In this document: in pieces, positions 1 through 64,000 of the stretch
Layout: each line of letters opens with the position of its first letter
How positions within the stretch are numbered: the first letter of the stretch is position 1
DNA from: Escherichia coli
GTDB taxonomy: Bacteria; Pseudomonadota; Gammaproteobacteria; Enterobacterales; Enterobacteriaceae
Length of the DNA stretch: 64,000 bases
Assembly: GCF_030013205.1 (NCBI RefSeq)
Contig: NZ_CP122648.1
Reading direction: 5' to 3' (one strand)
Notes under the pieces: model-generated
The model's database searches: none
What the model saw: the letters and a program-made list of their open reading frames with translations, nothing else
What the model was told of the DNA's origin: nothing
Made by a program: the position numbers and the translations under genes

Positions 1-1207
1 TGCCCGTTGTCGAAAGCCAACTGGTCAGATTGCTGCCGATGGTGGTTGTGATGCCGGTTTTTTTACCATCGCCAACAATCAATGCACCTACGCCGCTGGC
101 ATCTTTTTTCAGTGCAGCGGTGAGTTTGTCGGCATCCAGCTCCAGTTTGCCATCGCTGGGATCGGTCGTGATACCAATCTGCGCCAACGTTTTATAGTTG
201 GAAGAACTAACGGTATTACTCAGCATCGATTTCAACTGCGTCTGAATCGTCCGCAGCGTGGAGTCGCCGAGCAGTGCGCCATTGCTAGAACTCTGGCTAT
301 CAGCTCCCGCATCTACGGCGGTGTATTTGGTCAGGCTGCTGAAGGTATCTATTAGCGAGTTATAGGCATTCACCCAGTCTTTAATCGCCGTTTGCGCTTT
401 GGAGGTGTCCTGAGTGATGGTCAGCGTCTGGTTGCCCGTGGTGACATCGTTCAGGTTCAGGGTGATGTTTTCCAGCGCGTCGCTGATGGTGTTGCTGCTG
501 TTCTCGATGGCGACGTTGTTGACCGTCAGCTGCGCATTCTGAGCGGCGACCGAGACCTCCATGCCGTTGCTGCTGGCACTGGCGTCATAGCCCATAAAAC
601 TTTGTAGCGCATCATCACCGCTAACCGAGAGTGTCATCGCATTGTCAAGGCCGGTGTCATTTGATGTAACTGACAGACGATATTCACCGTTACCCACGTT
701 AATGATGCTCGCGCTAACACCCGCTTTTGCGTTGTTGATGGCATCACGGATCCCGCTTAACGATGAGTTAGCCGCGCTGATATCAATGGTAATCGGATCT
801 TTGTCGCCGCCTTGTTGAATGGTGAGTTTGCTGTCGCTGGTGGCGATCGCCGTTTTCGTATCATCTCTGGTGGTGCGCGTGGTCAGGGTTTGCGCCTGCG
901 CCAGATGGGTGACGCTGATGGTGTATTTCCCGGCGATGGCGTTACCCGCGGTGGTGGCACTGAACGCGGTGGTGCTGCTGGTAGTGCTGGTGGCGGAAAA
1001 AAGATCGGCTTTAGACAATGCAGTATTGGCGGTCTGGAAAGTCGTCAGCGCGCTTTTCAGCGTACCGTAGGCGCTAAGTTTAGCGGTAAACGACGATTGC
1101 TGATTTGAAATAGGGGTTAGCGTCGCTTTTTGCGCGGCGGTGAGGCTATCAAGGATTGAACTTAAATCCAGGCCTGACCCGACTCCCAGCGATGAAATAC
1201 TTGCCAT
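1..1207 (-). CDS. fliD: flagellar filament cap protein FliD, N-terminal part (3' end lies beyond window start)
   Basis: Reverse-strand translation from ATG at 1205-1207 reads MASISSLGVGSGLDLSSILDSLTAAQKATLTPISNQQSSF..., which I recognise as FliD; frame stays open to position 1. Confidence 0.93.
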   Translation of the reverse strand, partial: MASISSLGVGSGLDLSSILDSLTAAQKATLTPISNQQSSFTAKLSAYGTLKSALTTFQTANTALSKADLFSATSTTSSTTAFSATTAGNAIAGKYTISVTHLAQAQTLTTRTTRDDTKTAIATSDSKLTIQQGGDKDPITIDISAANSSLSGIRDAINNAKAGVSASIINVGNGEYRLSVTSNDTGLDNAMTLSVSGDDALQSFMGYDASASSNGMEVSVAAQNAQLTVNNVAIENSSNTISDALENITLNLNDVTTGNQTLTITQDTSKAQTAIKDWVNAYNSLIDTFSSLTKYTAVDAGADSQSSSNGALLGDSTLRTIQTQLKSMLSNTVSSSNYKTLAQIGITTDPSDGKLELDADKLTAALKKDASGVGALIVGDGKKTGITTTIGSNLTSWLSTTG

Positions 1208-1250
1208 GCGATTTCCTTTTATCTTTCGACACGTAAAACGAATACCGGGG

Positions 1251-1277
1251 TTATCGGCCTGAATTGCGCAAAGTTTA
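1251..1277 (-). promoter_or_regulatory. sigma28 (FliA) class 3 promoter for fliD
   Basis: Minus-strand reading gives TAAA-N15-GCCGATAA, a perfect flagellar sigma28 consensus, about 45 nt upstream of the fliD ATG. Confidence 0.7.
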
Positions 1278-1369
1278 CGTTTAATTGTTTTTTTTAATAG
1301 CGGGAATAAGGGGCAGAGAAAAGAGTATTTCGGCGACTAACAAAAAATGGCTGTTTGTGAAAAAAATTC

Positions 1370-1396
1370 TAAAGGTTGTTTTACGACAGACGATAA
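1370..1396 (+). promoter_or_regulatory. sigma28 (FliA) class 3 promoter for fliC
   Basis: TAAA at 1370-1373, 15-nt spacer, CGATAA at 1391-1396 (gaCGATAA vs GCCGATAA consensus), about 75 nt upstream of fliC ATG. Confidence 0.7.
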
Positions 1397-1472
1397 CAGG
1401 GTTGACGGCGATTGAGCCGACGGGTGGAAACCCAATACGTAATCAACGACTTGCAATATAGGATAACGAATC

Positions 1473-3260
1473 ATGGCACAAGTCATTAATACCAACAGCC
1501 TCTCGCTGATCACTCAAAATAATATCAACAAGAACCAGTCTGCGCTGTCGAGTTCTATCGAGCGTCTGTCTTCTGGCTTGCGTATTAACAGCGCGAAGGA
1601 TGACGCCGCAGGTCAGGCGATTGCTAACCGTTTTACTTCTAACATTAAAGGCCTGACTCAGGCTGCACGTAACGCCAATGACGGTATTTCTGTTGCACAG
1701 ACCACTGAAGGCGCGCTGTCCGAAATCAACAACAACTTACAGCGTATCCGTGAACTGACGGTTCAGGCTTCTACCGGGACTAACTCTGATTCGGATCTGG
1801 ACTCCATTCAGGACGAAATCAAATCCCGTCTGGACGAAATTGACCGCGTATCCGGTCAAACCCAGTTCAACGGTGTGAACGTACTGGCGAAAGACGGTTC
1901 GATGAAAATTCAGGTTGGTGCGAACGACGGCCAGACTATCACGATTGATCTGAAGAAAATTGACTCAGATACGCTGGGTTTGAATGGTTTTAACGTGAAT
2001 GGTTCCGGTACGATAGCCAATAAAGCGGCGACCATTAGCGACCTGACAGCAGCGAAAATGGATGCTGCAACTAATACTATAACTACAACAAATAATGCGC
2101 TGACTGCATCAAAGGCGCTTGATCAACTGAAAGATGGTGACACTGTTACTATCAAAGCAGATGCTGCTCAAACTGCCACGGTTTATACATACAATGCATC
2201 AGCTGGTAACTTCTCATTCAGTAATGTATCGAATAATACTTCAACAAAAGCAGGTGATGTAGCAGCTAGCCTTCTCCCGCCGGCTGGGCAAACTGCTAGT
2301 GGTGTTTATAAAGCAGCAAGCGGTGAAGTGAACTTTGATGTTGATGCGAATGGTAAAATCACAATCGGAGGACAGGAAGCCTATTTAACTAGTGATGGTA
2401 ACTTAACTACAAACGATGCTGGTGGTGCTACTGCGGCTACGCTTGATGGTTTATTCAAGAAAGCTGGTGATGGTCAATCAATCGGGTTTAATAAGACTGC
2501 ATCAGTCACGATGGGGGGAACAACTTATAACTTTAAAACGGGTGCTGATGCTGGTGCTGCAACTGCTAACGCAGGGGTATCGTTCACTGATACAGCTAGC
2601 AAAGAAACCGTTTTAAATAAAGTGGCTACAGCTAAACAAGGCACAGCAGCTGCAGCTAACGGTGATACATCCGCAACAATTACCTATAAATCTGGCGTTC
2701 AGACGTATCAGGCGGTATTTGCCGCAGGTGACGGTACTGCTAGCGCAAAATATGCCGATAATGCTGACGTTTCTAATGCAACAGCAACATACACAGATGC
2801 TGATGGTGAAATGACTACAATTGGTTCATACACCACGAAGTATTCAATCGATGCTAACAACGGCAAGGTAACTGTTGATTCTGGAACTGGTACGGGTAAA
2901 TATGCGCCGAAAATAGGGGCTGAAGTATATGTTAGTGCTAATGGTACTTTAACAACAGATGCAACTAGCGAAGGCACAGTAACAAAAGATCCACTGAAAG
3001 CTCTGGATGAAGCTATCAGCTCCATCGACAAATTCCGTTCATCCCTAGGTGCTATCCAGAACCGTCTGGATTCCGCGGTCACCAACCTGAACAACACCAC
3101 TACCAACCTGTCTGAAGCGCAGTCCCGTATTCAGGACGCCGACTATGCGACCGAAGTGTCCAACATGTCGAAAGCGCAGATCATCCAGCAGGCCGGTAAC
3201 TCCGTGTTGGCAAAAGCTAACCAGGTACCGCAGCAGGTTCTGTCTCTGCTGCAGGGTTAA
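1473..3260 (+). CDS. fliC: flagellin FliC, 595 aa, conserved N/C termini with long variable central domain
   Basis: ORF translation begins MAQVINTNSLSLITQNNINKNQSALSSSIERLSSGLRINSAKDDAAGQAIANRF and ends ...SVLAKANQVPQQVLSLLQG, the conserved flagellin termini; central region is T/A/G/N-rich and unlike the K-12 allele. Confidence 0.96.
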   Translation: MAQVINTNSLSLITQNNINKNQSALSSSIERLSSGLRINSAKDDAAGQAIANRFTSNIKGLTQAARNANDGISVAQTTEGALSEINNNLQRIRELTVQASTGTNSDSDLDSIQDEIKSRLDEIDRVSGQTQFNGVNVLAKDGSMKIQVGANDGQTITIDLKKIDSDTLGLNGFNVNGSGTIANKAATISDLTAAKMDAATNTITTTNNALTASKALDQLKDGDTVTIKADAAQTATVYTYNASAGNFSFSNVSNNTSTKAGDVAASLLPPAGQTASGVYKAASGEVNFDVDANGKITIGGQEAYLTSDGNLTTNDAGGATAATLDGLFKKAGDGQSIGFNKTASVTMGGTTYNFKTGADAGAATANAGVSFTDTASKETVLNKVATAKQGTAAAANGDTSATITYKSGVQTYQAVFAAGDGTASAKYADNADVSNATATYTDADGEMTTIGSYTTKYSIDANNGKVTVDSGTGTGKYAPKIGAEVYVSANGTLTTDATSEGTVTKDPLKALDEAISSIDKFRSSLGAIQNRLDSAVTNLNNTTTNLSEAQSRIQDADYATEVSNMSKAQIIQQAGNSVLAKANQVPQQVLSLLQG

Positions 3261-3303
3261 TCGTTGTAACCTGATTAACTGAGACTGACGGCAACGCCAA
3301 ATT

Positions 3304-3403
3304 GCCTGATGCGCTGCGCTTATCAGGCCTACAAGTTGAATTGCAATTTATTGAATTTGCACATTTTTGTAGGCCAGATAAGGCGTTTACGCCGCATCCG
3401 GCA
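3304..3403. repeat. REP/BIME element (two inverted REP units) in fliC 3' region
   Basis: gcctgatgcgctgcgcttatcaggcctac ... gtaggccagataaggcgtttacgccgcatccggca, typical E. coli REP palindromes. Confidence 0.75.
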
Positions 3404-3433
3404 ACATAAAGCGCAATTTGTCAGCAACGTGCT

Positions 3434-3457
3434 TCCCCGCCACCGGCGGGGTTTTTT
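3434..3457 (+). terminator. rho-independent terminator downstream of fliC
   Basis: GC hairpin ccccgccaccggcgggg followed by tttttt. Confidence 0.7.
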
Positions 3458-3499
3458 CTGCATGGAATTTACCGGTAACCCCCAAATACCCCCTCATTT

Positions 3500-3560
3500 C
3501 ACCCACTAATCGTCCGATTAAAAACCCTGCAGAAACGGATAATCATGCCGATAACTCATA
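3500..3560 (+). promoter_or_regulatory. fliA promoter region (expected class 2 FlhDC-dependent plus sigma28-type -10)
   Basis: GCCGATAA sigma28 -10 match at 3547-3554, 25 nt upstream of the fliA GTG; no consensus TAAA at the canonical 15-nt spacing, so exact architecture is uncertain. Confidence 0.4.
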
Positions 3561-3579
3561 TAACGCAGGGCTGTTTATC

Positions 3580-4299
3580 GTGAATTCACTCTATACCGCT
3601 GAAGGTGTAATGGATAAACACTCGCTGTGGCAGCGTTATGTCCCGCTGGTGCGTCACGAAGCATTGCGCCTGCAGGTTCGACTGCCCGCGAGCGTGGAAC
3701 TTGACGATCTGCTACAGGCGGGCGGCATTGGGTTACTTAATGCCGTCGAACGCTATGACGCCCTACAAGGAACGGCATTTACAACTTACGCAGTGCAGCG
3801 TATCCGTGGCGCTATGCTGGATGAACTTCGCAGCCGTGACTGGGTGCCGCGCAGCGTGCGACGCAACGCGCGTGAAGTGGCACAGGCAATAGGGCAACTG
3901 GAGCAGGAACTTGGCCGCAACGCCACGGAAACTGAGGTAGCGGAACGTTTAGGGATCGATATTGTCGATTATCGCCAAATGTTGCTCGACACCAATAACA
4001 GCCAGCTCTTCTCCTACGATGAGTGGCGCGAAGAGCACGGCGATAGCATCGAACTGGTTACTGATGATCATCAGCGAGAAAACCCGCTACAACAACTGCT
4101 GGACAGTAATCTGCGCCAGCGGGTGATGGAAGCCATCGAAACGTTGCCGGAGCGCGAAAAACTGGTATTAACCCTCTATTACCAGGAAGAGCTGAATCTC
4201 AAAGAGATTGGCGCGGTGCTGGAGGTCGGGGAATCGCGGGTCAGTCAGTTACACAGCCAGGCCATTAAACGGTTACGCACTAAACTGGGTAAGTTATAA
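3580..4299 (+). CDS. fliA: flagellar sigma factor sigma28 (FliA), 239 aa, GTG start
   Basis: Translation from GTG 3580 reads (M)NSLYTAEGVMDKHSLWQRYVPLVRHEALRLQ...; ORF-track N-terminal extension trimmed to the conserved start. Confidence 0.93.
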   Translation: MNSLYTAEGVMDKHSLWQRYVPLVRHEALRLQVRLPASVELDDLLQAGGIGLLNAVERYDALQGTAFTTYAVQRIRGAMLDELRSRDWVPRSVRRNAREVAQAIGQLEQELGRNATETEVAERLGIDIVDYRQMLLDTNNSQLFSYDEWREEHGDSIELVTDDHQRENPLQQLLDSNLRQRVMEAIETLPEREKLVLTLYYQEELNLKEIGAVLEVGESRVSQLHSQAIKRLRTKLGKL

Positions 4300-4344
4300 C
4301 GTCAGTAAATGCCGCACTTTAATTTTGACTACCAGGAGTTCTTA

Positions 4345-4896
4345 ATGATGGTGCAGCACCTGAAAAGACGGCCATTAAGCCGCTATCTTAAAGACTTTAA
4401 ACACAGCCAGACTCATTGCGCGCATTGCCGTAAATTACTCGACCGCATTACCCTCGTTCGCGACGGCAAAATAGTGAATAAAATCGAGATTTCCCGCCTG
4501 GACATGCTGCTTGATGAAAATGGCTGGCAAGTGGAACAAAAATCATGGGCGGCATTGTGCCGATTCTGCGGTGATTTACATTGCAAAACGCAAAGTGATT
4601 TTTTCGATATTATCGGTTTTAAGCAATTTCTTTTTGAGCAAACTGAAATGAGCCCAGGTACGGTGCGTGAATATGTCGTTCGTCTGCGCCGTTTGGGTAA
4701 TCATCTACACGAGCAAAATATTTCCCTCGATCAGCTGCAGGACGGTTTCCTTGATGAAATCCTCGCCCCGTGGCTGCCCACCACCAGCACCAACAATTAC
4801 CGCATTGCGTTACGGAAGTATCAACACTATCAGCGTCAAACGTGTACCGGACTTGTGCAGAAATCCTCCAGCCTGCCTGCTTCTGATATATATTAA
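4345..4896 (+). CDS. fliZ: flagellar regulatory protein FliZ, 183 aa
   Basis: MMVQHLKRRPLSRYLKDFKHSQTHCAHCRKLL... recognised as FliZ; ORF-track start at 4309 trimmed. Confidence 0.9.
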   Translation: MMVQHLKRRPLSRYLKDFKHSQTHCAHCRKLLDRITLVRDGKIVNKIEISRLDMLLDENGWQVEQKSWAALCRFCGDLHCKTQSDFFDIIGFKQFLFEQTEMSPGTVREYVVRLRRLGNHLHEQNISLDQLQDGFLDEILAPWLPTTSTNNYRIALRKYQHYQRQTCTGLVQKSSSLPASDIY

Positions 4897-4983
4897 ATAA
4901 GAATAAGATGTAGCGGAGTTGTTTTTGTGTTTACAAACAATGGCTCTACACTGCAAACAGACATAACAACATTCGGGGTGAAT

Positions 4984-6875
<1,892 letters not shown>

Positions 6876-6889
6876 CTCCGGAAACGCTC

Positions 6890-7558
6890 ATGCAAGAAAG
6901 TATACAGCTGGTTATTGATTCCTTGCCGTTCCTGCTGAAAGGGGCTGGGTATACGCTGCAACTCAGTATCGGCGGCATGTTTTTTGGCTTACTGCTAGGG
7001 TTTATTCTCGCGCTGATGCGCCTTTCGCCAATCTGGCCCGTGCGCTGGCTGGCGCGTTTTTATATCTCTATTTTTCGTGGTACGCCGCTCATCGCCCAAC
7101 TGTTTATGATCTATTACGGCTTGCCGCAGTTTGGCATCGAACTAGATCCCATTCCGTCAGCAATGATTGGTCTGTCGCTAAACACTGCCGCCTATGCTGC
7201 CGAAACGCTGCGCGCCGCCATTTCTTCTTTTGATAAAGGTCAGTGGGAAGCTGCTGCCAGTATTGGTATGACGCCGTGGCAGACCATGCGTCGCGCGATT
7301 TTGCCACAGGCGGTGCGGGTGGCGTTGCCGCCGCTGTCGAACAGCTTTATCAGCCTGGTAAAAGATACGTCGCTGGCCGCGACAATCCAGGTGCCGGAGC
7401 TGTTCCGTCAGGCGCAGTTGATTACCTCGCGCACGCTGGAAGTGTTCACCATGTACCTGGCGGCTTCGCTCATCTACTGGATCATGGCGACAGTATTATC
7501 GACGTTGCAGAACCATTTTGAGAATCAACTTAATCGCCAGGAGAGAGAACCAAAATGA
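6890..7558 (+). CDS. tcyL: L-cystine ABC transporter permease TcyL (YecS), 222 aa
   Basis: Polar amino-acid ABC permease sequence MQESIQLVIDSLPFLLKGAGYTLQLSIGGMFFG... Confidence 0.92.
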   Translation: MQESIQLVIDSLPFLLKGAGYTLQLSIGGMFFGLLLGFILALMRLSPIWPVRWLARFYISIFRGTPLIAQLFMIYYGLPQFGIELDPIPSAMIGLSLNTAAYAAETLRAAISSFDKGQWEAAASIGMTPWQTMRRAILPQAVRVALPPLSNSFISLVKDTSLAATIQVPELFRQAQLITSRTLEVFTMYLAASLIYWIMATVLSTLQNHFENQLNRQEREPK

Positions 7559-8307
7559 GTGCCATTGAAGTTAAGAACCTGGTGAAAAAATTCCACGGTC
7601 AGACGGTGCTGCACGGTATCGACCTTGAGGTGAAGCCTGGCGAAGTAGTGGCAATTATCGGTCCAAGTGGTTCCGGCAAAACCACGTTGCTACGCAGCAT
7701 AAATCTGCTGGAACAACCGGAAGCGGGAACCATCACCGTTGGCGATATCACCATTGATACTGCACGTTCATTAAGTCAGCAAAAATCGCTGATTCGCCAG
7801 TTGCGTCAGCACGTCGGGTTTGTCTTCCAGAACTTTAATTTGTTTCCGCATCGTACGGTGCTGGAAAACATTATTGAAGGGCCGGTGATCGTCAAAGGCG
7901 AACCGAAAGAAGAGGCCACGGCGCGCGCTCGCGAGCTGCTGGCGAAAGTTGGGCTGGCAGGTAAAGAAACCAGCTATCCACGTCGTTTGTCTGGCGGTCA
8001 ACAGCAGCGTGTCGCGATTGCGCGAGCGCTGGCTATGCGTCCTGAGGTGATTTTGTTTGACGAGCCAACGTCGGCGCTGGATCCAGAGCTGGTGGGCGAA
8101 GTCCTGAACACCATCCGCCAGCTGGCGCAGGAAAAGCGCACGATGGTGATTGTGACGCACGAAATGAGCTTTGCCCGGGATGTTGCGGACCGGGCGATCT
8201 TTATGGATCAGGGGCGGATAGTCGAGCAGGGGGCCGCAAAAGCGTTATTTGCCGATCCCGAGCAGCCTCGCACCCGCCAGTTCCTCGAGAAGTTTCTGCT
8301 GCAATAA
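7555..8307 (+). CDS. tcyN: L-cystine ABC transporter ATP-binding protein TcyN (YecC), 250 aa
   Basis: Walker A GPSGSGKTT, ABC signature LSGGQQQRV, Walker B ILFDEPTSALD; start overlaps tcyL stop. Confidence 0.93.
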   Translation: MSAIEVKNLVKKFHGQTVLHGIDLEVKPGEVVAIIGPSGSGKTTLLRSINLLEQPEAGTITVGDITIDTARSLSQQKSLIRQLRQHVGFVFQNFNLFPHRTVLENIIEGPVIVKGEPKEEATARARELLAKVGLAGKETSYPRRLSGGQQQRVAIARALAMRPEVILFDEPTSALDPELVGEVLNTIRQLAQEKRTMVIVTHEMSFARDVADRAIFMDQGRIVEQGAAKALFADPEQPRTRQFLEKFLLQ

Positions 8308-8535
8308 TAAGAAAAAATCAGCCCCGACGATTCACCTGTCGGGGCGGGACGCCATTTCAAGCGTAATAAAAGTGCTTAACAAATCAGCATAACTCATTAA
8401 AACATAAGAGAATGCGATGGCTTGCAAAAGTAATTCATTGCCTGAATAATATAAATTATATATAAATCTTATTTATGTGATAGTTTGAATTATCATTATA
8501 AATGATACTCACTCTCAGGGGCGTTGCGGTTTACT

Positions 8536-9258
8536 ATGCAGGATACGGATTTTTTCAGCTGGCGTCGCACGATGCTGTTGCGTTTTCAGAGGATGGAGGC
8601 CGCAGAAGAGGTCTACCATGAAATAGAGCTTCAGGCTCAGCAGCTGGAGTACGATTACTATTCGTTATGTGTTCGCCACCCGGTACCATTCACGCGACCT
8701 AAAGTGGCTTTCTACACCAATTACCCTGAGGCGTGGGTTAGTTATTATCAGGCAAAAAACTTTCTCGCAATTGATCCGGTGCTGAATCCTGAAAACTTTA
8801 GTCAGGGCCATTTAATGTGGAATGATGACTTATTCAGCGAAGCTCAGCCGTTATGGGAAGCCGCGCGCGCGCATGGTTTACGCCGCGGTGTCACTCAGTA
8901 TTTAATGCTGCCAAATCGGGCGCTGGGCTTTTTGTCCTTTTCCCGTTGCAGCACGCGCGAAATACCCATTCTTAGTGATGAACTGCAATTAAAAATGCAG
9001 TTACTGGTGCGCGAAAGTCTGATGGCTCTAATGCGTTTAAATGATGAAATAGTGATGACGCCAGAGATGAATTTCAGCAAGCGCGAAAAAGAAATTCTGA
9101 AATGGACGGCGGAAGGGAAGACATCAGCAGAGATAGCGATGATTTTGTCAATCTCTGAGAATACGGTCAATTTCCATCAGAAAAACATGCAGAAAAAAAT
9201 CAATGCACCGAATAAGACCCAGGTTGCCTGTTACGCGGCCGCTACTGGCTTAATTTGA
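8536..9258 (+). CDS. sdiA: LuxR-family quorum-sensing regulator SdiA, 240 aa
   Basis: MQDTDFFSWRRTMLLRFQRMEAAEEVYHEIELQAQQLEYDYYSLCVRHP... with C-terminal HTH; ORF-track start trimmed. Confidence 0.92.
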   Translation: MQDTDFFSWRRTMLLRFQRMEAAEEVYHEIELQAQQLEYDYYSLCVRHPVPFTRPKVAFYTNYPEAWVSYYQAKNFLAIDPVLNPENFSQGHLMWNDDLFSEAQPLWEAARAHGLRRGVTQYLMLPNRALGFLSFSRCSTREIPILSDELQLKMQLLVRESLMALMRLNDEIVMTPEMNFSKREKEILKWTAEGKTSAEIAMILSISENTVNFHQKNMQKKINAPNKTQVACYAAATGLI

Positions 9259-9285
9259 TCGCTTTTCTTTCTGCGTGCCAGATGC

Positions 9286-9324
9286 AAAAACCGGCTGAAA
9301 GGCACGCTCTCAGCCGGTTTTATA
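9286..9324. terminator. bidirectional rho-independent terminator between convergent sdiA and yecF
   Basis: hairpin aaaaccggctga...tcagccggtttt with flanking A/T runs. Confidence 0.6.
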
Positions 9325-9549
9325 TTACTGACGGTAGGCTTGTTTAATTTGCTTAACCGTTTTGGAAAATACTGCAGCCTGGGTTTCGTCTTCGATCAGC
9401 GCAAGCTGTTTTTCCATCTTTAACATCACGCGGCCCGCGTCAGCTTGTCCCATCGCCTGCAGCATCAGCGTCAGCATCGCTTTCAGGCAGGAGACTTCAT
9501 TTGCCAGTTCTTGATTATTCTCGGCAGTAGAAAAATCAGGCGTACTCAT
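9325..9549 (-). CDS. yecF: small protein YecF (DUF2594), 74 aa
   Basis: [74 protein letters not shown]. Confidence 0.85.
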
Positions 9550-10007
9550 TTATTTTCCTCGTCATGTTGCAATGAAAATTTGCGGTGAAAAATGTTAAGG
9601 CGGCGGAGTATACCATAAGCTTTGCTAAAAATAGCAGTGGTTGTTTTTTGAGCGTGATATCGGCAGTGCTATAAAATACGTTAATATAATGACCAATAAA
9701 TATTTTTATCATGAATGTTTTTTGCCCGTATTGTTCGGGTTAATTAATGTTACATATTCAGCGGGCTGATTTTCATTTTTGCTGAATAAAGTCAATTTTT
9801 GTCACATTTCATCGTAGGGCTTACTGTGAAACGATCCCGGAAGCCGTTGGTGACGGGCGTGACCATAACTGTGGACAATCGAATTTACAAAAACGAGAGA
9901 AAAATCGAATACCCACCATTTTTAACGTTTCAAAGTTGCAATAAAAACCGCTAATATACGAATGACTAACTATCAGTAGCGTTATCCCTATTTCTGGAGA
10001 TATTCCT

Positions 10008-10664
10008 TTGATCAACGTTCTACTTGTTGATGACCACGAACTGGTGCGCGCAGGGATACGACGCATTCTGGAAGATATAAAGGGTATAAAAGTCGTCGGT
10101 GAGGCATCGTGCGGTGAAGACGCCGTTAAGTGGTGCCGGGCAAATGCCGTTGACGTGGTGCTAATGGACATGAGTATGCCGGGCATTGGCGGTCTTGAGG
10201 CGACGCGTAAAATCGCGCGTTCCACAGCTGATGTCAAAATCATCATGCTTACCGTCCATACAGAAAACCCTTTACCAGCGAAAGTCATGCAGGCCGGTGC
10301 TGCGGGCTACCTCAGCAAAGGCGCGGCTCCGCAGGAAGTCGTGAGTGCGATCCGTTCTGTCTATTCAGGGCAGCGTTACATTGCTTCTGACATCGCTCAA
10401 CAAATGGCGTTAAGCCAGATCGAACCAGAAAAAACAGAAAGCCCATTTGCCAGTTTGTCTGAACGTGAATTGCAGATTATGCTGATGATCACCAAGGGCC
10501 AGAAGGTCAATGAGATCTCAGAACAGCTCAATCTCAGTCCGAAAACGGTGAACAGCTACCGCTATCGTATGTTCAGTAAACTAAACATTCATGGCGATGT
10601 TGAGCTGACTCACCTGGCAATTCGCCATGGTCTGTGTAATGCGGAGACATTATCAAGTCAGTGA
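10008..10664 (+). CDS. uvrY: response regulator UvrY (BarA/UvrY two-component system), 218 aa, TTG start
   Basis: (M)[43 protein letters not shown]... receiver plus LuxR-type HTH. Confidence 0.93.
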
Positions 10665-12493
10665 GTGATCAGTTTGACGCAAAAGCGTTTTTAAAAACCG
10701 TAACCAGCCAGCCAGGCGTTTATCGCATGTATGATGCTGGTGGTACGGTTATCTATGTCGGCAAAGCGAAAGACCTGAAAAAACGGCTTTCCAGCTATTT
10801 CCGTAGCAACCTCGCTTCGCGCAAAACCGAAGCGCTGGTCGCCCAGATCCAGCAAATTGATGTAACGGTTACTCATACAGAAACCGAAGCGCTGTTGCTG
10901 GAACACAACTACATCAAACTCTATCAGCCGCGTTACAACGTTTTGCTACGCGATGATAAATCTTATCCTTTTATCTTCCTGAGTGGCGATACCCACCCGC
11001 GTCTGGCGATGCATCGTGGTGCGAAGCATGCCAAAGGTGAATATTTCGGCCCGTTCCCGAATGGCTATGCCGTACGTGAAACACTGGCGCTACTGCAAAA
11101 GATATTCCCCATTCGCCAGTGCGAAAATAGTGTTTATCGCAATCGCTCGCGTCCGTGTCTGCAATATCAGATAGGGCGCTGTCTGGGACCGTGCGTTGAA
11201 GGACTGGTGAGTGAAGAAGAATACGCTCAGCAGGTCGAGTATGTGCGCCTGTTTTTGTCTGGCAAAGATGATCAGGTGCTTACGCAACTCATTAGCCGTA
11301 TGGAAACTGCCAGCCAGAATCTGGAGTTTGAAGAAGCGGCACGTATTCGCGACCAAATTCAGGCGGTGCGACGCGTCACCGAAAAACAGTTTGTGTCCAA
11401 TACCGGCGACGACCTTGACGTTATTGGTGTGGCGTTCGATGCGGGCATGGCTTGTGTCCACGTATTGTTCATTCGTCAGGGTAAAGTGCTCGGCAGCCGC
11501 AGCTATTTCCCGAAAGTGCCGGGCGGTACGGAACTGAGCGAGGTGGTGGAAACCTTCGTAGGTCAGTTCTATTTACAAGGCAGCCAGATGCGCACCTTAC
11601 CGGGTGAGATCCTGCTCGATTTTAATCTTAGCGATAAAACGCTGCTCGCCGATTCCCTTTCAGAACTGGCGGGACGCAAGATTAATGTTCAAACTAAACC
11701 TCGCGGCGATCGGGCGCGTTATCTGAAACTCGCGCGCACCAATGCGGCGACGGCCTTAACCAGCAAACTTTCGCAGCAATCTACCGTTCACCAGCGGCTG
11801 ACCGCGCTTGCCAGCGTGTTGAAATTGCCGGAAGTGAAGCGGATGGAGTGCTTTGACATCAGCCATACCATGGGTGAACAAACCGTCGCTTCCTGTGTGG
11901 TGTTTGATGCCAACGGCCCGCTGCGTGCGGAGTATCGGCGCTATAACATTACTGGCATCACGCCGGGCGATGATTACGCGGCGATGAATCAGGTGCTGCG
12001 TCGGCGTTATGGTAAAGCTATCGACGACAGTAAGATCCCGGATGTGATCCTTATTGACGGCGGCAAAGGCCAGCTTGCGCAGGCGAAAAATGTTTTCGCC
12101 GAACTGGATGTCTCATGGGATAAAAATCATCCGCTGCTACTTGGTGTTGCCAAAGGAGCAGATCGTAAGGCTGGGCTGGAAACGCTGTTCTTTGAGCCGG
12201 AAGGTGAGGGATTTAGTTTGCCGCCAGATTCTCCCGCGCTGCATGTTATCCAGCATATTCGCGATGAATCACACGATCACGCGATTGGCGGGCACCGTAA
12301 AAAACGGGCGAAGGTCAAAAATACCAGTTCCCTGGAAACCATTGAAGGCGTCGGGCCAAAACGTCGGCAAATGTTGTTGAAATATATGGGCGGTTTGCAA
12401 GGTTTACGTAACGCCAGCGTCGAGGAAATTGCAAAAGTGCCGGGTATTTCGCAAGGTCTGGCAGAAAAGATCTTCTGGTCGTTGAAACATTGA
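10661..12493 (+). CDS. uvrC: excinuclease ABC subunit C UvrC, 610 aa
   Basis: [54 protein letters not shown]-terminus; GTG start overlaps uvrY stop (GTGA). Confidence 0.95.
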
Positions 12494-12549
12494 TGTCTCT
12501 GTAGCAACATAGGGGTAATCTTACTGACAACAGATAGTTACCCGTCATT

Positions 12550-13098
12550 ATGCAATTTAATATCCCTACGTTGCTTACACTGTTCCGTGTCATCCTTATC
12601 CCATTCTTTGTATTGGTCTTTTATTTGCCTGTCACCTGGTCGCCGTTTGCCGCCGCGCTCATTTTCTGCGTCGCGGCGGTGACTGACTGGTTCGATGGTT
12701 TTCTGGCACGCCGCTGGAATCAGAGTACCCGGTTTGGTGCTTTCCTTGACCCTGTCGCAGATAAAGTTCTCGTGGCTATCGCCATGGTGCTGGTAACCGA
12801 GCATTACCACAGCTGGTGGGTGACCTTACCGGCAGCAACGATGATCGCCCGTGAAATTATTATTTCTGCGCTACGCGAATGGATGGCGGAGTTGGGTAAA
12901 CGCAGTAGCGTGGCTGTCTCCTGGATTGGGAAAGTGAAAACCACTGCCCAGATGGTGGCGTTAGCCTGGCTGCTGTGGCGTCCGAACATTTGGGTTGAGT
13001 ACGCCGGTATTGCACTTTTCTTTGTGGCTGCGGTACTGACTCTGTGGTCAATGTTGCAATATTTGAGCGCTGCGCGTGCAGATTTGCTTGATCAGTGA
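12550..13098 (+). CDS. pgsA: CDP-diacylglycerol--glycerol-3-phosphate 3-phosphatidyltransferase PgsA, 182 aa
   Basis: [27 protein letters not shown]... with CDP-alcohol phosphatidyltransferase motif region. Confidence 0.93.
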
Positions 13099-13148
13099 TC
13101 GTTTCGGCGCAATTTTCAGCAAACGATCAAAAGTGGTGAAAAATATCG

Positions 13149-13176
13149 TTGACTCATCGCGCCAGGTAAGTAGAAT
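13149..13176 (+). promoter_or_regulatory. putative sigma70 promoter of the tRNA Gly-Cys-Leu operon
   Basis: TTGACT (13149-13154), 16-nt spacer, TAGAAT (13171-13176), A/T-rich upstream; about 75 nt before tRNA-Gly. Confidence 0.55.
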
Positions 13177-13249
13177 GCAACGCATCGAACGGCGGCACTG
13201 ATTGCCAGACGATAATAAAATCAAGTGATTAACTGATTGCTTGATGAAT

Positions 13250-13325
<76 letters not shown>

Positions 13326-13379
13326 GTTTAAAAGACATCGGCGTCAAGCGGATGTCTGGCTGAAAGGCCTGAAGAATTT

Positions 13380-13453
13380 GGCGCGTTAACAAAGCGGTTA
13401 TGTAGCGGATTGCAAATCCGTCTAGTCCGGTTCGACTCCGGAACGCGCCTCCA
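13380..13453 (+). tRNA. cysT: tRNA-Cys (anticodon GCA)
   Basis: ggcgcgttaacaaagcggttatgtagcggattGCAaatccgtctagtccggttcgactccggaacgcgcctcca. Confidence 0.95.
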
Positions 13454-13465
13454 CTTTCTTCCCGA

Positions 13466-13552
13466 GCCCGGATGGTGGAATCGGTAGACACAAGGGATTT
13501 AAAATCCCTCGGCGTTCGCGCTGTGCGGGTTCAAGTCCCGCTCCGGGTACCA
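13466..13552 (+). tRNA. leuZ: tRNA-Leu (anticodon TAA), long variable arm
   Basis: gcccggatggtggaatcggtagacacaagggattTAAaatccctcggcgttcgcgctgtgcgggttcaagtcccgctccgggtacca. Confidence 0.95.
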
Positions 13553-13595
13553 TGGGAAAGATAAGAATAAAATCAAAGCAATAAGCAGTGTCGTG

Positions 13596-13620
13596 AAACC
13601 ACCTTCGGGTGGTTTTTTTG
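13596..13620 (+). terminator. rho-independent terminator after tRNA operon
   Basis: hairpin aaaccacc-ttcg-ggtggttt followed by ttttt. Confidence 0.7.
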
Positions 13621-13747
13621 TGCCTGCAACTTGTCGTTACACCCTCCTTAATTTTTAATCACCGGCAAAGCCACTCAAAAAGTATCTCTGTTACGGACCG
13701 ACATGTAAGATAGGTGCTGGCGAGTTGAGATCCACAAGGAAAAGCGT

Positions 13748-14413
13748 ATGAAAACGGGACCGTTAAACGAAAGTGAGTTGGAATGGCTGGACGATATTCT
13801 GACCAAATACAACACTGACCACGCCATTCTTGATGTGGCGGAGCTGGACGGTTTATTGACGGCGGTGTTGAGTTCTCCGCAAGAGATTGAACCGGCACAG
13901 TGGCTGGTTGCCGTGTGGGGTGGGGCTGACTATGTGCCACGCTGGGCGTCAGAGAAAGAGATGACGCGCTTTATGAACCTGGCTTTTCAGCATATGGCCG
14001 ATACCGCAGAGCGTCTGAACGAATTCCCGGAGCAGTTTGAGCCGTTATTCGGCTTGCGAGAAGTCGATGGCAGCGAGCTGACGATTGTTGAGGAGTGGTG
14101 CTTTGGCTATATGCGGGGCGTGGCACTTTCTGACTGGTCAACGTTACCCGATTCGTTAAAACCAGCGCTGGAGGCGATTGCGCTGCACGGTACTGAGGAA
14201 AACTTCGAGCGGGTAGAGAAGATGTCGCCAGAAGCGTTTGAAGAGAGCGTAGATGCCATTCGACTGGCGGCGCTTGATTTACATGCATACTGGATGGCGC
14301 ATCCGCAGGAAAAAGCTGTTCAGCAACCGATCAAAGCAGAAGAGAAACCGGGTCGTAACGATCCTTGTCCGTGCGGCAGTGGTAAGAAATTTAAGCAGTG
14401 CTGCCTGCATTAA
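13748..14413 (+). CDS. yecA: UPF0149/SEC-C motif protein YecA, 221 aa
   Basis: C-terminal metal-binding motif [14 protein letters not shown]-terminus [22 protein letters not shown]. Confidence 0.9.
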
Positions 14414-14462
14414 GAGGTCAAATTGGGTGTCAGCGTTAATTCTGGCACCCAATAAGATCTAA

Positions 14463-15674
14463 TCACCCCACTTCTGGTAACAAGCCTGCTGCAATCAAAA
14501 ATTGCACGCTAATCACAGCAATACCACAGAGAAACACCACCACCAGCGCCGGACGACCACCTTTCACCCGGTAACCCGCCTGAGGATTGTGCTTTCTGCT
14601 TTGCCAGGTCAACAGCGAAGGGATAATCAATGCCAGTACCGCCAGCGCCACACCGGCGTAACCCAGCGCCATCACAAATCCTCGGGGATAAAACAGTGCA
14701 AACGCCAACGGCGGCAGAAAGGTAATTGCACCAGTTTGCAATCGTCCACCAACGGTATTTGAACGCTGAAACAAATCTGCCAGATAATCAAATAAACCTA
14801 ACGCAACGCCGAGAAATGACGTGGCGAGGGCTAAATCAGCAAATAAATGCACCGCCAGCTCAACATGCGGAGAGGCCACCATTTCGCGTAATGCCTGTAA
14901 CAGCCCGTTTAATCCGGCATGATTAGCCAGCAATCCCATAAAGGTTGTTGAATCAATGCTGCCAAGCGTCGCCACCTGCCAGAAAATATATGCCACCAGG
15001 GGGATCGCACTACCGATTATAAACACCCAGCGTAGCTTACGAATGTTGCCATCCATATAGCTGACAATACTCGGCACGCTACCGTGAAAACCAAACGAGG
15101 TAAAAATCACCGGGATTGCAGACAGAGCCAGCCCCTGTTGCAACGGCAGGGTTAAAAGATTCACTTTGTGAATATGCGGTAGCAGCAATACCAGCATCAC
15201 CACCAGAAAAATAATTTTGGCGCTGAACAGAAAACGGTTAAACAAATCGACCAGCGATGTCCCGACACAAACCACGCCACCGGCAACAAAAGTGAACAAC
15301 AGCACGCCAGCGGTTGCCGACATTGAAATACCTGTCCAGTCGCTGATGCTGGAGGCCAACAATTCACCGGCACCGCTGATGTATGCCGCAGTCAGAGCAT
15401 ACATTAAGAACATCATACTGAAGCCCGTCAGCCACTGACCGTAGCGTCCCAGATAGCGTTTTGCCAGCGTGCCCAGGCCGGTATCTGCCGGGACATGCTG
15501 GTACACCTCCAGCAGTAATAGCGCCGTGTAGCACATCAACGCCCAAAGCCCAATCAACAAGATTAACGTGACGCTAAAACCAACACCTGCAGCAGCCAGC
15601 GGCATTGCCAGCATGCCTGCGCCAATTGTGGTTCCCGCCACGATAAAAACACTTCCCAGAGTTCTGTTTTTCAC
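14463..15674 (-). CDS. tyrP: tyrosine-specific transporter TyrP, 403 aa
   Basis: [60 protein letters not shown]...; polytopic HAAAP-family permease. Confidence 0.93.
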
Positions 15675-15765
15675 GCTTTCTTCTGTCCTGACGATCTTTA
15701 TGAGTGATATCTGCGGCGCAGGTTAAGGCATAACGGCTGCTTCGTCAAACCGGCGTTACATATGG

Positions 15766-15783
15766 TGTAAACATAAATGTACA
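15766..15783. promoter_or_regulatory. putative TyrR box upstream of tyrP
   Basis: TGTAAA-cataaa-TGTACA, close to TyrR consensus TGTAAA-N6-TTTACA, about 100 nt upstream of tyrP start; second weaker half-site-like sequence immediately upstream. Confidence 0.55.
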
Positions 15784-15865
15784 ATAAAATGCGTTCAGTC
15801 CTGCGCTGGCGCAAAGTCTTGGTAAGCGGCAATCGCTACGCTAGCCTTTTTTTTGAGGAGGAACG

Positions 15866-16105
15866 ATGGACTCTATTCACGGTCATGAAGTGTTAAATAT
15901 GATGATTGAATCAGGTGAGCAATATACGCATGCCAGTCTGGAAGCTGCGATTAAAGCGCGTTTTGGTGAACAGGCACGTTTTCACACTTGCTCGGCAGAA
16001 GGGATGACAGCGGGAGAGCTGGTAGCGTTTCTGGCAGCAAAAGGCAAATTTATACCTTCGGAAGAAGGTTTTTCGACCGATCAGAGTAAGATTTGCCGTC
16101 ACTGA
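15866..16105 (+). CDS. yecH: small protein YecH (DUF2492), 79 aa
   Basis: MDSIHGHEVLNMMIESGEQYTHASLEAAIKARFGEQARFHTCSAEGMTAGELVAFLAAKGKFIPSEEGFSTDQSKICRH. Confidence 0.85.
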   Translation: MDSIHGHEVLNMMIESGEQYTHASLEAAIKARFGEQARFHTCSAEGMTAGELVAFLAAKGKFIPSEEGFSTDQSKICRH

Positions 16106-16142
16106 TTTGAAACGGCGGCAGTAAACCTGCCGCCGGAGAACA

Positions 16143-16640
16143 TTAGTTTTGTGTGTCGAGGGTAGAGAGTTCTTTGTCGATAAAATACAAACCTTCGCCG
16201 CTTTTGCCTGCCAGGCTTAATTTATCAATAATCGATTTGAACAGTTTCTCTTCTTCATGCTGCTCAGAAACATACCATTGCAGGAAATTAAAAGTTGGGT
16301 AGTCCTGATTGGTCATTGCAGCATGAGCCAGTTCGTTAATTTGCTGGGTGATTAATTGTTCGTGTTTATAGGTTTCCTGGAATAATTCATCAAGTGAGGA
16401 ATATTCAGCAAACGGAGATTCAACGGTATTAATACGCGGTAAATTGCCGGTATCAGTCAGATAATCAAACAGACGCTGCATATGCGTCATCTCTTCCTGG
16501 GCGTGACGGCGCAGGAACGCGGCAGCACCTTCGAAGGTATGATAGCTGCACCAGGCGCTCATTTGCTGATAAAGCAGTGAAGAGTACAGTTCCAGGTTCA
16601 TCTGCTCATTAAGTTTTTCAATCATTTCTGGTTTCAGCAT
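16143..16640 (-). CDS. ftnA: ferritin FtnA, 165 aa
   Basis: [61 protein letters not shown] ferritin ferroxidase residues; ORF-track start trimmed. Confidence 0.93.
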
Positions 16641-16811
16641 GATAGTGCTCCACAAAGGTTATATTTGTTGCTGTGGCGTCACTATAATTTGTTATTTTAT
16701 TATTTGCAAAAGGTAAAATATAAACTTCATTTATTAAAAATACGAATGGGAATAAAACGCATTACCGCTATTTATTTAATCAGCGAAGATCCCCCTCGCT
16801 GATTAAAACAT

Positions 16812-17135
16812 TTAGAGAAAGACAGGGAAGGCGGAATGATGGCACTGATATGACAAAGTGAATTCCGTATTCAAACATAAGGAACCCGCAAAGAGGCTAC
16901 AGTTGCCTACTGGCTGACCAAAGGGGATAGCGTGGGTATAGCCTTCCTGCTGGCATGCGCGATCGGCGATCCCGCGACTGACATAACGATCGGTACGGGC
17001 ATGCTGCAAAAAAGCCTGATCATAAACCAACCGAACAATACCTGTTGCCGCGTCAACTTCGCCCACATGAGCCTGGCGAGTAACTGTGCACCCCGCCAGC
17101 GTTATTAATGAAAGAGTCAGAATCAGAAGTCTCAT
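16812..17135 (-). CDS. yecR: lipoprotein YecR, 107 aa
   Basis: MRLLILTLSLITLAGC lipobox signal then mature domain. Confidence 0.85.
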   Translation of the reverse strand: MRLLILTLSLITLAGCTVTRQAHVGEVDAATGIVRLVYDQAFLQHARTDRYVSRGIADRACQQEGYTHAIPFGQPVGNCSLFAGSLCLNTEFTLSYQCHHSAFPVFL

Positions 17136-17298
17136 GGTCCAGCCAGAAGAGTAAAAGAAAGCAGTATTTTACGCGTTACAGCGCTGCGACAATGGCCGGA
17201 AAAGACGCCTGGCAGGCGCTATTTCTCGCCATCTGTATGTGTCAGAAAGGGGGGGCTGCTTTTTGATTATCATTTTTATAACATTAAAGGGGTATTTA

Positions 17299-17314
17299 TG
17301 TGATTTGCATCACA
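17299..17314. promoter_or_regulatory. CRP binding site upstream of azuC
   Basis: TGTGA-tttgca-TCACA, perfect CRP half-sites with 6-nt spacer, about 85 nt upstream of azuC ATG. Confidence 0.6.
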
Positions 17315-17396
17315 TAAAGATTGATTTTTGTGATGGTTGTCATATTATAAGCGCAAAGACAATAACACCTGTATAACAAATGGTCGGAGTGCCGCG

Positions 17397-17483
17397 ATGA
17401 AACTGCGCAAAATCCTGAAAAGTATGTTCAACAACTATTGCAAAACGTTCAAAGACGTACCACCAGGCAATATGTTCCGATAA
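17397..17483 (+). CDS. azuC: small membrane-associated protein AzuC, 28 aa (absent from supplied ORF track)
   Basis: atgaaactgcgcaaaatcctgaaaagtatgttcaacaactattgcaaaacgttcaaagacgtaccaccaggcaatatgttccgataa = MKLRKILKSMFNNYCKTFKDVPPGNMFR, followed directly by a terminator. Confidence 0.75.
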   Translation: MKLRKILKSMFNNYCKTFKDVPPGNMFR

Positions 17484-17484
17484 C

Positions 17485-17512
17485 AAAAAACCTGCTCCGG
17501 CAGGTTTTTTTG
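17485..17512 (+). terminator. rho-independent terminator after azuC
   Basis: aaaaaacctgc-tccgg-caggttttttt. Confidence 0.75.
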
Positions 17513-17597
17513 TGTCCTGGTGACGGTGGATGTGACTATCGCTGAAGATGTGAAGCCGCTACTATAACGGCTTTCAAAATGCTATCAGGAGTTTACG

Positions 17598-17849
17598 ATG
17601 TCCCAGCCGCTGAATGCCGATCAGGAACTGGTTTCTGATGTGGTTGCTTGCCAGTTGGTTATCAAACAAATTCTGGATGTTCTCGATGTAATCGCGCCCG
17701 TTGAAGTTCGTGAAAAAATGTCCAGCCAGCTGAAGAATATCGACTTTACTAACCATCCCGCCGCCGCAGACCCGGTCACCATGCGGGCAATCCAAAAAGC
17801 CATCGCGCTGATTGAACTCAAGTTTACCCCACAGGGCGAATCCCATTAA
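17598..17849 (+). CDS. yecJ: small protein YecJ (DUF2766), 83 aa
   Basis: [83 protein letters not shown]. Confidence 0.85.
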
Positions 17850-17928
17850 AAAAACCGCGGCTTCAAAAAGATGAGGCAGCGGTTTCTCAAAAACTTCATC
17901 GGCGCAATGCATTAGCGCCGATGTATGA

Positions 17929-18432
17929 TCAATGCAGCTGATGCGACACGACATTCAGAACATGTTGGTCGGTCTGCACAGGGCACATACCCGCAAGTTT
18001 CGCACTGCGCACTTCATCAAGAATGGTTTGCAGCAACAGGCCATCATGCTGCTGTTCTTTTTCCAGATCGCGCAGGAAATTGACGGTTGAATCATCATTC
18101 AGTTCTTTCGCTTCATCGGCTAACTGCGCCAGCGTGCTTGAACGTTGCTCGTATTCTTCCATCGTTTTTTGGAACAGTTCTTCCAGAGAGTTCAGTTTTT
18201 CACCGGGAACATCAATGGCTTTAACGATGGGGGTAGCGCCGACACTCTTCATAAAGTTAAACATGCGCATCATTTGGGTCACGTTACTCTGTGCCTGGGC
18301 GCGAAGGAAAGTGGCGGTGCCGTTCAGACTCTGTTCAGAACACCAGTTACTCAGGTGAAGGTAGAGATTGGATGCGTAAAACTCGCGGTTCATTTGAGAG
18401 TTGAGTTTGAGAAGCATTCCAGCGGTTGCCAT
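17929..18432 (-). CDS. ftnB: ferritin-like protein FtnB, 167 aa
   Basis: [61 protein letters not shown], paralogous to FtnA. Confidence 0.9.
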
Positions 18433-19228
18433 ACCTAATATCCTTATATCCAGAAGTGGAGAGGTGCAAGATAAATCAAAACACCATAATTACTGTTTGC
18501 AGAATAATTCCTTTCTGCCGGTCCGAAATGTGATCGTGGAGTCAATTCTGACGATGATCTGAAATAAGAATAACGTCTGAGCGGGTATAAGAAAATGCTT
18601 AAATCATCAAGTTTATATATTTTTACATTTCATTGATGAAATCAATGTAACTGCAATGAATTTTAATGATAGTGCTTTTTGTATCTTGTTGATATTAATC
18701 GATGAATTTGAATTCATGATGAAGTGATGATTTTATAAAACGTTTTTTCATTTTTGCGAGATGGCTCTCATTATACGTGTTCTGTTAATTAATGAGCACA
18801 GTGATAATTAATGGCGAAATGAATGACGCGCATTTTCCACATCTTTGAGTTGTGGTTATTACACCATTTCAAAAACTCAACGCCAGGTAATGCGGCCTGT
18901 TGACTGGTTAAAAAGAAGACATCCCGCATGGGTACCAAAGACAACAAGGATTTCCAGGCTAATCTTATGGATTAATCTGCTGTGCACTAGCCAATTTGTC
19001 AGACAAATTGGCTTTTCCTTATGTCTTTTCCCGCTAAATTTATGCACGTTCTCACTGTAATTCTGCGATGTGATATTGCTCTCCTATGGAGAATTAATTT
19101 CTCGCTAAAACTATGTCAACACAGTCACTTATCTTTTAGTTAAAAGGTAATGCTTTGTTTTCCGATTAATTTAACGAATGTCATTCGTTTTTGCCCTACA
19201 CAAAACGACACTAAAGCTGGAGAGAACC

Positions 19229-20218
19229 ATGCACAAATTTACTAAAGCCCTGGCAGCCATTGGTCTGGCAGCCGTTATGTCACAATCCGCTATGGCGGAG
19301 AACCTGAAGCTCGGTTTCCTGGTGAAGCAACCGGAAGAGCCGTGGTTCCAGACCGAATGGAAGTTTGCCGATAAAGCTGGGAAGGATTTAGGGTTTGAAG
19401 TTATTAAGATTGCCGTGCCGGATGGCGAAAAAACATTGAACGCGATCGACAGCCTGGCTGCCAGTGGCGCAAAAGGTTTCGTTATTTGTACTCCGGACCC
19501 GAAACTCGGCTCTGCCATCGTGGCGAAAGCGCGTGGCTACGATATGAAAGTCATTGCCGTGGATGACCAGTTTGTTAACGCCAAAGGCAAGCCAATGGAT
19601 ACCGTTCCGCTGGTGATGATGGCAGCGACCAAAATTGGCGAACGTCAGGGCCAGGAACTGTATAAAGAGATGCAGAAACGTGGCTGGGATGTCAAAGAAA
19701 GCGCGGTGATGGCGATTACCGCCAACGAACTGGATACGGCTCGTCGCCGTACTACGGGGTCTATGGATGCGCTGAAAGCTGCAGGATTCCCGGAAAAACA
19801 AATTTATCAGGTACCTACCAAATCTAACGACATCCCGGGGGCATTTGACGCTGCCAACTCAATGCTGGTTCAACATCCGGAAGTTAAACATTGGCTGATC
19901 GTCGGTATGAACGACAGCACCGTACTTGGCGGCGTACGCGCGACGGAAGGTCAGGGCTTTAAAGCGGCCGATATCATCGGTATCGGTATTAACGGTGTGG
20001 ATGCGGTGAGCGAACTGTCTAAGGCACAGGCAACCGGCTTCTACGGTTCCCTGCTGCCAAGCCCGGACGTACATGGCTATAAATCCAGCGAAATGCTTTA
20101 CAACTGGGTAGCAAAAGACGTTGAACCGCCAAAATTTACCGAAGTTACCGACGTGGTATTGATCACGCGTGACAACTTTAAAGAAGAACTGGAGAAAAAA
20201 GGTTTAGGCGGTAAGTAA
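19229..20218 (+). CDS. araF: L-arabinose-binding periplasmic protein AraF, 329 aa
   Basis: MHKFTKALAAIGLAAVMSQSAMAENLKLGFLVKQPEEPWFQTEWKFADKAGKDLGFEVIKIAV...; ORF-track start trimmed. Confidence 0.94.
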   Translation: MHKFTKALAAIGLAAVMSQSAMAENLKLGFLVKQPEEPWFQTEWKFADKAGKDLGFEVIKIAVPDGEKTLNAIDSLAASGAKGFVICTPDPKLGSAIVAKARGYDMKVIAVDDQFVNAKGKPMDTVPLVMMAATKIGERQGQELYKEMQKRGWDVKESAVMAITANELDTARRRTTGSMDALKAAGFPEKQIYQVPTKSNDIPGAFDAANSMLVQHPEVKHWLIVGMNDSTVLGGVRATEGQGFKAADIIGIGINGVDAVSELSKAQATGFYGSLLPSPDVHGYKSSEMLYNWVAKDVEPPKFTEVTDVVLITRDNFKEELEKKGLGGK

Positions 20219-20287
20219 TTTGCCGGAAAAATTCCCCTCTGCATGATGCAGAGGGGGTGTGAACGACCAGTGATTCACGGAGACGTT

Positions 20288-21802
20288 ATGCAACAGTCTA
20301 CCCCGTATCTCTCATTTCGCGGCATCGGTAAAACGTTTCCCGGCGTTAAGGCGCTGACGGATATTAGTTTTGATTGCTATGCCGGTCAGGTTCATGCGTT
20401 GATGGGTGAAAATGGCGCAGGAAAATCAACTCTCTTAAAAATCCTCAGCGGCAACTATGCGCCAACCACGGGTTCTGTAGTGATTAATGGGCAGGAAATG
20501 TCCTTTTCCGACACGACCGCAGCACTTAACGCGGGTGTGGCGATTATTTACCAGGAACTGCATCTCGTGCCGGAAATGACCGTCGCGGAAAACATCTATC
20601 TCGGCCAGCTGCCGCATAAAGGCGGCATTGTGAATCGCTCATTGCTGAATTATGAGGCGGGTTTACAACTTAAACATCTTGGTATGGATATTAACCCGGA
20701 CACGCCGCTGAAATATCTCTCCATTGGTCAGTGGCAGATGGTTGAAATCGCCAAAGCGCTGGCGCGTAACGCCAAAATCATCGCCTTTGATGAGCCAACC
20801 AGCTCCCTCTCTGCCCGTGAAATCGACAATCTTTTCCGCGTTATTCGTGAACTGCGAAAAGAGGGGCGGGTGATCTTATACGTTTCTCACCGTATGGAAG
20901 AAATATTTGCCCTCAGCGATGCCATCACCGTCTTTAAAGATGGGCGTTATGTCAAAACCTTTACTGATATGCAGCAGGTTGACCACGACGCCCTGGTGCA
21001 GGCGATGGTCGGGCGCGACATCGGTGATATCTACGGCTGGCAACCGCGTAGTTATGGCGAGGAGCGCCTGCGTCTTGATGCTGTGAAAGCACCAGGCGTG
21101 CGTACGCCAATAAGTCTGGCGGTTCGCAGTGGAGAAATTGTCGGTCTGTTTGGTCTGGTCGGGGCAGGGCGTAGCGAATTAATGAAAGGCATGTTTGGCG
21201 GTACGCAAATTACCGCCGGTCAGGTTTATATCGACCAACAGCCGATCGATATTCGTAAACCGAGCCACGCCATTGCCGCAGGCATGATGCTCTGCCCGGA
21301 AGATCGCAAAGCCGAAGGCATTATTCCTGTGCACTCCGTTCGCGACAATATCAACATCAGTGCCAGACGTAAACATGTGCTCGGCGGTTGTGTAATCAAC
21401 AACGGTTGGGAAGAAAACAATGCCGATCACCACATTCGTTCGCTCAACATCAAAACGCCGGGCGCGGAGCAACTGATCATGAATCTCTCAGGCGGAAATC
21501 AGCAAAAAGCCATTCTGGGCCGCTGGTTATCGGAAGAGATGAAGGTCATTTTGCTGGATGAACCTACGCGCGGCATTGATGTTGGCGCTAAGCACGAAAT
21601 ATATAACGTAATTTATGCGCTGGCGGCGCAGGGTGTGGCGGTGCTGTTTGCCTCCAGCGACTTACCTGAAGTCCTCGGCGTTGCCGACCGGATTGTGGTG
21701 ATGCGGGAAGGTGAAATCGCCGGTGAATTGTTACACGAGCAGGCAGATGAGCGTCAGGCACTGAGCCTTGCGATGCCTAAAGTCAGCCAGGCTGTTGCCT
21801 GA
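20288..21802 (+). CDS. araG: L-arabinose ABC transporter ATP-binding protein AraG, 504 aa
   Basis: Duplicated ABC ATPase: Walker [10 protein letters not shown] and GLVGAGRSE, signatures [12 protein letters not shown] and [15 protein letters not shown]-track start trimmed. Confidence 0.94.
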
Positions 21803-21816
21803 GTAAGGAGAGTATG

Positions 21817-25169
<3,353 letters not shown>

Positions 25170-25175
25170 GTGCGG

Positions 25176-25604
25176 TTAATCTCCCGTAAGTGGAACTAAC
25201 AGCACATCGACCTCACTTGAGGCAATCACTCTTTTCGCCGAGCAGGATGCTCGCGAAAAGAAACTGTGATTGTGATTACCGCAAATCACCAAATCGAAAT
25301 GATATTTGCGACAAACTTCCAGAATATGTTCGCTTAACTCACCGTAGGCAATAAACGTCTTGTCAACGGGATACCCCGCATCCTGAATTAACTTATCAAG
25401 AAAGCTTTGCGTTTCTTCCTGCATCACGCTGCGTAAATCTTCAAGCATCGGCGCAGCTAATTGATTGTACATTTCCGGGTCGGACGCGAGAGTAATTAAA
25501 CTGATGTGTCCCTTTACTGGCCTGGCGATAGATACCGCTTTTGCCAGCAGTTGCTGACTTTCCGGTGTAACCGCAACGGCGACAAGAATATTGCTATAGC
25601 TCAT
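25176..25604 (-). CDS. uspC: universal stress protein UspC, 142 aa
   Basis: MSYSNILVAVAVTPESQQLLAKAVSIARPVKGHISLITLASDPEMYNQLAAPMLEDLRSVMQEETQSFLDKLIQDAGYPV... Confidence 0.9.
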   Translation of the reverse strand: MSYSNILVAVAVTPESQQLLAKAVSIARPVKGHISLITLASDPEMYNQLAAPMLEDLRSVMQEETQSFLDKLIQDAGYPVDKTFIAYGELSEHILEVCRKYHFDLVICGNHNHSFFSRASCSAKRVIASSEVDVLLVPLTGD

Positions 25605-26384
25605 AACCTGTTCCTTATTCTGTGAACTTCAGGTGACATTAAAGCTTTACTCCTAATGGAGAAACGACGCAATCCCAACTCAGTCAAACAGGTAAATATT
25701 AGTCTGATTATTAGTAAAGACAATTAATCAATCACTCTCGGTGATCATATGATTTCAACTGTAATTATAAGAAAATAATGTACTGATTCTCCATATTAAA
25801 CAAGTGGTTAATACATGTAAAACATTTTATTAACATTAAGTTGATTGTTGCCTTTCTTTGTATTTAATTAGTTTGTTGTGCGGTAAATGTCTGTTTAAAA
25901 ATAGCTTATCTGGTATTGCATTAAAGCAATTATTTATGGCAGATGATTATTTACGGTGAGTTATTTTAACTGTGCGCAACATCCCATTTCGATTATTCCT
26001 GTTTCATTTTTGCTTGCTAGAGTCGCGAAAAACTTTTTAACAGATTGAAATACACCCAAAACAAAAGTATGACTTATACATTTATGTTAAGTAATTGAGC
26101 GTTTTGTGTGATCTGTATCACACATTATTGAAAATCGCAGCCCCCCTCCGTTGTATGTGAGTGTAGTGACGAGTAAAGTTGCGTCGATTTAGGAAAAATC
26201 TTAGATAAGTGTAAAGAACCCCTTCTATTTGTGAGGACTTATTAAATCCAAAAAAGGGGCTCTGCCTGTTGCAGCTTATCGCAACTATTCTAATGCTAAT
26301 TATTTTTTACCGGGGCTTCCCGGCGACATCACGGGGTGCGGTGAGACCGCATAAAAATAAAGTTGGTTATTCTGGGTGGGAATA
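25605..26384 (+). promoter_or_regulatory. flhDC upstream regulatory region and long 5' leader (AT-rich), no IS element present
   Basis: 780-bp AT-rich intergenic segment preceding flhD; by established knowledge this region carries the class 1 promoter and multiple regulator and sRNA target sites; individual sites not resolved here. Confidence 0.5.
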
Positions 26385-26735
26385 ATGCATACCTCCGAGT
26401 TGCTGAAACACATTTATGACATCAACTTGTCATATTTACTACTTGCACAGCGTCTGATTGTTCAGGACAAAGCGTCCGCAATGTTTCGTCTCGGCATAAA
26501 TGAAGAAATGGCGACAACGTTAGCGGCACTGACTCTTCCGCAAATGGTTAAGCTGGCAGAAACCAATCAACTGGTTTGTCACTTTCGTTTTGACAGCCAC
26601 CAGACGATTACTCAGTTGACGCAAGATTCCCGCGTTGACGATCTCCAGCAAATTCATACCGGCATCATGCTCTCAACACGCTTGCTGAATGATGTTAATC
26701 AGCCTGAAGAAGCGCTGCGCAAGAAAAGGGCCTGA
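26385..26735 (+). CDS. flhD: flagellar master regulator subunit FlhD, 116 aa
   Basis: [70 protein letters not shown]...; alternative upstream ATG at 26376. Confidence 0.93.
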
Positions 26736-26737
26736 TC

Positions 26738-27316
26738 ATGAGTGAAAAAAGCATTGTTCAGGAAGCGCGGGATATTCAGCTGGCAATGGAATTGATCACC
26801 CTTGGCGCTCGTTTGCAGATGCTGGAAAGCGAAACACAGTTAAGTCGCGGACGCCTGATAAAACTCTATAAAGAACTGCGCGGAAGCCCACCGCCGAAAG
26901 GCATGCTGCCATTCTCAACCGACTGGTTTATGACCTGGGAACAAAACGTTCATGCTTCGATGTTCTGTAACGCATGGCAGTTTTTACTGAAAACCGGCTT
27001 GTGTAATGGCGTCGATGCGGTGATCAAAGCCTACCGTTTATACCTTGAACAGTGCCCGCAAGCAGAAGAAGGACCGCTGCTGGCATTAACCCGTGCCTGG
27101 ACATTGGTGCGGTTTGTTGAAAGTGGATTACTGCAACTTTCCAGCTGCAACTGCTGCGGCGGCAATTTTATTACCCACGCTCACCAGCCTGTTGGCAGCT
27201 TTGCCTGCAGCTTATGTCAGCCGCCATCCCGGGCAGTAAAAAGACGTAAACTTTCCCAGAATCCTGCCGATATTATCCCACAACTGCTGGATGAACAGAG
27301 AGTACAGGCTGTTTAA
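26738..27316 (+). CDS. flhC: flagellar master regulator subunit FlhC, 192 aa
   Basis: [70 protein letters not shown]... with C-terminal Cys cluster. Confidence 0.95.
27247..27273 (+). promoter_or_regulatory. sigma28 class 3 promoter of motA-motB-cheA-cheW, located inside the 3' end of flhC
   Basis: TAAA (27247-27250), 15-nt spacer, GCCGATAT (27266-27273); one mismatch to TAAA-N15-GCCGATAA. Confidence 0.6.
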
Positions 27317-27375
27317 CTGATACGGTGTGGCGCAACATTCCAGCAGCGGTAACGACGTACCGCTGCTTTTTTTTG
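27281..27375 (+). ncRNA. candidate 5'UTR-derived sRNA (MotR-like) ending at an intrinsic terminator upstream of motA
   Basis: Predicted sigma28 start about 8 nt after the -10, then hairpin agcagcggtaacgacgtaccgctgct plus T8 at 27342-27375, about 65 nt before the motA start; boundaries inferred, not measured. Confidence 0.35.
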
Positions 27376-27442
27376 CCCCAATCGCGCGTTAACGCCTGAC
27401 GACTGAACATCCTGTCATGGTCAACAGTGGAAGGATGATGTC

Positions 27443-28326
27443 GTGCTTATCTTATTAGGTTACCTGGTTGTTCTCGGTACAGTTTTCGGCGGTTATTTGA
27501 TGACCGGTGGAAGCCTTGGAGCACTCTATCAACCCGCTGAACTGGTGATTATTGCCGGTGCAGGGATTGGGTCATTTATCGTCGGCAATAATGGCAAAGC
27601 GATTAAAGGCACGCTGAAGGCGCTGCCGTTGCTGTTTCGTCGCTCCAAATACACCAAAGCAATGTATATGGATCTGCTGGCTCTGCTTTATCGGTTGATG
27701 GCGAAATCGCGGCAGATGGGGATGTTTTCGCTGGAACGTGATATTGAAAATCCCCGTGAGAGCGAGATCTTCGCCAGCTACCCACGCATCCTTGCGGATA
27801 GCGTCATGCTTGATTTTATCGTCGATTATCTGCGTCTGATTATCAGCGGTCACATGAACACCTTCGAAATCGAAGCCCTGATGGATGAAGAGATTGAGAC
27901 GCACGAAAGCGAAGCAGAAGTCCCGGCGAACAGTCTGGCGCTGGTCGGGGACTCACTTCCGGCGTTTGGTATTGTCGCGGCTGTGATGGGGGTCGTTCAC
28001 GCGTTAGGTTCAGCCGATCGTCCTGCCGCCGAGCTGGGGGCGCTTATCGCACATGCGATGGTGGGGACTTTCCTCGGTATTTTATTGGCTTACGGATTTA
28101 TTTCCCCATTAGCGAGTGTTTTACGTCAGAAAAGCGCCGAAACCAGCAAAATGATGCAGTGCGTCAAAGTCACACTGCTTTCTAATCTGAACGGTTACGC
28201 ACCGCCTATCGCCGTTGAGTTTGGTCGCAAAACGCTCTATTCCAGCGAACGTCCATCGTTTATTGAACTGGAAGAGCATGTGCGTGCGGTGAAAAATCCG
28301 CAACAACAGACGACAACCGAGGAAGC

Positions 28327-28330
<4 letters not shown>
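27443..28330 (+). CDS. motA: flagellar motor stator protein MotA, 295 aa
   Basis: [55 protein letters not shown]... Confidence 0.95.
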
Positions 28331-31222
<2,892 letters not shown>

Positions 31223-31242
31223 ATGAGTAAAAAGGTAACAAT

Positions 31243-31746
31243 ATGACCGGTATGACGAATGTAACAAAGCTGGCCAGCGAGCCGTCAGGCCAGGAATTTC
31301 TGGTATTTACCCTTGGTGATGAAGAGTACGGTATTGATATCCTGAAAGTGCAGGAGATCCGTGGCTACGATCAGGTAACACGGATTGCGAACACGCCAGC
31401 GTTTATCAAAGGCGTCACGAATCTGCGCGGCGTTATTGTGCCGATTGTCGACTTACGAATTAAGTTCAGCCAGGTGGATGTGGACTATAACGACAACACG
31501 GTAGTTATCGTCCTGAATTTCGGACAGCGGGTGGTCGGCATCGTGGTTGACGGCGTTTCAGACGTGCTTTCATTGACGGCGGAGCAAATTCGTCCGGCAC
31601 CGGAATTTGCCGTGACGCTTTCAACAGAATATCTCACTGGACTGGGCGCACTGGGCGACCGGATGTTGATTCTGGTGAACATCGAAAAACTGCTGAACAG
31701 CGAAGAGATGGCGCTGTTAGATAGCGCGGCGTCAGAAGTGGCGTAA
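31243..31746 (+). CDS. cheW: chemotaxis coupling protein CheW, 167 aa
   Basis: [72 protein letters not shown]... Confidence 0.95.
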
Positions 31747-31774
31747 TTCTCCCGATTTCCTCAATTGCAATGAA

Positions 31775-31801
31775 CCCGATGACCTGCGCATCGGGTTTTT
31801 T
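31775..31801 (+). terminator. rho-independent terminator after cheW
   Basis: hairpin cccgatg-acctgcg-catcggg followed by ttttttt. Confidence 0.65.
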
Positions 31802-31802
31802 A

Positions 31803-32510
31803 TTGTGCACAGAAAACCCCCAGCTAGGCTGGGGGTTCCGGAAAGCTTTCAGCTTTGAGCCAGTTATTAAAACCCCTTTTGATTTGTTAAAACACCTTGC
31901 GGTCTGGCAACTGCAAGTGTCAAACAAGAAATCAAAAGGGGGTCCCAATGGGGAACGAAAAGAGCTTAGCGCACACCCGATGGAACTGTAAATATCACAT
32001 AGTTTTTGCGCCAAAATACCGAAGACAAGTGTTCTACAGAGAGAAGCGTAGAGCAATAGGCAGTATTTTGAGAAAGCTGTGTGAGTGGAAAAGCGTACGG
32101 ATTCTTGAAGCTGAATGCTGTGCAGATCATATCCATATGCTTGTGGAGATCCCGCCCAAAATGAGCGTATCCGGCTTTATGGGATATCTGAAAGGGAAAA
32201 GCAGTCTGATGCTTTACGAGCAGTTTGGTGATTTGAAATTCAAATACAGGAACAGAGAGTTCTGGTGCAGAGGGTACTACGTCGATACGGTGGGTAAGAA
32301 CACGGCGAAGATACAGGATTACATAAAGCACCAGCTTGAAGAGGATAAAATGGGAGAGCAGTTATCGATTCCCTATCCGGGCAGCCCGTTTACGGGCCGT
32401 AAGTAACGAAGTTGGATGCAAATGTCAGATCGTGTGCGCCTGTTAGGGCGCGGCTGGTAAGAGAGCCTTATAGGCGCATTTGAAAAACCTCCGGCTATGC
32501 CGGAGGATAT
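31803..32510 (+). mobile_element. IS200-like insertion sequence (IS200/IS605 family), about 0.7 kb, boundaries approximate
   Basis: Single tnpA gene flanked by subterminal hairpins (cccccagc-tag-gctggggg at 31817-31835; cctccggc-tat-gccggagg at 32488-32506); extra DNA between the cheW terminator and the tar promoter; no terminal inverted repeats or target duplication seen, as expected for this family. Confidence 0.65.
31948..32406 (+). CDS. tnpA: IS200-type Y1 (HuH) transposase TnpA, 152 aa
   Basis: MGNEKSLAHTRWNCKYHIVFAPKYRRQVFY...CCADHIHMLVEIPPKMSVSGFMGYLKGKSS...RNREFWCRGYYVDTVGKN: HuH motif (HIH) and catalytic Tyr region typical of IS200 TnpA; ORF-track start at 31897 trimmed. Confidence 0.92.
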   Translation: MGNEKSLAHTRWNCKYHIVFAPKYRRQVFYREKRRAIGSILRKLCEWKSVRILEAECCADHIHMLVEIPPKMSVSGFMGYLKGKSSLMLYEQFGDLKFKYRNREFWCRGYYVDTVGKNTAKIQDYIKHQLEEDKMGEQLSIPYPGSPFTGRK

Positions 32511-32543
32511 TTATTTCAGTTTCGCGGCGGGTGGCATCAGCAA

Positions 32544-32570
32544 TAAAGTTTCCCCCTTCCTTGCCGATAA
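32544..32570 (+). promoter_or_regulatory. sigma28 class 3 promoter of tar-tap-cheRBYZ
   Basis: Perfect TAAA-N15-GCCGATAA (TAAA 32544-32547; GCCGATAA 32563-32570), about 30 nt upstream of tar ATG and downstream of the IS200-like element. Confidence 0.75.
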
Positions 32571-32601
32571 CGAGATCAACTTGTTTTCAGGAAGGTGCCT
32601 T

Positions 32602-34263
32602 ATGATTAACCGTATCCGCGTAGTCACGCTGTTGGTAATGGTGCTGGGGGTATTCGCACTGTTACAGCTTATTTCCGGCAGTCTGTTTTTTTCTTCCCTT
32701 CACCATAGCCAGAAGAGCTTTGTGGTTTCCAATCAATTACGGGAACAGCAGGGCGAGCTGACGTCAACCTGGGATTTAATGCTGCAAACGCGCATTAACC
32801 TGAGTCGTTCAGCGGTGCGGATGATGATGGATTCCTCCAATCAACAAAGTAACGCCAAAGTTGAATTGCTCGATAGCGCCAGGAAAACATTGGCCCAGGC
32901 CGCGACGCATTATAAAAAATTCAAAAGCATGGCACCGTTACCTGAAATGGTCGCTACCAGTCGTAATATTGATGAAAAATATAAAAACTATCACACAGCG
33001 TTAACTGAACTGATTGATTATCTTGATTATGGCAATACTGGAGCTTATTTCGCTCAGCCAACCCAGGGAATGCAAAATGCAATGGGCGAAGCGTTTGCTC
33101 AGTACGCCCTCAGCAGTGAAAAACTGTATCGCGATATCGTCACTGACAACGCAGATGATTACCGATTTGCCCAGTGGCAACTGGCGGTTATCGCGCTGGT
33201 GGTGGTATTGATTCTGCTGGTGGCGTGGTACGGCATTCGCCGTATGTTGCTTACACCGCTGGCAAAAATTATTGCTCACATTCGCGAAATCGCCAGTGGT
33301 AACCTGGCGAATACCCTGACCATTGACGGGCGCAGTGAAATGGGCGACCTGGCGCAGAGCGTTTCACATATGCAACGCTCTTTGACTGACACCGTCACTC
33401 ATGTGCGTGAAGGTTCAGATGCCATCTATGCCGGTACCCGTGAAATTGCGGCGGGCAACACCGATCTTTCCTCCCGTACTGAACAGCAGGCATCTGCGCT
33501 GGAAGAAACTGCCGCCAGCATGGAGCAGCTCACCGCGACAGTGAAGCAAAACGCCGATAACGCCCGCCAGGCCTCGCAACTGGCGCAAAGTGCCTCCGAT
33601 ACTGCCCAGCACGGCGGAAAAGTAGTGGATGGTGTAGTGAAAACGATGCATGAGATCGCCGATAGTTCGAAGAAAATTGCCGACATTATCAGCGTTATCG
33701 ATGGTATTGCCTTCCAGACTAATATCCTCGCGTTGAATGCCGCTGTTGAAGCCGCGCGTGCGGGTGAACAGGGCCGTGGTTTTGCCGTGGTGGCGGGCGA
33801 AGTGCGTAATCTTGCCAGTCGCAGCGCCCAGGCGGCAAAAGAGATCAAAGCCCTCATTGAAGACTCCGTCTCGCGCGTTGATACCGGTTCGGTGCTGGTC
33901 GAAAGCGCCGGGGAAACAATGAACAATATCGTCAATGCTGTCACTCGCGTGACTGACATTATGGGCGAGATTGCATCGGCATCGGATGAACAGAGCCGTG
34001 GCATCGATCAAGTCGCATTGGCGGTTTCGGAAATGGATCGCGTCACGCAACAGAACGCATCGCTGGTGCAGGAATCAGCTGCCGCCGCAGCTGCGCTGGA
34101 AGAACAGGCCAGTCGTTTAACGCAAGCGGTTTCCGCGTTTCGTCTGGCAGCCAGCCCACTCACCAATAAACCGCAAACACCATCCCGTCCTGCCAGTGAG
34201 CAACCACCGGCACAGCCACGACTGCGAATTACTGAACAAGATCCAAACTGGGAAACATTTTGA
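32602..34263 (+). CDS. tar: methyl-accepting chemotaxis protein II Tar (aspartate/maltose receptor), 553 aa
   Basis: [60 protein letters not shown]...; HAMP and conserved MCP signalling domain; ORF-track upstream extension trimmed. Confidence 0.95.
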
Positions 34264-34308
34264 CGAGTTTTTACTAACGCGGTCATTGCCGCCTGATGGG
34301 GAGCGTTG

Positions 34309-35910
34309 ATGTTTAATCGTATTCGAATTTCGACCACGCTGTTTTTAATTTTGATTCTCTGCGGGATCTTGCAGATTGGCAGTAACGGCATGTCTTTTTG
34401 GGCATTTCGCGACGATTTGCAACGACTGAATCAGGTCGAGCAGAGCAATCAGCAACGTGCGGCATTAGCGCAAACTCGGGCGGTAATGTTACAGGCCAGT
34501 ACCGCGCTGAACAAAGCGGGCACTCTGACGGCGCTTAGCTATCCGGCGGATGACATTAAAACGTTGATGACGACGGCGCGCGCCAGTCTGACGCAATCCA
34601 CCACGCTGTTTAAAAGTTTTATGGCGATGACTGCGGGCAATGAGCACGTCAGGGCGTTGCAAAAAGAGACGGAGAAAAGTTTTGCCCGCTGGCACAACGA
34701 TCTCGAACATCAGGCGACCTGGCTTGAAAGTAATCAACTTTCGGATTTCCTCACTGCGCCGGTGCAGGAATCACAGAATGCGTTTGACGTTAACTTTGAG
34801 GCCTGGCAGCAGGAGATCAACCATGTGCTGGAAGCTGCCAGTGCGCAAAGCCAGCGTAACTATCAGATTTCGGCGCTGGTGTTTATCAGCATGATTATTG
34901 TTGCGGCGATCTACATCAGCAGTGCGCTGTGGTGGACGCGCAAGATGATTGTTCAACCACTGGCCATTATCGGTAGCCATTTTGACAGCATTGCTGCGGG
35001 TAATCTGGCGCGTCCGATTGCGGTATATGGTCGCAATGAGATCACCGCCATTTTTGCCAGTCTGAAGACCATGCAGCAGGCTTTGCGTGGGACGGTAAGT
35101 GATGTGCGTAAGGGAAGCCAGGAGATGCACATTGGTATCGCGGAGATTGTCGCAGGCAATAACGATCTCTCAAGTCGTACCGAACAGCAGGCGGCATCGC
35201 TGGCACAAACGGCCGCCAGTATGGAGCAATTAACCGCCACGGTAGGGCAAAACGCCGATAACGCGCGCCAGGCGTCGGAACTGGCAAAAAATGCCGCGAC
35301 AACGGCGCAGGCGGGCGGTGTTCAGGTCAGTACCATGACTCACACCATGCAGGAGATCGCCACCAGCTCGCAAAAAATTGGCGACATTATCAGCGTTATC
35401 GACGGCATTGCTTTCCAGACCAATATTCTGGCCCTGAATGCGGCAGTGGAAGCGGCTCGCGCCGGAGAGCAGGGGCGTGGTTTTGCGGTAGTGGCAGGTG
35501 AAGTGCGCAATCTTGCCAGCCGTAGCGCGCAGGCAGCAAAAGAGATCAAAGGGCTGATCGAAGAGTCAGTCAATCGTGTCCAGCAGGGGGCGAAACTGGT
35601 GAATAACGCCGCCGCGACCATGACTGATATTGTCAGTTCGGTGACCCGCGTGAACGACATTATGGGAGAAATTGCTTCGGCCTCGGAAGAACAACGGCGG
35701 GGGATTGAGCAGGTTGCACAGGCTGTCAGCCAGATGGATCAGGTGACTCAGCAGAACGCCTCCCTGGTAGAAGAAGCGGCGACGGCAACGGAACAACTGG
35801 CGAACCAGGCTGACCATCTTTCGTCGCGTGTGGCGGTATTTACCCTTGAAGAACATGAAGTAGCACGACATGAGTCGGCGCAATTACAAATTGCGCCAGT
35901 GGTATCCTGA
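34309..35910 (+). CDS. tap: methyl-accepting chemotaxis protein IV Tap (dipeptide receptor), 533 aa
   Basis: [56 protein letters not shown]... with MCP signalling domain. Confidence 0.94.
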
Positions 35911-35928
35911 AGTGATTGAGAAGGCGCT

Positions 35929-36789
35929 ATGACTTCATCTCTGCCCTGTGGGCAAACGTCTTTATTGTTACAGATGACCGAGCGCCTGGCGCTTTCCGAC
36001 GCGCATTTTCGGCGGATAAGTCAATTGATCTATCAACGAGCCGGGATCGTTCTGGCTGACCATAAACGCGACATGGTTTACAACCGACTGGTTCGTCGTT
36101 TGCGTTCGCTGGGGCTGACGGATTTCGGCCATTACTTGAACTTGCTTGAATCTAATCAGCACAGCGGTGAGTGGCAGGCGTTTATCAATTCGCTGACCAC
36201 GAATCTGACGGCTTTTTTCCGTGAGGCGCATCATTTTCCTCTGCTCGCGGATCACGCCCGGCGTCGTTCTGGCGAGTATCGCGTATGGAGCGCGGCGGCT
36301 TCGACCGGCGAAGAGCCGTACAGCATTGCGATGACGCTGGCTGACACATTGGGCACCGTGCCCGGACGCTGGAAAGTGTTTGCCAGTGATATCGACTCCG
36401 AAGTGCTGGAAAAAGCCAGAAGCGGTATTTATCGCCATGAAGAGTTGAAAAACCTGACGCCGCAGCAACTGCAACGGTATTTCATGCGAGGGACGGGACC
36501 GCATGAAGGGCTGGTACGCGTGCGTCAGGAGCTGGCGAACTATGTTGATTTTGCCCCGCTGAATTTACTGGCGAAACAGTACACCGTGCCGGGGCCGTTT
36601 GATGCGATCTTCTGTCGTAACGTCATGATCTACTTCGATCAAACTACCCAGCAGGAGATTTTGCGCCGCTTTGTTCCGCTCCTTAAACCCGACGGATTGC
36701 TGTTTGCGGGTCACTCTGAAAACTTTAGCCACCTTGAGCGCCGCTTCACGCTGCGTGGTCAGACGGTGTATGCGCTAAGTAAGGATTAA
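35929..36789 (+). CDS. cheR: chemotaxis protein methyltransferase CheR, 286 aa
   Basis: [63 protein letters not shown]... Confidence 0.95.
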
Positions 36790-36791
36790 CG

Positions 36792-38245
<1,454 letters not shown>

Positions 38246-38255
38246 GGATGCGACT

Positions 38256-38900
38256 ATGATGCAACCATCAATCAAACCTGCTGACGAGCATTCAGCTGGC
38301 GATATCATTGCGCGCATCGGCAGCCTGACGCGTATGCTGCGCGACAGTTTGCGGGAGCTGGGGCTGGATCAGGCCATTGCCGAAGCGGCGGAAGCCATCC
38401 CCGATGCGCGCGATCGTTTGTACTATGTTGTGCAGATGACCGCCCAGGCTGCGGAGCGGGCGCTGAACAGTGTTGAGGCGTCACAACCGCATCAGGATCA
38501 AATGGAGAAATCAGCAAAAGCGTTAACCCAACGTTGGGATGACTGGTTTGCCGATCCGATTGACCTTGCCGATGCCCGAGAACTGGTAACAGATACGCGG
38601 CAATTTCTGGCAGATGTCCCCGCGCATACCTGCTTTACTAACGCGCAACTGCTGGAAATCATGATGGCGCAGGATTTTCAGGATCTCACCGGGCAGGTCA
38701 TTAAGCGGATGATGGATGTCATTCAGGAGATCGAACGTCAGTTGCTGATGGTGCTGTTGGAAAACATCCCGGAACAGGAGTCGCGTCCAAAACGTGAAAA
38801 CCAGAGTTTGCTTAATGGACCTCAGGTCGATACCAGCAAAGCCGGTGTGGTAGCCAGTCAGGATCAGGTGGACGATTTGTTGGATAGTCTTGGATTTTGA
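38256..38900 (+). CDS. cheZ: CheY-P phosphatase CheZ, 214 aa
   Basis: [71 protein letters not shown]...; ORF-track start trimmed. Confidence 0.94.
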
Positions 38901-38908
38901 TTTGTATT

Positions 38909-38973
38909 GCCTGATGTGGCGTGACTACGTCATATCAGGCGGTCGGATAACGCGATGACGCCGCATCCGACAA
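38909..38973. repeat. REP/BIME-like palindromic element between cheZ and flhB
   Basis: gcctgatgtggcgtgactacgtcatatcaggc followed by ggtcggataacgcgatgacgccgcatccgacaa. Confidence 0.65.
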
Positions 38974-39101
38974 ACGCATACTATGCTTGATGTGTGGCAG
39001 CAAAAGCCCTAAATCCCGCCTGTTTTGCCCCTTACTCAAACCATTGAACGCTTTGCGCTCTGGCATCATTTACGCTTAATACTCTTTCCAGGATTGGCGA
39101 C

Positions 39102-40250
39102 GTGTCTGACGAGAGCGACGACAAAACAGAAGCCCCCACACCTCACCGACTAGAAAAAGCGCGGGAAGAGGGGCAAATCCCGCGTTCCCGTGAACTGACT
39201 TCACTGCTGATTTTGCTGGTGGGCGTTAGTGTTATCTGGTTTGGCGGTGTGTCGCTGGCCCGTCGATTGTCGGGCATGCTCTCCGCTGGGCTGCATTTTG
39301 ATCACAGTATTATCAATGACCCGAATCTGATCCTCGGGCAAATTATTCTGCTGATCAGAGAAGCCATGCTGGCGCTGCTGCCACTGATTAGCGGCGTGGT
39401 GCTGGTGGCGCTCATTTCTCCGGTCATGCTGGGAGGGCTGGTATTTAGCGGCAAATCCTTGCAGCCGAAGTTTTCCAAACTCAACCCGCTACCGGGCATT
39501 AAACGGATGTTCTCGGCACAGACTGGCGCGGAGTTGCTTAAAGCAATTTTGAAAACCATCCTGGTTGGCAGCGTGACGGGATTTTTTCTCTGGCATCACT
39601 GGCCGCAGATGATGCGCTTAATGGCCGAGTCTCCGATTACCGCCATGGGTAATGCGATGGATCTGGTAGGGCTGTGCGCGCTGCTGGTGGTACTTGGTGT
39701 TATTCCGATGGTGGGATTTGACGTCTTTTTCCAAATCTTCAGCCACCTGAAAAAGCTGCGTATGTCGCGGCAGGATATTCGTGATGAGTTCAAACAAAGC
39801 GAAGGCGACCCCCATGTTAAAGGGCGGATCCGTCAGATGCAGCGAGCGGCTGCACGGCGTCGGATGATGGCCGATGTGCCGAAAGCGGATGTCATTGTCA
39901 ATAACCCGACCCACTATTCGGTAGCGTTGCAGTATGACGAAAACAAAATGAGCGCACCGAAAGTGGTCGCTAAAGGTGCAGGGCTGGTCGCGCTGCGCAT
40001 TCGTGAAATTGGCGCTGAAAATAACGTCCCTACGCTTGAAGCGCCGCCGCTGGCGCGAGCGCTGTATCGACATGCGGAGATCGGTCAACAAATCCCGGGT
40101 CAACTGTACGCCGCAGTGGCGGAAGTGCTGGCCTGGGTCTGGCAACTGAAACGCTGGCGTCTGGCTGGTGGACAGCGCCCTGTACAACCTACTCATCTTC
40201 CGGTGCCGGAAGCCCTGGATTTTATTAACGAGAAACCGACCCATGAGTAA
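39102..40250 (+). CDS. flhB: flagellar export apparatus protein FlhB, 382 aa, GTG start
   Basis: (M)SDESDDKTEAPTPHRLEKAREEGQIPRSRELTSLLILLVGVSVIWFGG... and NPTH autocleavage motif (NNPTHYSVAL). Confidence 0.94.
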   Translation: MSDESDDKTEAPTPHRLEKAREEGQIPRSRELTSLLILLVGVSVIWFGGVSLARRLSGMLSAGLHFDHSIINDPNLILGQIILLIREAMLALLPLISGVVLVALISPVMLGGLVFSGKSLQPKFSKLNPLPGIKRMFSAQTGAELLKAILKTILVGSVTGFFLWHHWPQMMRLMAESPITAMGNAMDLVGLCALLVVLGVIPMVGFDVFFQIFSHLKKLRMSRQDIRDEFKQSEGDPHVKGRIRQMQRAAARRRMMADVPKADVIVNNPTHYSVALQYDENKMSAPKVVAKGAGLVALRIREIGAENNVPTLEAPPLARALYRHAEIGQQIPGQLYAAVAEVLAWVWQLKRWRLAGGQRPVQPTHLPVPEALDFINEKPTHE

Positions 40251-42321
40251 TCTGGCCGCGATGCTGCGCCTGCCCGCAAACCTGAAATCGACACAATGGC
40301 AGATCCTTGCCGGACCGATTTTGATCTTGCTGATTTTGTCGATGATGGTGCTGCCATTGCCTGCATTCATTCTCGACCTGCTGTTTACCTTTAATATCGC
40401 CTTGTCGATCATGGTGTTGCTGGTGGCGATGTTTACCCAGCGCACGCTTGAGTTTGCTGCGTTTCCGACGATTCTGTTGTTTACCACGTTGTTGCGTCTG
40501 GCACTTAATGTGGCTTCAACCCGTATCATTTTGATGGAAGGGCATACCGGCGCGGCGGCGGCTGGGAAGGTGGTCGAAGCGTTCGGTCACTTCCTCGTTG
40601 GTGGCAATTTCGCTATCGGTATCGTGGTGTTCGTCATTCTCGTGATCATCAACTTTATGGTCATTACCAAAGGTGCCGGGCGTATTGCGGAAGTGGGCGC
40701 GCGCTTTGTTCTCGATGGTATGCCGGGTAAGCAGATGGCGATTGACGCCGACCTTAACGCCGGATTGATTGGTGAAGATGAGGCGAAAAAACGCCGCTCC
40801 GAAGTGACTCAGGAAGCCGATTTTTACGGTTCAATGGACGGGGCAAGTAAGTTTGTTCGCGGCGATGCCATCGCCGGGATCCTCATCATGGTCATAAACG
40901 TTGTCGGTGGGTTGCTGGTCGGCGTGCTGCAACATGGCATGAGCATGGGACACGCCGCGGAAAGTTATACGCTATTGACCATTGGCGACGGTCTGGTGGC
41001 ACAAATTCCGGCGTTGGTGATTTCTACCGCCGCGGGGGTCATCGTTACGCGTGTCAGCACCGATCAGGATGTTGGCGAGCAGATGGTGAATCAGCTTTTC
41101 AGTAACCCAAGCGTTATGTTGTTAAGCGCCGCCGTGCTCGGTTTACTCGGCCTGGTGCCTGGAATGCCGAACCTGGTATTTTTGCTGTTCACTGCCGGAT
41201 TGCTGGGACTGGCCTGGTGGATCCGCGGACGTGAACAAAAAGCGCCTGCCGAACCAAAACCAGTAAAAATGGCAGAGAATAATACCGTTGTCGAAGCGAC
41301 GTGGAACGATGTACAACTGGAAGATTCTCTGGGAATGGAAGTGGGTTATCGACTGATCCCGATGGTCGATTTCCAGCAGGATGGTGAGTTGTTGGGCCGT
41401 ATACGCAGTATCCGCAAGAAATTTGCCCAGGAGATGGGGTTTCTGCCGCCGGTGGTGCACATTCGTGACAATATGGATCTGCAACCTGCCCGCTATCGCA
41501 TTTTGATGAAAGGCGTAGAGATTGGCACTGGCGATGCCTATCCGGGGCGCTGGCTGGCAATTAACCCAGGTACCGCTGCCGGGACGTTACCTGGTGAGGC
41601 GACCGTCGATCCGGCATTTGGCCTGAATGCTATCTGGATTGAAAGTGCGCTTAAAGAACAGGCGCAGATTCAGGGGTACACCGTGGTTGAGGCCAGCACG
41701 GTGGTGGCAACGCATCTTAACCACCTCATTAGCCAGCATGCCGCAGAGCTGTTTGGTCGTCAGGAGGCGCAACAGCTGTTGGATCGCGTCGCCCAGGAGA
41801 TGCCAAAGCTGACGGAAGATCTCGTTCCTGGCGTCGTCACGCTCACCACACTGCATAAAGTGCTGCAAAATCTCCTCGATGAAAAAGTACCGATTCGCGA
41901 TATGCGCACCATTCTCGAAACGCTGGCGGAACATGCGCCCATCCAAAGCGATCCACATGAATTAACCGCCGTCGTGCGCGTGGCGTTGGGACGGGCGATT
42001 ACCCAGCAGTGGTTTCCTGGCAAAGATGAAGTCCATGTTATTGGCCTTGATACGCCGCTGGAACGTTTGTTACTACAGGCGTTGCAGGGTGGGGGCGGAC
42101 TGGAGCCAGGGCTGGCGGATCGTTTGCTGGCGCAAACTCAGGAAGCGCTATCCCGTCAGGAGATGTTGGGTGCGCCGCCTGTATTGTTGGTGAACCACGC
42201 GCTGCGACCATTATTGTCTCGTTTCCTGCGCCGCAGCCTGCCGCAGTTAGTGGTGCTGTCGAATCTGGAACTATCTGATAACCGACATATCCGCATGACG
42301 GCGACAATTGGCGGTAAATGA
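40243..42321 (+). CDS. flhA: flagellar export apparatus protein FlhA, 692 aa
   Basis: MSNLAAMLRLPANLKSTQWQILAGPILILLILSMMVLPLPAFILDLLFTFNIALSIMVLLVAMFTQRTLEF...; start overlaps flhB stop; ORF-track start trimmed. Confidence 0.95.
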   Translation: MSNLAAMLRLPANLKSTQWQILAGPILILLILSMMVLPLPAFILDLLFTFNIALSIMVLLVAMFTQRTLEFAAFPTILLFTTLLRLALNVASTRIILMEGHTGAAAAGKVVEAFGHFLVGGNFAIGIVVFVILVIINFMVITKGAGRIAEVGARFVLDGMPGKQMAIDADLNAGLIGEDEAKKRRSEVTQEADFYGSMDGASKFVRGDAIAGILIMVINVVGGLLVGVLQHGMSMGHAAESYTLLTIGDGLVAQIPALVISTAAGVIVTRVSTDQDVGEQMVNQLFSNPSVMLLSAAVLGLLGLVPGMPNLVFLLFTAGLLGLAWWIRGREQKAPAEPKPVKMAENNTVVEATWNDVQLEDSLGMEVGYRLIPMVDFQQDGELLGRIRSIRKKFAQEMGFLPPVVHIRDNMDLQPARYRILMKGVEIGTGDAYPGRWLAINPGTAAGTLPGEATVDPAFGLNAIWIESALKEQAQIQGYTVVEASTVVATHLNHLISQHAAELFGRQEAQQLLDRVAQEMPKLTEDLVPGVVTLTTLHKVLQNLLDEKVPIRDMRTILETLAEHAPIQSDPHELTAVVRVALGRAITQQWFPGKDEVHVIGLDTPLERLLLQALQGGGGLEPGLADRLLAQTQEALSRQEMLGAPPVLLVNHALRPLLSRFLRRSLPQLVVLSNLELSDNRHIRMTATIGGK

Positions 42322-42713
42322 TGAGAACCTTATTAGCAATATTATTGTTTCCGCTGCTGGTGCAAGCCGCCGGGGAGGGGATGTGGCAGGCGAGTAGTGT
42401 GGGCGTTACGCTGAATCACCGTGGTGAGTCGATGTCGTCAGCGCCTCTTTCTACTCGACAACCTGCTGCAGGATTGATGACGCTGGTGGCGTGGCGTTAT
42501 CAGCTTATCGGCCCGACACCTGCAGGACTGCGGGTTCGCTTGTGTTCGCAATCTCGTTGTGTCGAATTAGAAGGGCAAAGTGGAACCACCGTGGCCTTTT
42601 CCGGTATACCGGCGATAGAACCGTTGCGATTTATCTGGGAAGTACCTGGCGGTGGGCGGTTAATTCCGCCGCTAAAGGTACAACGGAATGAAGTGATTGT
42701 GAATTATCGTTAA
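42321..42713 (+). CDS. flhE: flagellar protein FlhE, 130 aa (alternative ATG at 42318)
   Basis: MRTLLAILLFPLLVQAAGEGMWQASSVGVTLNHRGESMSS signal peptide protein; start overlaps flhA stop. Confidence 0.9.
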   Translation: MRTLLAILLFPLLVQAAGEGMWQASSVGVTLNHRGESMSSAPLSTRQPAAGLMTLVAWRYQLIGPTPAGLRVRLCSQSRCVELEGQSGTTVAFSGIPAIEPLRFIWEVPGGGRLIPPLKVQRNEVIVNYR

Positions 42714-42716
42714 TGA

Positions 42717-42751
42717 TAAAAAAGCCGATGTCTGCCATGACATCGGCTTTT
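42717..42751. terminator. bidirectional terminator between convergent flhE and argS
   Basis: aaaagccgatgtc-tgcca-tgacatcggctttt, symmetric hairpin with A and T runs on both sides. Confidence 0.7.
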
Positions 42752-42765
42752 GCCGTATAACGCGA

Positions 42766-44499
42766 TTACATACGCTCTACTGTCTCAATACCCAGCGTAT
42801 CCAGACCCAGTTTCAGCGTCTTCGCCGTCAGTTGTGCCAGTTTCAGACGGCTGTTACGCACTTCTTCGTTTTCTGCGCTGAGGATCGGGCAGTGCTCGTA
42901 GAAGCCAGAGAACAGACCAGCCAGATCGTACAGGTAAGCACACATCACATGCGGCGTGCCTTCACGGGCAACCACGGTGAGGGTTTCTTCAAACTGCAGC
43001 AGGCGAGCTGCCAGTTGCGCTTCACGATCTTCACGGATGATAACCGGAGCTGCAGCCAGTTGCTCTTCGTCAATTTCTGCTTTACGGAACACGGACAATA
43101 CACGCGTGTATGCATACTGCATGTATGGCGCGGTATTACCCTCAAACGCCAGCATGTTGTCCCAGTCGAAGATGTAGTCCGTGGTGCGGTTTTTGGAGAG
43201 ATCCGCATATTTCACCGCACCAATACCAACCGCGTTAGCCAGTTTTTCCAGCTCGTCGGCTGGCATATCCGGGTTCTTTTCTGCCACCAGACGACGTGCA
43301 CGCTCCAGGGCTTCATCCAGCAGATCGGCCAGTTTCACTGTACCACCCGCGCGGGTTTTGAACGGTTTGCCGTCTTTGCCCAGCATCATGCCGAACATGT
43401 GGTGTTCCAGCGGTACGGATTCCGGTACATAGCCTGCTTTACGGACGATAGCCCACGCCTGCATCAGGTGTTGATGCTGACGGGAGTCGATGTAATACAG
43501 CACGCGATCGGCATGCAGTGTTTCATAACGATATTTCGCACAGGCGATATCAGTGGTGGTGTAGAGATAGCCACCATCTTTCTTCTGAATGATCACGCCC
43601 ATCGGTTCGCCTTCCTTGTTTTTGAACTCATCAAGGAATACGACGGTCGCGCCTTCACTTTCTACTGCCAGACCTTTGGCTTTCAGGTCCGCCACGATAC
43701 CCGGCAGCATTGGGTTGTAGAGACTTTCACCCATGACGTCATCGCGGGTCAACGTCACGTTCAGACGATCGTAGGTGATCTGGTTCTGCGTCATGGTGAT
43801 GTCGACCAGTTTGCGCCACATCTCGCGGAAATATTCGTCACCGCTTTGCAGTTTGACTACGTAGTTACGTGCACGCTCGGCAAACTCTTCATCTTCGTCG
43901 TAATGCTTTTTCGCATCGCGGTAGAAACCTTCAAGGTCAGCCAGCTCCATTTCACCGGCGTTTTCTTGCTGCTGCTTTTCCAACCACGCAATCAGCATAC
44001 CGAACTGAGTACCCCAGTCGCCGACGTGGTTCGCGCGAATCACTTTGTGACCGAGGAACTCCAGAGTACGCACTGCCGCGTCACCAATAATGGTAGAGCG
44101 CAGGTGACCGACGTGCATCTCTTTCGCCACGTTCGGAGCGGAGTAGTCAACCACAATGGTCTGTTTTTCTGGCGTAGCAACACCGAGACGATCGGACGCC
44201 AGCGCCTGCTGAACATGATCAGCCAGGAAGGCTGGATCAAGAAAAATGTTGATAAAGCCTGGACCGGCGATCTCAACTTTGCTGGCGATACCGTTAAGAT
44301 CCAGATGAGTCAGCACCTGCTCTGCTAATTGTCGCGGTGCCATACCCAGTTTTTTAGCAACTGCCATCATGCCGTTAGCCTGATAGTCGCCGAACTGAAC
44401 TTTTGCTGACTGACGAACCTGCGGTTCGCAATCCGCAGGCGCGCCTGCCGCAATCATGGCCTGACGGACTTTTTCTGAGAGAAGAGCCTGAATATTCAC
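42766..44499 (-). CDS. argS: arginine--tRNA ligase ArgS, 577 aa
   Basis: [63 protein letters not shown]..., class I HIGH-type motif HVGH. Confidence 0.96.
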
Positions 44500-44714
44500 C
44501 GGAATACCTTACATTGATGAAGCGAGCAAAAATTGCCCGCACCAGTTAAAGAAATTAGGGCGGGAGTATACTGCAAATGGCTGTTTTCGTCAGCAACGTG
44601 CGCGTGGCGTATTGCCGTTTTCACTATTGCATCAGAAGCGGCGTGAAATCAGCGGTTGGTTGGCGCAGGGCAACAGGGTAAATTAACGCTTTTACTGAAA
44701 GACGAAGAGTGATT

Positions 44715-45281
44715 ATGGCGAACTGGCAATCTATCGACGAGTTGCAGGATATTGCATCGGATTTACCGCGATTTACCCACGCATTAGATGAACTTTCCCG
44801 CCGTCTGGGGTTGGATATCACTCCGCTGACTGCCGATCACATTTCCTTGCGTTGCCATCAAAACGTCACCGCTGAACGCTGGCGTCGCGGGTTTGAACAG
44901 TGCGGCGAGCTTTTGTCAGAAAATATGATCAATGGCAGACCGATTTGTCTGTTTAAATTGCATGAACCGGTACAGGTTGCGCACTGGCAGTTTTCCATTG
45001 TGGAGCTACCGTGGCCCGGGGAAAAACGTTACCCGCACGAAGGTTGGGAACATATTGAAATCGTTCTGCCGGGCGATCCAGAAACGCTGAATGCCCGTGC
45101 GCTGGCATTGCTTTCTGATGAAGGACTCAGCCTGCCGGGGATCTCAGTTAAAACCAGTTCGCCAAAAGGTGAGCATGAGCGATTACCGAACCCGACGCTG
45201 GCGGTCACCGATGGCAAAACGACCATTAAATTTCATCCGTGGTCCATTGAAGAGATCGTTGCCAGCGAGCAGTCAGCGTAA
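44715..45281 (+). CDS. yecM: VOC-family protein YecM, 188 aa
   Basis: MANWQSIDELQDIASDLPRFTHALDELSRRLGLDITPLTADHISLRCHQNVTAERWRRGFEQCGELL; start codon assignment uncertain (ATG at 44709 also possible). Confidence 0.85.
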   Translation: MANWQSIDELQDIASDLPRFTHALDELSRRLGLDITPLTADHISLRCHQNVTAERWRRGFEQCGELLSENMINGRPICLFKLHEPVQVAHWQFSIVELPWPGEKRYPHEGWEHIEIVLPGDPETLNARALALLSDEGLSLPGISVKTSSPKGEHERLPNPTLAVTDGKTTIKFHPWSIEEIVASEQSA

Positions 45282-45285
45282 TTAA

Positions 45286-46041
<756 letters not shown>

Positions 46042-46087
46042 TTTTTACCGTTGCATCATGTCGCCCAATATGATGCTTGCTCGTACC

Positions 46088-46121
46088 AGGCCCCTGCAAT
46101 TTCAACAGGGGCCTTTTTTTA
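46088..46121 (+). terminator. rho-independent terminator after cutC
   Basis: aggcccctg-caatttcaa-caggggcct followed by ttttttt. Confidence 0.7.
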
Positions 46122-46426
46122 TCCCTGAATAGTATAAAAAATGAACGATTACCGCGATCTGTTGAGCGGGTGACAGTGCACATAGCGTTGTGCTAAAAAT
46201 TTTTATATATTCATATTAATTATGTAATTTAAATTACTAAAACTGACAAATATGTATTCTAAATAACAACTGGGTTATTCCTTAGCAATTAATGATTACA
46301 TTGTAATAAATCATATTCTTTATCGATTATTTCAGGCAGTGTTGTGCCGAATTATGCAAGCGGTCAATTCGTTGTATATTTAATTATACAATGATTTCGG
46401 TGTTCTGGAATTAATTAGAGGAATCT

Positions 46427-47527
46427 ATGCGAGGGAAAAAACGCATTGGGTTAATGTTTTTGCTGATAGCGGTTGTGGTTGGTGGCGGCGGGTTATTGCT
46501 GGCGCAAAAAGCCTTACATAAAACGTCGGATACAGCATTTTGCCTTTCCTGCCACTCGATGAGTAAACCTTTTGAGGAATATCAGGGAACTGTCCACTTT
46601 TCGAACCAGAAAGGGATACGTGCGGAATGTGCCGATTGCCATATTCCAAAGTCAGGGATGGATTATTTATTTGCTAAATTAAAAGCATCTAAAGATATTT
46701 ATCATGAATTTGTTAGCGGCAAAATAGACAGTGACGATAAGTTCGAAGCGCATCGTCAGGAAATGGCCGAAACAGTATGGAAAGAATTAAAAGCCACTGA
46801 CTCTGCAACGTGCCGTAGTTGCCATTCTTTTGATGCCATGGATATTGCCTCGCAAAGTGAATCTGCGCAGAAAATGCATAACAAAGCACAAAAGGGCGGC
46901 GAAACCTGTATCGATTGTCATAAAGGCATTGCTCATTTTCCGCCAGAAATAAAAATGGATGACAACGCGGCGCATGAGCTGGAAAGTCAGGCCGCTACTT
47001 CAGTGACTAATGGCGTACATATTTATCCTTTCAAAACTTCTCGCATAGGCGAGCTGGCTACCGTGAATCCTGGTACCGATCTCATCGTCGTTGATGCCAG
47101 TGGCAAACAGCCGATCGTTCTGTTGCAGGGTTATCAAATGCAGGGCAGTGAAAACACGCTCTACCTGGCGGCAGGTCAACGGCTGGCACTAGCCACATTA
47201 AGTGAAGAAGGTATCAAGGCGCTCACGGTAAACGGGGAATGGCAGGCTGACGAATACGGCAATCAATGGCGTCAGGCGTCTTTACAGGGTGCGCTTACCG
47301 ATCCCGCATTAGCGGACCGTAAACCGCTATGGCAATACGCTGAAAAACTTGACGATACCTATTGCGCTGGTTGCCATGCCCCTATTGCCTCCGACCATTA
47401 CACCGTCAATGCATGGCCGTCCATTGCCAAAGGAATGGGGGCGCGAACCAGCATGAGCGAAAACGAACTGGACATTTTGACGCGGTACTTCCAGTACAAC
47501 GCCAAAGATATTACCGAGAAACAGTGA
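46427..47527 (+). CDS. torY: NapC/NirT-family pentahaem c-type cytochrome TorY, 366 aa
   Basis: Five CxxCH haem motifs (CLSCH, CADCH, CRSCH, CIDCH, CAGCH); N-terminal membrane anchor [26 protein letters not shown]. Confidence 0.93.
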
Positions 47528-47551
47528 TCCTCGTTGATCAGGGAGGAAGTT

Positions 47552-49981
47552 ATGACATTAACAAGACGTGAATTTATTAAACACAGCGGTATTGCCGCTG
47601 GGGCGCTGGTGGTGACATCGGCTGCACCGCTACCCGCATGGGCAGAAGAGAAGGGTGGCAAAATCCTCACCGCGGGCCGTTGGGGAGCGATGAACGTAGA
47701 AGTGAAGGACGGCAAGATTGTTTCTTCAACAGGCGCGCTGGCGAAAACTATACCGAACTCCTTACAGTCTACGGAGGTGGATCAGGTACACACCACGGCG
47801 CGTATTCAGCATCCGATGGTGAGAAAAAGCTATCTCGATAATCCACTGCAACCGGCGAAAGGTCGTGGCGAAGATACCTATGTACAGGTGAGCTGGGAAC
47901 AAGCATTAAAACTGATTCATGAGCAACACGATCGTATTCGTAAAGCTAACGGACCATCGGCCATTTTTGCCGGATCTTACGGCTGGCGATCTTCTGGCGT
48001 GTTGCATAAAGCGCAAACCTTACTGCAACGTTATATGAACCTTGCGGGCGGTTATTCCGGGCATAGCGGCGATTATTCAACCGGTGCGGCACAGGTGATC
48101 ATGCCGCATGTGGTGGGTTCCGTGGAGGTGTATGAACAGCAGACCTCCTGGCCGCTGATTCTGGAAAACAGCCAGGTTGTGGTGCTGTGGGGGATGAACC
48201 CGCTGAATACCTTGAAAATTGCCTGGAGCAGTACCGATGAGCAAGGGCTGGAATACTTCCATCAGCTGAAAAAATCTGGCAAACCCGTGATTGCCATTGA
48301 TCCTATCCGCTCCGAAACCATCGAGTTCTTTGGCGATAACGCGACCTGGATCGCGCCGAATATGGGGACCGACGTGGCGCTGATGTTAGGGATTGCGCAC
48401 ACCTTGATGGTACAAGGTAAGCACGATAAGGCCTTCCTGGAAAAATACACCACCGGCTACCCGCAGTTTGAAGAGTATCTGGCAGGCAAGAGCGATAATA
48501 CGCCGAAGAGCGCGGCCTGGGCGGCGGAAATTTCTGGCGTACCGGAAGCGCAGATAGTCAAACTCGCTGAACTGATGGCGGCGAATCGCACAATGCTGAT
48601 GGCAGGCTGGGGAATTCAGCGCCAGCAATATGGTGAACAGAAACACTGGATGCTGGTGACGCTGGCGGCAATGTTAGGGCAGATTGGTACACCGGGCGGC
48701 GGTTTTGGTTTCTCTTATCATTACTCCAACGGTGGCAACCCGACGCGTGTTGGCGGCGTGCTGCCGGAAATGTCTGCGGCGATTGCCGGACAGGCCAGCG
48801 AGGCCGCTGATGATGGCGGAATGACGGCGATTCCTGTTGCCCGTATCGTCGATGCGCTGGAAAATCCTGGTGGTAAATATCAGCATAACGGTAAAGAACA
48901 AACGTATCCGAATATCAAAATGATCTGGTGGGCGGGTGGCGGTAACTTTACCCATCACCAGGATACTAATCGTCTGATTAAAGCATGGCAGAAACCGGAG
49001 ATGATCGTCGTTTCTGAATGCTACTGGACCGCAGCTGCTAAACATGCAGATATCGTATTACCGATCACCACATCGTTTGAGCGCAATGACTTAACGATGA
49101 CCGGTGATTACAGCAACCAGCATATTGTGCCGATGAAGCAGGCTGTCGCTGCGCAATTTGAAGCGCGTAACGATTTTGACGTGTTTGCCGATCTTGCTGA
49201 ATTACTCAAACCTGGCGGAAAAGAGATCTATACCGAAGGTAAAGATGAGATGGCGTGGCTGAAATTTTTCTATGATGCCGCTCAGAAAGGTGCCCGTGCG
49301 CAACGCGTGACTATGCCGATGTTTAATGCCTTCTGGCAGCAAAATAAACTGATCGAAATGCGCCGCAGCGAGAAGAACGAACAGTACGTTCGTTATGGTG
49401 ATTTCCGCGCCGATCCGGTGAAAAATGCGCTGGGTACGCCAAGCGGCAAAATTGAGATTTACTCCAAAACGCTGGAAAAATTTGGCTATAAGGATTGCCC
49501 GGCACACCCAACCTGGCTTGCGCCTGATGAGTGGAAGGGTACCGCCGACGAGAAGCAGTTGCAGCTTCTGACCGCACATCCGGCACATCGTTTACACAGT
49601 CAGCTTAACTATGCGGAACTGCGCAAAAAATATGCGGTTGCCGATCGTGAACCGATCACTATTCACACCGAAGATGCTGCTCGCTTTGGTATTGCGAATG
49701 GCGATCTGGTGCGTGTCTGGAACAAACGTGGTCAGATTCTGACAGGCGCGGTGGTGACTGACGGGATCAAAAAAGGCGTGGTATGCGTGCATGAAGGTGC
49801 ATGGCCAGATCTGGAAAATGGCTTGTGTAAAAACGGCAGTGCGAACGTGTTAACGGCGGATATCCCCAGCTCTCAGCTGGCAAATGCCTGTGCCGGTAAC
49901 TCTGCGCTGGTGTATATCGAAAAATATACGGGTAACGCACCGAAGTTAACGGCGTTTGATCAGCCAGCTGTTCAGGCATAA
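47552..49981 (+). CDS. torZ: molybdoenzyme TMAO/N-oxide reductase TorZ (BisZ), 809 aa, Tat signal
   Basis: [31 protein letters not shown] twin-arginine signal followed by DMSO-reductase-family body; ORF-track start trimmed. Confidence 0.93.
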
Positions 49982-49987
49982 GACGTG

Positions 49988-50012
49988 AAAAGCGCCCGGA
50001 AACGGGCGCTAA
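49988..50012. terminator. bidirectional terminator between convergent torZ and cmoB
   Basis: agcgcccg-gaaa-cgggcgct hairpin. Confidence 0.55.
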
Positions 50013-50015
50013 TCT

Positions 50016-52163
<2,148 letters not shown>

Positions 52164-52215
52164 ACAAACTCCCTTTAAAATGGCCGATGGCACCTGTCTA
52201 TGATAGGTGGCAAAT

Positions 52216-53034
52216 TCAGAAAAGAGAAGATTGCTGTGGAATAGCCGGAACTGCTCCGATCTCTGGAAGCGTTTTACGTAAGTCTTCCCACAGGATATGT
52301 ACCAGTTCCGGGGCCTGGGCAATATCTGGCGTATGTAAAAAAAGATAAGGCGTAGTGGTCTGATGCCACTGCGCTAATTTTTGTAACCAGACCTGAAATA
52401 ATTCCCGGTTTTGCGTCATATCATCACTACCGATAAAACGGATCAGCGGATTTGTCGCCGTCAGTACAGCATGTACCGGAACTTTAGGTTTTTTTCGTTG
52501 AGCGTCGCGAATAGCTTCACTGTGTGGACGTGCTGCATGAACCGGGCGGCTGTCTAAAATCACCCGATTAACGCCGCGCTGATGTAAACCGCGATTAAGC
52601 GTTTGTTCCTCTTCCCCTTTGGCGAAAAACTGTGGATGGCGGACTTCCACACCATAATTAAATTCGCCGGGAAGAGAATCGAGAAAATGCCAAAGCGCAG
52701 GCAGATCCCGTGGGCCAAATGTGGCAGGCAGTTGCAGCCAGTATTGCCCAATGCGCGGCGCTAACGGTGACATGCGGGTCAAAAATTCAGTCACTAAATC
52801 ATCGCAATGCCGTAATGCTGCCTGATGCGAAATGGTCGCCGGAAACTTAAAACAGAAGCGAAAATTATCTGTGGGTTGCTCACGCCAGCGCAGGACAACC
52901 TCGGATTTCGGCAGGGCGTAAAGCGTGGTATTGCCCTCCACACAGTTAAAGTGGCGGGCATACTCTTCAAGGCTGGTGATCCCCAACCGCACCCATTTAG
53001 GATGCGACCATTGCGGCAGACCGATGTAAATCAT
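52216..53034 (-). CDS. yecE: DUF72-family protein YecE, 272 aa
   Basis: [53 protein letters not shown]... Confidence 0.88.
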
Positions 53035-53597
53035 AATGCGTTGAGGATCTCTTCCACACTGCGCACACGGGCGATGCGTGGGTAGATATGGTTGATGCTG
53101 TTATTGTGCTGCTCGGCGCTGGCGGCGCTGCAGGCGTCTTCGGCAATCACCAGATTAAAACCGAGTTCCCAGGCATTGCGGGCGGTGGATTCAACACCGA
53201 TATTGGTCGAGATCCCACATAATACTATTGTATCGATACCCCGGCGGCGTAATTGCAACTCCAGATCCGTACCGTAAAACGCACCCCATTGACGTTTGAT
53301 GATTTCGATATCGCTGTCGGTTGCACCTAATGCAGCAGGATGTTGCCACCAGTTTTCGGGTAACACTTTAGCGGGGGAAGGGGCATCAACCGGCTGTTTT
53401 AATGCTTCGGCGTAATCGGCAGACCAGCCAACGCGCACCAGAAACACGGGCTGACCGCTGGCGCGAAATTTTGCCGCCAGCTTCCCGGCGCGATTAACCA
53501 CCTCATCGGCAGTATGTGGACCACCGGCAAAAGGTAAGATGCCTTCTTGTAAATCGATCACCACCAGCGCAGTGGTTTTAGCATTAAGTTCAAGCAT
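53031..53597 (-). CDS. yecD: isochorismatase-family hydrolase YecD, 188 aa
   Basis: [58 protein letters not shown]...; ORF-track start trimmed. Confidence 0.88.
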
Positions 53598-53906
53598 GCT
53601 GACTCCTGACAAAACAAAATCGTGCCTCACACCTTAATGCGATTAGCCGATGGCGGAACGACAAATTTTGTTAATTTTTATGAGTTCGGGCAACACCTTT
53701 ATAGCAAACTGGCGTAGAGTCTGATTTCAGGCCCGATATAAAGTGGTAACGAGGCGTTCCAGCGCGGGCCAGGCTCTTACGGTGCGGCAGAATTTCCAGT
53801 ATAATAGCCGCCTTTTTTCATTCAGTTGTGACATACAGCTAACGCTGCGACTTGGTCACCTGCGCAGCAGGGGGCATCCGCCGGCAGCTAAGTTAAGGGA
53901 TATCTC

Positions 53907-55679
53907 ATGCGTACAGAATATTGTGGACAGCTCCGTTTGTCCCACGTGGGGCAGCAGGTGACTCTGTGTGGTTGGGTCAACCGTCGTCGTGATCTTGGTA
54001 GCCTGATCTTCATCGATATGCGCGACCGCGAAGGTATCGTGCAGGTATTTTTCGATCCGGATCGTGCGGACGCGTTAAAGCTGGCCTCTGAACTGCGTAA
54101 TGAGTTCTGCATTCAGGTCACGGGCACCGTACGTGCGCGTGACGAAAAAAATATTAACCGCGATATGGCGACCGGCGAAATCGAAGTGCTGGCGTCCTCG
54201 CTGACTATCATCAACCGCGCAGATGTTCTGCCGCTTGACTCTAACCACGTCAACACCGAAGAAGCGCGTCTGAAATACCGCTACCTCGACCTGCGTCGCC
54301 CGGAAATGGCTCAGCGCCTGAAAACCCGCGCTAAAATCACCAGCCTGGTGCGCCGTTTTATGGATGACCACGGTTTCCTCGACATCGAAACTCCGATGCT
54401 GACCAAAGCCACGCCGGAAGGCGCGCGTGACTACCTGGTACCTTCTCGTGTGCACAAAGGTAAATTCTACGCACTGCCGCAATCCCCGCAGTTGTTCAAA
54501 CAGCTGCTGATGATGTCCGGCTTTGACCGTTACTATCAGATCGTTAAATGCTTCCGTGACGAAGACCTGCGCGCTGATCGTCAGCCTGAATTTACTCAGA
54601 TCGATGTGGAAACTTCTTTCATGACCGCCCCGCAAGTGCGTGAAGTGATGGAAGCGCTGGTGCGTCATCTGTGGCTGGAAGTGAAGGGCGTGGATCTGGG
54701 TGATTTCCCGGTAATGACCTTTGCGGAAGCAGAACGCCGTTATGGTTCTGATAAACCGGATCTGCGTAACCCGATGGAACTGACCGACGTTGCCGATCTG
54801 CTGAAATCCGTTGAATTCGCGGTATTTGCGGGGCCGGCGAACGATCCGAAAGGCCGTGTTGCCGCTCTGCGCGTTCCGGGCGGTGCGTCGCTGACCCGTA
54901 AGCAGATCGACGAATACGGTAACTTCGTTAAAATCTACGGCGCGAAAGGTCTGGCTTACATCAAAGTTAACGAACGCGCGAAAGGTCTGGAAGGTATCAA
55001 CAGCCCGGTAGCGAAGTTCCTTAATGCAGAAATCATCGAAGCCATCCTGGATCGTACTGCCGCGCAAGATGGCGATATGATTTTCTTCGGTGCCGACAAC
55101 AAGAAAATTGTTGCCGACGCGATGGGTGCACTGCGCCTGAAAGTGGGTAAAGACCTTGGTCTGACCGACGAAAGCAAATGGGCACCGCTGTGGGTTATCG
55201 ACTTCCCGATGTTTGAAGACGACGGTGAAGGCGGCCTGACGGCAATGCACCATCCGTTCACCTCACCGAAAGACATGACGGCAGCAGAACTGAAAGCTGC
55301 ACCGGAAAATGCGGTGGCGAACGCTTACGATATGGTAATCAATGGTTACGAAGTGGGCGGTGGTTCTGTGCGTATCCATAATGGTGATATGCAGCAGACG
55401 GTGTTTGGTATTCTGGGTATCAACGAAGAGGAACAGCGCGAGAAATTCGGCTTCCTGCTCGACGCCCTGAAATACGGTACTCCGCCGCACGCAGGTCTGG
55501 CATTCGGTCTTGACCGTCTGACGATGCTGCTGACCGGCACCGACAATATCCGTGACGTTATCGCCTTCCCGAAAACCACGGCGGCGGCGTGTCTGATGAC
55601 TGAAGCACCGAGCTTTGCTAACCCGACTGCACTGGCTGAGCTGAGCATTCAGGTTGTGAAGAAGGCAGAGAATAACTGA
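53907..55679 (+). CDS. aspS: aspartate--tRNA ligase AspS, 590 aa
   Basis: [73 protein letters not shown]...; class II synthetase. Confidence 0.96.
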
Positions 55680-55796
55680 TATGACTCAAATACACGAAAT
55701 CATTCGCGTTGCATCGAGGCGGCAACTGAGTGAACTCCCATGAGCATAGATAACTATGTGAATGGGATGAGCGAAGGCAGTCAACGAAGAGGCAGC

Positions 55797-56249
55797 GTGA
55801 AGGATAAAGTGTATAAGCGTCCCGTTTCGATCTTAGTGGTCATCTATGCACAAGATACGAAACGGGTGCTGATGTTGCAGCGGCGTGACGATCCCGATTT
55901 CTGGCAGTCGGTAACCGGCAGCGTGGAAGAGGGGGAAACCGCGCCGCAAGCTGCCATGCGCGAAGTAAAGGAAGAGGTCACCATTGATGTTGTCGCTGAA
56001 CAACTGACCTTAATTGACTGTCAGCGCACGGTAGAGTTTGAAATTTTTTCACATTTACGTCATCGCTATGCGCCGGGCGTGACGCGTAATACGGAATCAT
56101 GGTTCTGTCTTGCGCTTCCGCACGAGCGCCAGATCGTTTTCACTGAACATCTGGCTTACAAGTGGCTTGATGCGTCTGCTGCGGCGGCGCTCACTAAGTC
56201 CTGGAGCAACCGGCAGGCGATTGAACAGTTTGTAATTAACGCTGCCTGA
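55797..56249 (+). CDS. nudB: dihydroneopterin triphosphate diphosphatase NudB (Nudix), 150 aa, GTG start
   Basis: (M)[60 protein letters not shown]udix box; ORF-track start trimmed. Confidence 0.9.
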
Positions 56250-56277
56250 ACAGGCAGGGCTATCTGGAGATATTTTT

Positions 56278-57018
56278 ATGGCAGGTCATAGTAAATGGGC
56301 CAACACCAGACATCGTAAAGCTGCGCAGGATGCTAAGCGCGGTAAAATCTTCACTAAAATCATTCGTGAGCTGGTAACCGCGGCTAAGCTGGGCGGTGGT
56401 GATCCGGACGCTAACCCGCGTTTGCGTGCAGCAATTGATAAAGCACTGTCTAACAACATGACCCGTGACACTCTGAACCGCGCAATTGCACGAGGTGTGG
56501 GCGGTGATGATGATGCAAACATGGAAACCATCATCTACGAAGGTTACGGTCCTGGCGGCACGGCAATCATGATTGAATGTCTGTCTGACAACCGCAACCG
56601 TACCGTTGCTGAAGTGCGTCATGCATTCAGCAAATGTGGCGGTAACCTCGGTACTGATGGTTCCGTAGCTTATCTGTTCAGCAAAAAAGGCGTGATCTCC
56701 TTCGAGAAAGGCGATGAAGACACCATCATGGAAGCAGCGCTGGAAGCAGGTGCTGAAGACGTTGTGACCTATGATGACGGCGCAATTGATGTCTACACTG
56801 CATGGGAAGAAATGGGTAAAGTGCGCGACGCTCTGGAAGCGGCAGGTCTGAAAGCAGACAGCGCGGAAGTTTCCATGATCCCGTCCACCAAAGCTGATAT
56901 GGATGCAGAAACCGCACCGAAACTGATGCGTCTGATCGATATGCTGGAAGATTGCGACGACGTGCAGGAAGTCTACCATAACGGTGAAATCTCTGATGAG
57001 GTTGCAGCGACTCTCTGA
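56278..57018 (+). CDS. yebC: YebC/PmpR-family transcriptional regulator, 246 aa
   Basis: [73 protein letters not shown]. Confidence 0.94.
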
Positions 57019-57052
57019 TGGGGCCTGCTAAACAGCAAAACGGAGACGCGTG

Positions 57053-57574
57053 ATGGCTATTATTCTCGGCATTGACCCGGGTTCGCGCGTGACCGGCTAT
57101 GGCGTCATCCGCCAGGTAGGCAGGCAACTCTCCTACCTGGGTAGCGGATGCATACGCACCAAAGTGGATGATTTACCGTCTCGTCTGAAGCTCATCTATG
57201 CGGGCGTGACGGAAATCATTACCCAGTTCCAGCCTGATTATTTCGCCATTGAACAAGTCTTTATGGCGAAGAACGCTGACTCAGCCCTGAAACTGGGGCA
57301 GGCACGCGGCGTGGCGATTGTGGCGGCGGTGAATCAGGAATTGCCGGTATTTGAATATGCGGCACGTCAGGTAAAGCAAACGGTGGTAGGTATTGGTAGT
57401 GCTGAAAAAAGCCAGGTGCAGCATATGGTCCGCACCTTGCTGAAACTGCCCGCTAATCCACAAGCGGACGCCGCCGATGCGTTAGCTATCGCGATTACCC
57501 ATTGTCACGTCAGTCAGAATGCGATGCAGATGAGCGAATCGCGGCTGAACCTGGCGAGAGGGCGACTGCGTTAA
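57053..57574 (+). CDS. ruvC: Holliday junction resolvase RuvC, 173 aa
   Basis: [86 protein letters not shown]. Confidence 0.95.
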
Positions 57575-57575
57575 G

Positions 57576-58178
57576 TTATACCGCCTCGGTCAGTTCCGGC
57601 TGAGGCGTTTCTACTCCCTCCGCATGAATCAACACCAAACCCGGATGATGCCACAAACTGGCTGGCGTGACGGTTTTACGCTCCCACGGAATAGAACCCA
57701 GGAACCAGAATTTCCAGAAAGTGAGTTTTGCATTCGGATTGCTATTTAACAATTCTCCAAACGTCTCTATTTCACCCACCGGAATACATAGCGCCTCTTT
57801 ATAAATATCAAAAACAAATTTTGAACAGAACTGGCGCGAAGATTCGTATTTAAAACCGGTGTGGTAAAGTTTGCGTAGCCGGGAGGGAACCTGTTCAACA
57901 ATTCGTTGTTTTTGTTGTTCTGTAAGCCCGGCGTCTAATCGCTTTATAGCATAGCGTTGATTAGAAGAACGTTTAATAAAACGAGATAGCGTGGTGATGG
58001 TTGAAAGGGGAACCCGGCTTTCTGCAACCAGGAAGTCTTCACCGTTATGACCGATAATGATCCCGACGTGATTACTCCAGCAATTTGATGCAGCTGATAT
58101 TTGACCAAATAAGGCAGCACCTATACATGTAAAGACGATATCACCAATTTCATATTCAGCAGGATAATTAATATTCAC
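57576..58178 (-). CDS. yebB: uncharacterized protein YebB, about 200 aa (start uncertain; ORF extends to ATG at 58211)
   Basis: ...[71 protein letters not shown]... convergent with ruvC. Confidence 0.8.
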
Positions 58179-58383
58179 GTTGTCATTCCATTGAAATAGA
58201 TACGAATACACGTAATAGCATAAAAAATTTATTTTTTCAGGAGTCGCAATGTATATTTTTATTACGCATTTCTTCGCTGAATATGTAATATTTAAATATT
58301 TGCTTCCAATATAACCTGTAGAATAAATTATACTGCGCCATTTTTCAGATCATCGGGACGCCTCGCAAGTTTTCTTCATCCTT

Positions 58384-58403
58384 CGCTGGATATCTATCCA
58401 GCA
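58384..58403. promoter_or_regulatory. LexA (SOS) box upstream of ruvAB
   Basis: cgCTGGatatctatCCAGca, palindromic CTG-N10-CAG operator about 50 nt upstream of ruvA start. Confidence 0.7.
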
Positions 58404-58452
58404 TTTTTTTATCATACAGCATTATCTTTGATTCATTACGCAGGAGCGTCAT

Positions 58453-59064
58453 GTGATAGGCAGACTCAGAGGCATCATCATTGAAAAACAACCCCCGCTG
58501 GTGTTAATTGAAGTGGGCGGCGTAGGCTATGAAGTGCATATGCCGATGACCTGTTTTTATGAACTCCCTGAAGCGGGTCAGGAAGCGATCGTTTTCACCC
58601 ACTTTGTGGTGCGTGAAGACGCGCAATTGCTGTACGGTTTTAACAATAAACAAGAGCGCACGTTGTTCAAAGAGTTGATCAAAACCAACGGCGTCGGCCC
58701 GAAGTTGGCGCTGGCGATCCTCTCCGGAATGTCAGCGCAGCAGTTCGTTAATGCCGTTGAGCGTGAAGAAGTGGGGGCGCTGGTGAAACTGCCGGGTATT
58801 GGCAAAAAAACCGCCGAACGCTTGATTGTTGAAATGAAAGACCGATTTAAAGGTTTGCATGGCGATCTCTTTACGCCAGCCGCCGACCTGGTACTCACGT
58901 CTCCTGCCAGCCCGGCGACCGACGATGCTGAACAGGAAGCGGTTGCTGCGCTGGTGGCGCTGGGCTATAAACCACAAGAAGCAAGCCGCATGGTGAGCAA
59001 AATCGCTCGCCCTGACGCCAGCAGTGAAACATTAATTCGCGAAGCCCTACGCGCCGCGTTATGA
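58453..59064 (+). CDS. ruvA: Holliday junction branch migration protein RuvA, 203 aa, GTG start
   Basis: (M)[74 protein letters not shown]. Confidence 0.95.
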
Positions 59065-59069
59065 GGTAA

Positions 59070-60083
<1,014 letters not shown>

Positions 60084-60213
60084 GTCGGATCGGTCGCTCG
60101 CGGCGCATCCGACACTGGCAGTGTTGCCTGATGCGCCGCCGTTCGCGTCTTATCAGGCCAGCCAGAGATAGCGAACCGTAGGTCGGATAAGGCGCTCGCG
60201 CCGCATCCGACAA
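60084..60213. repeat. REP/BIME cluster (three REP units) between ruvB and znuB
   Basis: gtcggatcggtcgctcgcggcgcatccgaca; gcctgatgcgccgccgttcgcgtcttatcaggcc; gtaggtcggataaggcgctcgcgccgcatccgacaa. Confidence 0.75.
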
Positions 60214-60230
60214 ATGTGTTCAGCGACAGA

Positions 60231-61016
60231 TTAGCTGGCCTGCTTTTTCATCATACTGATAATAAATAACAGTGCCGCACATAGCACCACCGACGGACCT
60301 GCAGGTGTATCATAAAATGCGGAAAAGGTTAAACCGCCAGTCACTGCCACCATCCCCACCAAAACAGCGATACCAGCCATCTGTTCCGGCGTGCGGGCAA
60401 AGCGACGCGCAGTAGCTGCAGGAATAATTAGCAACGAAGTAATAATCAACGCGCCGACAAATTTCATCGCTACACCAATCGTCAATGCCGTCACCAGCAT
60501 CAACAACAATTTCACGCGCTGTAATTTCACACCATCAACAAACGCCAGATCCGGGCTAATCGTCATCGACAGCAAATTGCGCCATTGCCAGAACAAAATC
60601 GCCACCACGATGACCACGCCAATTGCAATAGAGATGAGATCTTCTGGTGTCACTGCCAGCAAATCACCGAACAGGTAAGCCATCAAATCAACACGAATAT
60701 TAGACATCAGACTAACGACCACCAGGCCCAGCGACAGGGCACTGTGCGCCATAATCCCTAATAACGTGTCGATCGCCAGCTGTGGACGCTTCTCCAGCCA
60801 TACCAGACCGCCCGCCAGCAGCAGCGTAACGGCAATTACCGCATAGAATGGATTCACGTCCAGCAACAAACCAAACGCGACGCCAAGTAATGAGGCATGA
60901 GCCAGCGTATCACCGAAATAAGACATACGACGCCAGACCACAAACGAACCCAGCGGACCCGCGGCACAGGCGAGCATGATCCCGGCTAACCAACCGGGAA
61001 ATAATAATTCAATCAT
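60231..61016 (-). CDS. znuB: zinc ABC transporter permease ZnuB, 261 aa
   Basis: [70 protein letters not shown]... Confidence 0.94.
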
Positions 61017-61768
61017 GAGCGATCATTTCCCCGACGCAAAACAATTCGTCCCTGTAAATCGTGACGATGATTATGATGATGGCGATAGATACCCAGTTGT
61101 TCAGCACCACGAGGACCAAACATAGAAATAAACTCCGGATGCAGGGAAACAACTTCCGGTGTACCGGAACAACAAATGTGGTGATTCAGGCAAAGCACTT
61201 CATCGGTTTTTGCCATTACCAGATGCAGATCGTGAGAGACCATTAAAACGCCACAATCCAGTTCGCGACGCAACTGGTCAATAAGGTCATATAACGCCAC
61301 CTGACCATTCACATCAACGCCTTGAGTGGGTTCATCCAGCACTAATAATTGCGGTCGATTTAACAATGCTCGCGCTAACAATACACGCTGTGTTTCGCCA
61401 CCCGAGAGCTTTTGCATCGGTGCGTTAATCAGATGCCCGGCCTGGACACGTTTCAGTGCAGGCAAAATATCTTCTTTATGTGTGCCAGGGCGTAAGCGTA
61501 AAAAACGGTTTACGGTAAGTGGCAACGTGGTGTCGAGATACAGCTTCTGCGGTACATAGCCGATGCGCAGTTTTCCGTTGCGCTTGATAACCCCTTCATC
61601 GGGTGTTACCAGCCCGAGCACTACCCGTACCAGTGTCGACTTACCTGCGCCATTTGGCCCAAGTAAAGTCAAAATTTTTCCAGGTTTAAGTTCCAGCGAC
61701 ACATCAGAGAGGACGCGGCGTTGGCCAAAAGAAACCGAGACATTTTCCAGGGAAACCAGACTTGTCAT
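61013..61768 (-). CDS. znuC: zinc ABC transporter ATP-binding protein ZnuC, 251 aa
   Basis: Walker [10 protein letters not shown], signature LSGGETQRV, Walker [13 protein letters not shown]; stop overlaps znuB start. Confidence 0.95.
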
Positions 61769-61794
61769 GTTAATTTTAGTCTTGCAGTAGTCAT

Positions 61795-61814
61795 GAAATG
61801 TTATAATATCACAC
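61795..61814. promoter_or_regulatory. Zur box in divergent znuCB / znuA promoter region
   Basis: gaaatgttataatatcacac (reverse complement gtgatattataacatttc), AT-rich palindrome typical of the Zur operator, between znuC start and znuA start. Confidence 0.7.
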
Positions 61815-61846
61815 TTCTCATATTCATTACGATGATTGGTCGCATT

Positions 61847-62779
61847 ATGTTACATAAAAAAACGCTTCTTTTCGCAGCATTATCCGCCGCTCTCTGGGGC
61901 GGTGCAACACAGGCCGCAGATGCTGCCGTTGTCGCTTCGCTTAAACCCGTTGGGTTCATCGCTTCTGCCATTGCTGATGGGGTAACAGAAACGGAGGTTT
62001 TACTACCTGACGGCGCTTCAGAACATGATTATTCACTGCGTCCATCAGATGTAAAACGCTTACAGAACGCGGACTTAGTCGTTTGGGTTGGCCCGGAGAT
62101 GGAAGCGTTCATGCAAAAACCGGTAAGTAAATTACCTGAAGCGAAACAGGTAACGATTGCGCAGCTAGAGAATGTGAAACCGCTGCTGATGAAAAGTATT
62201 CACGGCGATGATGATGATCACGACCACGCGGAAAAAAGTGACGAAGATCACCATCACGGCGATTTCAACATGCATCTTTGGCTTTCCCCAGAGATAGCGC
62301 GGGCTACAGCGGTTGCAATCCATGGAAAATTAGTGGAACTTATGCCGCAAAGTCGAGCCAAACTTGACGCCAACCTGAAGGATTTTGAGGCACAATTAGC
62401 CTCAACCGAAAAGCAGGTTGGTAACGAGCTCGCGCCGCTCAAGGGGAAAGGTTATTTCGTTTTTCACGATGCTTACGGCTATTTCGAAAAACAGTTCGGA
62501 CTGACACCGCTTGGTCATTTTACCGTTAACCCTGAGATTCAACCTGGCGCGCAGCGTTTACATGAAATAAGAACACAGTTGGTTGAGCAAAAAGCAACCT
62601 GCGTTTTTGCTGAGCCACAGTTCAGGCCAGCGGTCGTTGAGAGCGTCGCACGAGGGACATCCGTTCGTATGGGAACGTTGGATCCCCTGGGGACGAATAT
62701 CAAACTGGGTAAAACAAGCTATTCAGAATTCCTGAGTCAATTAGCCAACCAGTATGCGAGCTGCCTGAAAGGAGATTAA
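61847..62779 (+). CDS. znuA: zinc-binding periplasmic protein ZnuA, 310 aa
   Basis: [23 protein letters not shown] signal peptide; His/Asp/Glu-rich loop [28 protein letters not shown]-track start at 61721 trimmed. Confidence 0.94.
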
Positions 62780-62794
62780 TGAGGAAGTGATTAC

Positions 62795-64000
62795 GTGCAA
62801 CAGATAGCCCGCTCTGTCGCCCTGGCGTTTAATAATTTACCGCGACCACACCGCGTTATGTTGGGGTCGCTCACCGTTCTTACTCTGGCCGTCGCTGTCT
62901 GGCGGCCCTATGTTTATCACCGCGATGCCACGCCAATTGTCAAAACCATTGAGCTGGAACAGAACGAAATTCGTTCGCTCTTACCTGAAGCCAGTGAGCC
63001 GATTGATCAAGCTGCACAAGAAGATGAAGCCATTCCCCAGGATGAACTGGATGACAAAATCGCCGGTGAAGCGGGCGTGCATGAATATGTTGTTTCCACT
63101 GGCGATACGCTAAGCAGCATTCTCAATCAGTATGGTATTGATATGGGTGATATCACCCAACTGGCTGCTGCCGACAAAGAATTGCGTAACCTGAAAATCG
63201 GTCAACAACTCTCCTGGACATTAACCGCGGACGGCGAACTGCAGCGCCTCACCTGGGAAGTGTCTCGTCGTGAAACCCGAACCTATGACCGTACTGCCGC
63301 TAACGGTTTTAAAATGACCAGCGAAATGCAGCAAGGAGAGTGGGTCAACAATCTGCTGAAAGGTACCGTCGGGGGAAGCTTTGTTGCCAGCGCCAGAAAC
63401 GCCGGTTTAACCAGCGCCGAAGTGAGCGCAGTGATTAAAGCCATGCAGTGGCAAATGGATTTCCGCAAACTGAAAAAAGGCGATGAATTTGCGGTGTTAA
63501 TGTCACGAGAAATGCTTGATGGTAAACGTGAGCAAAGCCAACTGCTGGGCGTACGTTTGCGTTCAGAAGGTAAAGATTATTACGCAATCCGCGCTGAAGA
63601 TGGCAAATTCTACGATCGTAACGGTACTGGTCTGGCGAAAGGATTCTTGCGATTCCCGACGGCGAAACAGTTCCGTATCTCGTCTAACTTTAACCCACGT
63701 CGTACTAATCCGGTGACCGGCCGCGTTGCGCCACACAGAGGTGTTGATTTCGCCATGCCACAAGGTACGCCAGTGCTTTCAGTGGGTGACGGTGAAGTGG
63801 TGGTTGCCAAACGCAGTGGCGCAGCAGGTTATTATGTGGCTATTCGTCATGGTCGCAGCTACACCACGCGTTATATGCACTTGCGCAAGATTCTGGTGAA
63901 ACCGGGACAGAAGGTGAAACGTGGCGACCGTATCGCGCTTTCCGGTAATACCGGACGTTCAACCGGGCCGCATCTGCACTATGAAGTATGGATAAACCAG
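62795..64000 (+). CDS. mepM: murein DD-endopeptidase MepM (YebA), N-terminal 402 codons; 3' end beyond window
   Basis: GTG start; (M)QQIARSVALAFNNLPRPHRVMLGSLTVLTLAVAVWRPYVYHRDATPIVKTIELEQ... through LysM and M23 peptidase region ...GPHLHYEVWINQ; open to window end, so absent from ORF track. Confidence 0.9.
   Translation, partial: MQQIARSVALAFNNLPRPHRVMLGSLTVLTLAVAVWRPYVYHRDATPIVKTIELEQNEIRSLLPEASEPIDQAAQEDEAIPQDELDDKIAGEAGVHEYVVSTGDTLSSILNQYGIDMGDITQLAAADKELRNLKIGQQLSWTLTADGELQRLTWEVSRRETRTYDRTAANGFKMTSEMQQGEWVNNLLKGTVGGSFVASARNAGLTSAEVSAVIKAMQWQMDFRKLKKGDEFAVLMSREMLDGKREQSQLLGVRLRSEGKDYYAIRAEDGKFYDRNGTGLAKGFLRFPTAKQFRISSNFNPRRTNPVTGRVAPHRGVDFAMPQGTPVLSVGDGEVVVAKRSGAAGYYVAIRHGRSYTTRYMHLRKILVKPGQKVKRGDRIALSGNTGRSTGPHLHYEVWINQ

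What the first reader, a model, noticed from the sequence alone, without database searches (positions are those of the whole stretch)
1473..3260. fliC allele of 595 aa with a long, divergent central domain (non-K-12 H antigen)
The N-terminal ~175 and C-terminal ~100 residues are the conserved flagellin D0/D1 segments. The central ~320 residues (roughly nt 2000-2950) are a T/A/G/N/S-rich surface domain unlike the 498-aa K-12 flagellin. This is the serotype-determining region; a 595-aa length would fit H1/H12-type alleles, but I cannot confirm that from memory.
Basis: partly seen in the sequence, partly recalled or inferred. Interest (0 to 1): 0.4.

Follow-up and report, generated by a model that had tools for sequence, protein, structure and literature searches.

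The report
Known H1 flagellin gene (fliC)

Summary
The ORF is exactly as described: 1473..3260 (+), ATG to TAA, 595 aa, with Pfam Flagellin_N, FliC and Flagellin_C domains. Its ends are conserved with K-12 fliC (gene nt 1-527 at 88.8%, nt 1516-1788 at 93.4%). The middle (window 2000-2987, about 329 aa) has no detectable DNA similarity to K-12, is 61% T/A/G/N/S, and has GC3 of 27.6% against 55-63% in the ends.

The gene is 100% identical to fliC of strains labelled O139:H1. It carries the H1 state at all six published H1/H12-diagnostic residues (E302, N340, G361, T391, N396, N430). It matches the published H1 PCR oligos perfectly and mismatches the H12 probe at 3 positions. Its four differences from Nissle 1917 H1 (T258, A393, A431, I481) are those of the published O139:H1 sub-cluster, as far as Table S1 was read.

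The central region occurs in only 202 of 5,426 complete E. coli genomes, with no intermediates. Its closest solved relatives are the sheath-forming three-outer-domain flagellins (EHEC H7, Azotobacter, Achromobacter). A crystal structure of the Nissle H1 protein has been reported in a preprint. The promoter, terminator and FliX 3'UTR sRNA are intact.

Verdict: confirmed, interpretation supported and refined to H1 rather than H12, already known, low interest.

The parts
1..1207 (-). fliD (filament cap), 5' part; divergently transcribed neighbour, cut by the window start
   Evidence: Annotated fliD in the collinear loci of W13-16 and ETEC4079. The window is 99.997% identical to ETEC4079.
1251..1277 (-). 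sigma-28-type promoter match for fliD (TAAACTTT-N11-GCCGATAA, 1 mismatch)
   Evidence: Pattern search found 4 matches in the window against 0.05 expected by chance. All 4 lie upstream of flagellar or chemotaxis operons.
1370..1396 (+). sigma-28-type (class 3) promoter match for fliC: TAAAGGTT-N11-GACGATAA, 2 mismatches to consensus, ending 76 nt before the ATG
   Evidence: The whole fliD-fliC intergenic region is 263/265 identical to K-12, and these positions are invariant in K-12, Nissle and an H12 strain.
1473..3260 (+). fliC coding sequence, 595 aa plus stop; H1 allele, O139:H1 sub-type (RefSeq protein WP_063086318.1)
1473..1997 (+). Residues 1-175: N-terminal D0 (1-47) and D1 (48-175) helices of the filament core
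   Evidence: Pfam Flagellin_N; 90% identical to K-12. Domain limits are taken from the constructs used for the Nissle H1 crystal structure. The model has helices at 6-101 and 106-129.
1998..2966 (+). Residues 176-498: hypervariable outer region carrying the H antigen. D2 is 176-207 plus 452-498; D3 and D4 lie in 208-451 (window 2094-2825).
   Evidence: No DNA similarity to K-12. Found in only 202 of 5,426 genomes. GC3 is 27.6%. Homologous to the outer domains of H7, Azotobacter and Achromobacter flagellins. Domain limits.
2376..2762 (+). Span containing the six H1/H12-diagnostic codons (302, 340, 361, 391, 396, 430), all in the H1 state, inside D3/D4
   Evidence: Four of the six, plus sub-type residues 393 and 431, fall in the three low-confidence loops of the model.
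2967..3257 (+). Residues 499-595: C-terminal D1 (499-554) and D0 (555-595) helices
   Evidence: Pfam Flagellin_C at 508-593; 93.4% nt identity to K-12 from gene nt 1516. The model has helices at 507-558 and 567-594.
3264..3457 (+). fliC 3'UTR, homologue of the K-12 FliX small RNA (two differences in about 195 nt)
   Evidence: K-12 annotation of ncRNA fliX directly after fliC; alignment A3. FliX function is described in PMC10578931.
3325..3412 (.). REP-type palindromic elements inside the 3'UTR
   Evidence: Rfam ES036 at 3325-3366 (-), 42.9 bits against a gathering score of 37.6. A naRNA4-like match at 3372-3412 is below threshold. The FliX paper notes REP sequences downstream of fliC.
3435..3461 (+). 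Intrinsic terminator: CCCCGCC-ACC-GGCGGGG followed by a T run
   Evidence: Conserved in K-12, Nissle and an H12 strain.
3580..4299 (+). fliA (sigma-28), the sigma factor that reads the fliC promoter; intact
   Evidence: Annotated fliA in the collinear loci. The ORF ending at 4299 is.

Best explanation
This is the chromosomal flagellin gene fliC of an E. coli strain essentially identical to the Belgian pig isolate ETEC4079. It encodes the H1 flagellar antigen in the sub-variant typical of O139:H1 edema-disease strains.

How it most likely works:
1. FliA (sigma-28), encoded just downstream, transcribes fliC from a class-3 promoter at 1370-1396.
2. Transcription stops at the hairpin at 3435-3451, and the 3'UTR can be processed into the FliX small RNA.
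3. The 595-aa protein is exported and polymerises under the FliD cap.
4. The conserved terminal helices (D0/D1, residues 1-175 and 499-595) form the filament core, which also holds the TLR5-recognised surface.
5. Residues 176-498 fold into three outer domains (D2, D3, D4) held off the core by a rigid linker. They cover the filament, carry the H1 epitopes, and probably pack into an outer-domain sheath as in H7 flagella, which tunes swimming in viscous media.

Shown here: gene integrity, allele identity, domain homology, and conservation of the regulatory sequence. Taken from the literature: structure and motility effects for Nissle H1, and sheath formation for H7. Inferred: expression in this strain and sheath formation for H1.
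For: - Intact 595-aa ORF with Flagellin_N, FliC and Flagellin_C domains.
- 100% nt identity to fliC of O139:H1 strains W13-16 and P15-25 and of at least 12 further pig isolates.
- The window as a whole is 99.997% identical to ETEC4079 and 99.98% or better to W13-16, in the normal fliD-fliC-fliA-fliZ context.
- All six H1/H12-diagnostic residues are in the H1 state.
- H1 and H1/H12-common oligos match with 0 mismatches; the H12 probe has 3.
- A393 and A431 match the paper's O15:H1 and O139:H1 sequences in Table S1. 258, 431 and 481 are the positions the paper lists as variable within H1. T at gene nt 402 is the state found in 4 of its 13 H1 strains.
- Sigma-28 motif: 4 hits in the window against 0.05 expected, all at flagellar or chemotaxis operons.
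- The 5' region is 263/265 identical to K-12. The 3'UTR/FliX and terminator are conserved.
- Outer region is homologous to H7, Azotobacter and Achromobacter flagellins by sequence (E 3e-26 to 1e-37). It is also homologous by fold (Foldseek E 2e-48 to 4e-33, against about 1e-21 for Salmonella FliC).
- A crystal structure of Nissle H1 FliC, 4 residues different, shows D2-D3-D4 plus a rigid linker, with motility effects on deletion.
- The H7 sheath is described in PMC8931119.
Against: - Nothing in the sequence argues against the identification.
- H type is defined serologically, and neither expression nor motility was observed.
- By raw nucleotide distance the allele is only slightly nearer Nissle H1 (31 differences) than H12 (40 differences). 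The H1 call therefore rests on the diagnostic residues and on identity to strains deposited as H1.
- Sheath formation has been shown for H7, H6 and Achromobacter. For H1 it is only modelled.
- The structure model is of moderate quality (mean pLDDT 74.8, pTM 0.50).
Confidence: 0.96

Rival explanations
1. It is an H12 allele. H12 is the serologically cross-reacting sister type of the same length.
For: The length is the same (595 aa), and the protein differs from two strains labelled H12 at only 9 residues, with 40 nt differences. A431 is shared with H12. H1 and H12 cross-react serologically.
Against: All six positions that separate every studied H1 from every H12 allele carry the H1 residue. The H12 probe has 3 mismatches and the H1 probe has none. 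Identical genes sit in strains deposited as O139:H1.
Confidence: 0.02
2. The gene is intact but is not what determines the phenotype. Either the strain is non-motile (H-), or it expresses a different flagellin from another locus (flkA/fllA/flmA-type) while fliC is repressed.
For: Expression was not measured. The rest of the genome is outside the window. A few complete genomes hold two places matching this gene. An IS200C sits between cheW and tar in this strain.
Against: - The promoter, terminator, fliA, fliZ, fliD, flhDC, motAB, che genes and flhBAE are all present and collinear with W13-16.
- The window differs from W13-16 at only 7 positions plus the IS.
- The IS200C lies upstream of an intact consensus tar promoter.
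- O139 strains with this allele were serotyped as H1.
Confidence: 0.05
3. It is a new H-antigen type, or a recombinant (mosaic) central domain not previously described.
For: The centre has atypical codon usage (GC3 27.6%), which indicates foreign origin at some time in the past. It has four substitutions relative to Nissle H1.
Against: The whole gene is 100% identical to deposited genes. A393 and A431 are already in the published Table S1, and 258 and 481 are listed in the paper as H1-variable positions. The central region forms one tight class, 98.5% identical or more in the rows shown, in 202 genomes.
Confidence: 0.01

Closest known systems
fliC-H1 of O139:H1 edema-disease E. coli (e.g. W13-16, P15-25, ETEC4079; protein WP_063086318.1; the O139:H1 sequences LN877755-58 of Beutin et al. 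2016)
   Same: Identical nucleotide sequence over all 1788 nt, and the same genomic context. A393 and A431 match the published sequences in Table S1.
   Different: Nothing in the gene. Compared with W13-16, this strain has an extra IS200C 28 kb away and 7 point differences across 64 kb.
fliC-H1 of ExPEC and probiotic B2 strains (Nissle 1917, CFT073, ATCC 25922, LF82)
   Same: 595 aa, the same six H1-diagnostic residues, and 99.3% protein identity. A crystal structure shows D1 to D4 with a rigid D1-D2 linker.
   Different: 31 nt differences and 4 amino-acid differences (A258T, V393A, T431A, V481I). The 3'UTR here resembles K-12 rather than Nissle.
fliC-H12 (e.g. O68:H12 97.3, O128ac:H12 AW1.7; reference Bi316-42)
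   Same: 595 aa, the same domain layout, about 98.5% protein identity, and serological cross-reaction.
   Different: Lys/Lys/Asp/Lys/Asp/Lys at 302/340/361/391/396/430 instead of Glu/Asn/Gly/Thr/Asn/Asn. There are 40 nt differences, including those under the H12 probe.
H7 flagellin of EHEC O157:H7 (PDB 7sn4), with the Azotobacter (9n59), Achromobacter (7sqd) and EPEC H6 (7sn7) outer-domain-sheath flagellins
   Same: Full-length homology (E 4e-192 to 7sn4). The outer region aligns throughout (E 3e-26). These are the best fold matches (E 2e-48, 61% identity overall). All have three outer domains D2-D4 on a linker.
   Different: The outer-domain sequence is much diverged, and blastn finds no similarity. 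H1 is 10 residues longer than H7. Dimer or tetramer sheath packing has been shown for these proteins but not yet for H1.
K-12 H48 flagellin (498 aa; PDB 8cxm) and Salmonella FliC (1ucu)
   Same: D0/D1 core about 90% identical to K-12. The promoter, 5'UTR, 3'UTR/FliX and terminator are the same as in K-12.
   Different: The outer region is about 97 residues longer and unrelated at the DNA level. According to PMC8931119, sheath-type D2/D3 folds have no similarity to Salmonella D2/D3.

Membership tests
Bacterial flagellin (FliC/FljB family) | N-terminal helical region (Pfam PF00669) and C-terminal helical region (PF00700) above the curated thresholds | tested here: met
   158.3 bits against a cutoff of 26.6, and 109.6 bits against a cutoff of 23.
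Bacterial flagellin (FliC/FljB family) | Located at the fliC locus, divergent from fliDST and upstream of fliAZ, with a sigma-28 promoter | tested here: met
   Context. Promoter motif at 1370-1396, with 4 hits against 0.05 expected. The 5' region is 263/265 identical to K-12.
Bacterial flagellin (FliC/FljB family) | Assembles into a filament and supports motility | not testable with these tools
   Needs a motility assay or electron microscopy. Shown for the 99.3%-identical Nissle protein.
E. coli fliC H1 genotype | 1788-nt / 595-aa gene matching the H1/H12-common assay target | tested here: met
   Length confirmed. The three common oligos match with 0 mismatches at the published positions 1329, 1364 and 1395.
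E. coli fliC H1 genotype | H1 state at residues 302 E, 340 N, 361 G, 391 T, 396 N, 430 N | tested here: met
   All six are in the H1 state.
E. coli fliC H1 genotype | H1-specific probe matches and H12-specific probe does not | tested here: met
   H1 probe 0 mismatches; H12 probe 3 mismatches.
E. coli fliC H1 genotype | Agglutination with H1 antiserum (the serological definition) | not testable with these tools
   Strains with the identical gene are deposited as O139:H1. O139:H1 strains were serotyped in PMC4753304.
E. coli fliC H12 genotype | Lys302, Lys340, Asp361, Lys391, Asp396, Lys430 | tested here: not met
   None of the six is in the H12 state.
Outer-domain-sheath flagellins (H7 / H6 / Achromobacter type) | Three outer domains D2-D3-D4 homologous to those of the solved sheath filaments | tested here: met
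   The outer region alone hits 9n59, 7sn4 and 7sqd (E 1e-37 to 6e-26). The Foldseek top hits are 7sn4, 9n59, 7sn7 and 7sqd. The Nissle H1 crystal structure reports D2-D4.
Outer-domain-sheath flagellins (H7 / H6 / Achromobacter type) | Outer domains dimerise or tetramerise on the filament to form a sheath | not testable with these tools
   Requires cryo-EM of H1 filaments. So far there are only models in the Nissle preprint.

The most novel reading that the evidence does not exclude
The O139:H1-type sub-allele (T258, A393, A431, and I481 in the pig lineage) might be more than neutral drift. Six of the ten H1/H12 or sub-type variable residues sit in three predicted flexible loops of D3/D4. The sub-allele could therefore define a distinct serological H1 sub-factor, or alter sheath packing or host antibody recognition in pig-adapted strains.
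Probability: 0.1. Interest if true: 0.25.

Novelty: already known. Interest (0 to 1): 0.07.

Why it matters
The practical value is limited to typing and provenance. The gene identifies the strain's flagellar genotype as H1, of the kind carried by O139:H1 pig edema-disease and ETEC isolates. Together with the rare cheW-IS200C-tar junction, it ties the window to a lineage essentially identical to the Belgian pig isolate ETEC4079.

The locus also shows the textbook pattern of a conserved polymerisation core around a horizontally acquired, low-GC3 surface module. It belongs to the structurally interesting class of flagellins with three outer domains. Allele, sub-allele, structure and regulation are all already published, so no open question is advanced.

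Tried and rejected
1. Raw identity as an H1/H12 discriminator. It proved weak (31 versus 40 nt differences), so I relied on the diagnostic residues and probes.
2. A 'distant' blastn search for intermediate relatives of the central region in E. coli. It returned the same 202 genomes and nothing in the 65-95% band. Other H types are therefore too diverged at the DNA level for this route.
3. Internal duplication among the outer domains. BLASTP of the outer region against itself gave only the self-hit. DNA direct repeats are short. They explain a natural deletion variant but not a domain duplication.
4. Rfam scan of the locus. It found only REP-derived families (ES036 above threshold, naRNA4 below), and no FliX family was reported. 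FliX was identified from the K-12 annotation and an alignment instead.
5. The sigma-70 promoter scan found nothing meaningful upstream of fliC, as expected for a sigma-28 gene.
6. Overlapping ORFs inside fliC (2416-2616 +, 2708-3106 -) were treated as chance ORFs. They have no annotation in any collinear genome.
7. The apparent discrepancy at residue 393, which is not listed as variable in the paper's text, was resolved by reading Table S1. The table does show A393 in the O15:H1 and O139:H1 sequences.
8. The word-indexed protein search did not list a full-length H1/H12 cluster representative or H7. Only its hits outside E. coli and the two deletion variants were used.

Full report
**Observation**

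The window has an ORF at 1473..3260 on the + strand, ATG to TAA, 595 codons. Pfam finds three domains:
- Flagellin_N at residues 5-140 (E 1.6e-46)
- Flagellin_C at 508-593 (E 9.6e-32)
- the enterobacterial central family PF12445 'FliC' at 333-499 (E 5e-16)

Compared with K-12 flagellin (498 aa), residues 1-185 are 90% identical and the last ~90 residues are nearly identical. Residues ~186-432 do not align. At the DNA level only gene nt 1-527 (88.8%) and nt 1516-1788 (93.4%) align.

The divergent block is therefore window 2000-2987, about 329 aa. Its right boundary (2950) is ~37 nt short, and the conserved C-terminus is ~90 residues rather than ~100.

The outer region is 61% T/A/G/N/S, against 45% in the ends. 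Its third-position GC is 27.6%, against 54.9% and 62.9% in the two ends. That is the usual mark of a horizontally acquired central module.

**Identity**

A megablast search of 5,426 complete E. coli genomes finds the conserved ends in 5,373 of them. The whole gene is found in only 201, and the central 951 nt in only 202. A more sensitive blastn search adds nothing: all rows shown are at least 98.5% identical, and nothing falls between 65 and 95%. The H1/H12 centre is therefore a discrete class.

At least 14 genomes are 100% identical over all 1788 nt. They include two deposited as O139:H1 (wild boar W13-16, pig P15-25). The rest are pig isolates. The annotated product is WP_063086318.1, 'FliC/FljB family flagellin'.

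**H1 or H12**

I aligned the window's protein with Nissle 1917 (O6:K5:H1) and two strains labelled H12. The proteins differ at ten positions. At the six positions where Nissle differs from both H12 strains (302, 340, 361, 391, 396, 430), the window has the H1 residue.

Beutin, Delannoy and Fach 2016 (PMC4753304) report exactly these six positions as separating all 13 H1 alleles from all 8 H12 alleles they studied. They also report that all 21 genes are 1788 nt / 595 aa.

An in-silico run of their two-step PCR gave these results:
- 0 mismatches for the three H1/H12-common oligos
- 0 mismatches for the three H1-specific oligos
- 3 mismatches for the H12 probe
- 1 mismatch for the H12 reverse primer

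Raw distance alone is a weak discriminator: 31 nt differences from Nissle H1 and 40 from H12. Most differences in the conserved ends are synonymous.

**Sub-allele**

Relative to Nissle, the window has A258T, V393A, T431A and V481I.
- The paper lists 258, 431 and 481 as the positions that vary within H1.
- Its Table S1 shows A393 and A431 in the O15:H1 sequence and the four O139:H1 sequences, although the text omits 393.
- T at gene nt 402 is the state the paper reports for 4 of its 13 H1 strains.
- A human isolate (THO-008) has the same protein except V481.
- I481 is seen here in the pig and wild-boar genes that are 100% identical to the window.

**Structure and likely mechanism**

The best solved relative over the full length is 7sn4, the EHEC O157:H7 filament (E 4e-192, residues 1-595 against 1-585). 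The outer region alone hits three structures:
- 9n59, Azotobacter vinelandii filament (E 1e-37)
- 7sn4 (E 3e-26)
- 7sqd, Achromobacter (E 6e-26)

An AlphaFold2 model built on a 42-sequence alignment has mean pLDDT 74.8, with most outer-domain blocks at 80-94. Foldseek places 7sn4, 9n59, 7sn7 and 7sqd on top (E 2e-48 to 4e-33). Salmonella FliC is far behind, at ~1e-21.

Kreutzberger et al. 2022 (PMC8931119) showed that these flagellins have three outer domains (D2-D4). The domains dimerise or tetramerise into an outer-domain sheath that changes waveform and tumbling.

A 2026 preprint (10.64898/2026.03.27.714778) reports the crystal structure of Nissle H1 FliC. From its constructs:
- D0 is residues 1-47 and 555-595
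- D1 is 48-175 and 499-554
- D2 is 176-207 and 452-498
- D3 and D4 lie within 208-451

The preprint describes a rigid ~30 Å D1-D2 linker. Deleting the linker or D4 affected motility but affected TLR5 recognition only moderately.

All six H1/H12-diagnostic residues lie in D3/D4. Six of the ten variable residues fall in the model's three low-confidence loops (358-365, 389-397, 420-432). The expected number is 0.93 (hypergeometric P = 6e-5). This fits surface epitopes, although low pLDDT there may partly reflect variability in the alignment.

That H1 filaments form a sheath is an inference from homology.

**Regulation**

- The sigma-28 consensus TAAAGTTT-N11-GCCGATAA, allowing up to 2 mismatches, occurs four times in the window against 0.05 expected. 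The sites are upstream of fliD (1251-1277, -), fliC (1370-1396, +), motA (27247-27273) and tar (32544-32570).
- The fliD-fliC intergenic region is 263/265 identical to K-12.
- The 3'UTR (3264-3457) differs at two positions from the K-12 FliX small RNA. FliX is a sigma-28-dependent, Hfq-bound 3'UTR RNA that lowers flagellin and flagellar gene expression when overexpressed (PMC10578931).
- The 3'UTR contains REP elements (Rfam ES036) and ends at a GC-rich hairpin with a T run (3435-3451).
- fliA, fliZ, flhDC, motAB, the che genes and flhBAE are all present, and the region is collinear with an O139:H1 genome.

**Distribution beyond E. coli**

The outer region has homologues at 37-50% identity in Pantoea, Atlantibacter, Erwinia, Rahnella, Kluyvera, Enterobacter, Salmonella enterica (including subsp. 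diarizonae), Achromobacter and Pusillimonas. Together with the low GC3, this supports the standard view that the central module moved horizontally.

**Provenance**

The window is 99.997% identical (1 mismatch, 1 gap) and fully collinear with ETEC4079, from Belgian pig faeces. It differs from W13-16 at 7 positions plus a ~705-nt IS200C insertion.

**Verdict**

The gene, its sub-allele, its structure class and its regulation are all already described. Interest is low.

Noticed in passing
window 31805-32509 (tnpA ORF 31948-32406, +): An IS200C element (Y1 transposase, Pfam PF01797, E 4e-38) is inserted between cheW and tar, just upstream of the intact consensus sigma-28 tar promoter at 32544-32570. 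It is absent from the otherwise near-identical O139:H1 strain W13-16. Among 5,426 complete genomes, the same junction occurs at 100% identity only in ETEC4079, at 99.2% in two pigeon strains, and at 98.3% in one pig strain.
   Followed up: yes
whole window 1-64000: The window is collinear with and 99.997% identical to E. coli ETEC4079 (NZ_CP122643.1, about 2143727-2207725, pig faeces, Belgium). Apart from the IS200C, it differs from O139:H1 W13-16 at only 7 positions: 5252, 7229, 10614, 17256 (1-nt indel), 25887, 29790 and 63246.
   Followed up: yes
window 3264-3457: The fliC 3'UTR is a near-exact copy of the K-12 FliX small RNA (2 differences). It matches the K-12 version rather than the Nissle/H12-strain version at several variable sites. 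The allele-specific H1 centre therefore sits between K-12-like flanks.
   Followed up: partly
window 2415-2434 and 2547-2566 (inside fliC): Two 20-nt direct repeats at 90% identity lie 132 nt (44 codons) apart. A database E. coli flagellin (P0004, 551 aa, H1-type) lacks exactly residues 319-362, as expected from deletion between these repeats. Another (P0002, 571 aa, H12-type) lacks residues 396-419. Both deletions are in-frame and inside D3/D4.
   Followed up: partly
window 1998-2966 (fliC outer region): Third-position GC is 27.6%, against 54.9% and 62.9% in the two conserved ends and 50.4% overall GC for the window. This sharp compositional island is confined to the outer-domain codons.
   Followed up: yes
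PMC4753304, text versus Table S1: The paper's text lists positions 258, 431 and 481 as variable within H1. Its Table S1 also shows V/A variation at residue 393 (A in the O15:H1 and O139:H1 sequences). The window has A393.
   Followed up: yes
window 27247-27273 and 1251-1277: Sigma-28 consensus matches lie upstream of motA (+ strand) and fliD (- strand). Together with the fliC and tar sites they give 4 hits against 0.05 expected, so the window carries four recognisable class-3-type promoters.
   Followed up: partly

What the first reader, a model, noticed from the sequence alone, without database searches (positions are those of the whole stretch)
3261..3457. Long fliC 3' UTR with a BIME ahead of the terminator
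The fliC stop is followed by about 170 nt containing two inverted REP units and only then the intrinsic terminator. REP structures in 3' UTRs can stabilise upstream mRNA and stall exonucleases, and the fliC 3' UTR has been reported to give rise to a regulatory sRNA (FliX). This allele keeps the structured 3' UTR despite its divergent coding region.
Basis: partly seen in the sequence, partly recalled or inferred. Interest (0 to 1): 0.3.

Follow-up and report, generated by a model that had tools for sequence, protein, structure and literature searches.

The report
FliX small-RNA locus after fliC
The long structured stretch after the E. coli flagellin gene is the already described FliX regulatory small RNA, built around a common repeat element (a BIME-1). 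It is ordinary here, although about a third of E. coli strains lack it.

Summary
fliC (1473-3260) ends at TAA 3258-3260. The next 174 nt hold a z1 REP (3304-3332), a 36-nt linker (3333-3368) and an inverted y REP (3369-3403). An intrinsic terminator follows (stem 3435-3451, T6 3452-3457).

K-12 MG1655 annotates this stretch as the ncRNA fliX (b4827). Window 3264-3457 differs from it by one substitution (A3376) and one fewer terminal T. Melamed et al. 2023 (PMC10578931) showed that FliX (~200 nt) and FliX-S (~100 nt, with one REP) are processed from fliC mRNA, bind Hfq and repress fliC and S10-operon mRNAs. Their seed mutation (GCA to CGT) maps to 3424-3426, which is unchanged here.

The repeat fits the BIME-1 definition: z1, a long linker with an IHF-like site, and y.

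I found two things that the papers I could search do not mention. Only 3502 of 5426 complete E. coli genomes carry this long UTR. The rest have about 18-20 nt between the fliC stop and the same terminator. Sampled Citrobacter, Enterobacter and other genera also have the short form, and only E. albertii shares the insert. FliX therefore looks like an Escherichia-specific RNA carried on a BIME insertion and linked to the fliC allele.

The parts
1473..3260 (+). fliC (flagellin, 595 aa), the parental mRNA of FliX. Its allele belongs to the H1/H12 group.
   Evidence: ORF list. The variable region 2000-2950 is 98.7% identical to CFT073, Nissle 1917, LF82 and NRG857C (O83:H1), and 98.6% identical to an O15:H12 strain.
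3261..3282 (+). Proximal spacer after the stop codon, resembling the short spacer of other Enterobacteriaceae (TCG..CCTGATTAAC). The FliX 5' end lies within it at 3264.
   Evidence: By eye against the sequences listed, it resembles the Enterobacter and Leclercia spacers (TCGCCTGATTACGCTTAAA and similar). The FliX cloning primer TTGTAACCTGATTAACTGAGACTG starts at 3264.
3264..3457 (+). Full-length FliX small RNA (194 nt here, 195 nt in K-12).
   Evidence: K-12 ncRNA fliX b4827 at 2001912..2002106. The pairwise alignment shows 1 substitution and 1 indel.
3283..3303 (+). Left flank of the insert. CUGACGG (3285-3291) is predicted to pair with the seed segment 3418-3424 in full-length FliX.
   Evidence: MFE pair list. 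The probability of being unpaired at 3418-3424 is 0.01-0.09 in FliX.
3304..3332 (+). z1-type REP in iREP orientation, ending in CTAC at 3329-3332.
   Evidence: Pattern match with 0 mismatches, none expected by chance. Inverted-repeat arms.
3333..3368 (.). BIME-1 long (L) linker. It holds an IHF-consensus-like site (ATTCAATAAATTG, minus strand, 3356-3344). It also holds the predicted apical loop at 3347-3356, which contains the FliX-S 5' end at 3353.
   Evidence: Rfam ES036 hit at 3325-3366 (-), 42.9 bits against a gathering score of 37.6. IHF pattern WATCAANNNNTTR with 1 mismatch. Apical loop. FliX-S primer GAATTTGCACATTTTTGTAGGCCGG.
3353..3457 (+). FliX-S (105 nt here), the shorter and more active processed form. 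It contains the y REP, the seed and the terminator.
   Evidence: Primer and gBlock sequences in Supplementary file 3 of PMC10578931. The paper's text describes a ~100 nt band that includes one REP.
3369..3403 (+). y-type REP with a 5' GTAG. It carries a substitution at 3376 (A here, G in the nine other sequences aligned) that breaks a G-C pair of the y hairpin.
   Evidence: Pattern match with 1 mismatch. Rfam naRNA4 partial alignment. Alignment A2. The predicted y-hairpin energy weakens from -21.6 (G) to -15.4 kcal/mol (A).
3405..3434 (+). Single-copy 3' flank that carries the FliX seed. The conserved core is TTGTCAGCAAC (3418-3428). The nucleotides changed in the published M1 mutant (GCA) are 3424-3426.
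   Evidence: M1 oligonucleotide and gBlock, GCA to CGT. The core is conserved in 9 E. coli sequences and E. albertii, with one T-to-C change in one strain, while 3407-3414 varies. Median one copy per matching genome, and near-full-length matches in 3503 genomes, the long-UTR count. 3417-3426 forms a 10-bp contiguous duplex with K-12 rpsS +252..261.
3435..3457 (+). Intrinsic terminator shared by fliC mRNA and FliX (CCCCGCCACCGGCGGGG followed by T6). It is conserved in both long-UTR and short-UTR strains and in other genera.
   Evidence: Terminator scan. Alignments.
3458..3582 (+). fliA promoter region and fliA GTG start (3580). This is context, not part of FliX, and is conserved in long-UTR and short-UTR strains.
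   Evidence: Alignment A1. Annotations of related loci.

Best explanation
The region is the fliX locus, the 3' UTR of fliC. It yields the Hfq-dependent small RNA FliX and its shorter form FliX-S by processing of the sigma-28-dependent fliC transcript. Both forms end at the fliC terminator.

The body of the RNA is a single BIME-1 (z1 REP, L linker, y REP) with unique flanks on either side. The regulatory seed (about 3417-3432, core TTGTCAGCAAC) lies in the unique 3' flank, between the y REP and the terminator.

Shown in K-12 by others: FliX and FliX-S lower fliC mRNA and flagellin levels, lower rplC, rpsS-rplV and rpsQ reporter expression, and reduce flagella number. Direct pairing through the seed was demonstrated for rpsS.

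My inference from folding only: in the full transcript the two REPs pair with each other into a hairpin of about 140 nt. Its foot (3285-3291 with 3418-3424) covers part of the seed. Cleavage in its AU-rich apical loop (3347-3356, with the FliX-S 5' end at 3353) frees the 3' half and exposes more of the seed. This would fit FliX-S being the more potent form.
For: - **Position.** K-12 annotates ncRNA fliX (b4827) three bases after the fliC stop, on the same strand.
- **Sequence.** Window 3264-3457 is identical to it apart from G-to-A at 3376 and one fewer T.
- **Published biology.** PMC10578931 reports FliX (~200 nt) and FliX-S (~100 nt, with one REP) as sigma-28-dependent, processed, Hfq-bound RNAs that repress fliC and S10-operon targets.
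- **Mapping of published reagents.** The paper's primers place the FliX 5' end at 3264 and the FliX-S 5' end at 3353. Its M1 seed mutation falls at 3424-3426.
- **Seed pairing.** The seed forms a 10-bp contiguous helix with rpsS +252..261. The duplex energy is -23.3 kcal/mol, and 9 of 300 shuffled seeds do as well.
- **Seed conservation.** The core is conserved across 9 divergent E. coli UTRs and E. albertii, while neighbouring bases vary.
- **Terminator.** A terminator with a U-tract is present.
- **BIME-1 anatomy.**
- **Structure model.**
Against: - There are no expression data for this strain or for this fliC allele. Everything functional is transferred from K-12 on the basis of sequence identity.
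- A3376 weakens the predicted y-REP hairpin by about 6 kcal/mol. The U-tract is one base shorter. Either change could alter FliX-S stability or Hfq binding.
- The seed-masking and loop-cleavage model rests on thermodynamic prediction alone. The change in seed accessibility is modest: mean unpaired probability rises from 0.39 to 0.57.
- The 10-sequence alignment shows no compensatory changes.
- About 35% of E. coli genomes and the other genera sampled lack the element, so it is dispensable for flagellar function.
Confidence: 0.9

Rival explanations
1. The BIME acts mainly as an mRNA stabiliser. The REP hairpins stall 3'-to-5' exonucleases and prolong the life of the upstream fliC message. The stable 3' fragments are decay by-products with no role of their own.
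For: REPs are described as mRNA stabilisers in the literature summarised in PMC3333891. The UTR forms a very stable predicted hairpin. This role is compatible with the sRNA role and could coexist with it.
Against: PMC10578931 shows seed-dependent effects. The M1 mutation abolishes rpsS binding and a compensatory mutation restores it. A chromosomal M1 mutant was also analysed. The terminator hairpin already protects the 3' end. Short-UTR strains express flagellin without any REP.
Confidence: 0.3
2. The BIME is a neutral or selfish repeat insertion that matters, if at all, at the DNA level. It could bind IHF or gyrase, or act as a topological insulator between fliC and the fliA promoter. Its presence inside FliX would then be incidental.
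For: The same repeat family has many copies: a median of 13 matching places per genome. The linker carries an IHF-like site and matches the conserved BIME-1 linker. The insert is present or absent among E. coli strains and absent in the other genera sampled. Independent insertions at the same spot occur elsewhere: IS200/IS605 in L006 and a different insert in L014.
Against: The functional seed lies in the single-copy flank of the same insert, so the RNA product exists only where the insert is present. FliX-S contains the y REP, and its 5' end maps to the linker.
Confidence: 0.15
3. An independent antisense non-coding RNA of the ES036/CssrF or naRNA4 type is encoded on the minus strand within the BIME.
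For: The Rfam ES036 hit lies on the minus strand above the gathering score, 42.9 against 37.6 bits.
Against: The ES036 model is essentially the BIME-1 linker and would match any BIME-1 copy in either orientation. No promoter-like site on the minus strand faces it. naRNA4 scores only 36.5 against a gathering score of 59.5.
Confidence: 0.03

Closest known systems
FliX / FliX-S small RNA of E. coli K-12 (gene fliX, b4827; Melamed et al. 2023, eLife 12:RP87151, PMC10578931)
   Same: Same position (4th base after the fliC stop), strand, length, BIME content, seed and terminator. 193 of 194 bases are identical, with one fewer terminal T.
   Different: A instead of G at 3376, which makes a mismatch in the y-REP stem. 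T6 instead of T7. The parental fliC allele is from the H1/H12 group rather than H48.
BIME-1 (z1 REP, long L linker with an IHF site, y REP; also called RIP or RIB elements)
   Same: Two REPs in inverse orientation with GTAG and CTAC facing the linker. A 36-nt conserved linker with an IHF-like site. Single copy.
   Different: Here the element is transcribed as part of a characterised regulatory RNA. Complementarity extends beyond the REPs into unique flanks (3285-3291 with 3418-3424, and 3295-3297 with 3411-3413).
Other 3' UTR-derived Hfq-dependent small RNAs processed from mRNAs (for example CpxQ, SdhX, FlgO, and the REP-containing SroC)
   Same: Each shares the terminator of its parental mRNA, has a 5' end made by processing, and has its seed just upstream of the terminator.
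   Different: FliX carries a whole BIME. Its targets lie inside coding sequences, and they include its own parental mRNA.
REP mRNA-stabiliser elements (the classic malE-malF type) and REPs close to stop codons that affect translation
   Same: A REP hairpin in a transcribed region downstream of a highly expressed gene.
   Different: The first REP starts 43 nt after the stop, outside the 15-nt class. A terminator follows. A stabilising effect on fliC mRNA has not been shown.

Membership tests
FliX sRNA (fliX, b4827) | Lies directly 3' of the fliC stop codon on the fliC strand and ends at the fliC terminator | tested here: met
   Window 3264-3457 compared with K-12 2001912..2002106.
FliX sRNA (fliX, b4827) | Sequence homology to the annotated K-12 fliX over its full length | tested here: met
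   One substitution and one single-base indel over 195 nt.
FliX sRNA (fliX, b4827) | Intact seed: the nucleotides changed in the M1 mutant, and complementarity to rpsS | tested here: met
   GCA at 3424-3426 is unchanged. A 10-bp helix forms with K-12 rpsS +252..261. rpsS of this strain is not in the window.
FliX sRNA (fliX, b4827) | Sigma-28-dependent expression, processing from fliC mRNA, and Hfq binding | not testable with these tools
   Shown for K-12 in PMC10578931. There are no data for this strain.
BIME-1 | One z1 REP and one y REP in inverse orientation | tested here: met
   Matches at 3304-3332 (0 mismatches) and 3369-3403 (1 mismatch). The consensus strings were recalled from memory. 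The definition comes from PMC3333891.
BIME-1 | Long, well conserved L linker that frequently carries an IHF site | tested here: met
   36-nt linker. Rfam ES036 (a linker model) scores above its gathering threshold. WATCAANNNNTTR matches with 1 mismatch at 3356-3344 (-). IHF binding itself was not tested.
BIME-1 | Occurs as a single copy, not as a tandem array | tested here: met
   There is one z1 and one y unit between fliC and fliA.
BIME-1 | Conserved GTAG tetranucleotide 5' to the foot of the REP | tested here: met
   GTAG at 3369-3372 and its complement CTAC at 3329-3332.
REP mRNA stabiliser | The REP hairpin protects upstream mRNA from 3'-to-5' exonucleases | not testable with these tools
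   Only the predicted structure is available.
Stop-codon-proximal REP (translation-linked class) | REP within 15 nt downstream of the stop codon | tested here: not met
   The stop ends at 3260 and the REP starts at 3304, a gap of 43 nt. The class is as summarised in PMC12306157.
Rfam naRNA4 (RF02564) | Score at or above the gathering threshold | tested here: not met
   36.5 bits against 59.5. Only the single y-REP part of the model aligns.
Rfam ES036 / CssrF (RF02751) | Score at or above the gathering threshold | tested here: met
   42.9 bits against 37.6 at 3325-3366, minus strand. The model corresponds to the BIME-1 linker, so the hit identifies the repeat rather than a separate gene.

The most novel reading that the evidence does not exclude
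FliX is an evolutionarily young small RNA. It was created when a segment of about 150 nt, carrying a BIME-1, was inserted between the ancestral ~20-nt fliC spacer and the terminator in the Escherichia lineage. The insert is shared by E. coli and E. albertii.

Because the insert is tightly linked to the 3' end of fliC, it comes and goes with H-antigen allele replacement. About 35% of sequenced E. coli then lack FliX:

- 871 genomes of the allele group ending in LSLLR, which includes O103:H2, O111:H8 and O22:H8 strains.
- 761 genomes of the 349-aa allele, which I believe is H4 of ST131.
- Roughly 290 others.

If so, the FliX brake on flagellin and S10-operon ribosomal-protein mRNAs is present or absent according to flagellar serotype.
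Probability: 0.5. Interest if true: 0.45.

Novelty: already known. Interest (0 to 1): 0.2.

Why it matters
The finding as given re-identifies a published and annotated small RNA, so it adds nothing new about mechanism. It does confirm that the FliX locus, including its seed, is intact behind an H1/H12-type flagellin gene.

The by-product may be useful. The papers I could search treat FliX as a feature of E. coli or of the Enterobacteriaceae generally. In fact it is absent from about a third of complete E. coli genomes, and from the other enterobacterial genera sampled where fliC adjoins fliA. The genomes lacking it include lineages that are probably of clinical importance.

Long-UTR and short-UTR strains are ready-made material for two questions: what FliX contributes to motility control, and how a dispersed repeat can seed a new regulatory RNA.

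Tried and rejected
- **Rfam hits.** ES036 (minus strand, above threshold) and naRNA4 (below threshold) are models of the BIME linker and the y REP. I rejected them as evidence of separate genes.
- **FliX pairing with fliC.** RNAduplex of the seed against fliC -70..+220 and against the whole CDS gave only loose duplexes with large internal loops, and the best sites differed between K-12 and the window. I could not reproduce the paper's fliC pairing site and make no claim about it.
- **Covariation test of the BIME hairpin.** On 10 sequences there were no compensatory changes, and the shuffles equalled the observed values. The sequences are too similar to say anything.
- **Foreign origin of the short-UTR alleles.** The 3' end of the LSLLR group is closest to Citrobacter (about 90-91%). 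The 349-aa and 554-aa alleles are closest to Pseudocitrobacter (about 94-96%). The window's long-UTR allele is also about 93% identical to Pseudocitrobacter, so this does not discriminate.
- **Direct repeat flanking the BIME.** TGACGGCAACG and TGTCAGCAACG match at 9 of 11 positions. I considered a target-site duplication, but treat it as chance or as part of the extended palindrome.
- **Small ORFs across the UTR** (for example 3309-3509) are mechanical artefacts of repeat sequence.
- **Genome-contig scan.** It returned only E. albertii among Escherichia species, so E. fergusonii, E. marmotae and E. ruysiae could not be placed.

Full report
**Context**

The window begins in the E. coli flagellar region. 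fliD lies on the minus strand. On the plus strand come fliC (1473-3260, 595 aa), fliA (GTG at 3580), fliZ, tcyJ and dcyD (annotations of homologous loci). The finding covers the fliC-fliA intergenic stretch from the fliC stop to the end of the fliC terminator.

**Checking the observation**

- The stop codon TAA is at 3258-3260.
- A consensus scan finds one plus-strand terminator: stem CCCCGCC/GGCGGGG at 3435-3451, 7 GC pairs, a 3-nt loop, then TTTTTT at 3452-3457. The stop and the terminator are therefore 174 nt apart.
- A z1-type REP consensus (recalled from memory) matches 3304-3332 with no mismatch. A y-type consensus matches 3369-3403 with one mismatch. None of 100 shuffles of the 64-kb window gave any match to either.
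- The two units are in inverse orientation and complementary to each other. CTAC (3329-3332) and GTAG (3369-3372) face a 36-nt linker.
- The UTR RNA folds far better than shuffled controls: -71.7 against -54.9 +/- 4.3 kcal/mol, z = -3.9.

**What the repeat is**

PMC3333891 defines BIME-1 as one z1 and one y REP. It occurs as a single copy, and the two REPs are separated by a long, well conserved L linker that frequently carries an IHF site. The element here meets each criterion.

- The linker matches Rfam ES036 above its gathering score (42.9 against 37.6 bits, minus strand). This model is in effect the BIME-1 linker.
- The y REP aligns to the first hairpin of naRNA4, but below that family's threshold.
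- The linker also contains ATTCAATAAATTG (3356-3344, minus strand), one mismatch from the IHF consensus WATCAANNNNTTR.

These Rfam hits identify the repeat family. They are not evidence of separate genes.

**What the region is**

K-12 MG1655 annotates the ncRNA fliX (b4827, 195 nt). It starts on the fourth base after the fliC stop, on the same strand. Window 3264-3457 differs from it by a single substitution (A at 3376 instead of G) and one fewer T in the terminator tail.

Melamed et al. 2023 (PMC10578931) described the following:

- FliX is a ~200-nt, sigma-28-dependent, Hfq-bound RNA processed from the fliC mRNA.
- FliX-S is a ~100-nt form that "includes one of the REP sequences downstream of fliC".
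- Both reduce fliC mRNA, flagellin, flagella number and the expression of rplC, rpsS-rplV and rpsQ fusions. FliX-S has the stronger effect.

Their oligonucleotide list lets the features be placed in the window:

| Feature | Window position |
|---|---|
| FliX 5' end | 3264 |
| FliX-S 5' end | 3353 |
| M1 seed mutation (GCA to CGT) | 3424-3426 |

The seed lies in the 30-nt segment between the y REP and the terminator, and it is identical in the window and in K-12. As an independent check I paired this segment with K-12 rpsS. Positions 3417-3426 form a 10-bp contiguous helix with rpsS +252..261, inside a duplex of -23.3 kcal/mol, and 9 of 300 shuffled seeds do as well. The helix includes the M1 nucleotides, consistent with the published footprinting.

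**How it probably works**

Shown by others in K-12: sigma-28 transcribes fliC, the 3' UTR is released by processing, and Hfq binds it. The seed pairs with rpsS, and pairing is predicted for sites inside fliC and other S10-operon coding sequences. Expression of those targets falls.

Inferred here from folding only:

- In the full-length RNA the two REPs pair with each other rather than folding separately. They form a hairpin of about 140 nt (3285-3424).
- The foot of this hairpin pairs CUGACGG (3285-3291) with UUGUCAG (3418-3424). Those seed bases have unpaired probabilities of 0.01-0.09.
- The predicted apical loop is the AU-rich UUUAUUGAAU at 3347-3356, and the FliX-S 5' end (3353) falls inside it.
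- Cleavage there would split the hairpin. The 3' half would be left with the y REP folded on itself and a more open seed. The mean unpaired probability over 3417-3428 rises from 0.39 to 0.57.

This fits the greater potency of FliX-S, but the effect is modest and untested. A 10-sequence alignment shows 97% of the pairs maintained but no compensatory change, so it neither supports nor refutes the structure.

**The one difference from K-12**

A3376 replaces a G that is present in the nine other sequences I aligned: K-12, O157:H7, six diverse E. coli strains and E. albertii. It turns a G-C pair of the y-REP stem into an A·C mismatch. The predicted stability drops from -21.6 to -15.4 kcal/mol for the y hairpin, and from -44.3 to -38.1 for FliX-S. 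Full-length FliX is unaffected. Whether this changes FliX-S abundance is unknown.

**Conservation against fliC divergence**

The variable region of this fliC (2000-2950) is found in only 202 of 5426 complete E. coli genomes. It is 98.7% identical to H1 strains (CFT073, Nissle 1917, LF82, NRG857C O83:H1) and 98.6% identical to an O15:H12 strain. The intergenic query (the UTR plus the fliA upstream region, 3261-3579) is covered at 80% or more in 3502 genomes, which include K-12 (H48) and O157:H7.

**A polymorphism not mentioned in the papers I could search**

The other ~1920 genomes match the query only from position 175 onward, which is exactly where the terminator begins. All six that I opened have 18-20 nt between the fliC stop and the same terminator, with no REP and no seed.

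There are at least three short spacers:

- TTTACACTTATCGCTCAA(A/C) follows alleles that end ...LSLLR. This covers 871 genomes, including O103:H2, O111:H8 and O22:H8.
- TGGCCTTAACCTGCCTGA follows a 349-aa allele. This covers 761 genomes, including SaT040. From memory, this is H4 of ST131; I did not verify that here.
- TCGCCTGAATGCCTCTCAAA follows a 554-aa allele.

The seed-bearing flank (3403-3436) has a median of one copy per matching genome. It is present in near-full length in 3503 genomes, matching the long-UTR count of 3502. No short-UTR genome has a comparable match elsewhere. These strains therefore have no FliX of the K-12 kind.

**Other genera**

A scan of one genome per species with a fliA-start pattern returned 93 Enterobacteriaceae loci.

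- In most loci where a fliC 3' end was found upstream (Citrobacter, Enterobacter, Leclercia, Buttiauxella, Pseudocitrobacter, Atlantibacter and others), the distance from fliC to the fliA GTG is about 165-180 nt. In the dozen read directly, a spacer of about 17-25 nt precedes a conserved terminator. This is the short form.
- In a few loci, including Salmonella diarizonae, the flagellin gene lies about 1.4-1.5 kb from fliA.
- Only E. albertii has the insert, at 87.8% identity to 3267-3437. It keeps the core TTGTCAGCAAC while the surrounding bases differ.
- By eye, the first ~20 nt of the long UTR resemble the short spacers. Compare TCGTTGTAACCTGATTAAC here with TCGCCTGATTACGCTTAAA in Enterobacter.

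The long form therefore looks like the ancestral spacer plus an insert of about 150 nt just before the terminator: a unique left flank, the BIME-1, and a unique right flank that holds the seed. No E. coli, E. fergusonii or E. marmotae locus was returned by this scan, so the time of insertion within Escherichia is not resolved.

PMC13085923 states only that FliX is "found only in the Enterobacteriaceae". I found no mention of the within-species polymorphism in the held library.

**Rival readings**

- A stabiliser role for the REPs is compatible with the sRNA role and untested. The seed-dependent genetics in K-12 argue against it being the only role.
- A purely DNA-level or selfish-repeat reading fits the presence/absence pattern and the fact that this spot attracts other insertions. 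Examples are IS200/IS605 in E. coli AF40 (L006) and an unrelated insert between duplicated terminators in Enterobacter sp. R1 (L014). The RNA seed, however, travels with the insert.
- An antisense ES036-type RNA has no support beyond the repeat-model hit.

**Verdict**

The finding itself is of low interest. The allele-linked absence of FliX in about a third of E. coli, and its apparent origin on a BIME-bearing insert, is a modest by-product worth a systematic check.

Noticed in passing
window 3261-3434 compared with L001, L002, L004, L005, L007 (fliC stop to terminator): About 35% of complete E. coli genomes (roughly 1920 of 5426) have only 18-20 nt between the fliC stop and the terminator, with no BIME and no FliX seed. 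There are at least three different short spacers, each linked to a different family of fliC 3' ends.
   Followed up: yes
L008-L100 (93 Enterobacteriaceae loci); L009:997-1167: In most loci of other genera where a fliC 3' end was found upstream of fliA, the short fliC-fliA spacing (about 165-180 nt) is seen. Only E. albertii shares the BIME/FliX-like insert (87.8% identity). The scan returned no E. coli, E. fergusonii or E. marmotae locus.
   Followed up: partly
L009 (E. albertii), about 1150-1200: The E. albertii copy keeps the seed core, but its terminator has a changed stem and no T-tract (CCCCGTTGCAGCGGGGATTTACC). Termination and Hfq binding may be impaired there.
   Followed up: no
L006:1454-2200 (E. 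coli AF40, NZ_OZ547043.1): An IS200/IS605-family tnpA (1639-2097) is inserted immediately after the fliC terminator, between fliC and the fliA promoter region.
   Followed up: no
L014 (Enterobacter sp. R1(2018)), fliC-fliA intergenic region: An unrelated insert of about 160 nt sits at the same position, bracketed by two copies of the terminator CCCCGCTCCGGCGGGGTTTT. This suggests the terminator is a recurrent insertion or duplication site.
   Followed up: no
window 3376: A substitution (A here, G in the nine other sequences aligned) breaks a G-C pair in the y-REP stem. The predicted stability of FliX-S falls by about 6 kcal/mol. The same base is present in porcine strain K_EC180, which matches the region at 100%.
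   Followed up: partly
window 3407-3414: The patch just upstream of the seed core varies among long-UTR strains (AAAGCGCA, GAATGGTA or GAAGCGTA). About 1620 genomes are in the 80-90% identity band for this flank, while the core at 3418-3428 stays nearly invariant.
   Followed up: partly
window 45813-46120 (+), 31815-31938 (+), 32481-32554 (-), 13250-13549 (+): Other Rfam hits above threshold in the window: MicL, STnc490, C0465 and three tRNA genes.
   Followed up: no
window 3286-3296 and 3419-3429: An imperfect direct repeat, TGACGGCAACG and TGTCAGCAACG (9 of 11), brackets the BIME. The second copy overlaps the FliX seed. It may be chance, or it may be a trace of how the insert arose.
   Followed up: no

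What the first reader, a model, noticed from the sequence alone, without database searches (positions are those of the whole stretch)
17299..17483. CRP-controlled small protein gene azuC missed by the ORF track
A 28-codon ORF with its own terminator and a perfect CRP site upstream sits between yecR and yecJ. It falls below the ORF-track length cutoff, so other small proteins in the AT-rich intergenic regions (for example ftnB-araF and uspC-flhD) would also be invisible to the track.
Basis: partly seen in the sequence, partly recalled or inferred. Interest (0 to 1): 0.3.

Follow-up and report, generated by a model that had tools for sequence, protein, structure and literature searches.

The report
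Known azuC / AzuCR dual-function gene

Summary
Window 17397-17483 (+) encodes MKLRKILKSMFNNYCKTFKDVPPGNMFR. A GGAG Shine-Dalgarno (SD) sequence lies 7 nt upstream and a strong intrinsic terminator follows (17485-17511). A perfect CRP core, TGTGA-N6-TCACA, sits at 17299-17314, between yecR and yecJ.

This is azuC (K-12 b4663). RefSeq annotates it at exactly these coordinates, and the locus matches 5419 of 5426 complete E. coli genomes. It scores 75.9 bits against the NCBIfam AzuC equivalog (cutoff 30).

- The transcript (17355-17513) is the published dual-function AzuCR/IsrB RNA. The AzuC peptide activates GlpD, and the RNA pairs with the cadA and galE mRNAs.
- A second CRP core lies at 17329-17344, overlapping the -10. 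CRP control is repression.
- The perfect palindrome coincides with a published FNR repressor site.

Comparison of 55 orthologues from about 20 Enterobacteriaceae genera supports a real gene. Third codon positions vary in 14 of 16 codons, against 3 and 4 of 16 for first and second positions. The tandem CRP cores keep a fixed 30-bp spacing, and the terminator is conserved.

The suggestion of hidden small proteins in ftnB-araF and uspC-flhD found no support.

Novelty: already known. Interest is low.

The parts
17280..17296 (+). Published NarP repressor motif region of the isrB/azuCR promoter (-75 to -59)
   Evidence: K-12 coordinates 1988060-1988076 from PMC12266141, mapped to the window; the sequence is identical to K-12
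17293..17310 (+). Published PhoP repressor motif, overlapping the left half of the distal CRP core
   Evidence: K-12 1988046-1988063, mapped
17299..17314 (.). Distal CRP core TGTGATTTGCATCACA, a perfect palindromic core centred at -48.5. It coincides with the published FNR motif (window 17298-17317).
   Evidence: 2 perfect cores in 64 kb against 0.07 expected; within one mismatch in 45 of 56 loci, always 30 bp upstream of the proximal site; overlaps the FNR motif.
17321..17326 (+). -35 hexamer TTGATT
   Evidence: Promoter scan; at least 90% conserved across 55 distinct promoter segments
17329..17344 (.). Proximal CRP core TGTGATGGTTGTCATA, centred at -18.5. It covers the promoter spacer and the first two bases of the -10.
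   Evidence: one of only 3 sites in the window within one mismatch of the core. TGTGA-N6-TCATA is exact in 53 of 56 loci while the N6 varies.
17343..17348 (+). -10 hexamer TATTAT, 16-bp spacer from the -35
   Evidence: conserved as TCATATTAT in at least 90% of loci
17355..17513 (+). AzuCR (azuR / IsrB / IS092) transcript, using the RefSeq K-12 boundaries. The literature length of 164 nt would end near 17518.
   Evidence: K-12 ncRNA azuR 1987843-1988001, transferred by a 98% identical alignment; PMC8915982
17386..17389 (+). SD sequence GGAG, 7 nt upstream of the ATG
   Evidence: GGAG present in 54 of 55 orthologous loci. The published FnrS pairing lies near this site (PMC8915982).
17397..17483 (+). 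azuC CDS, 28 aa, MKLRKILKSMFNNYCKTFKDVPPGNMFR
17443..17468 (+). Segment inside the CDS with the best predicted local pairing to the cadA translation-initiation region (-15 to +10). Prediction only.
   Evidence: dG -22.8 kcal/mol, not better than shuffles (-20.1, sd 3.4). Consistent with the published statement that pairing overlaps the CDS and lies near the cadA ribosome-binding site.
17485..17511 (+). Intrinsic terminator: stem 17485-17495 / 17500-17510, loop TCCG, U-tract 17505-17511
   Evidence: dG -16, z -5.5. The stem is conserved and the loop varies in 54 of 55 orthologues.

Best explanation
This is the E. coli azuC/azuR locus. A sigma-70 promoter (-35 at 17321-17326, -10 at 17343-17348) drives a transcript of about 160 nt (17355 to about 17513) that ends at its own intrinsic terminator.

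The transcript has two functions.
- It is an mRNA. The GGAG-led ORF at 17397-17483 is translated into the 28-aa, basic, amphipathic AzuC peptide. Published experiments show that AzuC associates with the membrane, binds aerobic glycerol-3-phosphate dehydrogenase GlpD and raises its activity.
- It is a base-pairing small RNA (AzuR). Sequence inside the coding region pairs with the cadA and galE mRNAs and lowers their expression. Translation and pairing compete with each other.

Transcription is repressed by cAMP-CRP, so the RNA is abundant in glucose and low in glycerol or galactose. I infer that repression is by promoter occlusion. Two CRP cores exactly 30 bp apart bracket the -35, and the proximal one covers the spacer and the start of the -10.

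The distal palindrome and its upstream flank are also reported targets of FNR, PhoP and NarP repression. The FnrS sRNA blocks AzuC translation near the SD sequence.

Shown here: the sequence anatomy, identity with the annotated gene, the coding-type conservation and the conservation of the regulatory elements. Taken from the literature: GlpD binding, cadA/galE pairing, the direction of CRP control, and FnrS, FNR, PhoP and NarP. Inferred: the occlusion mechanism.
For: - Identity: an annotated azuC CDS sits at exactly these coordinates. The locus is found in 5419 of 5426 complete E. coli genomes. K-12 annotates azuC b4663 and azuR b4434. NCBIfam NF033642 (equivalog) scores 75.9 bits against a cutoff of 30. 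The window is 98% identical to K-12, and all 3 differences in the CDS are synonymous.
- Coding constraint: 55 orthologues from about 20 genera were recovered. In the 16 codons the search pattern did not constrain, variable columns number 3, 4 and 14 of 16 for codon positions 1, 2 and 3.
- Regulatory elements: the CRP cores exceed chance. The proximal core is exact in 53 of 56 loci, the distal is within one mismatch in 45 of 56, and the spacing is fixed at 30 bp. The -35 and -10 are at least 90% conserved. The terminator has z = -5.5 and is conserved. GGAG is present in 54 of 55 loci.
- Peptide: the helical hydrophobic moment of residues 1-20 is 0.526, in the top 1.4% of shuffles, and the net charge is +6.
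- Function: PMC8915982 and PMC12266141.
Against: - My own duplex-energy calculation for AzuCR with cadA, galE and FnrS is not better than shuffled controls. The riboregulator role rests entirely on the published compensatory-mutation experiments, which mostly used overexpression.
- No Rfam family covers this RNA.
- The paper places the CDS at +40 to +126, whereas RefSeq coordinates give +43 to +129. The transcription start is therefore uncertain by about 3 nt.
- I could not read any direct CRP-binding data (footprint or ChIP). Hemm et al. 2010 is not held.
- IPOD-HR occupancy changes were reported mainly upstream of the CRP sites.
- Nothing was measured in this particular strain.
Confidence: 0.96

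Rival explanations
1. It is only a small-protein mRNA. The reported sRNA activity would be an overexpression artefact with no physiological role.
For: - The predicted pairing energies are no better than shuffles.
- Third codon positions vary freely across genera, including inside the predicted cadA-pairing segment.
- Complementarity to E. coli cadA falls from a mean of -22.5 kcal/mol in Escherichia to -14.3 in other genera.
Against: - Compensatory mutations in AzuCR and in cadA or galE restore repression.
- cadA-gfp expression is higher in an azuCR deletion strain.
- The RNA co-immunoprecipitates with Hfq and ProQ (all from PMC8915982).
Confidence: 0.08
2. It is only a non-coding sRNA (IsrB/IS092), and the 28-codon ORF is fortuitous.
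For: It was first described as a candidate sRNA gene (PMC8915982).
Against: - The variation pattern by codon position is 3, 4 and 14 variable columns of 16 across 53 distinct sequences.
- The YCKTFKDVPP motif is invariant.
- GGAG is conserved in 54 of 55 loci.
- An SPA-tagged product and ribosome binding have been reported.
Confidence: 0.01
3. The perfect palindrome at 17299-17314 works mainly as an FNR (plus PhoP) operator. Catabolite control would then run only through the proximal site at 17329-17344.
For: - The FNR motif at K-12 1988042-1988058 is the same DNA as the palindrome.
- Mutating it relieved repression (PMC12266141).
- The proximal site is better conserved than the distal one: exact in 53 of 56 loci, against 23 of 56.
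Against: - Both half-sites carry GTGA/TCAC, not the FNR-type TTGA/TCAA, and those bases are at least 90% conserved across genera. That this G discriminates CRP from FNR sites is recalled from established knowledge and was not tested here.
- The fixed 30-bp register with the proximal CRP core suggests the two sites work as a pair.
Confidence: 0.15
4. azuC acts as a leader or upstream cistron for yecJ. Terminator read-through would couple yecJ expression to azuC transcription.
For: yecJ lies on the same strand, 160-220 bp downstream of the azuC ATG, in most genera examined.
Against: - The strong hairpin and 7-U terminator are conserved in 54 of 55 loci.
- K-12 annotates the RNA as ending at the terminator.
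- Linkage is lost in Buttiauxella and loosened in Cedecea and Dryocola.
- No alternative antiterminator structure was seen. The whole-RNA fold has z = -1.35.
Confidence: 0.07

Closest known systems
AzuCR / IsrB / IS092 with azuC (E. coli K-12 b4434 / b4663)
   Same: It is the same gene. The protein is identical, the DNA is 98% identical across the whole yecR-yecJ spacer, and the promoter, CRP cores, SD sequence and terminator are the same.
   Different: There are three synonymous differences in the CDS (RNA positions 78, 90 and 108). Two of them fall in the predicted cadA-pairing segment and weaken it by 1.4 kcal/mol in the model. One base also differs in the N6 spacer of the distal CRP core.
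Spot 42 / SpfP
   Same: It is a CRP-repressed E. coli dual-function RNA that encodes a very small protein and acts in carbon-source choice (PMC8916003 listed; PMC8915982).
   Different: The sequence is unrelated. SpfP is 15 aa and binds CRP itself, whereas AzuC binds GlpD.
SgrS / SgrT
   Same: It is an E. coli dual-function RNA in which both the peptide and the base pairing act on sugar metabolism.
   Different: Its coding and pairing regions are separate, while in AzuCR they overlap and compete. It is regulated by SgrR, not CRP.
VcdRP / VcdP (Vibrio cholerae)
   Same: It is a dual-function RNA with a 29-aa peptide that acts on central carbon metabolism and is linked to CRP (PMC8672173).
   Different: It comes from a different family and organism, and its pairing and coding regions are separate.

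Membership tests
AzuC small protein (NCBIfam NF033642, equivalog) | Score above the curated HMM cutoff | tested here: met
   75.9 bits against a cutoff of 30, E = 1.3e-21, covering profile positions 1-26 of 26
AzuC small protein (NCBIfam NF033642, equivalog) | Same sequence as the reference E. coli protein | tested here: met
   The RefSeq CDS WP_010723106.1 sits at the same coordinates. All 3 nucleotide differences from K-12 are synonymous.
AzuC small protein (NCBIfam NF033642, equivalog) | Syntenic position between yecR and yecJ, on the same strand as yecJ | tested here: met
AzuC small protein (NCBIfam NF033642, equivalog) | Evolves as a coding sequence | tested here: met
   Variable columns number 3, 4 and 14 of 16 by codon position in the codons not constrained by the search pattern
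AzuC small protein (NCBIfam NF033642, equivalog) | Translated product; membrane association; binds and activates GlpD | not testable with these tools
   Published for K-12 (PMC8915982). Here only the amphipathic-helix signature was computed: hydrophobic moment 0.526, top 1.4% of shuffles.
AzuCR / IsrB dual-function sRNA | Discrete transcript of about 160 nt with its own promoter and intrinsic terminator | tested here: met
   Sequence features only. K-12 azuR boundaries map to 17355-17513; promoter; terminator. No expression data exist for this strain.
AzuCR / IsrB dual-function sRNA | Base pairing with cadA and galE mRNAs through sequence inside the CDS | tested here: inconclusive
   The best local duplex with cadA -15 to +10 has dG -22.8 kcal/mol, no better than shuffles. 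Published compensatory mutations support the pairing.
AzuCR / IsrB dual-function sRNA | Hfq/ProQ binding; FnrS repression of translation | not testable with these tools
   From the literature only. The FnrS duplex energy is not distinguishable from shuffles.
AzuCR / IsrB dual-function sRNA | Match to a curated RNA family model | tested here: not met
   No Rfam 15 family reaches its threshold. The only hits are sub-threshold (STnc370 and rsmX, 30 and 24 bits against gathering scores of 54 and 56) and are driven by the terminator hairpin. Rfam appears to have no model for this RNA, so this says nothing against identity.
CRP-regulated promoter | Match to the TGTGA-N6-TCACA core beyond chance | tested here: met
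   The distal core is perfect (0.07 expected per window). A one-mismatch proximal core lies 30 bp away. Both are conserved across genera while their N6 spacers vary.
CRP-regulated promoter | Site position compatible with the observed direction of regulation | tested here: met
   The centres at -48.5 and -18.5 are not class I or class II activator positions. The proximal site overlaps the -10, which is consistent with repression. The occlusion mechanism is inferred.
CRP-regulated promoter | CRP-dependent expression and direct CRP binding | not testable with these tools
   AzuC-SPA is elevated in a crp deletion mutant, as cited in PMC8915982. The primary paper (Hemm 2010) is not held.

The most novel reading that the evidence does not exclude
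The small protein and its tandem-CRP promoter are ancient. They are nearly invariant in at least 20 Enterobacteriaceae genera. In contrast, the nucleotides that pair with cadA are fixed only in Escherichia and a few close relatives.

On this reading the riboregulator (AzuR) function is a recent, lineage-restricted addition to an old small-protein gene. That would be an example of an mRNA acquiring sRNA activity through synonymous-site evolution.
Probability: 0.3. Interest if true: 0.35.

Novelty: already known. Interest (0 to 1): 0.08.

Why it matters
For the scan, this finding works as a positive control. A reader working from sequence alone correctly recognised a 28-codon gene that length-filtered ORF tracks miss.

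It also shows that a simple SD-scored scan of long intergenic regions recovers both known intergenic small proteins in the window. yobI ranks 4th and azuC 7th of 225 candidate starts.

Biologically nothing is new. The gene, its product, its dual RNA function and its CRP, FNR, PhoP, NarP and FnrS regulation are all published.

The only added value is comparative:
- The protein, SD sequence, terminator and the two CRP cores at a fixed 30-bp spacing are conserved across about 20 genera.
- The single 'mismatch' in the proximal CRP core is the first base of the -10 hexamer, which explains why it is fixed.
- The segment predicted to pair with cadA is conserved only at the protein level outside Escherichia.

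Tried and rejected
- Rfam, E-value mode, 15000-20000: no family. Two sub-threshold hits come from the terminator hairpin.
- Consensus terminator scan: it missed the azuC terminator, probably because the A/T-extended stem absorbs the T-tract. It flagged an unrelated hairpin at 17206-17218. Direct folding settled the question.
The other protein-database tools have minimum lengths of 30 aa, so I used one plain-DNA pattern scan of genome contigs instead. Five of its 60 hits were chance matches in unrelated phyla and were discarded.
- Hemm et al. 2010 and the PNAS supplement are not held. The bioRxiv version has no orthologue information.
- Unrestricted RNA duplex folding timed out and then paired the whole molecules meaninglessly. 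A windowed local search replaced it, and its energies are not significant against shuffles.
- The first small-ORF scan used coordinates that were wrong beyond 31804, because the window carries an IS200C element absent from the reference strain. It was redone.
- The 13-aa ORF at 18595-18636 in ftnB-araF was rejected. Its ATG is ATC in E. albertii, E. whittamii and E. coli E69.
- The 6-codon mini-ORF at 17380-17400 overlapping the azuC start was rejected. Its ATG is present in only 2 of 55 orthologous loci.
- The 48-aa TTG-started version of the ORF (17337-17483) was rejected. Its start lies upstream of the transcription start.

Full report
**What is there.**
- ORF: an ATG at 17397 opens a 28-codon frame, MKLRKILKSMFNNYCKTFKDVPPGNMFR, ending with TAA at 17481-17483.
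- SD sequence: GGAG lies at 17386-17389, 7 nt upstream of the ATG.
- Terminator: one base after the stop comes AAAAAACCTGC-TCCG-GCAGGTTTTTTT (17485-17511). It folds at -16 kcal/mol with z = -5.5, and none of 200 shuffles does as well.
- CRP core: TGTGATTTGCATCACA occupies 17299-17314. Only two perfect TGTGA-N6-TCACA cores occur in the 64 kb, against 0.07 expected. The other lies upstream of flhD.
- ORF lister: it reports a 48-aa TTG-started ORF (17337-17483) instead of the real frame. That TTG lies upstream of the transcription start.

**Identity.** The 451-bp spacer matches 5419 of 5426 complete E. coli genomes, and the feature under the match is 'azuC: stress response protein AzuC'.
- The window is near-identical to porcine ETEC strains. 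In ETEC4068 the azuC CDS is annotated at exactly 17397-17483, between yecR and yecJ.
- K-12 MG1655 annotates both azuC (b4663) and the ncRNA azuR (b4434).
- Alignment to K-12 is 98% identical. The three differences inside the CDS are all third-position and synonymous. The azuR boundaries transfer to window 17355-17513.
- The peptide scores 75.9 bits against the NCBIfam equivalog NF033642, whose cutoff is 30. Pfam has no model for it, and Rfam has no model for the RNA.

**What is already known.** Raina et al. 2022 (PMC8915982) describe the 164-nt AzuCR RNA, earlier called IS092 or IsrB.
- AzuC was detected as an SPA-tagged product and by ribosome binding.
- The peptide is amphipathic and membrane-associated. 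It binds GlpD and increases dehydrogenase activity.
- The RNA represses cadA and galE by base pairing, shown with compensatory mutations. The pairing region lies inside the CDS, so translation and pairing compete.
- Transcription is repressed by CRP. The RNA is high only in exponential growth on glucose.
- FnrS represses translation near the ribosome-binding site.

Ekdahl et al. 2025 (PMC12266141) add FNR, NarP and PhoP as transcriptional repressors. PhoP overlaps its left half, and NarP lies at 17280-17296.

**Promoter anatomy.** The scan finds TTGATT (17321-17326), a 16-bp spacer and TATTAT (17343-17348). This places +1 at 17355, the annotated azuR 5' end.
- A second CRP core, TGTGATGGTTGTCATA, lies at 17329-17344. 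It is one of only three sites in the window within one mismatch of the core.
- Relative to +1, the two cores are centred at -48.5 and -18.5. They bracket the -35, and the proximal one covers the spacer and the first two bases of the -10.
- This geometry fits repression by occlusion and not class I or class II activation. That step is my inference.
- The paper's text places the CDS at +40 to +126, while RefSeq coordinates give +43 to +129. The start site is therefore uncertain by about 3 nt.

**Comparative test.** The protein tools refuse 28-aa queries. I therefore scanned the species-representative genome collection once with a back-translated N-terminal pattern.
- Of the 60 hits, 55 are 27-28-aa orthologues. 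They come from Escherichia, Citrobacter, Kosakonia, Klebsiella (K. oxytoca and relatives), Raoultella, Buttiauxella, Leclercia, Cedecea, Siccibacter, Franconibacter, Superficieibacter, Silvania and others. The other 5 are chance hits.
- In codons 12-27, which the pattern did not constrain, 3, 4 and 14 of 16 columns vary at codon positions 1, 2 and 3. YCKTFKDVPP is invariant. This is a clear protein-coding signature.
- The proximal core TGTGA-N6-TCATA is exact in 53 of 56 loci. The distal core is within one mismatch in 45 of 56. The spacing is always 30 bp, the N6 spacers vary freely, and the -35 and -10 are at least 90% conserved.
- The proximal core's single departure from consensus is the T that begins the -10 hexamer, which explains why it is fixed.
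- The GTGA/TCAC bases of the distal core are at least 90% conserved.
- The terminator stem is conserved and its loop varies. GGAG is present in 54 of 55 loci.
- yecJ follows on the same strand in most genera.
- Residues 1-20 have a helical hydrophobic moment of 0.526, in the top 1.4% of shuffles, and the peptide has a net charge of +6.

**RNA-function check.** A local duplex search places the best AzuCR-cadA pairing at window 17443-17468, against cadA -15 to +10. This covers the cadA SD sequence and start codon and agrees with the published description.
- The energy (-22.8 kcal/mol) is not better than shuffles (-20.1, sd 3.4). The same holds for FnrS. My computation therefore adds no independent support.
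- Two of the three synonymous differences from K-12 lie in this segment and weaken the modelled duplex by 1.4 kcal/mol.
- Across genera, complementarity to E. coli cadA averages -22.5 kcal/mol in Escherichia and -14.3 elsewhere.
- The Thr17 codon, whose third base sits in the middle of the 8-bp core helix, is ACG in only 8 of 53 distinct sequences.
- The caveat is that each genus's own cadA was not available. This is the basis of the novel reading and no more than that.

K-12's curated annotation, which includes small proteins found by ribosome profiling, lists four proteins under 60 aa in the region syntenic to the window: azuC, yobI, yecU and yecV. None lies in ftnB-araF or uspC-flhD.
- An SD-scored scan of the 12 intergenic gaps of at least 200 bp ranks yobI 4th and azuC 7th of 225 candidate starts.
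- The best ftnB-araF candidate (18595-18636, 13 aa) has ATC in place of ATG in three other Escherichia species.
- The best uspC-flhD candidate (25639-25601, 12 aa) has an AGGAG 10 nt upstream, and its stop overlaps the uspC ATG. It is identical in K-12, so it remains untested.

**Verdict.** The feature is already known and thoroughly characterised. Interest is low.

Noticed in passing
window 31805-32515: A 711-bp insertion lies between cheW and tar, relative to strain ETEC4068. It is an IS200C element with a tnpA of the IS200/IS605 family. The same insertion, with both junctions, is 100% identical in ETEC4079, so the window probably comes from that strain or a near-identical one. It sits in the cheW-tar spacer and could affect tar-tap-cheRBYZ expression.
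   Followed up: partly
window 26107-26122: The only other perfect CRP core in the window (TGTGATCTGTATCACA) lies about 260 bp upstream of the flhD ATG. I take it to be the known CRP activator site of the flhDC promoter (from memory, not tested). It serves as an internal positive control for the motif search.
   Followed up: no
window 25639-25601 (minus strand): A 12-aa ORF, MSPEVHRIRNRL, has an AGGAG 10 nt upstream, and its TGA overlaps the uspC start codon (ATGA). It ranks 5th of 225 in the SD-scored scan. It is identical in K-12 (1979718-1979756), so no conservation test was possible.
   Followed up: partly
window 58249-58314 (+) and 9536-9712 (-): Two other annotated proteins below a 60-aa cutoff lie in the window: yobI (21 aa, stress response small protein) and yecU (58 aa, overlapping yecF). 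These are the features a length-filtered ORF track would actually miss.
   Followed up: yes
window about 42713-42766 (flhE-argS junction; L001 42002-42055): K-12 carries yecV (14 aa) and yecT in a 785-bp flhE-argS spacer. In this strain the spacer is only about 52 bp, so both genes are absent.
   Followed up: no
window-wide, by synteny with K-12: K-12 annotates several sRNAs in the syntenic region that the PGAP annotation of the ETEC strain omits: MotR, AsflhD, 3'ETS-leuZ, SdsN, FliX and MicL, besides AzuR.
   Followed up: no
loci L006-L065 (for example L019, L052, L053): Outside Escherichia, yecR lies about 2.9 kb upstream of azuC instead of about 0.55 kb. Roughly 2.3 kb of extra DNA sits between them, either lost in Escherichia or gained elsewhere. 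Its content was not examined.
   Followed up: no
L032 (Enterobacter sp. EA-1), azuC at 9983-10087: This azuC is frameshifted at the C-terminus (34 aa...DVPPRALCSDDKKTC) and runs into the terminator. It is either a pseudogene or an assembly error.
   Followed up: no
window 17380-17400: A 6-codon mini-ORF (ATGGTCGGAGTGCCGCGATGA) contains the azuC SD sequence, and its stop overlaps the azuC ATG. Its ATG is present in only 2 of 55 orthologous loci, so it is probably fortuitous.
   Followed up: yes

Follow-up and report, generated by a model that had tools for sequence, protein, structure and literature searches.

The intergenic region between ftnB and araF of Escherichia coli raises the question of why it is so long and so rich in A+T. 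In the window, by which we mean the whole stretch of 64,000 nucleotides of E. coli DNA analysed here, the gap occupies positions 18433–19228 (796 bp) between two divergent genes, namely, ftnB (167 aa, minus strand), the upstream side of which lies at 18432, and araF (plus strand), the ATG of which is at 19229; a Shine–Dalgarno sequence is present at both edges. No feature is annotated within the gap in MG1655 (NC_000913.3 1986129–1986924) or in the 100 %-identical strain K_EC180, and the neighbouring gaps in K-12 measure 69–262 bp. An earlier note on this DNA had described some 800 bp of strongly AT-rich sequence without an assigned gene, and both statements hold, the G+C content being 35.3 % in the gap and 50.4 % in the whole window. 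Nearly all E. coli genomes carry the sequence once, with a median of one place per genome and a maximum of two (5,432 places in 5,417 records). The analysis described below indicates that this long AT-rich gap is ordinary and largely already explained: very probably, it is ordinary regulatory DNA put together from separate parts, and its length goes back to an accident of history, the loss of a DJ-1-family gene.

We compared the gap with those of other Escherichia species, using fourfold-degenerate sites (60–76 % identical to other Escherichia species) as a neutral yardstick. Identity was 91–93 % on the ftnB side, including the ftnB leader, 84–87 % on the araF side, 58–63 % in the AT-rich core and 46–50 % in the relic segment, which also contained 9–18 gapped columns. 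Thus, both promoter-proximal parts are conserved above the level of fourfold sites, the core is not above that level and the relic segment is below it. A comparison of conservation had been proposed in the earlier note; conservation across genera was found on the ftnB side and on the araF side; the middle, 18641–18942, changes at or above the synonymous rate. The features located in these parts are listed in Table 1.

Table 1. Features of the ftnB–araF gap, in window coordinates. Individual AraC, CRP and CpxR sites were assigned by motif matching and should be read as putative
Feature	Position	Strand	Remarks
ftnB 5′ untranslated leader, ~128 nt	18433–18560	−	GGA motifs, Shine–Dalgarno; start probably near 18560
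ftnB core promoter region	18555–18605	−	σ70 peak, conserved box; hexamers putative
CpxR-like box GTAAAAATATATAAA	18612–18626	−	9/10 of GTAAA-N5-GTAAA (motif scan)
AT-rich core, 24 % G+C	18641–18756		From ancestral ftnB–DJ-1 spacer; approximately neutral rate; H-NS in K-12
FNR box TTGATATTAATCGA	18689–18702		9/10 here; perfect TTGATATTAATCAA in K-12 (motif scan)
CRP-like site TGCGAGATGGCTCTCA, 8/10	18755–18770		Half-sites semi-conserved within Escherichia
Unalignable relic segment, 186 bp	18757–18942		Probable place of lost DJ-1-family promoter/leader and deletion junction
ORF tracked in the earlier note, 71 codons, TTG start	18845–19060	+	Not a gene
AraC half-site-like pair, 21 bp apart: TAGCCTGGAAATCCTTG (18945–18961), CAGCAGATTAATCCATA (18966–18982)	18945–18982	−	Pattern scan
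Perfect 11-bp hairpin followed by TTTTCC	18989–19013	+	Terminator scan; conserved core palindrome ATTTGTCnGACAAAT
Third AraC half-site-like sequence TAGCGGGAAAAGACATA	19020–19036	−	Pattern scan, within conserved block
Most conserved araFGH block: CRP-like TGTGATATTGCTCTCC (19069–19084), TATGGA (AraC A-box complement, 19085–19090)	19053–19112	+	
CRP-like site TGTCAACACAGTCACT	19114–19129	+	Overlaps putative araFGH −35
araFGH −10-like GGTAAT (19146–19151), presumed start near 19157–19161, leader, Shine–Dalgarno GGAG (19219–19222)	19146–19228	+	

The segment 18433–18640 is the strongly conserved leader and promoter of ftnB. On the ftnB strand, the leader carries four GGA (CsrA-type) motifs (18441–18443, 18449–18451, 18509–18511 and 18522–18524), matching the published CsrA-repressed ftnB leader, for which four GGA motifs, three CsrA footprints and a fusion covering +1 to +152 from the transcription start have been described (PMC6686035). 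Two K-12 Term-seq 3′ ends, 1986856(+) and 1986899(+), correspond to positions 18501 and 18458 within this leader; located on the strand opposite to araF, they are the only ends in the gap in the available part of the K-12 Term-seq supplementary files. Similarly, the only σ70 ChIP-seq peak in the gap, U00096.2 1984820, detected under both aerobic and anaerobic conditions (Myers et al. 2013 supplement), maps to position ~18561, at the ftnB promoter. In this region we found a −10-like TATTCT (18567–18572) and the box ATAAGAAAATCCTTAA (18586–18601), which is conserved across genera. A consensus scan for σ70 promoters gave no sites at the threshold of the tool. The sequence TCAGA, also in this region, could be a candidate σE promoter element. 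Both σE- and Cpx-dependent ftnB promoters are cited in PMC6686035, and ftnB is listed as positively Cpx-regulated (PMC9600279). The block GTTTATnnTTTTTTACAT at the CpxR-like box is conserved across genera; a single CpxR-like match in an AT-rich gap is not significant alone, and the CpxR pattern count was not above chance. Compared with the known control of ftnB, the CpxR box and the promoter hexamers in the window are thus assignments at the level of motifs.

The ftnB control region runs to ~18700 and includes an FNR box ~135 bp upstream of the probable ftnB start. This box corresponds to the known FNR site of K-12 ftnB, with one mismatch, G for A, in the window strain. In Table S6 of Myers et al. 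2013, the site is given at 1984679 as TTGATTAATATCAA, with a score of 15.49 and the label ‘araF/ftnB’, and this published coordinate (U00096.2) exactly matches our mapping of the box. For the same K-12 site, the table records no FNR ChIP-seq peak and an overlapping H-NS ChIP-chip enrichment. PMC3212961 cites binding of FNR at an unusually distant position upstream of ftnB in E. coli, and the Salmonella gene is bound and repressed by H-NS (PMC3212961). The locus resembles the H-NS-masked ‘silent’ FNR sites (Myers et al. 2013), likewise AT-rich stretches under H-NS with a consensus activator site that is unoccupied. The perfect FNR box of K-12 would be unused because it lies inside H-NS-covered DNA derived from an older divergent promoter region.

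The earlier note had described phased A/T tracts in the gap and had named H-NS-bound curved DNA as a possible role. The H-NS part of this suggestion is borne out by the published K-12 overlap at the FNR box; the phasing is weak and not convincingly above chance. We found no AA/TT periodicity at 10–10.5 bp, and none over 18580–18950. Modest power at 11–11.5 bp appeared in two of three intervals (p = 0.005–0.02 before correction for nine periods and three intervals), and was lost after multiple-test correction. For the paralogue ftnA, Nandal et al. reportedly described in 2010 an upstream region silenced by H-NS, with Fur-dependent relief. The ftnB gap is likewise AT-rich, H-NS-occupied and upstream of a ferritin-family gene, but it lacks a Fur box: in a motif scan, no position of the gap matched at least 13 of the 19 bases of the 19-bp consensus, and Fur anti-silencing as at ftnA was therefore dropped. 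Salmonella ftnB also lacks a Fur box (PMC3212961).

On the opposite side, the segment 18943–19228 is the araFGH control region, conserved across genera. It is 98 % identical to the K-12 araFGH promoter (Hendrickson; Johnson and Schleif; summarised in PMC2893085), in which the −35 region of ParaFGH is overlapped by a CRP site, with AraC upstream. We found nothing functionally different from the K-12 promoter, a CRP-type site lying over the putative −35 and AraC-type half-sites upstream; the window strain carries a rare allele at 18989–19013 that perfects a palindrome. The araF promoter with AraC and CRP sites that the earlier note expected in the gap thus appears to reside in these araF-proximal 286 bp, which are conserved in every genus examined. 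The accompanying remark that the gap is longer than this promoter requires was correct, the araFGH control region accounting for 286 of the 796 bp.

Three AraC half-site matches lie on the same strand within 92 bp, for which ~0.03 would be expected by our own estimate from the window-wide rate. The AraC pattern count is not enriched over chance, and the support comes from clustering and conservation. The predicted outer limit of the araFGH control region is set by the distal pair of half-sites: all genera conserve this block, and it is here, just past the terminator hairpin of a DJ-1-family gene, that homology to the outgroups starts. The block 19053–19112 hardly varies among 23 sequences that represent at least eight genera; the CRP-like site at 19114–19129 is conserved in Escherichia only. 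The number of CRP-like sites in the gap, three, is higher than in shuffled controls (P = 0.007). In addition, GGTAATGCcTTGTTTT and CCCTACAnAAA...AAAGCTGGAG are conserved in all genera. From this spacing and the EcoCyc entry, the araFGH start is presumed to lie near 19157–19161. Judged by conservation, the control region would reach ~215 bp upstream of this presumed start, and in the outgroup alignment the ancestral araFGH control region abutted the terminator of another gene.

This other gene was identified by comparison with related genera. In the family tree, Escherichia stands closest to Salmonella and Citrobacter; Enterobacter, Leclercia, Lelliottia, Silvania and Huaxiibacter are more distant. 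Among 38 loci recovered with FtnB, a sample that does not include E. fergusonii and Shigella, an intact 185-aa ORF lies between ftnB and araF in 24 (Citrobacter, Leclercia, Lelliottia, Enterobacter, Silvania and Huaxiibacter); in two Salmonella loci it adjoins ftnB, and araF is absent. The ORF matches Pfam DJ-1_PfpI (E = 9e-30) and NCBIfam TIGR01383, DJ-1 family glyoxalase III (131.8 bits, cutoff 131.25). All seven Escherichia loci have a gap of 789–800 bp without this gene, and its DNA gave no match in 5,426 E. coli genomes. No remnant was detected in Escherichia by tblastn (E ≤ 10), nhmmer --max, Smith–Waterman alignment against shuffles or a six-frame search with a protein profile, and the same profile detects decayed copies in Citrobacter. 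The gene is decaying in four separate lineages, by internal deletions or a frameshift, indicating that its loss is an observed tendency. Two loci, of Intestinirhabdus and Dryocola, have neither araF nor the DJ-1 gene near ftnB.

In the outgroups, spacers with median lengths of 521 bp (35 % GC) and 316 bp (40 % GC) flank the 558-bp gene (55 % GC), compared with E. coli counterparts of 510 bp (~35 % GC) and 286 bp (37 % GC). The start of a profile of the outgroup spacers matched window positions 18437–18756 (E = 2.4e-33), and positions 18942–19228 aligned to the DNA just past the terminator hairpin of the outgroups (E = 2e-68). A resemblance of CTGGTTAAAAAGAAGACATCCCG to the 3′ end of the DJ-1 gene and its terminator, seen by eye, lacked statistical support, and therefore no claim is made from it. 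The arrangement resembles other gene-loss scars in enterobacterial genomes, in which a gene of the sister genera is absent, the flanks are kept and joined, and orphaned promoter DNA drifts. Compared with the partly deleted DJ-1 copies in three Citrobacter lineages, Escherichia retains no recognisable pseudogene fragment, and the locus is thus a scar rather than a pseudogene.

Between the two control regions, the relic segment 18757–18942 showed no homology to the outgroups by nhmmer, by Smith–Waterman alignment against shuffled controls or by the DJ-1 protein profile. At its left end, the half-sites of the CRP-like sequence at 18755–18770 are kept in 5–6 of 8 Escherichia sequences, and the 6-bp spacer between them varies. 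In the outgroups, TTGCGCCAGATCAT is conserved ~100 bp ahead of the DJ-1 ATG, and the CRP-like site may, by a homology recognized by eye only, have descended from this FNR-like box of the promoter of the lost gene. A few short islands of the middle have been kept among Escherichia species, namely, TTGATATT, TCATGATGA, CATTAT, ATTAAT and the CRP-like half-sites, and given these islands the middle is apparently not entirely free of constraint. Nevertheless, the middle segment is probably without function, and ~240 bp between ~18700 and ~18943 appear dispensable.

Taken together, the gap would be long because half of it belongs to ftnB and because the two halves were once separated by a gene that has since been lost. 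In the common ancestor of the Escherichia, Salmonella, Citrobacter and Enterobacter groups, a 185-aa DJ-1/PfpI (glyoxalase III-like) gene would have stood between ftnB and araF, on the araF strand, flanked by AT-rich spacers of ~520 bp and ~316 bp. In the stem lineage of Escherichia, ~590 bp comprising the coding sequence and the terminator hairpin would then have been removed and the two spacers joined. The product would consist of the ftnB control region (18433 to ~18700) with its CsrA-bound 128-nt leader, σ70 and σE promoters at ~18560–18600, CpxR-like box and far-upstream FNR box; the orphaned rest of the old divergent spacer (~18641–18942), no longer constrained and, being AT-rich, coated by H-NS that masks the FNR box; and a complete araFGH control region (18943–19228) with distal AraC-type half-sites, a CRP site over the −35, promoter and leader. 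This reading draws on the synteny, the gene absence, the conservation pattern, the σ70 peak, the H-NS overlap and the CsrA sites, each taken from the present data or from the cited work. The exact transcription starts of ftnB and araFGH within it are probable positions. We infer a single clean deletion; because the 186-bp segment 18757–18942 is unalignable, such an event is indistinguishable from gradual erosion or partial replacement. As the relic segment lies below synonymous conservation, it may have been shaped several times over, independently in individual Escherichia lineages, and not once in the stem.

A hidden gene was the possibility to which the earlier note pointed, and we consider it highly improbable that the extra DNA encodes an unannotated small RNA or protein, either as the ORF 18845–19060 or as a transcript ending at the hairpin 18989–19013. 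The earlier note had itself found no convincing ribosome-binding site for this ORF, in agreement with its TTG start and the absence of a Shine–Dalgarno sequence. Moreover, the ORF is cut to 52 codons in K-12, is absent from other Escherichia species and crosses the conserved AraC-type sites, and it was rejected as a gene. Another ORF of 40 codons (19021–19143, ATG start) is open in most genera, as a coding sequence would be, but it has no Shine–Dalgarno sequence upstream, its variation is equal at the three codon positions (0.212, 0.196, 0.190) without an excess at the third, and it is reduced to 15 codons in two Citrobacter loci; it was likewise rejected. In favour of a transcript stands the perfect hairpin with its T-run on the plus strand, preceded by two elements semi-conserved in the genus, a CRP-like site and the −10-like ATTAAT. 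With 11 pairs (four of them G–C) and a 3-nt loop, this hairpin folds at −13.4 kcal/mol (z = −2.4), but the common K-12-type allele (−6.3 kcal/mol, z = −0.4) is no more stable than shuffled sequences. Alleles at least 99 % identical to that of the window were found in 32 of 5,416 E. coli genomes, and 4,980 genomes, including K-12 (93.8 %), were 90–95 % identical. The hairpin was thus rejected as a general terminator, being a rare allele with no gene or conserved transcript upstream and no 3′ end mapped to it in the available part of the K-12 Term-seq files. A scan of 16500–20000 with Rfam 15 at E ≤ 1 gave no match inside 18433–19228, no 3′ end on the araF strand of the gap appears in the available part of the supplementary files of Term-seq in K-12, a strain with the weaker hairpin allele, and no σ70 peak exists besides that of the ftnB promoter. 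In addition, conservation within the gap is lowest between the putative start and the hairpin. A related idea is that the orphaned promoter of the DJ-1-family gene, represented by the CRP-like site at 18755–18770 and the semi-conserved ATTAAT and GTGATAATTAA islands, is still alive and, upon relief of H-NS and with active cAMP-CRP, could fire toward araF, so that transcription would cross the distal AraC sites and the palindrome. We regard this as very unlikely; if true, it would add a layer to araFGH control, through interference or a cis-acting non-coding RNA, or would couple araFGH to ftnB.

Other explanations concern the origin of the length itself. That selection keeps an extended, curved, H-NS-bound silencer co-regulating ftnB and araFGH, with the length being adaptive, is unlikely, even though H-NS enrichment covers the FNR box in K-12 where FNR is absent, H-NS represses ftnB in Salmonella, and the region is AT-rich with weak 11–11.5 bp AA/TT periodicity. 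Near-matches to TCGATAAATT, the high-affinity motif of H-NS, also occur at 18699–18708 and 18801–18810. Against a silencer stand the failure of the periodicity after multiple-test correction, the presence of the same AT-rich spacer in the outgroups, with a gene interrupting it, and the fact that we found no data for an effect of H-NS on araFGH. The middle 300 bp change at or above the synonymous rate and accumulate indels within the genus, which argues against selection at the level of sequence, but H-NS needs only AT-richness. Another possibility would be that the DJ-1 gene of Escherichia gave way to foreign or newly inserted DNA, now the AT-rich middle, as 18757–18942 has no detectable homologue in the outgroups and the adjoining core, with 24 % G+C under H-NS, has the appearance often seen in horizontally acquired DNA. 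We consider this quite improbable: the outgroup ftnB–DJ-1 spacers are equally AT-rich (32–39 % GC) and of similar length (median 521 vs 510 bp), the profile homology runs colinearly into the AT-rich core, to ~18756, and nearly every E. coli genome has just one copy of the sequence. The outgroup spacer at this place is itself poorly conserved, with 37–58 % pairwise identity, so that a failure to align 18757–18942 is to be expected. The reverse history, with an insertion of the DJ-1-family gene in the other genera and an ancestral gene-free state in Escherichia, could call on the Intestinirhabdus and Dryocola loci, but is extremely improbable. The position and orientation of the gene agree in Salmonella, Citrobacter, Enterobacter, Leclercia, Lelliottia, Silvania and Huaxiibacter, homology to the Escherichia gap extends on both flanks as far as the gene itself, and its decay in four separate lineages points to loss.

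With loss of the DJ-1-family gene as the preferred reading, a conspicuous AT-rich gap can be explained without a hidden gene, by two known control regions and the drifting leftover of a lost neighbour. The small RNA or protein proposed in the earlier note thus found no support in Rfam matches, conserved ORFs, araF-strand 3′ ends in the part of the Term-seq files available or σ70 peaks other than that at the ftnB promoter. The relevance of this result is small beyond a tidy annotation. It provides working boundaries for studies of ftnB and araFGH, with ftnB control extending to ~18700 and araFGH control from ~18943, and H-NS cover as the likely reason for the unused perfect FNR box in K-12. Finally, the locus has undergone reciprocal loss: Escherichia keeps araFGH without the DJ-1-family gene, and Salmonella keeps the DJ-1 gene without araF, araG and the 5′ part of araH.

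The ftnB–araF gap occupies positions 18433–19228, exactly as noted earlier, and places 796 bp between ftnB (167 aa, minus strand, 17929–18432) and the araF ATG at 19229 (plus strand); gaps nearby in the annotation measure 69–262 bp. Its strong AT-richness was confirmed, with a G+C content of 35.3 % in the gap vs 50.4 % in the window. The earlier observation was real except for the phasing of A/T tracts, for which support was weak: AA/TT periodicity was absent at 10–10.5 bp, and that at 11–11.5 bp gave p = 0.005–0.02, uncorrected. The sequence is present as a single copy in 5,417 of 5,426 complete E. coli genomes and is 100 % identical in swine strains such as K_EC180, and no feature is annotated in the gap in either MG1655 (NC_000913.3 1986129–1986924) or K_EC180. 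In K_EC180, RefSeq calls araF and araG (L002 3297–5796) frameshifted pseudogenes, unlike the intact araF of the window; either the genes were recently inactivated or the assembly is wrong here.

The gap owes its length to the loss of a DJ-1-family gene, after which two ancestral control regions, both AT-rich, were joined. We retrieved 38 loci encoding FtnB relatives, one genome per species, and found an intact 185-aa ORF on the araF strand between ftnB and araF in 24 (Citrobacter, Leclercia, Lelliottia, Enterobacter, Silvania and Huaxiibacter); in two Salmonella loci the same ORF adjoins ftnB, and araF is missing. This ORF matched Pfam PF01965 (DJ-1/PfpI family, E = 9e-30) and NCBIfam TIGR01383 ('DJ-1 family glyoxalase III'; 131.8 bits, cutoff 131.25); the YajL model scored it at just 81 bits, and it is therefore not a YajL ortholog. 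The ftnB–araF distance was 1,101–1,435 bp in genomes with the DJ-1 gene and 789–800 bp in all seven Escherichia loci (including E. albertii, E. whittamii and cryptic clades), from which the gene is absent; its DNA gave no match in 5,426 E. coli genomes. The median pieces in the outgroups (non-Escherichia genera) were a 521-bp spacer (35 % GC), a 558-bp gene (55 % GC) and a 316-bp spacer (40 % GC), and the E. coli counterparts of the two spacers are 510 bp (about 35 % GC) and 286 bp (37 % GC), lengths that fit clean excision of the gene. The closest relatives of Escherichia are Salmonella and Citrobacter, with the Enterobacter-group genera further out; because all of these carry the DJ-1 gene, loss in the Escherichia stem is the parsimonious reading. 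The functional parts of the gap are already known from the literature, and this comparative explanation is a minor addition.

A nucleotide profile built from 23 long outgroup gaps matched 18437–18756 (E = 2.4e-33) and 18942–19228 (E = 2e-68), and pairwise blastn to outgroups aligned 18437 to about 18648 and 18943–19228. The right-hand homology starts directly after a G+C-rich hairpin located 3' of the DJ-1 stop codon in the outgroups. The 186-bp relic segment aligned to nothing, with Smith–Waterman scores at the level of shuffled sequences, a failure that is expected because the outgroups themselves share no more than 37–58 % identity in the equivalent stretch, which precedes the DJ-1 ATG. The DJ-1 protein profile gave no match in any Escherichia; the same profile detected fragments in three decayed Citrobacter loci. 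Since identity to other Escherichia species lies above the level of fourfold-degenerate sites at the edges and at or below it in the middle, both edges, the ftnB side as well as the araF side, are strongly constrained, and the middle 300 bp drifts at or above the neutral rate, with the exception of a few 6–9 bp islands.

Features of the ftnB–araF gap and identity to other Escherichia species
Feature	Position	Strand or location	Basis or identity
ftnB side	18433–18640		91–93 %
AT-rich core	18641–18756		58–63 %; G+C 24 %
Relic segment	18757–18942		46–50 %; 9–18 gapped columns
araF side	18943–19228		84–87 %
Fourfold-degenerate sites		ftnB and araF	60–76 %
GGA motifs	18441–43, 18449–51, 18509–11, 18522–24	ftnB strand	
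CpxR-like box	18612–18626	upstream of ftnB promoter	motif match, 9/10
FNR box	18689–18702	upstream of ftnB promoter	9/10 in window, perfect in K-12
CRP-like site (third in gap)	18755–70		motif match
AraC half-site-like	18945–61	minus	pattern match
AraC half-site-like	18966–82	minus	pattern match; 21 bp from preceding match
AraC half-site-like	19020–36	minus	pattern match
CRP-like site	19069–84		motif match
CRP-like site	19114–29	overlaps inferred −35	motif match

In Salmonella enterica subsp. diarizonae and arizonae (L010 2050–2560, L013 2539–2814), the DJ-1-family gene is kept beside ftnB, and only a 3' araH fragment of araFGH remains (residues 193–329 and 238–329). The Escherichia pattern is the opposite, and the locus therefore shows reciprocal loss. 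The gene carries differing internal deletions in three Citrobacter lineages (L008, L015 and L039) and is frameshifted into 77-aa and 119-aa pieces in Leclercia adecarboxylata NCTC13032 (L037), which represents independent decay. In outgroups, a conserved FNR-like box, TTGCGCCAGATCAT, lies approximately 100 bp upstream of the gene (about 3600–3620 in locus L014, with homologous positions in other outgroup loci), with TATAAC approximately 26 bp downstream of the box; these elements suggest anaerobic expression of the lost gene, as for ftnB. A typical enterobacterial ftnB–DJ-1–araF locus, nearly the same as the 'Citrobacter sp. 18056' locus, was also found in CACSKA010000001.1, titled Chryseobacterium sp. 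18061, an assembly that is probably mislabelled or contaminated.

The earlier note had proposed an unannotated small RNA or protein, or H-NS-bound curved DNA. The former proposal was wrong: Rfam gave no match in the gap, and the ORF tracked in that note (18845–19060) has no counterpart in other Escherichia and retains just 52 codons in K-12. A 40-codon ORF at 19021–19143 is open in most genera; its equal codon-position variability (0.212, 0.196 and 0.190) and, in two Citrobacter loci, its shortening to 15 codons indicate that its conservation reflects the overlapped binding sites. The terminator-like hairpin at 18989–19013 was rejected as a general feature, its folding energy being −13.4 kcal/mol here vs −6.3 (z = −0.4) in K-12; this allele is at least 99 % identical in only 32 of 5,416 genomes (4,980, including K-12, are at 90–95 %), and the K-12 Term-seq supplementary files covered here list no araF-strand 3' ends within the gap. 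As for H-NS-bound curved DNA, the H-NS part is supported by the FNR site at 1984679 (TTGATTAATATCAA, score 15.49, 'araF/ftnB'; Myers et al. 2013, Table S6), which is exactly the FNR box of the gap and overlaps H-NS ChIP-chip enrichment, without an FNR ChIP-seq peak. Salmonella ftnB is bound and repressed by H-NS, is activated by FNR and has no recognizable Fur box (PMC3212961); likewise, a motif scan detected no Fur box in the gap.

In the ftnB half, the four GGA motifs agree with the published leader, which has four such motifs and three CsrA footprints (fusion covering +1 to +152 from the start; PMC6686035). The K-12 Term-seq 3' ends 1986856(+) and 1986899(+) correspond to 18501 and 18458, that is, 69 and 26 nt upstream of the ftnB start codon, suggesting that the transcript terminates early or is processed close to the CsrA sites. 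The sole sigma-70 ChIP-seq peak in the gap (U00096.2 1984820, aerobic and anaerobic; Myers et al. 2013 supplement) maps to approximately 18561, beside a −10-like TATTCT.

The last 286 bp show block-by-block conservation in every genus compared. The AraC pattern shows no enrichment over the window as a whole, but its three same-strand matches here fall within 92 bp, far above the roughly 0.03 expected; the three CRP-like sites exceed shuffled controls (P = 0.007). The conserved GGTAAT at 19146–51 would place the araFGH start near 19157–19161, which we take to be consistent with the EcoCyc start. The expected araF promoter is thus borne out by the conserved 286 bp and its AraC- and CRP-like sites, the CRP-like site over the inferred −35 agreeing with the published ParaFGH, in which CRP overlaps −35 and AraC lies upstream (PMC2893085).

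At 18982–19016, the window differs from K-12 at five clustered positions, and these changes perfect a palindrome that is imperfect in K-12, giving 12 bp (AGCCAATTTGTC/GACAAATTGGCT), a pattern typical of template-switch (quasi-palindrome) mutation; this allele is rare and found mainly among swine strains, and the palindrome that Escherichia sp. MOD1-EC7003 carries at this position is a different, AT-rich one. The only part of the hairpin conserved across genera is the core palindrome ATTTGTCnGACAAAT (18995–19009), approximately 160 bp 5' of the inferred araF start, which is kept in most genera (L009–L037) and lost in the Citrobacter freundii group. By its GTCnGAC core it resembles a GntR/FadR-type operator.

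Elsewhere in the window, two CRP sites, one a perfect consensus (TGTGATTTGCATCACA) and one with a single mismatch, occupy 17299–17314 and 17329–17344, just upstream of and over the promoter region of azuC/AzuR; azuC encodes MKLRKILKSMFNNYCKTFKDVPPGNMFR within the ORF at 17337–17483. A further perfect CRP site is located at 26107–26122.

Follow-up and report, generated by a model that had tools for sequence, protein, structure and literature searches.

In Escherichia coli K-12, the AT-rich tract upstream of the master operon flhDC is the landing zone of activating IS elements, which insert as far upstream as -476, and it is destabilised by superhelical stress (SIDD) (PMC5100188; PMC5493358). 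In the sequenced stock of MG1655, the interval between uspC and flhD measures 1555 bp and holds a 768-bp IS1H at -107 to -100, flanked by an 8-bp duplication of CATTTATG. The W3110 interval measures 1978 bp and holds an IS5 of approximately 1.2 kb at a TTAA (-99 to -96), the published position of the IS5 hot spot (PMC5100188). K-12 stocks that lack an IS element at this site are represented by BW25113, the “non-motile” MG1655 stocks, and CETR1G40. The K-12 flhD leader is targeted by CsrA, several sRNAs, and the antisense RNA AsflhD (PMC3634460; bioRxiv 10.1101/2021.05.11.443715), and a CAP site is published at -72 in the latter source. Here, the corresponding region is described in a 64,000-nucleotide stretch of E. 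coli DNA, referred to as the window. A sequence-only reading of the window had taken the region to be native, free of IS1/IS5-type insertions, and tightly repressed.

The uspC-flhD interval and its lineage

The gene order in the window is otsB-otsA, uspC, a 780-bp gap, flhD, flhC, and motA, with otsBA-uspC on one side of the gap and flhDC-motAB-cheAW on the other (Table 1). The divergent arrangement of uspC and flhDC, followed by motAB-cheAW, is evident from the open reading frames and from the RefSeq annotation of identical strains, and the annotation of two of these strains, K_EC180 and ETEC4079, also gives the gene name uspC. The length and boundaries that the sequence-only reading had assigned to the interval are exact, since uspC occupies 25176-25604 on the minus strand and the ATG of flhD begins at 26385. 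Its “AT-rich” label is also accurate, the interval having a GC content of 34.9% compared with 50.4% for the whole window.

Table 1. Coordinates of features in the uspC-flhD region and the cheW-tar spacer of the window. Negative and positive offsets are counted from the flhD transcription start site (TSS), transferred from K-12 by homology.
Feature	Coordinates	Strand	Remarks
uspC (universal stress protein C)	25176..25604	-	142-aa ORF; divergent from flhDC
uspC-flhD intergenic interval, without IS	25605..26384		780 bp
AT-rich upstream regulatory tract	25700..26100		28.7% GC
Unoccupied target of MG1655 IS1H, CATTTATG	26079..26086		-107 to -100; occurs once
Unoccupied IS5 hot spot, TTAA	26087..26090		-99 to -96; occurs once; W3110 IS5 junction derived
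Putative cAMP-CRP site, TGTGATCTGTATCACA	26107..26122	+	Centred at -71.5 from the homologous TSS
Putative flhDC class I sigma-70 promoter	26151..26179	+	-35 TTGTAT (26151-26156), 17-bp spacer, -10 TAAAGT (26174-26179)
Position homologous to the K-12 flhD TSS	26186	+	199 nt 5' of the ATG (198 nt in K-12)
flhD 5'UTR	26186..26384	+	199 nt; start placed by homology with K-12
RcsAB-box-like operator, TAGGAAAAATCTTA	26190..26203	+	+5 to +18; identical to K-12 and invariant in 12 alleles
flhD	26385..26735	+	ATG at 26385; protein identical to K-12; WP_001295647.1, also in W3110
flhC	26738..27316	+	Protein identical to K-12; WP_001291603.1, also in W3110
IS200C element	31805..32515	+	711 bp; tnpA 31948-32406; flanked by the terminator of cheW and the sigma-28 promoter of tar
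Putative tar sigma-28 promoter, TAAAGTTT-N11-GCCGATAA	32544-32570		By consensus

Alignment against MG1655 and W3110, which the sequence-only reading had proposed as a check, runs end to end once IS1H or IS5 is taken out. The IS-less K-12 interval (779 bp) is collinear with that of the window over its full length and shares 95.5% identity with it, with 34 substitutions and one 1-nt indel making up the 35 differences. This indel, a T at 26247 in the leader, is the sole difference in length. The flanking genes have the same orientation in IS-less K-12 and are 97.5-99.2% identical, compared with 95.5% for the interval. For uspC, the nucleotide identity is 98.1%, with three amino acid differences. 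The residues concerned are Q62, R99, and Y101, and in all three cases K-12 has a histidine. In MG1655, homologous flanks lie on both sides of the insertion point, and in the W3110/HMS174/RP437-type region the flanks are likewise homologous and the TTAA target is also found in the window. Relative to both laboratory arrangements, the window has the empty site. Elements shared with IS-less K-12 include the CRP site at -71.5, the -35 hexamer TTGTAT, the RcsAB-type box, the leader stem that sequesters the Shine-Dalgarno region, and the FlhD and FlhC proteins.

The closest relatives of the interval are found outside K-12. Positions 24745-38864 of the window are 100% identical over 14,120 bp to ETEC4079 (NZ_CP122643.1), a strain from pig faeces in Belgium, and the identity includes an IS200C element further downstream. 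At least 99% identity over the 780 bp was found in 52 of 5421 genomes and 100% identity in seven, all of them porcine strains (K_EC180 and six ETEC isolates). The interval is thus that of the porcine ETEC/O139:H1 lineage (ETEC4079, K_EC180, ETEC1748, and others), and on the basis of these matches the source is a porcine enterotoxigenic E. coli and not a K-12 derivative. The sequence-only reading was therefore right to call the interval native and IS-free, but its K-12 frame does not fit a sequence that is 100% identical to ETEC4079 and 95.5% identical to K-12 in the interval. In K_EC180, araF and araG are annotated as frameshifted pseudogenes, which compared with the window correspond to single-G homopolymer deletions (at 19837 and 20863). 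Both genes are intact in the window, with open frames of 338 and 510 aa, and the K_EC180 frameshifts are probably assembly errors.

IS elements in the interval and in the motility cluster

The reported absence of an IS element upstream of flhDC is borne out, as no IS end, transposase ORF, or target duplication was found in the interval. IS terminal repeats and a transposase remnant, which the sequence-only reading had named as evidence that would speak against it, were looked for in the interval, and none was detected. The longest ORFs in the interval encode 30-40 aa, and six small ORFs scanned against Pfam gave no match at E≤1. Neither of the two IS1 terminal repeats occurs anywhere in the 64-kb window at up to three mismatches. 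When IS1H of MG1655 and IS5 of W3110 were compared with the interval and with the entire window by blastn (word size 7), only chance matches of 9-27 nt were returned, the best of them (14-27 nt) having E values of 0.04-0.4. A repeat search of the interval found no inverted-repeat IS ends, and the only repeats present are one 13-nt direct pair and one 13-nt inverted pair with 85% identity. Neither the IS1 nor the IS5 target shows a duplication footprint, each target being present once at the hot spot. The interval thus differs from the IS-activated flhDC alleles (IS1/IS5/IS3) in having no IS with terminal repeats and transposase and no target-site duplication, and its length is that of an empty site.

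A past insertion followed by excision could in principle have left a scar or remnant in the interval, an explanation that is extremely improbable. Each of the two targets, for IS1 and for IS5, occurs once and matches IS-less K-12 exactly, similarity to IS1 and IS5 is at chance level, and there are no inverted-repeat ends. In addition, the interval is single-copy in the 5421 complete E. coli genomes that carry it (median one and maximum two places per genome), which excludes a fragment of at least 28 nt from any multi-copy IS. Only an IS family absent from all 5426 genomes could escape these tests. A scar or remnant was consequently rejected, with the IS1 ends, blastn, repeats, and Pfam scan of the small ORFs all at chance.

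The uninterrupted arrangement is also the common one in the species. At least 80% of the interval is covered in one place in 5271 of 5426 complete E. coli genomes. When the IS-bearing intervals were used as queries, the whole IS1 arrangement of MG1655 was found in 77 of the 5426 genomes and the whole IS5 arrangement of W3110 in 63; all these frequencies are coverage counts and not parsed interval lengths. The few IS-bearing genomes among the matches listed belong to K-12 or to laboratory strains resembling it. In E. coli, the interval is therefore normally uninterrupted, in roughly 95% of genomes or more. Besides IS-less K-12, ten further sampled alleles have intervals of 778-780 bp that are collinear with the window. 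Since E. coli by default has no IS here, the observation is true yet marks no departure from expectation. Two sampled genomes show other natural disruptions of this locus. In AUSMDU00014361 (L003, 3001-3544), a 235-bp deletion from -198 to +37 takes out the flhD promoter, and in strain E05 (L004, 3001-3990), an IS1 replaces flhDC-motAB-cheAW and the start of tar.

The absence of IS elements holds for the flhDC interval but not for the motility cluster as a whole, since an IS200C occupies the cheW-tar spacer, at a distance of 5.4 kb downstream from flhD. The segment is 711 bp of extra sequence relative to the empty site of the otherwise near-identical K_EC180, which lacks the element, and its boundary is ambiguous by a 6-nt TTTATT repeat. 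Its assignment to the IS200/IS605 family rests on a Y1 (HUH) TnpA (Pfam PF01797 Y1_Tnp, E=3.8e-38, residues 11-129 of 152) and on a size of approximately 0.7 kb with a structured 5' region that matches Rfam STnc490 over its full length (146 bits). STnc490 corresponds to art200 of IS200 (PMC4513863). The ETEC4079 annotation likewise names the element an “IS200/IS605-like element IS200C family transposase.” IS200C directly follows the terminator hairpin of cheW and leaves the sigma-28 promoter of tar, 34 bp further downstream, intact. The motif TAAAGTTT-N11-GCCGATAA, recognised from the consensus, is presumably this promoter. The left junction of IS200C (31745-31864) has a 100% match only in ETEC4079, with matches of 96-97% at the same site in three other genomes. 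These are the pigeon strains PT62 and LP5-1 and the pig strain HCP4S3_I4, which appear unrelated. The shared junction site suggests either repeated IS200 insertion beside the terminator hairpin or an old shared insertion. An Rfam match to C0465 (65.8 bits; 32481-32554, minus strand) spans the right end of IS200C and the native cheW-tar spacer and is therefore partly on IS sequence. The IS-end hairpin may stand in for the native terminator hairpin in the C0465 model.

Promoter, regulator sites, and flhD leader

The K-12 TSS was taken from the annotation of MG1655, as the upstream boundary of its asflhD feature, and transferred to the window by alignment. The published site positions were checked for internal consistency with the window sequence, and the homologous TSS agrees with the published IS5 (-99 to -96) and CRP (-72) positions. 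The -35 and -10 hexamers were assigned from their spacing. The -10 hexamer would be TAAAGT in the window and is TACAGT in K-12, and position -26 is A in the window and C in K-12. Among 12 sampled alleles, only the window has A at -26, and KKo009 alone also has the A in the -10 hexamer. An exact copy of the 90-bp core promoter of the window (26105-26194) is present in 147 of 5269 genomes; the dominant allele departs from it at three positions. A generic sigma-70 and terminator scan did not pick up the known flhD promoter, as expected for a weak activator-dependent promoter. The scan returned three promoter-like sites, compared with 3.5 expected, all on the minus strand.

A putative CRP site near -71.5/-72 is located upstream of this sigma-70 promoter. 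The K-12 site is TGTGATCTGCATCACG, compared with TGTGATCTGTATCACA in the window, the half-site being TCACG in K-12 and TCACA in the window and the spacer base C and T, respectively. The terminal A of the half-site (26122) is common to 11 of the 12 sampled alleles, K-12 with its TCACG being the exception. By this comparison, the laboratory reference K-12 is a minority allele at the predicted CRP activator half-site. Of the 12 alleles, only that of the window has the spacer T at 26116 (-70). Further downstream, TAGGAAAAATCTTA is a candidate operator, which we take to be the RcsB/RcsAB site of Francez-Charlot et al. (2003). That study is cited in PMC5758874.

Across the 12 alleles, 74 columns are variable, and they are dense in the uspC-proximal stretch 25705-25855 and in leader hairpin 2 (26205-26305). 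Conservation is highest in the core promoter, at the IS hot spot, and in the Shine-Dalgarno stem. The predicted fold of the leader has a three-hairpin layout that is alike in six alleles and in the consensus, and it includes a long stem over the Shine-Dalgarno region, which matches the description in PMC3634460. Twelve of the 35 differences from K-12 fall within 26218-26268 (+33 to +83), either inside the inner stem of hairpin 2 or close to it. In the window, this inner stem is predicted to form a perfect CCCCUU/AAGGGG helix, and one of its pairs, C-G here, is A-U in K-12 and C·U in the common allele. The predicted stability of the leader is -61.0 kcal/mol for the window, compared with -53.6 kcal/mol for that of K-12. 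Variation within the species is low in the leader, and RNAalifold detected no compensatory pair there. In a hand-adjusted register of nine alleles, one pair is A-U in two alleles, C-G in two, and unpaired in five. Shuffled alignments reached the observed covariation in 281-492 of 500 cases, which is not significant, the variation being too sparse for a covariation signal.

An Rfam scan of the whole window found no family within the interval; neither AsflhD nor the flhD leader is represented in Rfam. Elsewhere in the window, matches above the gathering score include the MicL sRNA (368 bits; 45813-46120, plus strand) near cutC and ES036/CssrF (3325-3366, minus strand). Three tRNAs at 13250-13549 (plus strand) correspond to tRNA-Gly, tRNA-Cys, and tRNA-Leu downstream of pgsA in the K_EC180 annotation.

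Expression of flhDC from the uninterrupted interval

The region is very probably the native, uninterrupted uspC-flhD interval with the flagellar class I promoter of porcine ETEC, at which an IS1 or IS5 insertion is a rare secondary event, familiar from the laboratory lineages of K-12. The flagellar regulon has a single class I promoter, and it lies in this interval. Judged by homology with K-12, it would be a weak sigma-70 promoter (TTGTAT-17-TAAAGT) that cAMP-CRP bound at -71.5 would activate. The AT-rich tract of approximately 400 bp upstream would be where nucleoid proteins and repressors act, as they do in K-12. Downstream, transcription would pass the RcsAB-type operator at +5 to +18 and enter a structured leader open to post-transcriptional inputs from CsrA, sRNAs, and AsflhD. 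Given the differences in the predicted CRP site, promoter spacer, -10 hexamer, and leader hairpin, the quantitative regulation need not equal that of K-12.

The sequence-only reading had gone further and concluded that an interval without an IS keeps flhDC tightly repressed, which would leave the strain as poorly motile as the IS-less K-12 stocks. This is rather unlikely. BW25113 and the non-motile MG1655 stocks do have low flhDC expression and become motile upon IS1 or IS5 insertion at -96 to -476 (PMC5493358; PMC5100188), and the repressor-associated elements that can be recognised by sequence, namely the AT-rich tract and the RcsAB-type box, are conserved in the window. However, the strain is not K-12, and the intact interval is present in about 95% of genomes, many of which belong to motile lineages. 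In the ST131 strain EC958, the interval is intact and the cells are motile, with insertions only raising motility further (PMC5425062). Among ECOR isolates, spreading tracks PfliC and FlgM secretion (class III expression) and not PflhD (PMC5289928). Moreover, the window has the consensus half-site TCACA and a different -10 hexamer, compared with the minority TCACG of K-12, and K-12 is therefore not a safe proxy for the window. “Tightly repressed” is best regarded as an extrapolation from IS-less K-12 stocks, and the level of expression is not readable from the sequence. A literature search for the phenotype of strain ETEC4079 found nothing.

Alternatively, lineage-specific substitutions could give flhDC a set point other than that of the common E. 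coli allele. The candidates are the change from TACAGT to TAAAGT in the -10 hexamer, the A at -26, the T in the CRP spacer, and the C-G pair in place of C·U in the leader stem. The rarity of the 90-bp core-promoter allele, the clustering of differences from K-12 at the inner stem of hairpin 2, and the more stable predicted leader are consistent with such tuning. However, the changed position of the -10 hexamer, the third, is the least constrained one, the covariation in the hairpin is not significant, and the differences may simply reflect the neutral divergence of a phylogroup. On balance, allele-specific tuning seems unlikely. More doubtful still is the stronger proposal that this porcine ETEC lineage, through a minority allele that combines the consensus CRP half-site with the substitutions above, has reset its flhDC expression with no IS involved. 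If true, point mutations would in nature bring about the kind of change that IS insertion brings about in laboratory K-12.

A native, species-typical interval thus remains the favoured reading. The IS-free flhDC interval is confirmed as real, correctly located, and already known, and it has little meaning beyond the correct annotation of a regulatory interval that has been studied more than any other in the flagellar regulon of E. coli. K-12 lore on IS-dependent motility should not be carried over to the window of a porcine ETEC. Predictions of motility and chemotaxis for this strain should instead weigh the IS200C upstream of the tar promoter, and not the flhDC interval.

Follow-up and report, generated by a model that had tools for sequence, protein, structure and literature searches.

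We find that the flhDC-motAB junction of this Escherichia coli genome almost certainly carries motR, with a FliA (sigma28) start site at position 27280, a terminator hairpin and U8 tract ending at 27374 and readthrough of that terminator into motAB-cheAW mRNA. Positions refer to the window, by which we mean the whole 64,000-nt stretch of contig NZ_CP122648.1 (assembly GCF_030013205.1) that was analysed. The MotR locus is already known and not new: the RNA was published in 2023, and the reference genome annotates it.

Identification of the MotR locus

The sequence and the list of its open reading frames identify the region as the junction of flhDC and motAB in E. coli. The flhC coding sequence occupies 26738-27316 of the plus strand, downstream of flhD (26376-26735), and motA, the first gene of motAB-cheAW, is placed on the same strand from a GTG start at 27443 to 28330 by both the ORF list and annotation. 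A 261-nt junction query found matches in 5,368 of 5,426 complete E. coli genomes, many of them 100% identical, with flhC and motA annotated beneath. Between these genes, MotR extends over 27280-27374 of the plus strand, a 95-nt stretch that begins at the start site and runs through the U-tract, and its nt 1-37 are the final 37 nt of flhC. The remaining motA leader (27375-27442, plus strand), as read from the sequence, is confined to the readthrough mRNA by which motA is reached. It contains a Shine-Dalgarno sequence, GGAAGGA, at 27429-27435 and a GGAAGGATGATGTCGTG block that is kept across Enterobacteriaceae. A minus-strand ORF of 45 aa (27273-27410) was rejected as unsupported, as it merely overlaps the hairpin. 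Further upstream, the uspC-flhD spacer measures 771 nt (25605-26375), indicating that the IS1 present upstream of flhD in MG1655 is absent in this strain. The antisense RNA AsflhD, annotated in MG1655, would fall on the minus strand at the 5' end of flhD.

A preceding sequence-only reading had taken this locus for a MotR-type sRNA derived from the motA 5' UTR and had pointed to the coordinates of MotR as a check, and the comparison bears it out. The RefSeq annotation of MG1655 places the ncRNA motR (b4828) at 1977208-1977302 on the minus strand, 95 nt long and overlapping the end of flhC. Window 27280-27374 corresponds to b4828 and is identical to it in 94 of 95 bases, the single substitution in the alignment being at 27328, T here and A in MG1655. 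The cloning primer SM001, 5'P-ACAACTGCTGGATGAACAGAGAGTAC (Melamed et al. 2023, PMC10578931), is identical to window 27280-27305 and sets +1 at 27280. The locus also shows the other features by which MotR is recognized, namely flhC/motA synteny, a sigma28 promoter in flhC, a transcript start at ACAACUG and a terminator giving a product of ~95 nt; FliA dependence was taken from published papers on K-12. The anticipated combination of a short, terminated transcript with readthrough motAB-cheAW mRNA likewise agrees with the architecture that Melamed et al. (2023, PMC10578931) described for K-12.

The gene is not listed as motR in the PGAP annotation of strains 100% identical at the junction. A local Rfam scan of 27247-27450 (E <= 10) gave no meaningful family, and a gathering-score scan of the whole window gave nothing over the MotR element; Rfam 15 holds no MotR family. 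One minus-strand hit overlapping the element, mir-283, was dismissed as chance (19.9 bits against a gathering score of 50, E = 2). Elsewhere in the window, gathering-score matches to MicL, STnc490, C0465 and three tRNAs were located at 45813-46120 (+), 31815-31938 (+), 32481-32554 (-) and 13250-13549 (+). The STnc490 match spans the end of cheW to the region upstream of tar, and the C0465 match is antisense and adjoins the tar promoter.

A sigma28 promoter within the flhC coding sequence

The promoter lies in the final 70 nt of flhC and reads TAAACTTT-N11-GCCGATAT (27247-27273, plus strand). Its -35 element (27247-27254) and -10 element (27266-27273) were found by pattern search, are separated by an 11-nt spacer and together show two mismatches to the sigma28 consensus TAAAGTTT-N11-GCCGATAA. 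This is the near-consensus promoter that the sequence-only reading had claimed for the last 70 nt of flhC, and it coincides with published data: the FliA ChIP-seq motif for (flhC)motAB-cheAW, TAAACTTTCCCAGAATCCTGCCGATATT, has the same sequence as window 27247-27274 (Fitzgerald et al. 2014, PMC4183435). In the same study, motA expression fell from 302 in the wild type to 1 in a fliA deletion, where flhC expression was 107. A scan for sigma70 promoters found none close to the MotR element.

Allowing up to three mismatches, the sigma28 pattern occurs at five sites in the whole window compared with 0.52 expected from shuffles, a roughly 10-fold enrichment, and none of 100 shuffles reached five. 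Of the remaining four, three correspond to FliA promoters already published, those of fliD (1251-1277, minus strand), fliC (1370-1396, plus strand) and tar (32544-32570, plus strand). The fliD -10 element is GCCGATAA here and ACCGATAA in K-12, and the tar spacer carries one SNP. The fourth, TAACGTAT-N11-GCCGATAT at 9657-9683 on the minus strand, has three mismatches, lies near uvrY and yecU-yecF as judged by collinearity with MG1655, and may be due to chance. The fliC gene (1473-3260) encodes 595 aa compared with 498 aa in K-12, which indicates a different H antigen. The region of the FliX sRNA (fliC 3' UTR) should follow fliC at about 3261-3460, and an Rfam match to ES036 lies at 3325-3366 on the minus strand.

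The MotR terminator

The same reading had described a hairpin with a T8 run about 70 nt downstream of the promoter and before motA. The hairpin itself stands, starting 69 nt past the -10 element and upstream of motA, while the end coordinate given for it, 27378, lies 4 nt beyond the U-tract and does not. The stem-loop AGCAGCGGUA-ACGACG-UACCGCUGCU (27342-27367, plus strand; MotR nt 63-88) has 10 pairs, six of them G-C, and a 6-nt loop. Together with its T8 it is the best terminator-like site in the region according to the terminator scan, and it is present in the minimum-energy as well as the centroid fold. The U8 tract, read from the sequence at 27367-27374 (plus strand), ends 68 nt before the motA GTG. 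Hfq-dependent sRNAs are characterized by a Rho-independent stem-loop followed by a tail of at least six U, and MotR has this arrangement with its U8, the expected Hfq-binding 3' tail.

Because the hairpin starts 26 nt past the flhC stop codon and is the sole terminator-like element between flhC and motA, we infer that it is the terminator of the flhDC operon too. The hairpin ending MotR must thus also end flhDC transcripts, a point that was absent from the sequence-only account. The published expression values in the fliA deletion, with flhC at 107 but motA at 1 (PMC4183435), agree with this inference, in that transcripts from upstream barely pass this terminator.

Conservation across Enterobacterales

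We fetched flhC loci from 80 Enterobacterales species. Measured from the end of the flhC stop codon, the -10 element ends 43 nt upstream in 79 of them. Third codon positions were compared among 71 gap-free flhC genes, each from a different species. Invariant third positions were found in 11 of the 21 codons from 167 to 187 (window 27235-27300) and in none of 160 elsewhere (Fisher p = 2.8e-12). These codons cover the promoter, including the -35 element, whose third codon positions are invariant in all 71 species, and MotR nt 2-19. This clustering indicates that the promoter and the first ~19 transcribed nucleotides are under nucleotide-level selection on top of the constraint on the FlhC protein. 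In Pectobacterium and Brenneria, where the MotR terminator is missing, the synonymous sites of MotR nt 2-19 are no less frozen, suggesting that another constraint acts on the MotR 5' end. Two sampled loci are irregular. In Enterobacter cloacae DSM 26481 (L069), flhC is matched only up to residue 173 and the promoter has a 10-nt spacer, which points to an indel or frameshift within the promoter region; in Enterobacter sp. Ag1 (L021), there is an early in-frame stop at the beginning of the flhC match. Both are possibly pseudogenes or assembly errors.

In those Enterobacteriaceae and Erwiniaceae that have it, the terminator, CAGCAGCG-loop-CGCUGC-U(6-9), is found at +83 to +88, with the exception of Pantoea sp. 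1.19, where it is at +106. A run of 6-9 T follows the stem in all 66 terminator-bearing species, the sample consisting of 66 distinct sequences. In the covariation alignment of 65 sequences covariation is confined to the upper three stem pairs, the lower seven being invariant and so giving no covariation evidence. The CAGCAGCG terminator is absent in the sampled Serratia (L071, L077, L081), Pectobacterium and Brenneria (L073-L079), all of which keep the sigma28 promoter in flhC. Pectobacterium and Brenneria display an unrelated hairpin of 11-16 bp, AAUCUAUCACUG...CAGUGAUAGAUU, with a poor U-tract at about +53 to +95 from the start site, and the Serratia leader forms GC-rich hairpins without a U-tract. 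This survey extends the published statement that MotR is conserved in certain Enterobacteriaceae (PMC10578931). Upstream of the terminator, the MotR body (nt 38-58) is poorly conserved between genera, and a G/U-rich GUGG motif is found at the seed position in most genera.

A natural polymorphism in the MotR seed

Locus, promoter, start site, terminator and length are the same as in K-12 MotR (b4828), and the one difference falls in the seed region. This region, GGUGUGG, comprises MotR nt 45-51 (27324-27330, plus strand). The M1 mutation, as defined by primer SM467, changes nt 46-48 from GUG to CAC (window 27325-27327). These three positions are intact here, and nt 49 (27328), directly 3' of them, is U instead of the A found in K-12. 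Searching with an exact 35-mer, we found U49 in 586 of 5,426 E. coli genomes, including O157:H7, and A49 in 2,973, with about 1,870 matching neither. As E. albertii, Citrobacter and Salmonella have GGUGUGG as well, U49 appears to be the ancestral and the A49 of K-12 the derived allele.

Duplex prediction places MotR on rpsJ at +140 to +155, in agreement with the published site at '~+150'. In this predicted duplex A49 pairs with U (-22.4 kcal/mol), whereas U49 creates a central U.U mismatch (-18.7 kcal/mol). The pairing site in rpsJ is identical in 5,412 of 5,426 genomes. For fliC, the predictions for the U49 and A49 alleles give differing, loop-rich sites and are uninformative.

MotR function in K-12 and related systems

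In K-12, MotR derives from the motA 5' UTR, and its promoter within the flhC coding sequence doubles as the motAB-cheAW promoter (Melamed et al. 2023, eLife 12:RP87151, PMC10578931). The same paper reports a MotR band of ~95 nt that is gone in a fliA deletion strain and enriched with Hfq co-immunoprecipitation, and attributes longer bands to readthrough of the MotR terminator. MotR has RIL-seq targets and was also detected by RIL-seq in EPEC and Salmonella; its pairing sites lie within the coding sequences of rpsJ, at ~+150, and of fliC. Synthesis of S10 is increased by MotR in a manner requiring both the S10 leader and Hfq's distal face, and flagella number as well as motAB-cheAW and tar operon mRNA levels go up with MotR in a nusB-dependent manner. 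The three-base M1 seed mutation abolishes the effects of MotR including the up-regulation of rpsJ-gfp and FLAG-S10, and a chromosomal motR-M1 moderately lowers flagella number. As a speculation, the authors propose that more transcripts pass the motR terminator as S10 rises, and S10-NusB is the sole published control of readthrough (PMC10578931).

Following the K-12 work, FliA RNA polymerase would initiate inside the coding region of flhC, with the A at 27280 as first nucleotide. Part of the transcripts would stop at the hairpin and U8 (27374), giving the 95-nt, Hfq-bound MotR, and the remaining transcripts would pass the terminator to yield motAB-cheAW mRNA. The GGUG(A/U)GG region, nt 45-51, would pair within the rpsJ and fliC coding sequences, and MotR would thereby be expected to raise S10 and, via a nusB-dependent route, flagella number.

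Like MotR, the RNAs FliX, FlgO and UhpU are sigma28-dependent, UTR-derived Hfq sRNAs of E. coli with a role in the flagellar regulon (PMC10578931). Their sources are 3' UTRs, from which they are released by processing or transcribed from an internal promoter, whereas premature termination in a 5' UTR produces MotR, which has its promoter in common with the downstream operon. Attenuator- or riboswitch-derived 5'-UTR sRNAs made by premature termination include rnTrpL of Sinorhizobium and SreA of Listeria. Here, as with MotR, a leader terminator gives a short trans-acting RNA and readthrough gives the mRNA. Unlike these systems, however, the MotR leader shows no evident ligand, leader peptide or riboswitch aptamer, in line with the lack of an Rfam match.

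Alternative readings of the junction and a candidate antiterminator

Could promoter-like and terminator-like motifs have met here by chance? Consensus scans do give false positives, as illustrated by 10 terminator-like sites where 3.1 were expected, but the sigma28 pattern is about 10-fold more frequent than in shuffles, 79 of 80 species have the promoter at the same position, and ChIP-seq and RNA-seq support the promoter (PMC4183435). Conservation and published data thus refute chance co-occurrence, to which we assign practically no weight. A second reading, that the hairpin only terminates flhDC, that the sigma28 promoter sits upstream of it through genome compactness and that the 95-nt RNA is a functionless by-product, could draw on the distance of 26 nt between flhC stop and hairpin, on the hairpin being the only terminator-like element before motA and on the poor conservation of nt 38-58. 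It is nevertheless very improbable: Hfq co-immunoprecipitation, RIL-seq targets, the M1-sensitive rpsJ-gfp and FLAG-S10 effects and the flagella phenotype of motR-M1 in K-12 all argue against it (PMC10578931), as does the persistence of the GUGG motif at the seed position in most genera. A further proposal would add a layer to the identification as MotR: MotR nt 5-12 may pair with nt 60-67 before the 3' arm of the terminator is made, forming a cis attenuator with an RNA antiterminator. We regard this as tentative and think it rather unlikely. The candidate 5' strand is CUGCUGGA (27284-27291, plus strand) and the candidate 3' strand UCCAGCAG (27339-27346, plus strand), the latter proposed from folds, shuffles and conservation and covering 5 nt of the terminator 5' arm and 3 nt upstream; the two 8-nt strands show perfect complementarity. 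Such pairing may delay the lower stem of the terminator, and part of the sigma28 transcripts would then reach motA. In flhDC mRNA, by comparison, nt 5-12 are translated as flhC codons 183-185, which may block the helix and leave termination near complete. The candidate switch would resemble trp-type attenuators in that, in silico, the terminator 5' arm has an alternative upstream partner, which would be blocked by translation proceeding to a nearby upstream stop codon. It would differ from them in that the 'leader peptide' is the C-terminus of a real protein, FlhC, and that it would tell two promoters apart instead of sensing an amino acid.

Several predictions are consistent with this candidate antiterminator. 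Its 8-bp helix is part of the minimum-energy fold of transcripts truncated at 67-78 nt, at -19.7 to -22.3 kcal/mol for the window allele and -17.3 to -19.9 kcal/mol for K-12, and in full-length MotR the terminator fold has an advantage of just 3.2-3.8 kcal/mol over the antiterminator fold. The predicted helix is abolished (-9.5 kcal/mol) by MotR*, a published mutation (UGC6-8 to GAG) said to give 'a more abundant derivative' (Melamed et al. 2023, PMC10578931); this abundance could instead stem from RNA stability. Among shuffles, 0.11% contain an uninterrupted 8-nt complement linking nt 1-20 to nt 56-70 (p about 0.001-0.006), while 12.5% of fold-based shuffles connect nt 1-20 with the arm region by at least eight pairs. 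At least seven antiterminator pairs are kept in 64 of 65 species, with 99.4% of alignment cells paired, and sequence invariance starts at nt 60, 3 nt outside the terminator stem. Both strands are, however, invariant in the alignment, so the helix shows no covariation and the covariation test is uninformative. The near-complete stop of upstream transcripts in the fliA deletion, compared with motA at 302 in the wild type, would also fit an antiterminator blocked by translation. Against it, Pectobacterium and Brenneria show the same freezing of 5' synonymous sites without having this terminator, and their non-homologous leader hairpin has no equivalent pairing with the 5' end. The helix also closes a 47-nt loop and competes with local hairpins, and readthrough has been ascribed by the authors to S10-NusB (PMC10578931). 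In the literature, of which our coverage was incomplete, we found no paper on an RNA antiterminator or on sharing of the flhDC terminator at this locus. The joint proposal, that nt 5-12 are a built-in antiterminator of the shared flhDC/motR terminator and that K-12 A49 is a derived allele perfecting the pairing with rpsJ, is somewhat less probable still.

Implications

The confirmation of MotR indicates that a first-stage reader was able to recognize a real sRNA locus from raw sequence. If the joint proposal were true, the terminator would be near-absolute for translated flhDC transcripts (class 1) and leaky for sigma28 transcripts that are not translated. This would account for the expression of motAB-cheAW (class 3) from a promoter upstream of a strong class 1 operon terminator. 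In that case, the U49 mismatch present in this window, in O157:H7 and in other genera would also mean that MotR control of S10 is maybe lineage-specific. Overall, the natural polymorphism at nt 49 provides a ready test of the link between MotR and S10 outside K-12.

Follow-up and report, generated by a model that had tools for sequence, protein, structure and literature searches.

An intact IS200C element in the cheW-tar spacer of Escherichia coli and its probable placement by target preference behind the cheW terminator

The window, by which the whole analyzed stretch of 64,000 nucleotides is meant, carries two chemotaxis operons, motAB-cheAW and tar-tap-cheRBYZ, next to each other on the + strand. 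It is 99.997% identical to positions 2143726-2207725 of E. coli ETEC4079 (NZ_CP122643.1; pig faeces, Belgium), the only two differences being a T8/T7 homopolymer upstream of yecH (15854) and a C/A exchange in mepM (63400). The spacer between cheW and tar measures 855 bp, compared with 144 bp in K-12 MG1655, and is thus extended by 711 bp. A first-pass annotation, made on the sequence alone, had predicted about 0.7 kb of extra DNA at a place where K-12 has a short gap, and the K-12 site is indeed empty. The main features of the locus are the following.

31243-31746, + strand: coding sequence of cheW, the last gene of the motAB-cheAW operon (ORF list; RefSeq annotation of ETEC4079).
31772-31804, + strand: intrinsic terminator of cheW, native host sequence and target of the insertion, composed of a hairpin at 31772-31798 (core CCCGATG/CATCGGG) followed by TTTTTTATT ending at 31804 (terminator scan; RNA fold -17.1 kcal/mol, z -3.7).
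31805-32515, + strand: IS200C, 711 bp (K-12 empty site; second insertion shifted by 3 bp; 711-bp copies with 100% identity elsewhere).
31948-32406, + strand: tnpA, encoding a Y1/HUH transposase of 152 amino acids with the HUH motif H61-I62-H63 and the conserved tyrosine Y125 (Pfam, NCBIfam, solved structures, RefSeq).
32544-32570, + strand: sigma-28 (FliA) promoter of tar-tap-cheRBYZ, TAAAGTTT-N11-GCCGATAA (pattern search; K-12 comparison).
32602-34263, + strand: coding sequence of tar, with the ATG at 32602 (ORF list; RefSeq annotation of ETEC4079; K-12 comparison).

Elsewhere in the window, the small RNA MicL is found at 45813-46120 (+ strand, 368 bits), which is inside cutC according to the ETEC4079 annotation; ES036/CssrF lies at 3325-3366 (- strand) between the flagellin gene and fliA, and a tRNA Gly-Cys-Leu cluster occupies 13250-13549 (+ strand). 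The uspC-flhD regulatory spacer (25605-26384) has a length of 780 bp by the gene annotation of ETEC4079; altered motility of K-12 stocks can classically be traced to insertion sequences located upstream of flhD.

The junctions were read directly and with blastn against K-12. At the empty K-12 site, the insertion point falls between CATCGGGTTTTTTATT and TCAATTTCG (also given as between GGGTTTTTTATT and TCAA), while in the window CATCGGGTTTTTTATT is followed by GTGCACAGAAAACCCCC at the left junction and CCGGAGGATATTTATT by TCAGTTTCG at the right junction. Because TTTATT flanks the insert on both sides, the window alone leaves its ends ambiguous by 6 nt. This ambiguity is largely removed by strain HCP4S3_I4, in which IS200C resides in the same orientation 3 bp further to the left, with GGGTTTTTT preceding GTGCACAG at the left junction and GGATATTTATT preceding ATTTCAA at the right one. 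Combination of the two independent junctions fixes either end to within 2 nt (left, 31803-31805; right, 32513-32515), so that the final two T residues on the left may belong to the host or to the element. The coordinates 31805-32515 were adopted, since the stem-loops described below then match the published IS200 coordinates and since the 711-bp unit recurs at 100% identity. Of the coordinates 31803-32510 given in the first-pass annotation, the left one falls within this range and the right one is 3-5 nt short. An assembly artefact is ruled out by the presence of the insertion in four independent complete genomes.

The TTTATT on either side of the insert could also be read as a 6-nt target-site duplication, in which case the element would be a 705-bp unit moved by a classical cut-and-paste mechanism. 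In HCP4S3_I4, however, TTTTTT forms the end of the left flank although ATATTTATT is still found at the right end, which leaves no duplication to be drawn there, and ATATTTATT likewise terminates 11 out of 11 other copies, irrespective of the sequence on their left. Further evidence comes from Yersinia pestis NCTC5923, where the left-end hairpins of head-to-tail copies of the related element IS1541 are 710 bp apart (2660 and 3370 in locus L080, 12604 and 13314 in L082; likewise in L079) and the right end of one copy, consisting of the hairpin plus ATATTTATT, abuts the left end of the next with zero extra bases (blastn). Judging from these sequences, this arrangement is consistent with the right end itself serving as target. 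A 6-bp duplication is therefore rejected on the HCP4S3_I4 junction and the ends of the 11 other copies, its probability being close to nil, and from the K-12 empty site together with the 3-bp-shifted insertion it follows that IS200C made no target-site duplication.

The transposase assignment of the first-pass annotation, an IS200-type Y1/HUH protein, held in protein profile searches: the 152-amino acid product of tnpA gave 4.4e-38 with Pfam Y1_Tnp (PF01797; model positions 2-121 of 121) and 147.7 bits with NCBIfam transpos_IS200 (NF033573), for which the cut-off is 55. It also matches the solved TnpA structures 2ec2, 2a6m (3.9e-19) and 2xm3 (1.9e-16) from Sulfolobus, ISHp608 and ISDra2. In the alignments with 2ec2 and 2f4f, H61-I62-H63 coincides with the DHIH motif and Y125 with the tyrosine of KKYIEEQ; catalysis by these residues is predicted. 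An identical protein, WP_000526135.1, is annotated at the cheW-tar locus of ETEC4079 and of strain PT62 and carries the RefSeq/PGAP label "IS200/IS605-like element IS200C family transposase." By sequence, the insert is thus an intact IS200C, named according to this label, and belongs to the IS200 group of the IS200/IS605 family; its identity as a named and widespread element had escaped the earlier reading, which saw a plain IS200-family element. Within its 711 bp, tnpA is the sole ORF with database support, and tnpB is absent. An ORF of 121 amino acids runs antisense to tnpA at 31966-32331, and a longer version of tnpA with a TTG start begins at 31897; RefSeq annotates only the tnpA coding sequence, beginning at the ATG at 31948.

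Folding located the GC-rich subterminal hairpins that had been noticed near both ends, and with them the regulatory RNA elements of the IS200 group.

31815-31837, + strand: left-end hairpin AACCCCCAGC-TAG-GCTGGGGGTT (fold -18.7 kcal/mol; Rfam STnc490 model positions 1-23).
31815-31938, + strand: full-length match to Rfam STnc490 (RF01405), 146.4 bits at a gathering score of 56.
31873-31941, + strand: stem-loop in the 5'UTR of tnpA, pairing the Shine-Dalgarno sequence AAAGGGGG (fold -40.2 kcal/mol, z -3.5; within the STnc490 match).
32488-32515, + strand: right end, made up of the hairpin CCTCCGG-CTATG-CCGGAGG (32488-32506) and ATATTTATT (terminator scan, fold).

If nucleotide 1 is set at 31805, the left hairpin spans nt 11-33 and the 5'UTR stem nt 69-137 of the element. 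In the 707-bp IS200 of Salmonella, a terminator is located at nt 12-34, the tnpA start near nt 40, and the stem sequestering the Shine-Dalgarno sequence at nt 69-138, accompanied by the antisense RNA art200, formerly STnc490 (Ellis et al. 2015, PMC4513863). Since the folds fall at these published coordinates, the modelled anatomy is that of a complete IS200. The Salmonella left-end hairpin is a bidirectional rho-independent terminator blocking transcription into the element, and tnpA of Salmonella IS200 has a promoter that is inherently weak, along with a blocked ribosome site (PMC4513863). From the STnc490 region, a 5'tnpA RNA is produced and, from the opposite strand, the antisense art200 RNA (PMC4513863, PMC5435999). 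By analogy, the 5'UTR stem at 31873-31941 would repress translation of tnpA through pairing of the Shine-Dalgarno sequence. The hairpin at 31815-31837 is presumed to be the one bound by the transposase, and the earlier suggestion that it could add to termination after cheW agrees with the role of its Salmonella counterpart.

The ends of the element, beginning with GTGCACAG and finishing with ATATTTATT, are not inverted copies of each other, and terminal inverted repeats are thus absent. The right-end sequence is invariant in the 11 other copies, with variable sequence beyond it. It resembles a terminator on both strands, and it resembles the target sites of IS200C. According to the terminator scan, the right-end hairpin followed by ATATTTATTT has the appearance of a modest terminator; a weak native terminator is mentioned for the element in bioRxiv 2024.06.26.600842.

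The host signals on both sides of the element were left intact as far as their sequences are concerned. The terminator of cheW is also present at the empty K-12 site, and in the window its hairpin and TTTTTTATT are kept up to the junction. The promoter of tar begins approximately 28-29 nt downstream of the right end of IS200C and is identical to that of K-12 except for one spacer base, while the stretch between the element and the promoter differs from K-12 in a single change (32519, G here and A in K-12). A pattern search for sigma-28 promoters with one mismatch allowed gave four matches in the 64-kb window, compared with 0.47 expected by chance, which makes the motif meaningful here. The matches other than the tar promoter are:

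1251-1277 (- strand), 1370-1396 (+ strand) and 27247-27273 (+ strand): upstream of fliD, of the flagellin gene (fliC-type) and of motA, which is the pattern to be expected from the flagellar regulon.

K-12 comparison and pattern search thus confirm in the sequence what had been stated initially, namely, that the insertion sits between the cheW terminator and the sigma-28 promoter of tar with both signals intact. Transcripts from cheW would meet the native terminator and subsequently the left-end terminator of IS200C. The element itself would be insulated by its bidirectional left-end terminator, the weak promoter, the structured 5'UTR together with the antisense RNA, and the right-end hairpin, and the tar promoter, being FliA-dependent, would be self-sufficient. 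With the cheW terminator and the tar promoter untouched and the element insulated in this way, the insertion would most likely be neutral for chemotaxis, and no change is expected. Some read-through from the weak tnpA promoter into tar may occur.

One native feature of the spacer did not survive. The Rfam candidate small RNA C0465, situated on the opposite strand of the native cheW-tar spacer, is cut in two by IS200C, a consequence of the insertion that the first-pass annotation had missed.

31768-31805, - strand: 3' half of C0465, model positions 39-76 (Rfam, 39.8 bits).
32481-32554, - strand: 5' half of C0465, of which 32517-32554 is the native part (Rfam, 65.8 bits at a gathering score of 40).

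In the match at 32481-32554, the right-end hairpin of IS200C replaces the lost terminator of C0465, and it is because of this substitution that one half still scores above the gathering threshold. C0465 has disappeared from the annotation of K-12 in its current record. When it was over-expressed, neither biofilm nor motility nor fimbriae were affected (PMC4606813). The loss of this doubtful small RNA candidate is thus unlikely to matter.

IS200C is a common element in a rarely occupied site. Copies with at least 80% coverage are present in at least 2063 of 5426 complete E. coli genomes, at up to 35 places per genome and also on plasmids; the chromosome of ETEC4079 alone has about 20 such places. 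Between cheW and tar, the element is found in four of the 5426 complete genomes, which are ETEC4079, PT62 and LP5-1 (both pigeon isolates), and HCP4S3_I4, the site being empty in more than 99.9%. The junction of HCP4S3_I4, shifted by 3 bp, marks this insertion as an independent event by sequence, so that the site has been hit at least twice. In PT62, the junction is that of the window. The difference amounts to about 1.5% in the flanks (with four changes within 55 nt on the left, at 31753-31783, and one 4 nt to the right, at 32519) and to 0.4% in the element, which makes a third independent hit likely.

These data also bear on the question whether the copy in the window might be a dormant relic that is unable to move and represents an old, fixed feature of the lineage instead of a recent transposition. 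IS200 is almost immobile in the laboratory (PMC4513863; bioRxiv 2024.06.26.600842), which would fit such a relic. Yet the copy has retained its ORF, HUH motif, tyrosine, and both ends in intact form, copies with 100% identity over all 711 bp exist at other sites and in other strains, and neither the multiplicity of the element on the ETEC4079 chromosome nor the almost universally empty cheW-tar site would be expected of a fixed remnant. A relic is accordingly considered unlikely.

The position of IS200C directly behind a terminator finds its counterpart at its other sites. Among the E. coli copies whose flanks were read, all 11 that were delimited measure 711 bp and are immediately preceded by a GC-rich hairpin and a T-rich run, as exemplified by the left flanks at htpG, where CATCCGGCATTTTTCTT precedes GTGCAC, and at ybhL, where GTGCAC follows GCCGGGATTTTTTTT; one further copy (LR-31, L128) was left out of the 11, as it did not match the right-end pattern used. 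In 9 of these 11 other copies, the hairpin is located 3' of a gene end, with the gene co-oriented with tnpA.

When species-representative genomes were scanned for the left-end hairpin, the exact 22-nt sequence CCCCCAGCTAGGCTGGGGGTTC was found at no fewer than 120 loci of many, very distant taxa, the matches listed including Y. pestis, Vibrio, Brenneria, Mailhella, Oxalobacter, several Bacillota, and other metagenome-assembled genomes. From these, 117 distinct left flanks were compared with random 45-mers from the same loci. Among the matches listed, a perfect stem of 5 bp or more, with its end no further than 12 nt from the junction, is present in 79% of the 117 flanks and in 14% of the controls, a figure that reflects an uneven sample, as the loci are dominated by Y. 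pestis, Vibrio ruber, Mailhella, and one Bacillota MAG. For the same listed flanks, the mean folding energy is -19.1 kcal/mol versus -8.6 kcal/mol in the controls, the last 8 nt contain 6.0 T residues versus 2.0, and the spacing between the end of the stem and the junction has its peak at 3-6 nt. As these values were obtained on surviving copies, selection for harmless intergenic sites contributes to the preference; the fixed distance of 3-6 nt, as read from the flanks, seems hard to explain by selection alone. The hairpin CCCCCAGCTAGGCTGGGGGTTC is also kept in IS200-like elements whose neighboring left-end sequence shares no more than about 78-81% identity with IS200C (within L005-L076; for example, L014-L027 of the Bacillota MAG, L039-L046 and L060-L068 of Mailhella, L005-L008 of Oxalobacter). 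Many of its matches are at contig ends, with the assemblies breaking at these repeats, and binning contamination may account for some of the matches in MAGs.

Taken together, the sequence data point to target choice as the cause of the position of IS200C after the cheW terminator. The first-pass annotation had noted the exact placement but had missed the target preference of the element. If behind a terminator is the normal landing place, the placement is no evidence of selection for working chemotaxis.

A selective explanation would be that the insertion is adaptive and has been kept for a changed dosage of chemotaxis genes, either because transcripts of motAB-cheAW are kept more fully from reading through into tar or because the tnpA promoter supplies tar with weak transcription that is independent of FliA. 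It would accommodate the occurrence of IS200C at one terminator in three diverged backgrounds, at two positions 3 bp apart and in constant orientation, as well as the facts that the left-end hairpin is a documented terminator and that tnpA reads toward tar (PMC4513863). The same site and orientation are, however, predicted by a strand-specific structural target, so that recurrence does not require adaptation. Moreover, only 4 of 5426 complete genomes have the insertion, the tar promoter and the cheW terminator are unaltered, and the tnpA promoter is described as intrinsically weak (PMC4513863). An adaptive origin thus appears very unlikely, somewhat more so than the relic discussed above.

By far the most probable scenario is that an intact IS200C inserted, by virtue of its target preference, into the T-run after the cheW terminator, with most likely neutral outcome. 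The Y1/HUH transposase would have moved the element by single-strand "peel-and-paste" transposition, without target duplication, and the landing point would have been the T-run directly following the terminator hairpin. Copies of the IS200 group are almost always situated a few nucleotides behind a GC-rich hairpin with its T-run, a configuration like that of their own right end. For IS608 and ISDra2, insertion into the lagging-strand template is established. The GC skew of the + strand is positive throughout the window (+0.05), and this G-rich strand, which carries the terminator hairpin, the T-run, and the top strand of the element, is accordingly the lagging-strand template and would be the host strand used here.

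The statistical target pattern as such has already been reported, and only a recognition mechanism would be new. Terminator-like stem-loops were reportedly seen by Odaert et al. in 1998 at 8 of 14 IS1541 sites and proposed as hot spots. More recently, terminator-like sequences were described as over-represented just upstream of insertion sequences, most strongly for IS200/IS605 (bioRxiv 10.1101/2025.07.22.666184), and for Yersinia an IS1541 was noted between pheL and pheA (PMC3082878), where it occupies the attenuator terminator of the phe operon, a terminator with a regulatory role. PMC9208149 contains nothing specific on IS200 targets, and a literature search for IS200 at cheW/tar returned no relevant match.

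It is tentatively proposed that the cheW terminator is a recurrent landing site because the hairpin and T-run, when single-stranded, structurally mimic the right end of the element and are recognized as such by the transposase; this may be so, with the chances slightly on the other side. To our knowledge, hairpin recognition at the target is not established for the IS200/IS605 family, the IS608 model comprising short flanking sequence only. If the proposal is true, structural recognition would constitute a built-in "safe harbor" rule operating across phyla, unlike the sequence-based choice of IS608. The insertion itself represents a known element behaving in known fashion, that of settling behind an intrinsic terminator, and its significance is small beyond correct annotation, RefSeq already labeling tnpA at cheW-tar in the near-identical genome. 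The point of some value is the mechanism by which an IS200-group transposase recognizes hairpin and T-run, and the cheW terminator, having been hit more than once, offers a convenient natural test site for the choice of terminator-like targets by IS200-type elements.

Among the closest known systems is the group's type element, the 707-709-bp IS200 of Salmonella enterica, which is alike in its single tnpA, the terminator hairpin at the left end, the stem sequestering the Shine-Dalgarno sequence at matching coordinates, and STnc490/art200 (Rfam match; layout from PMC4513863). Compared with it, the element in the window is the E. coli variant, IS200C in RefSeq, with 711 bp as delimited here. IS1541 of Y. 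pestis and Y. pseudotuberculosis has 87% nucleotide identity to IS200C over the whole 711 bp, an identical left-end hairpin, and the same placement after a hairpin and T-run; it differs in its host, its higher copy number, and the frequent occurrence of head-to-tail copies. IS608 of Helicobacter pylori and ISDra2 of Deinococcus radiodurans have a homologous Y1/HUH TnpA and subterminal hairpins in place of inverted repeats, make no target duplication, and insert 3' of a short specific sequence in fixed orientation, as IS200C does. Unlike IS200C, they carry tnpB, and their targets are plain sequences of 4-5 nt (TTAC and TTGAT, resp.), whereas the sites of IS200C share a hairpin and a T-run. Bacterial class C group II introns settle just downstream of the stem-loops of intrinsic terminators, a "safe" niche that spares host genes. 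Their niche is similar to that of IS200C by analogy only, the machinery being unrelated and consisting of a ribozyme and a reverse transcriptase instead of an HUH transposase.
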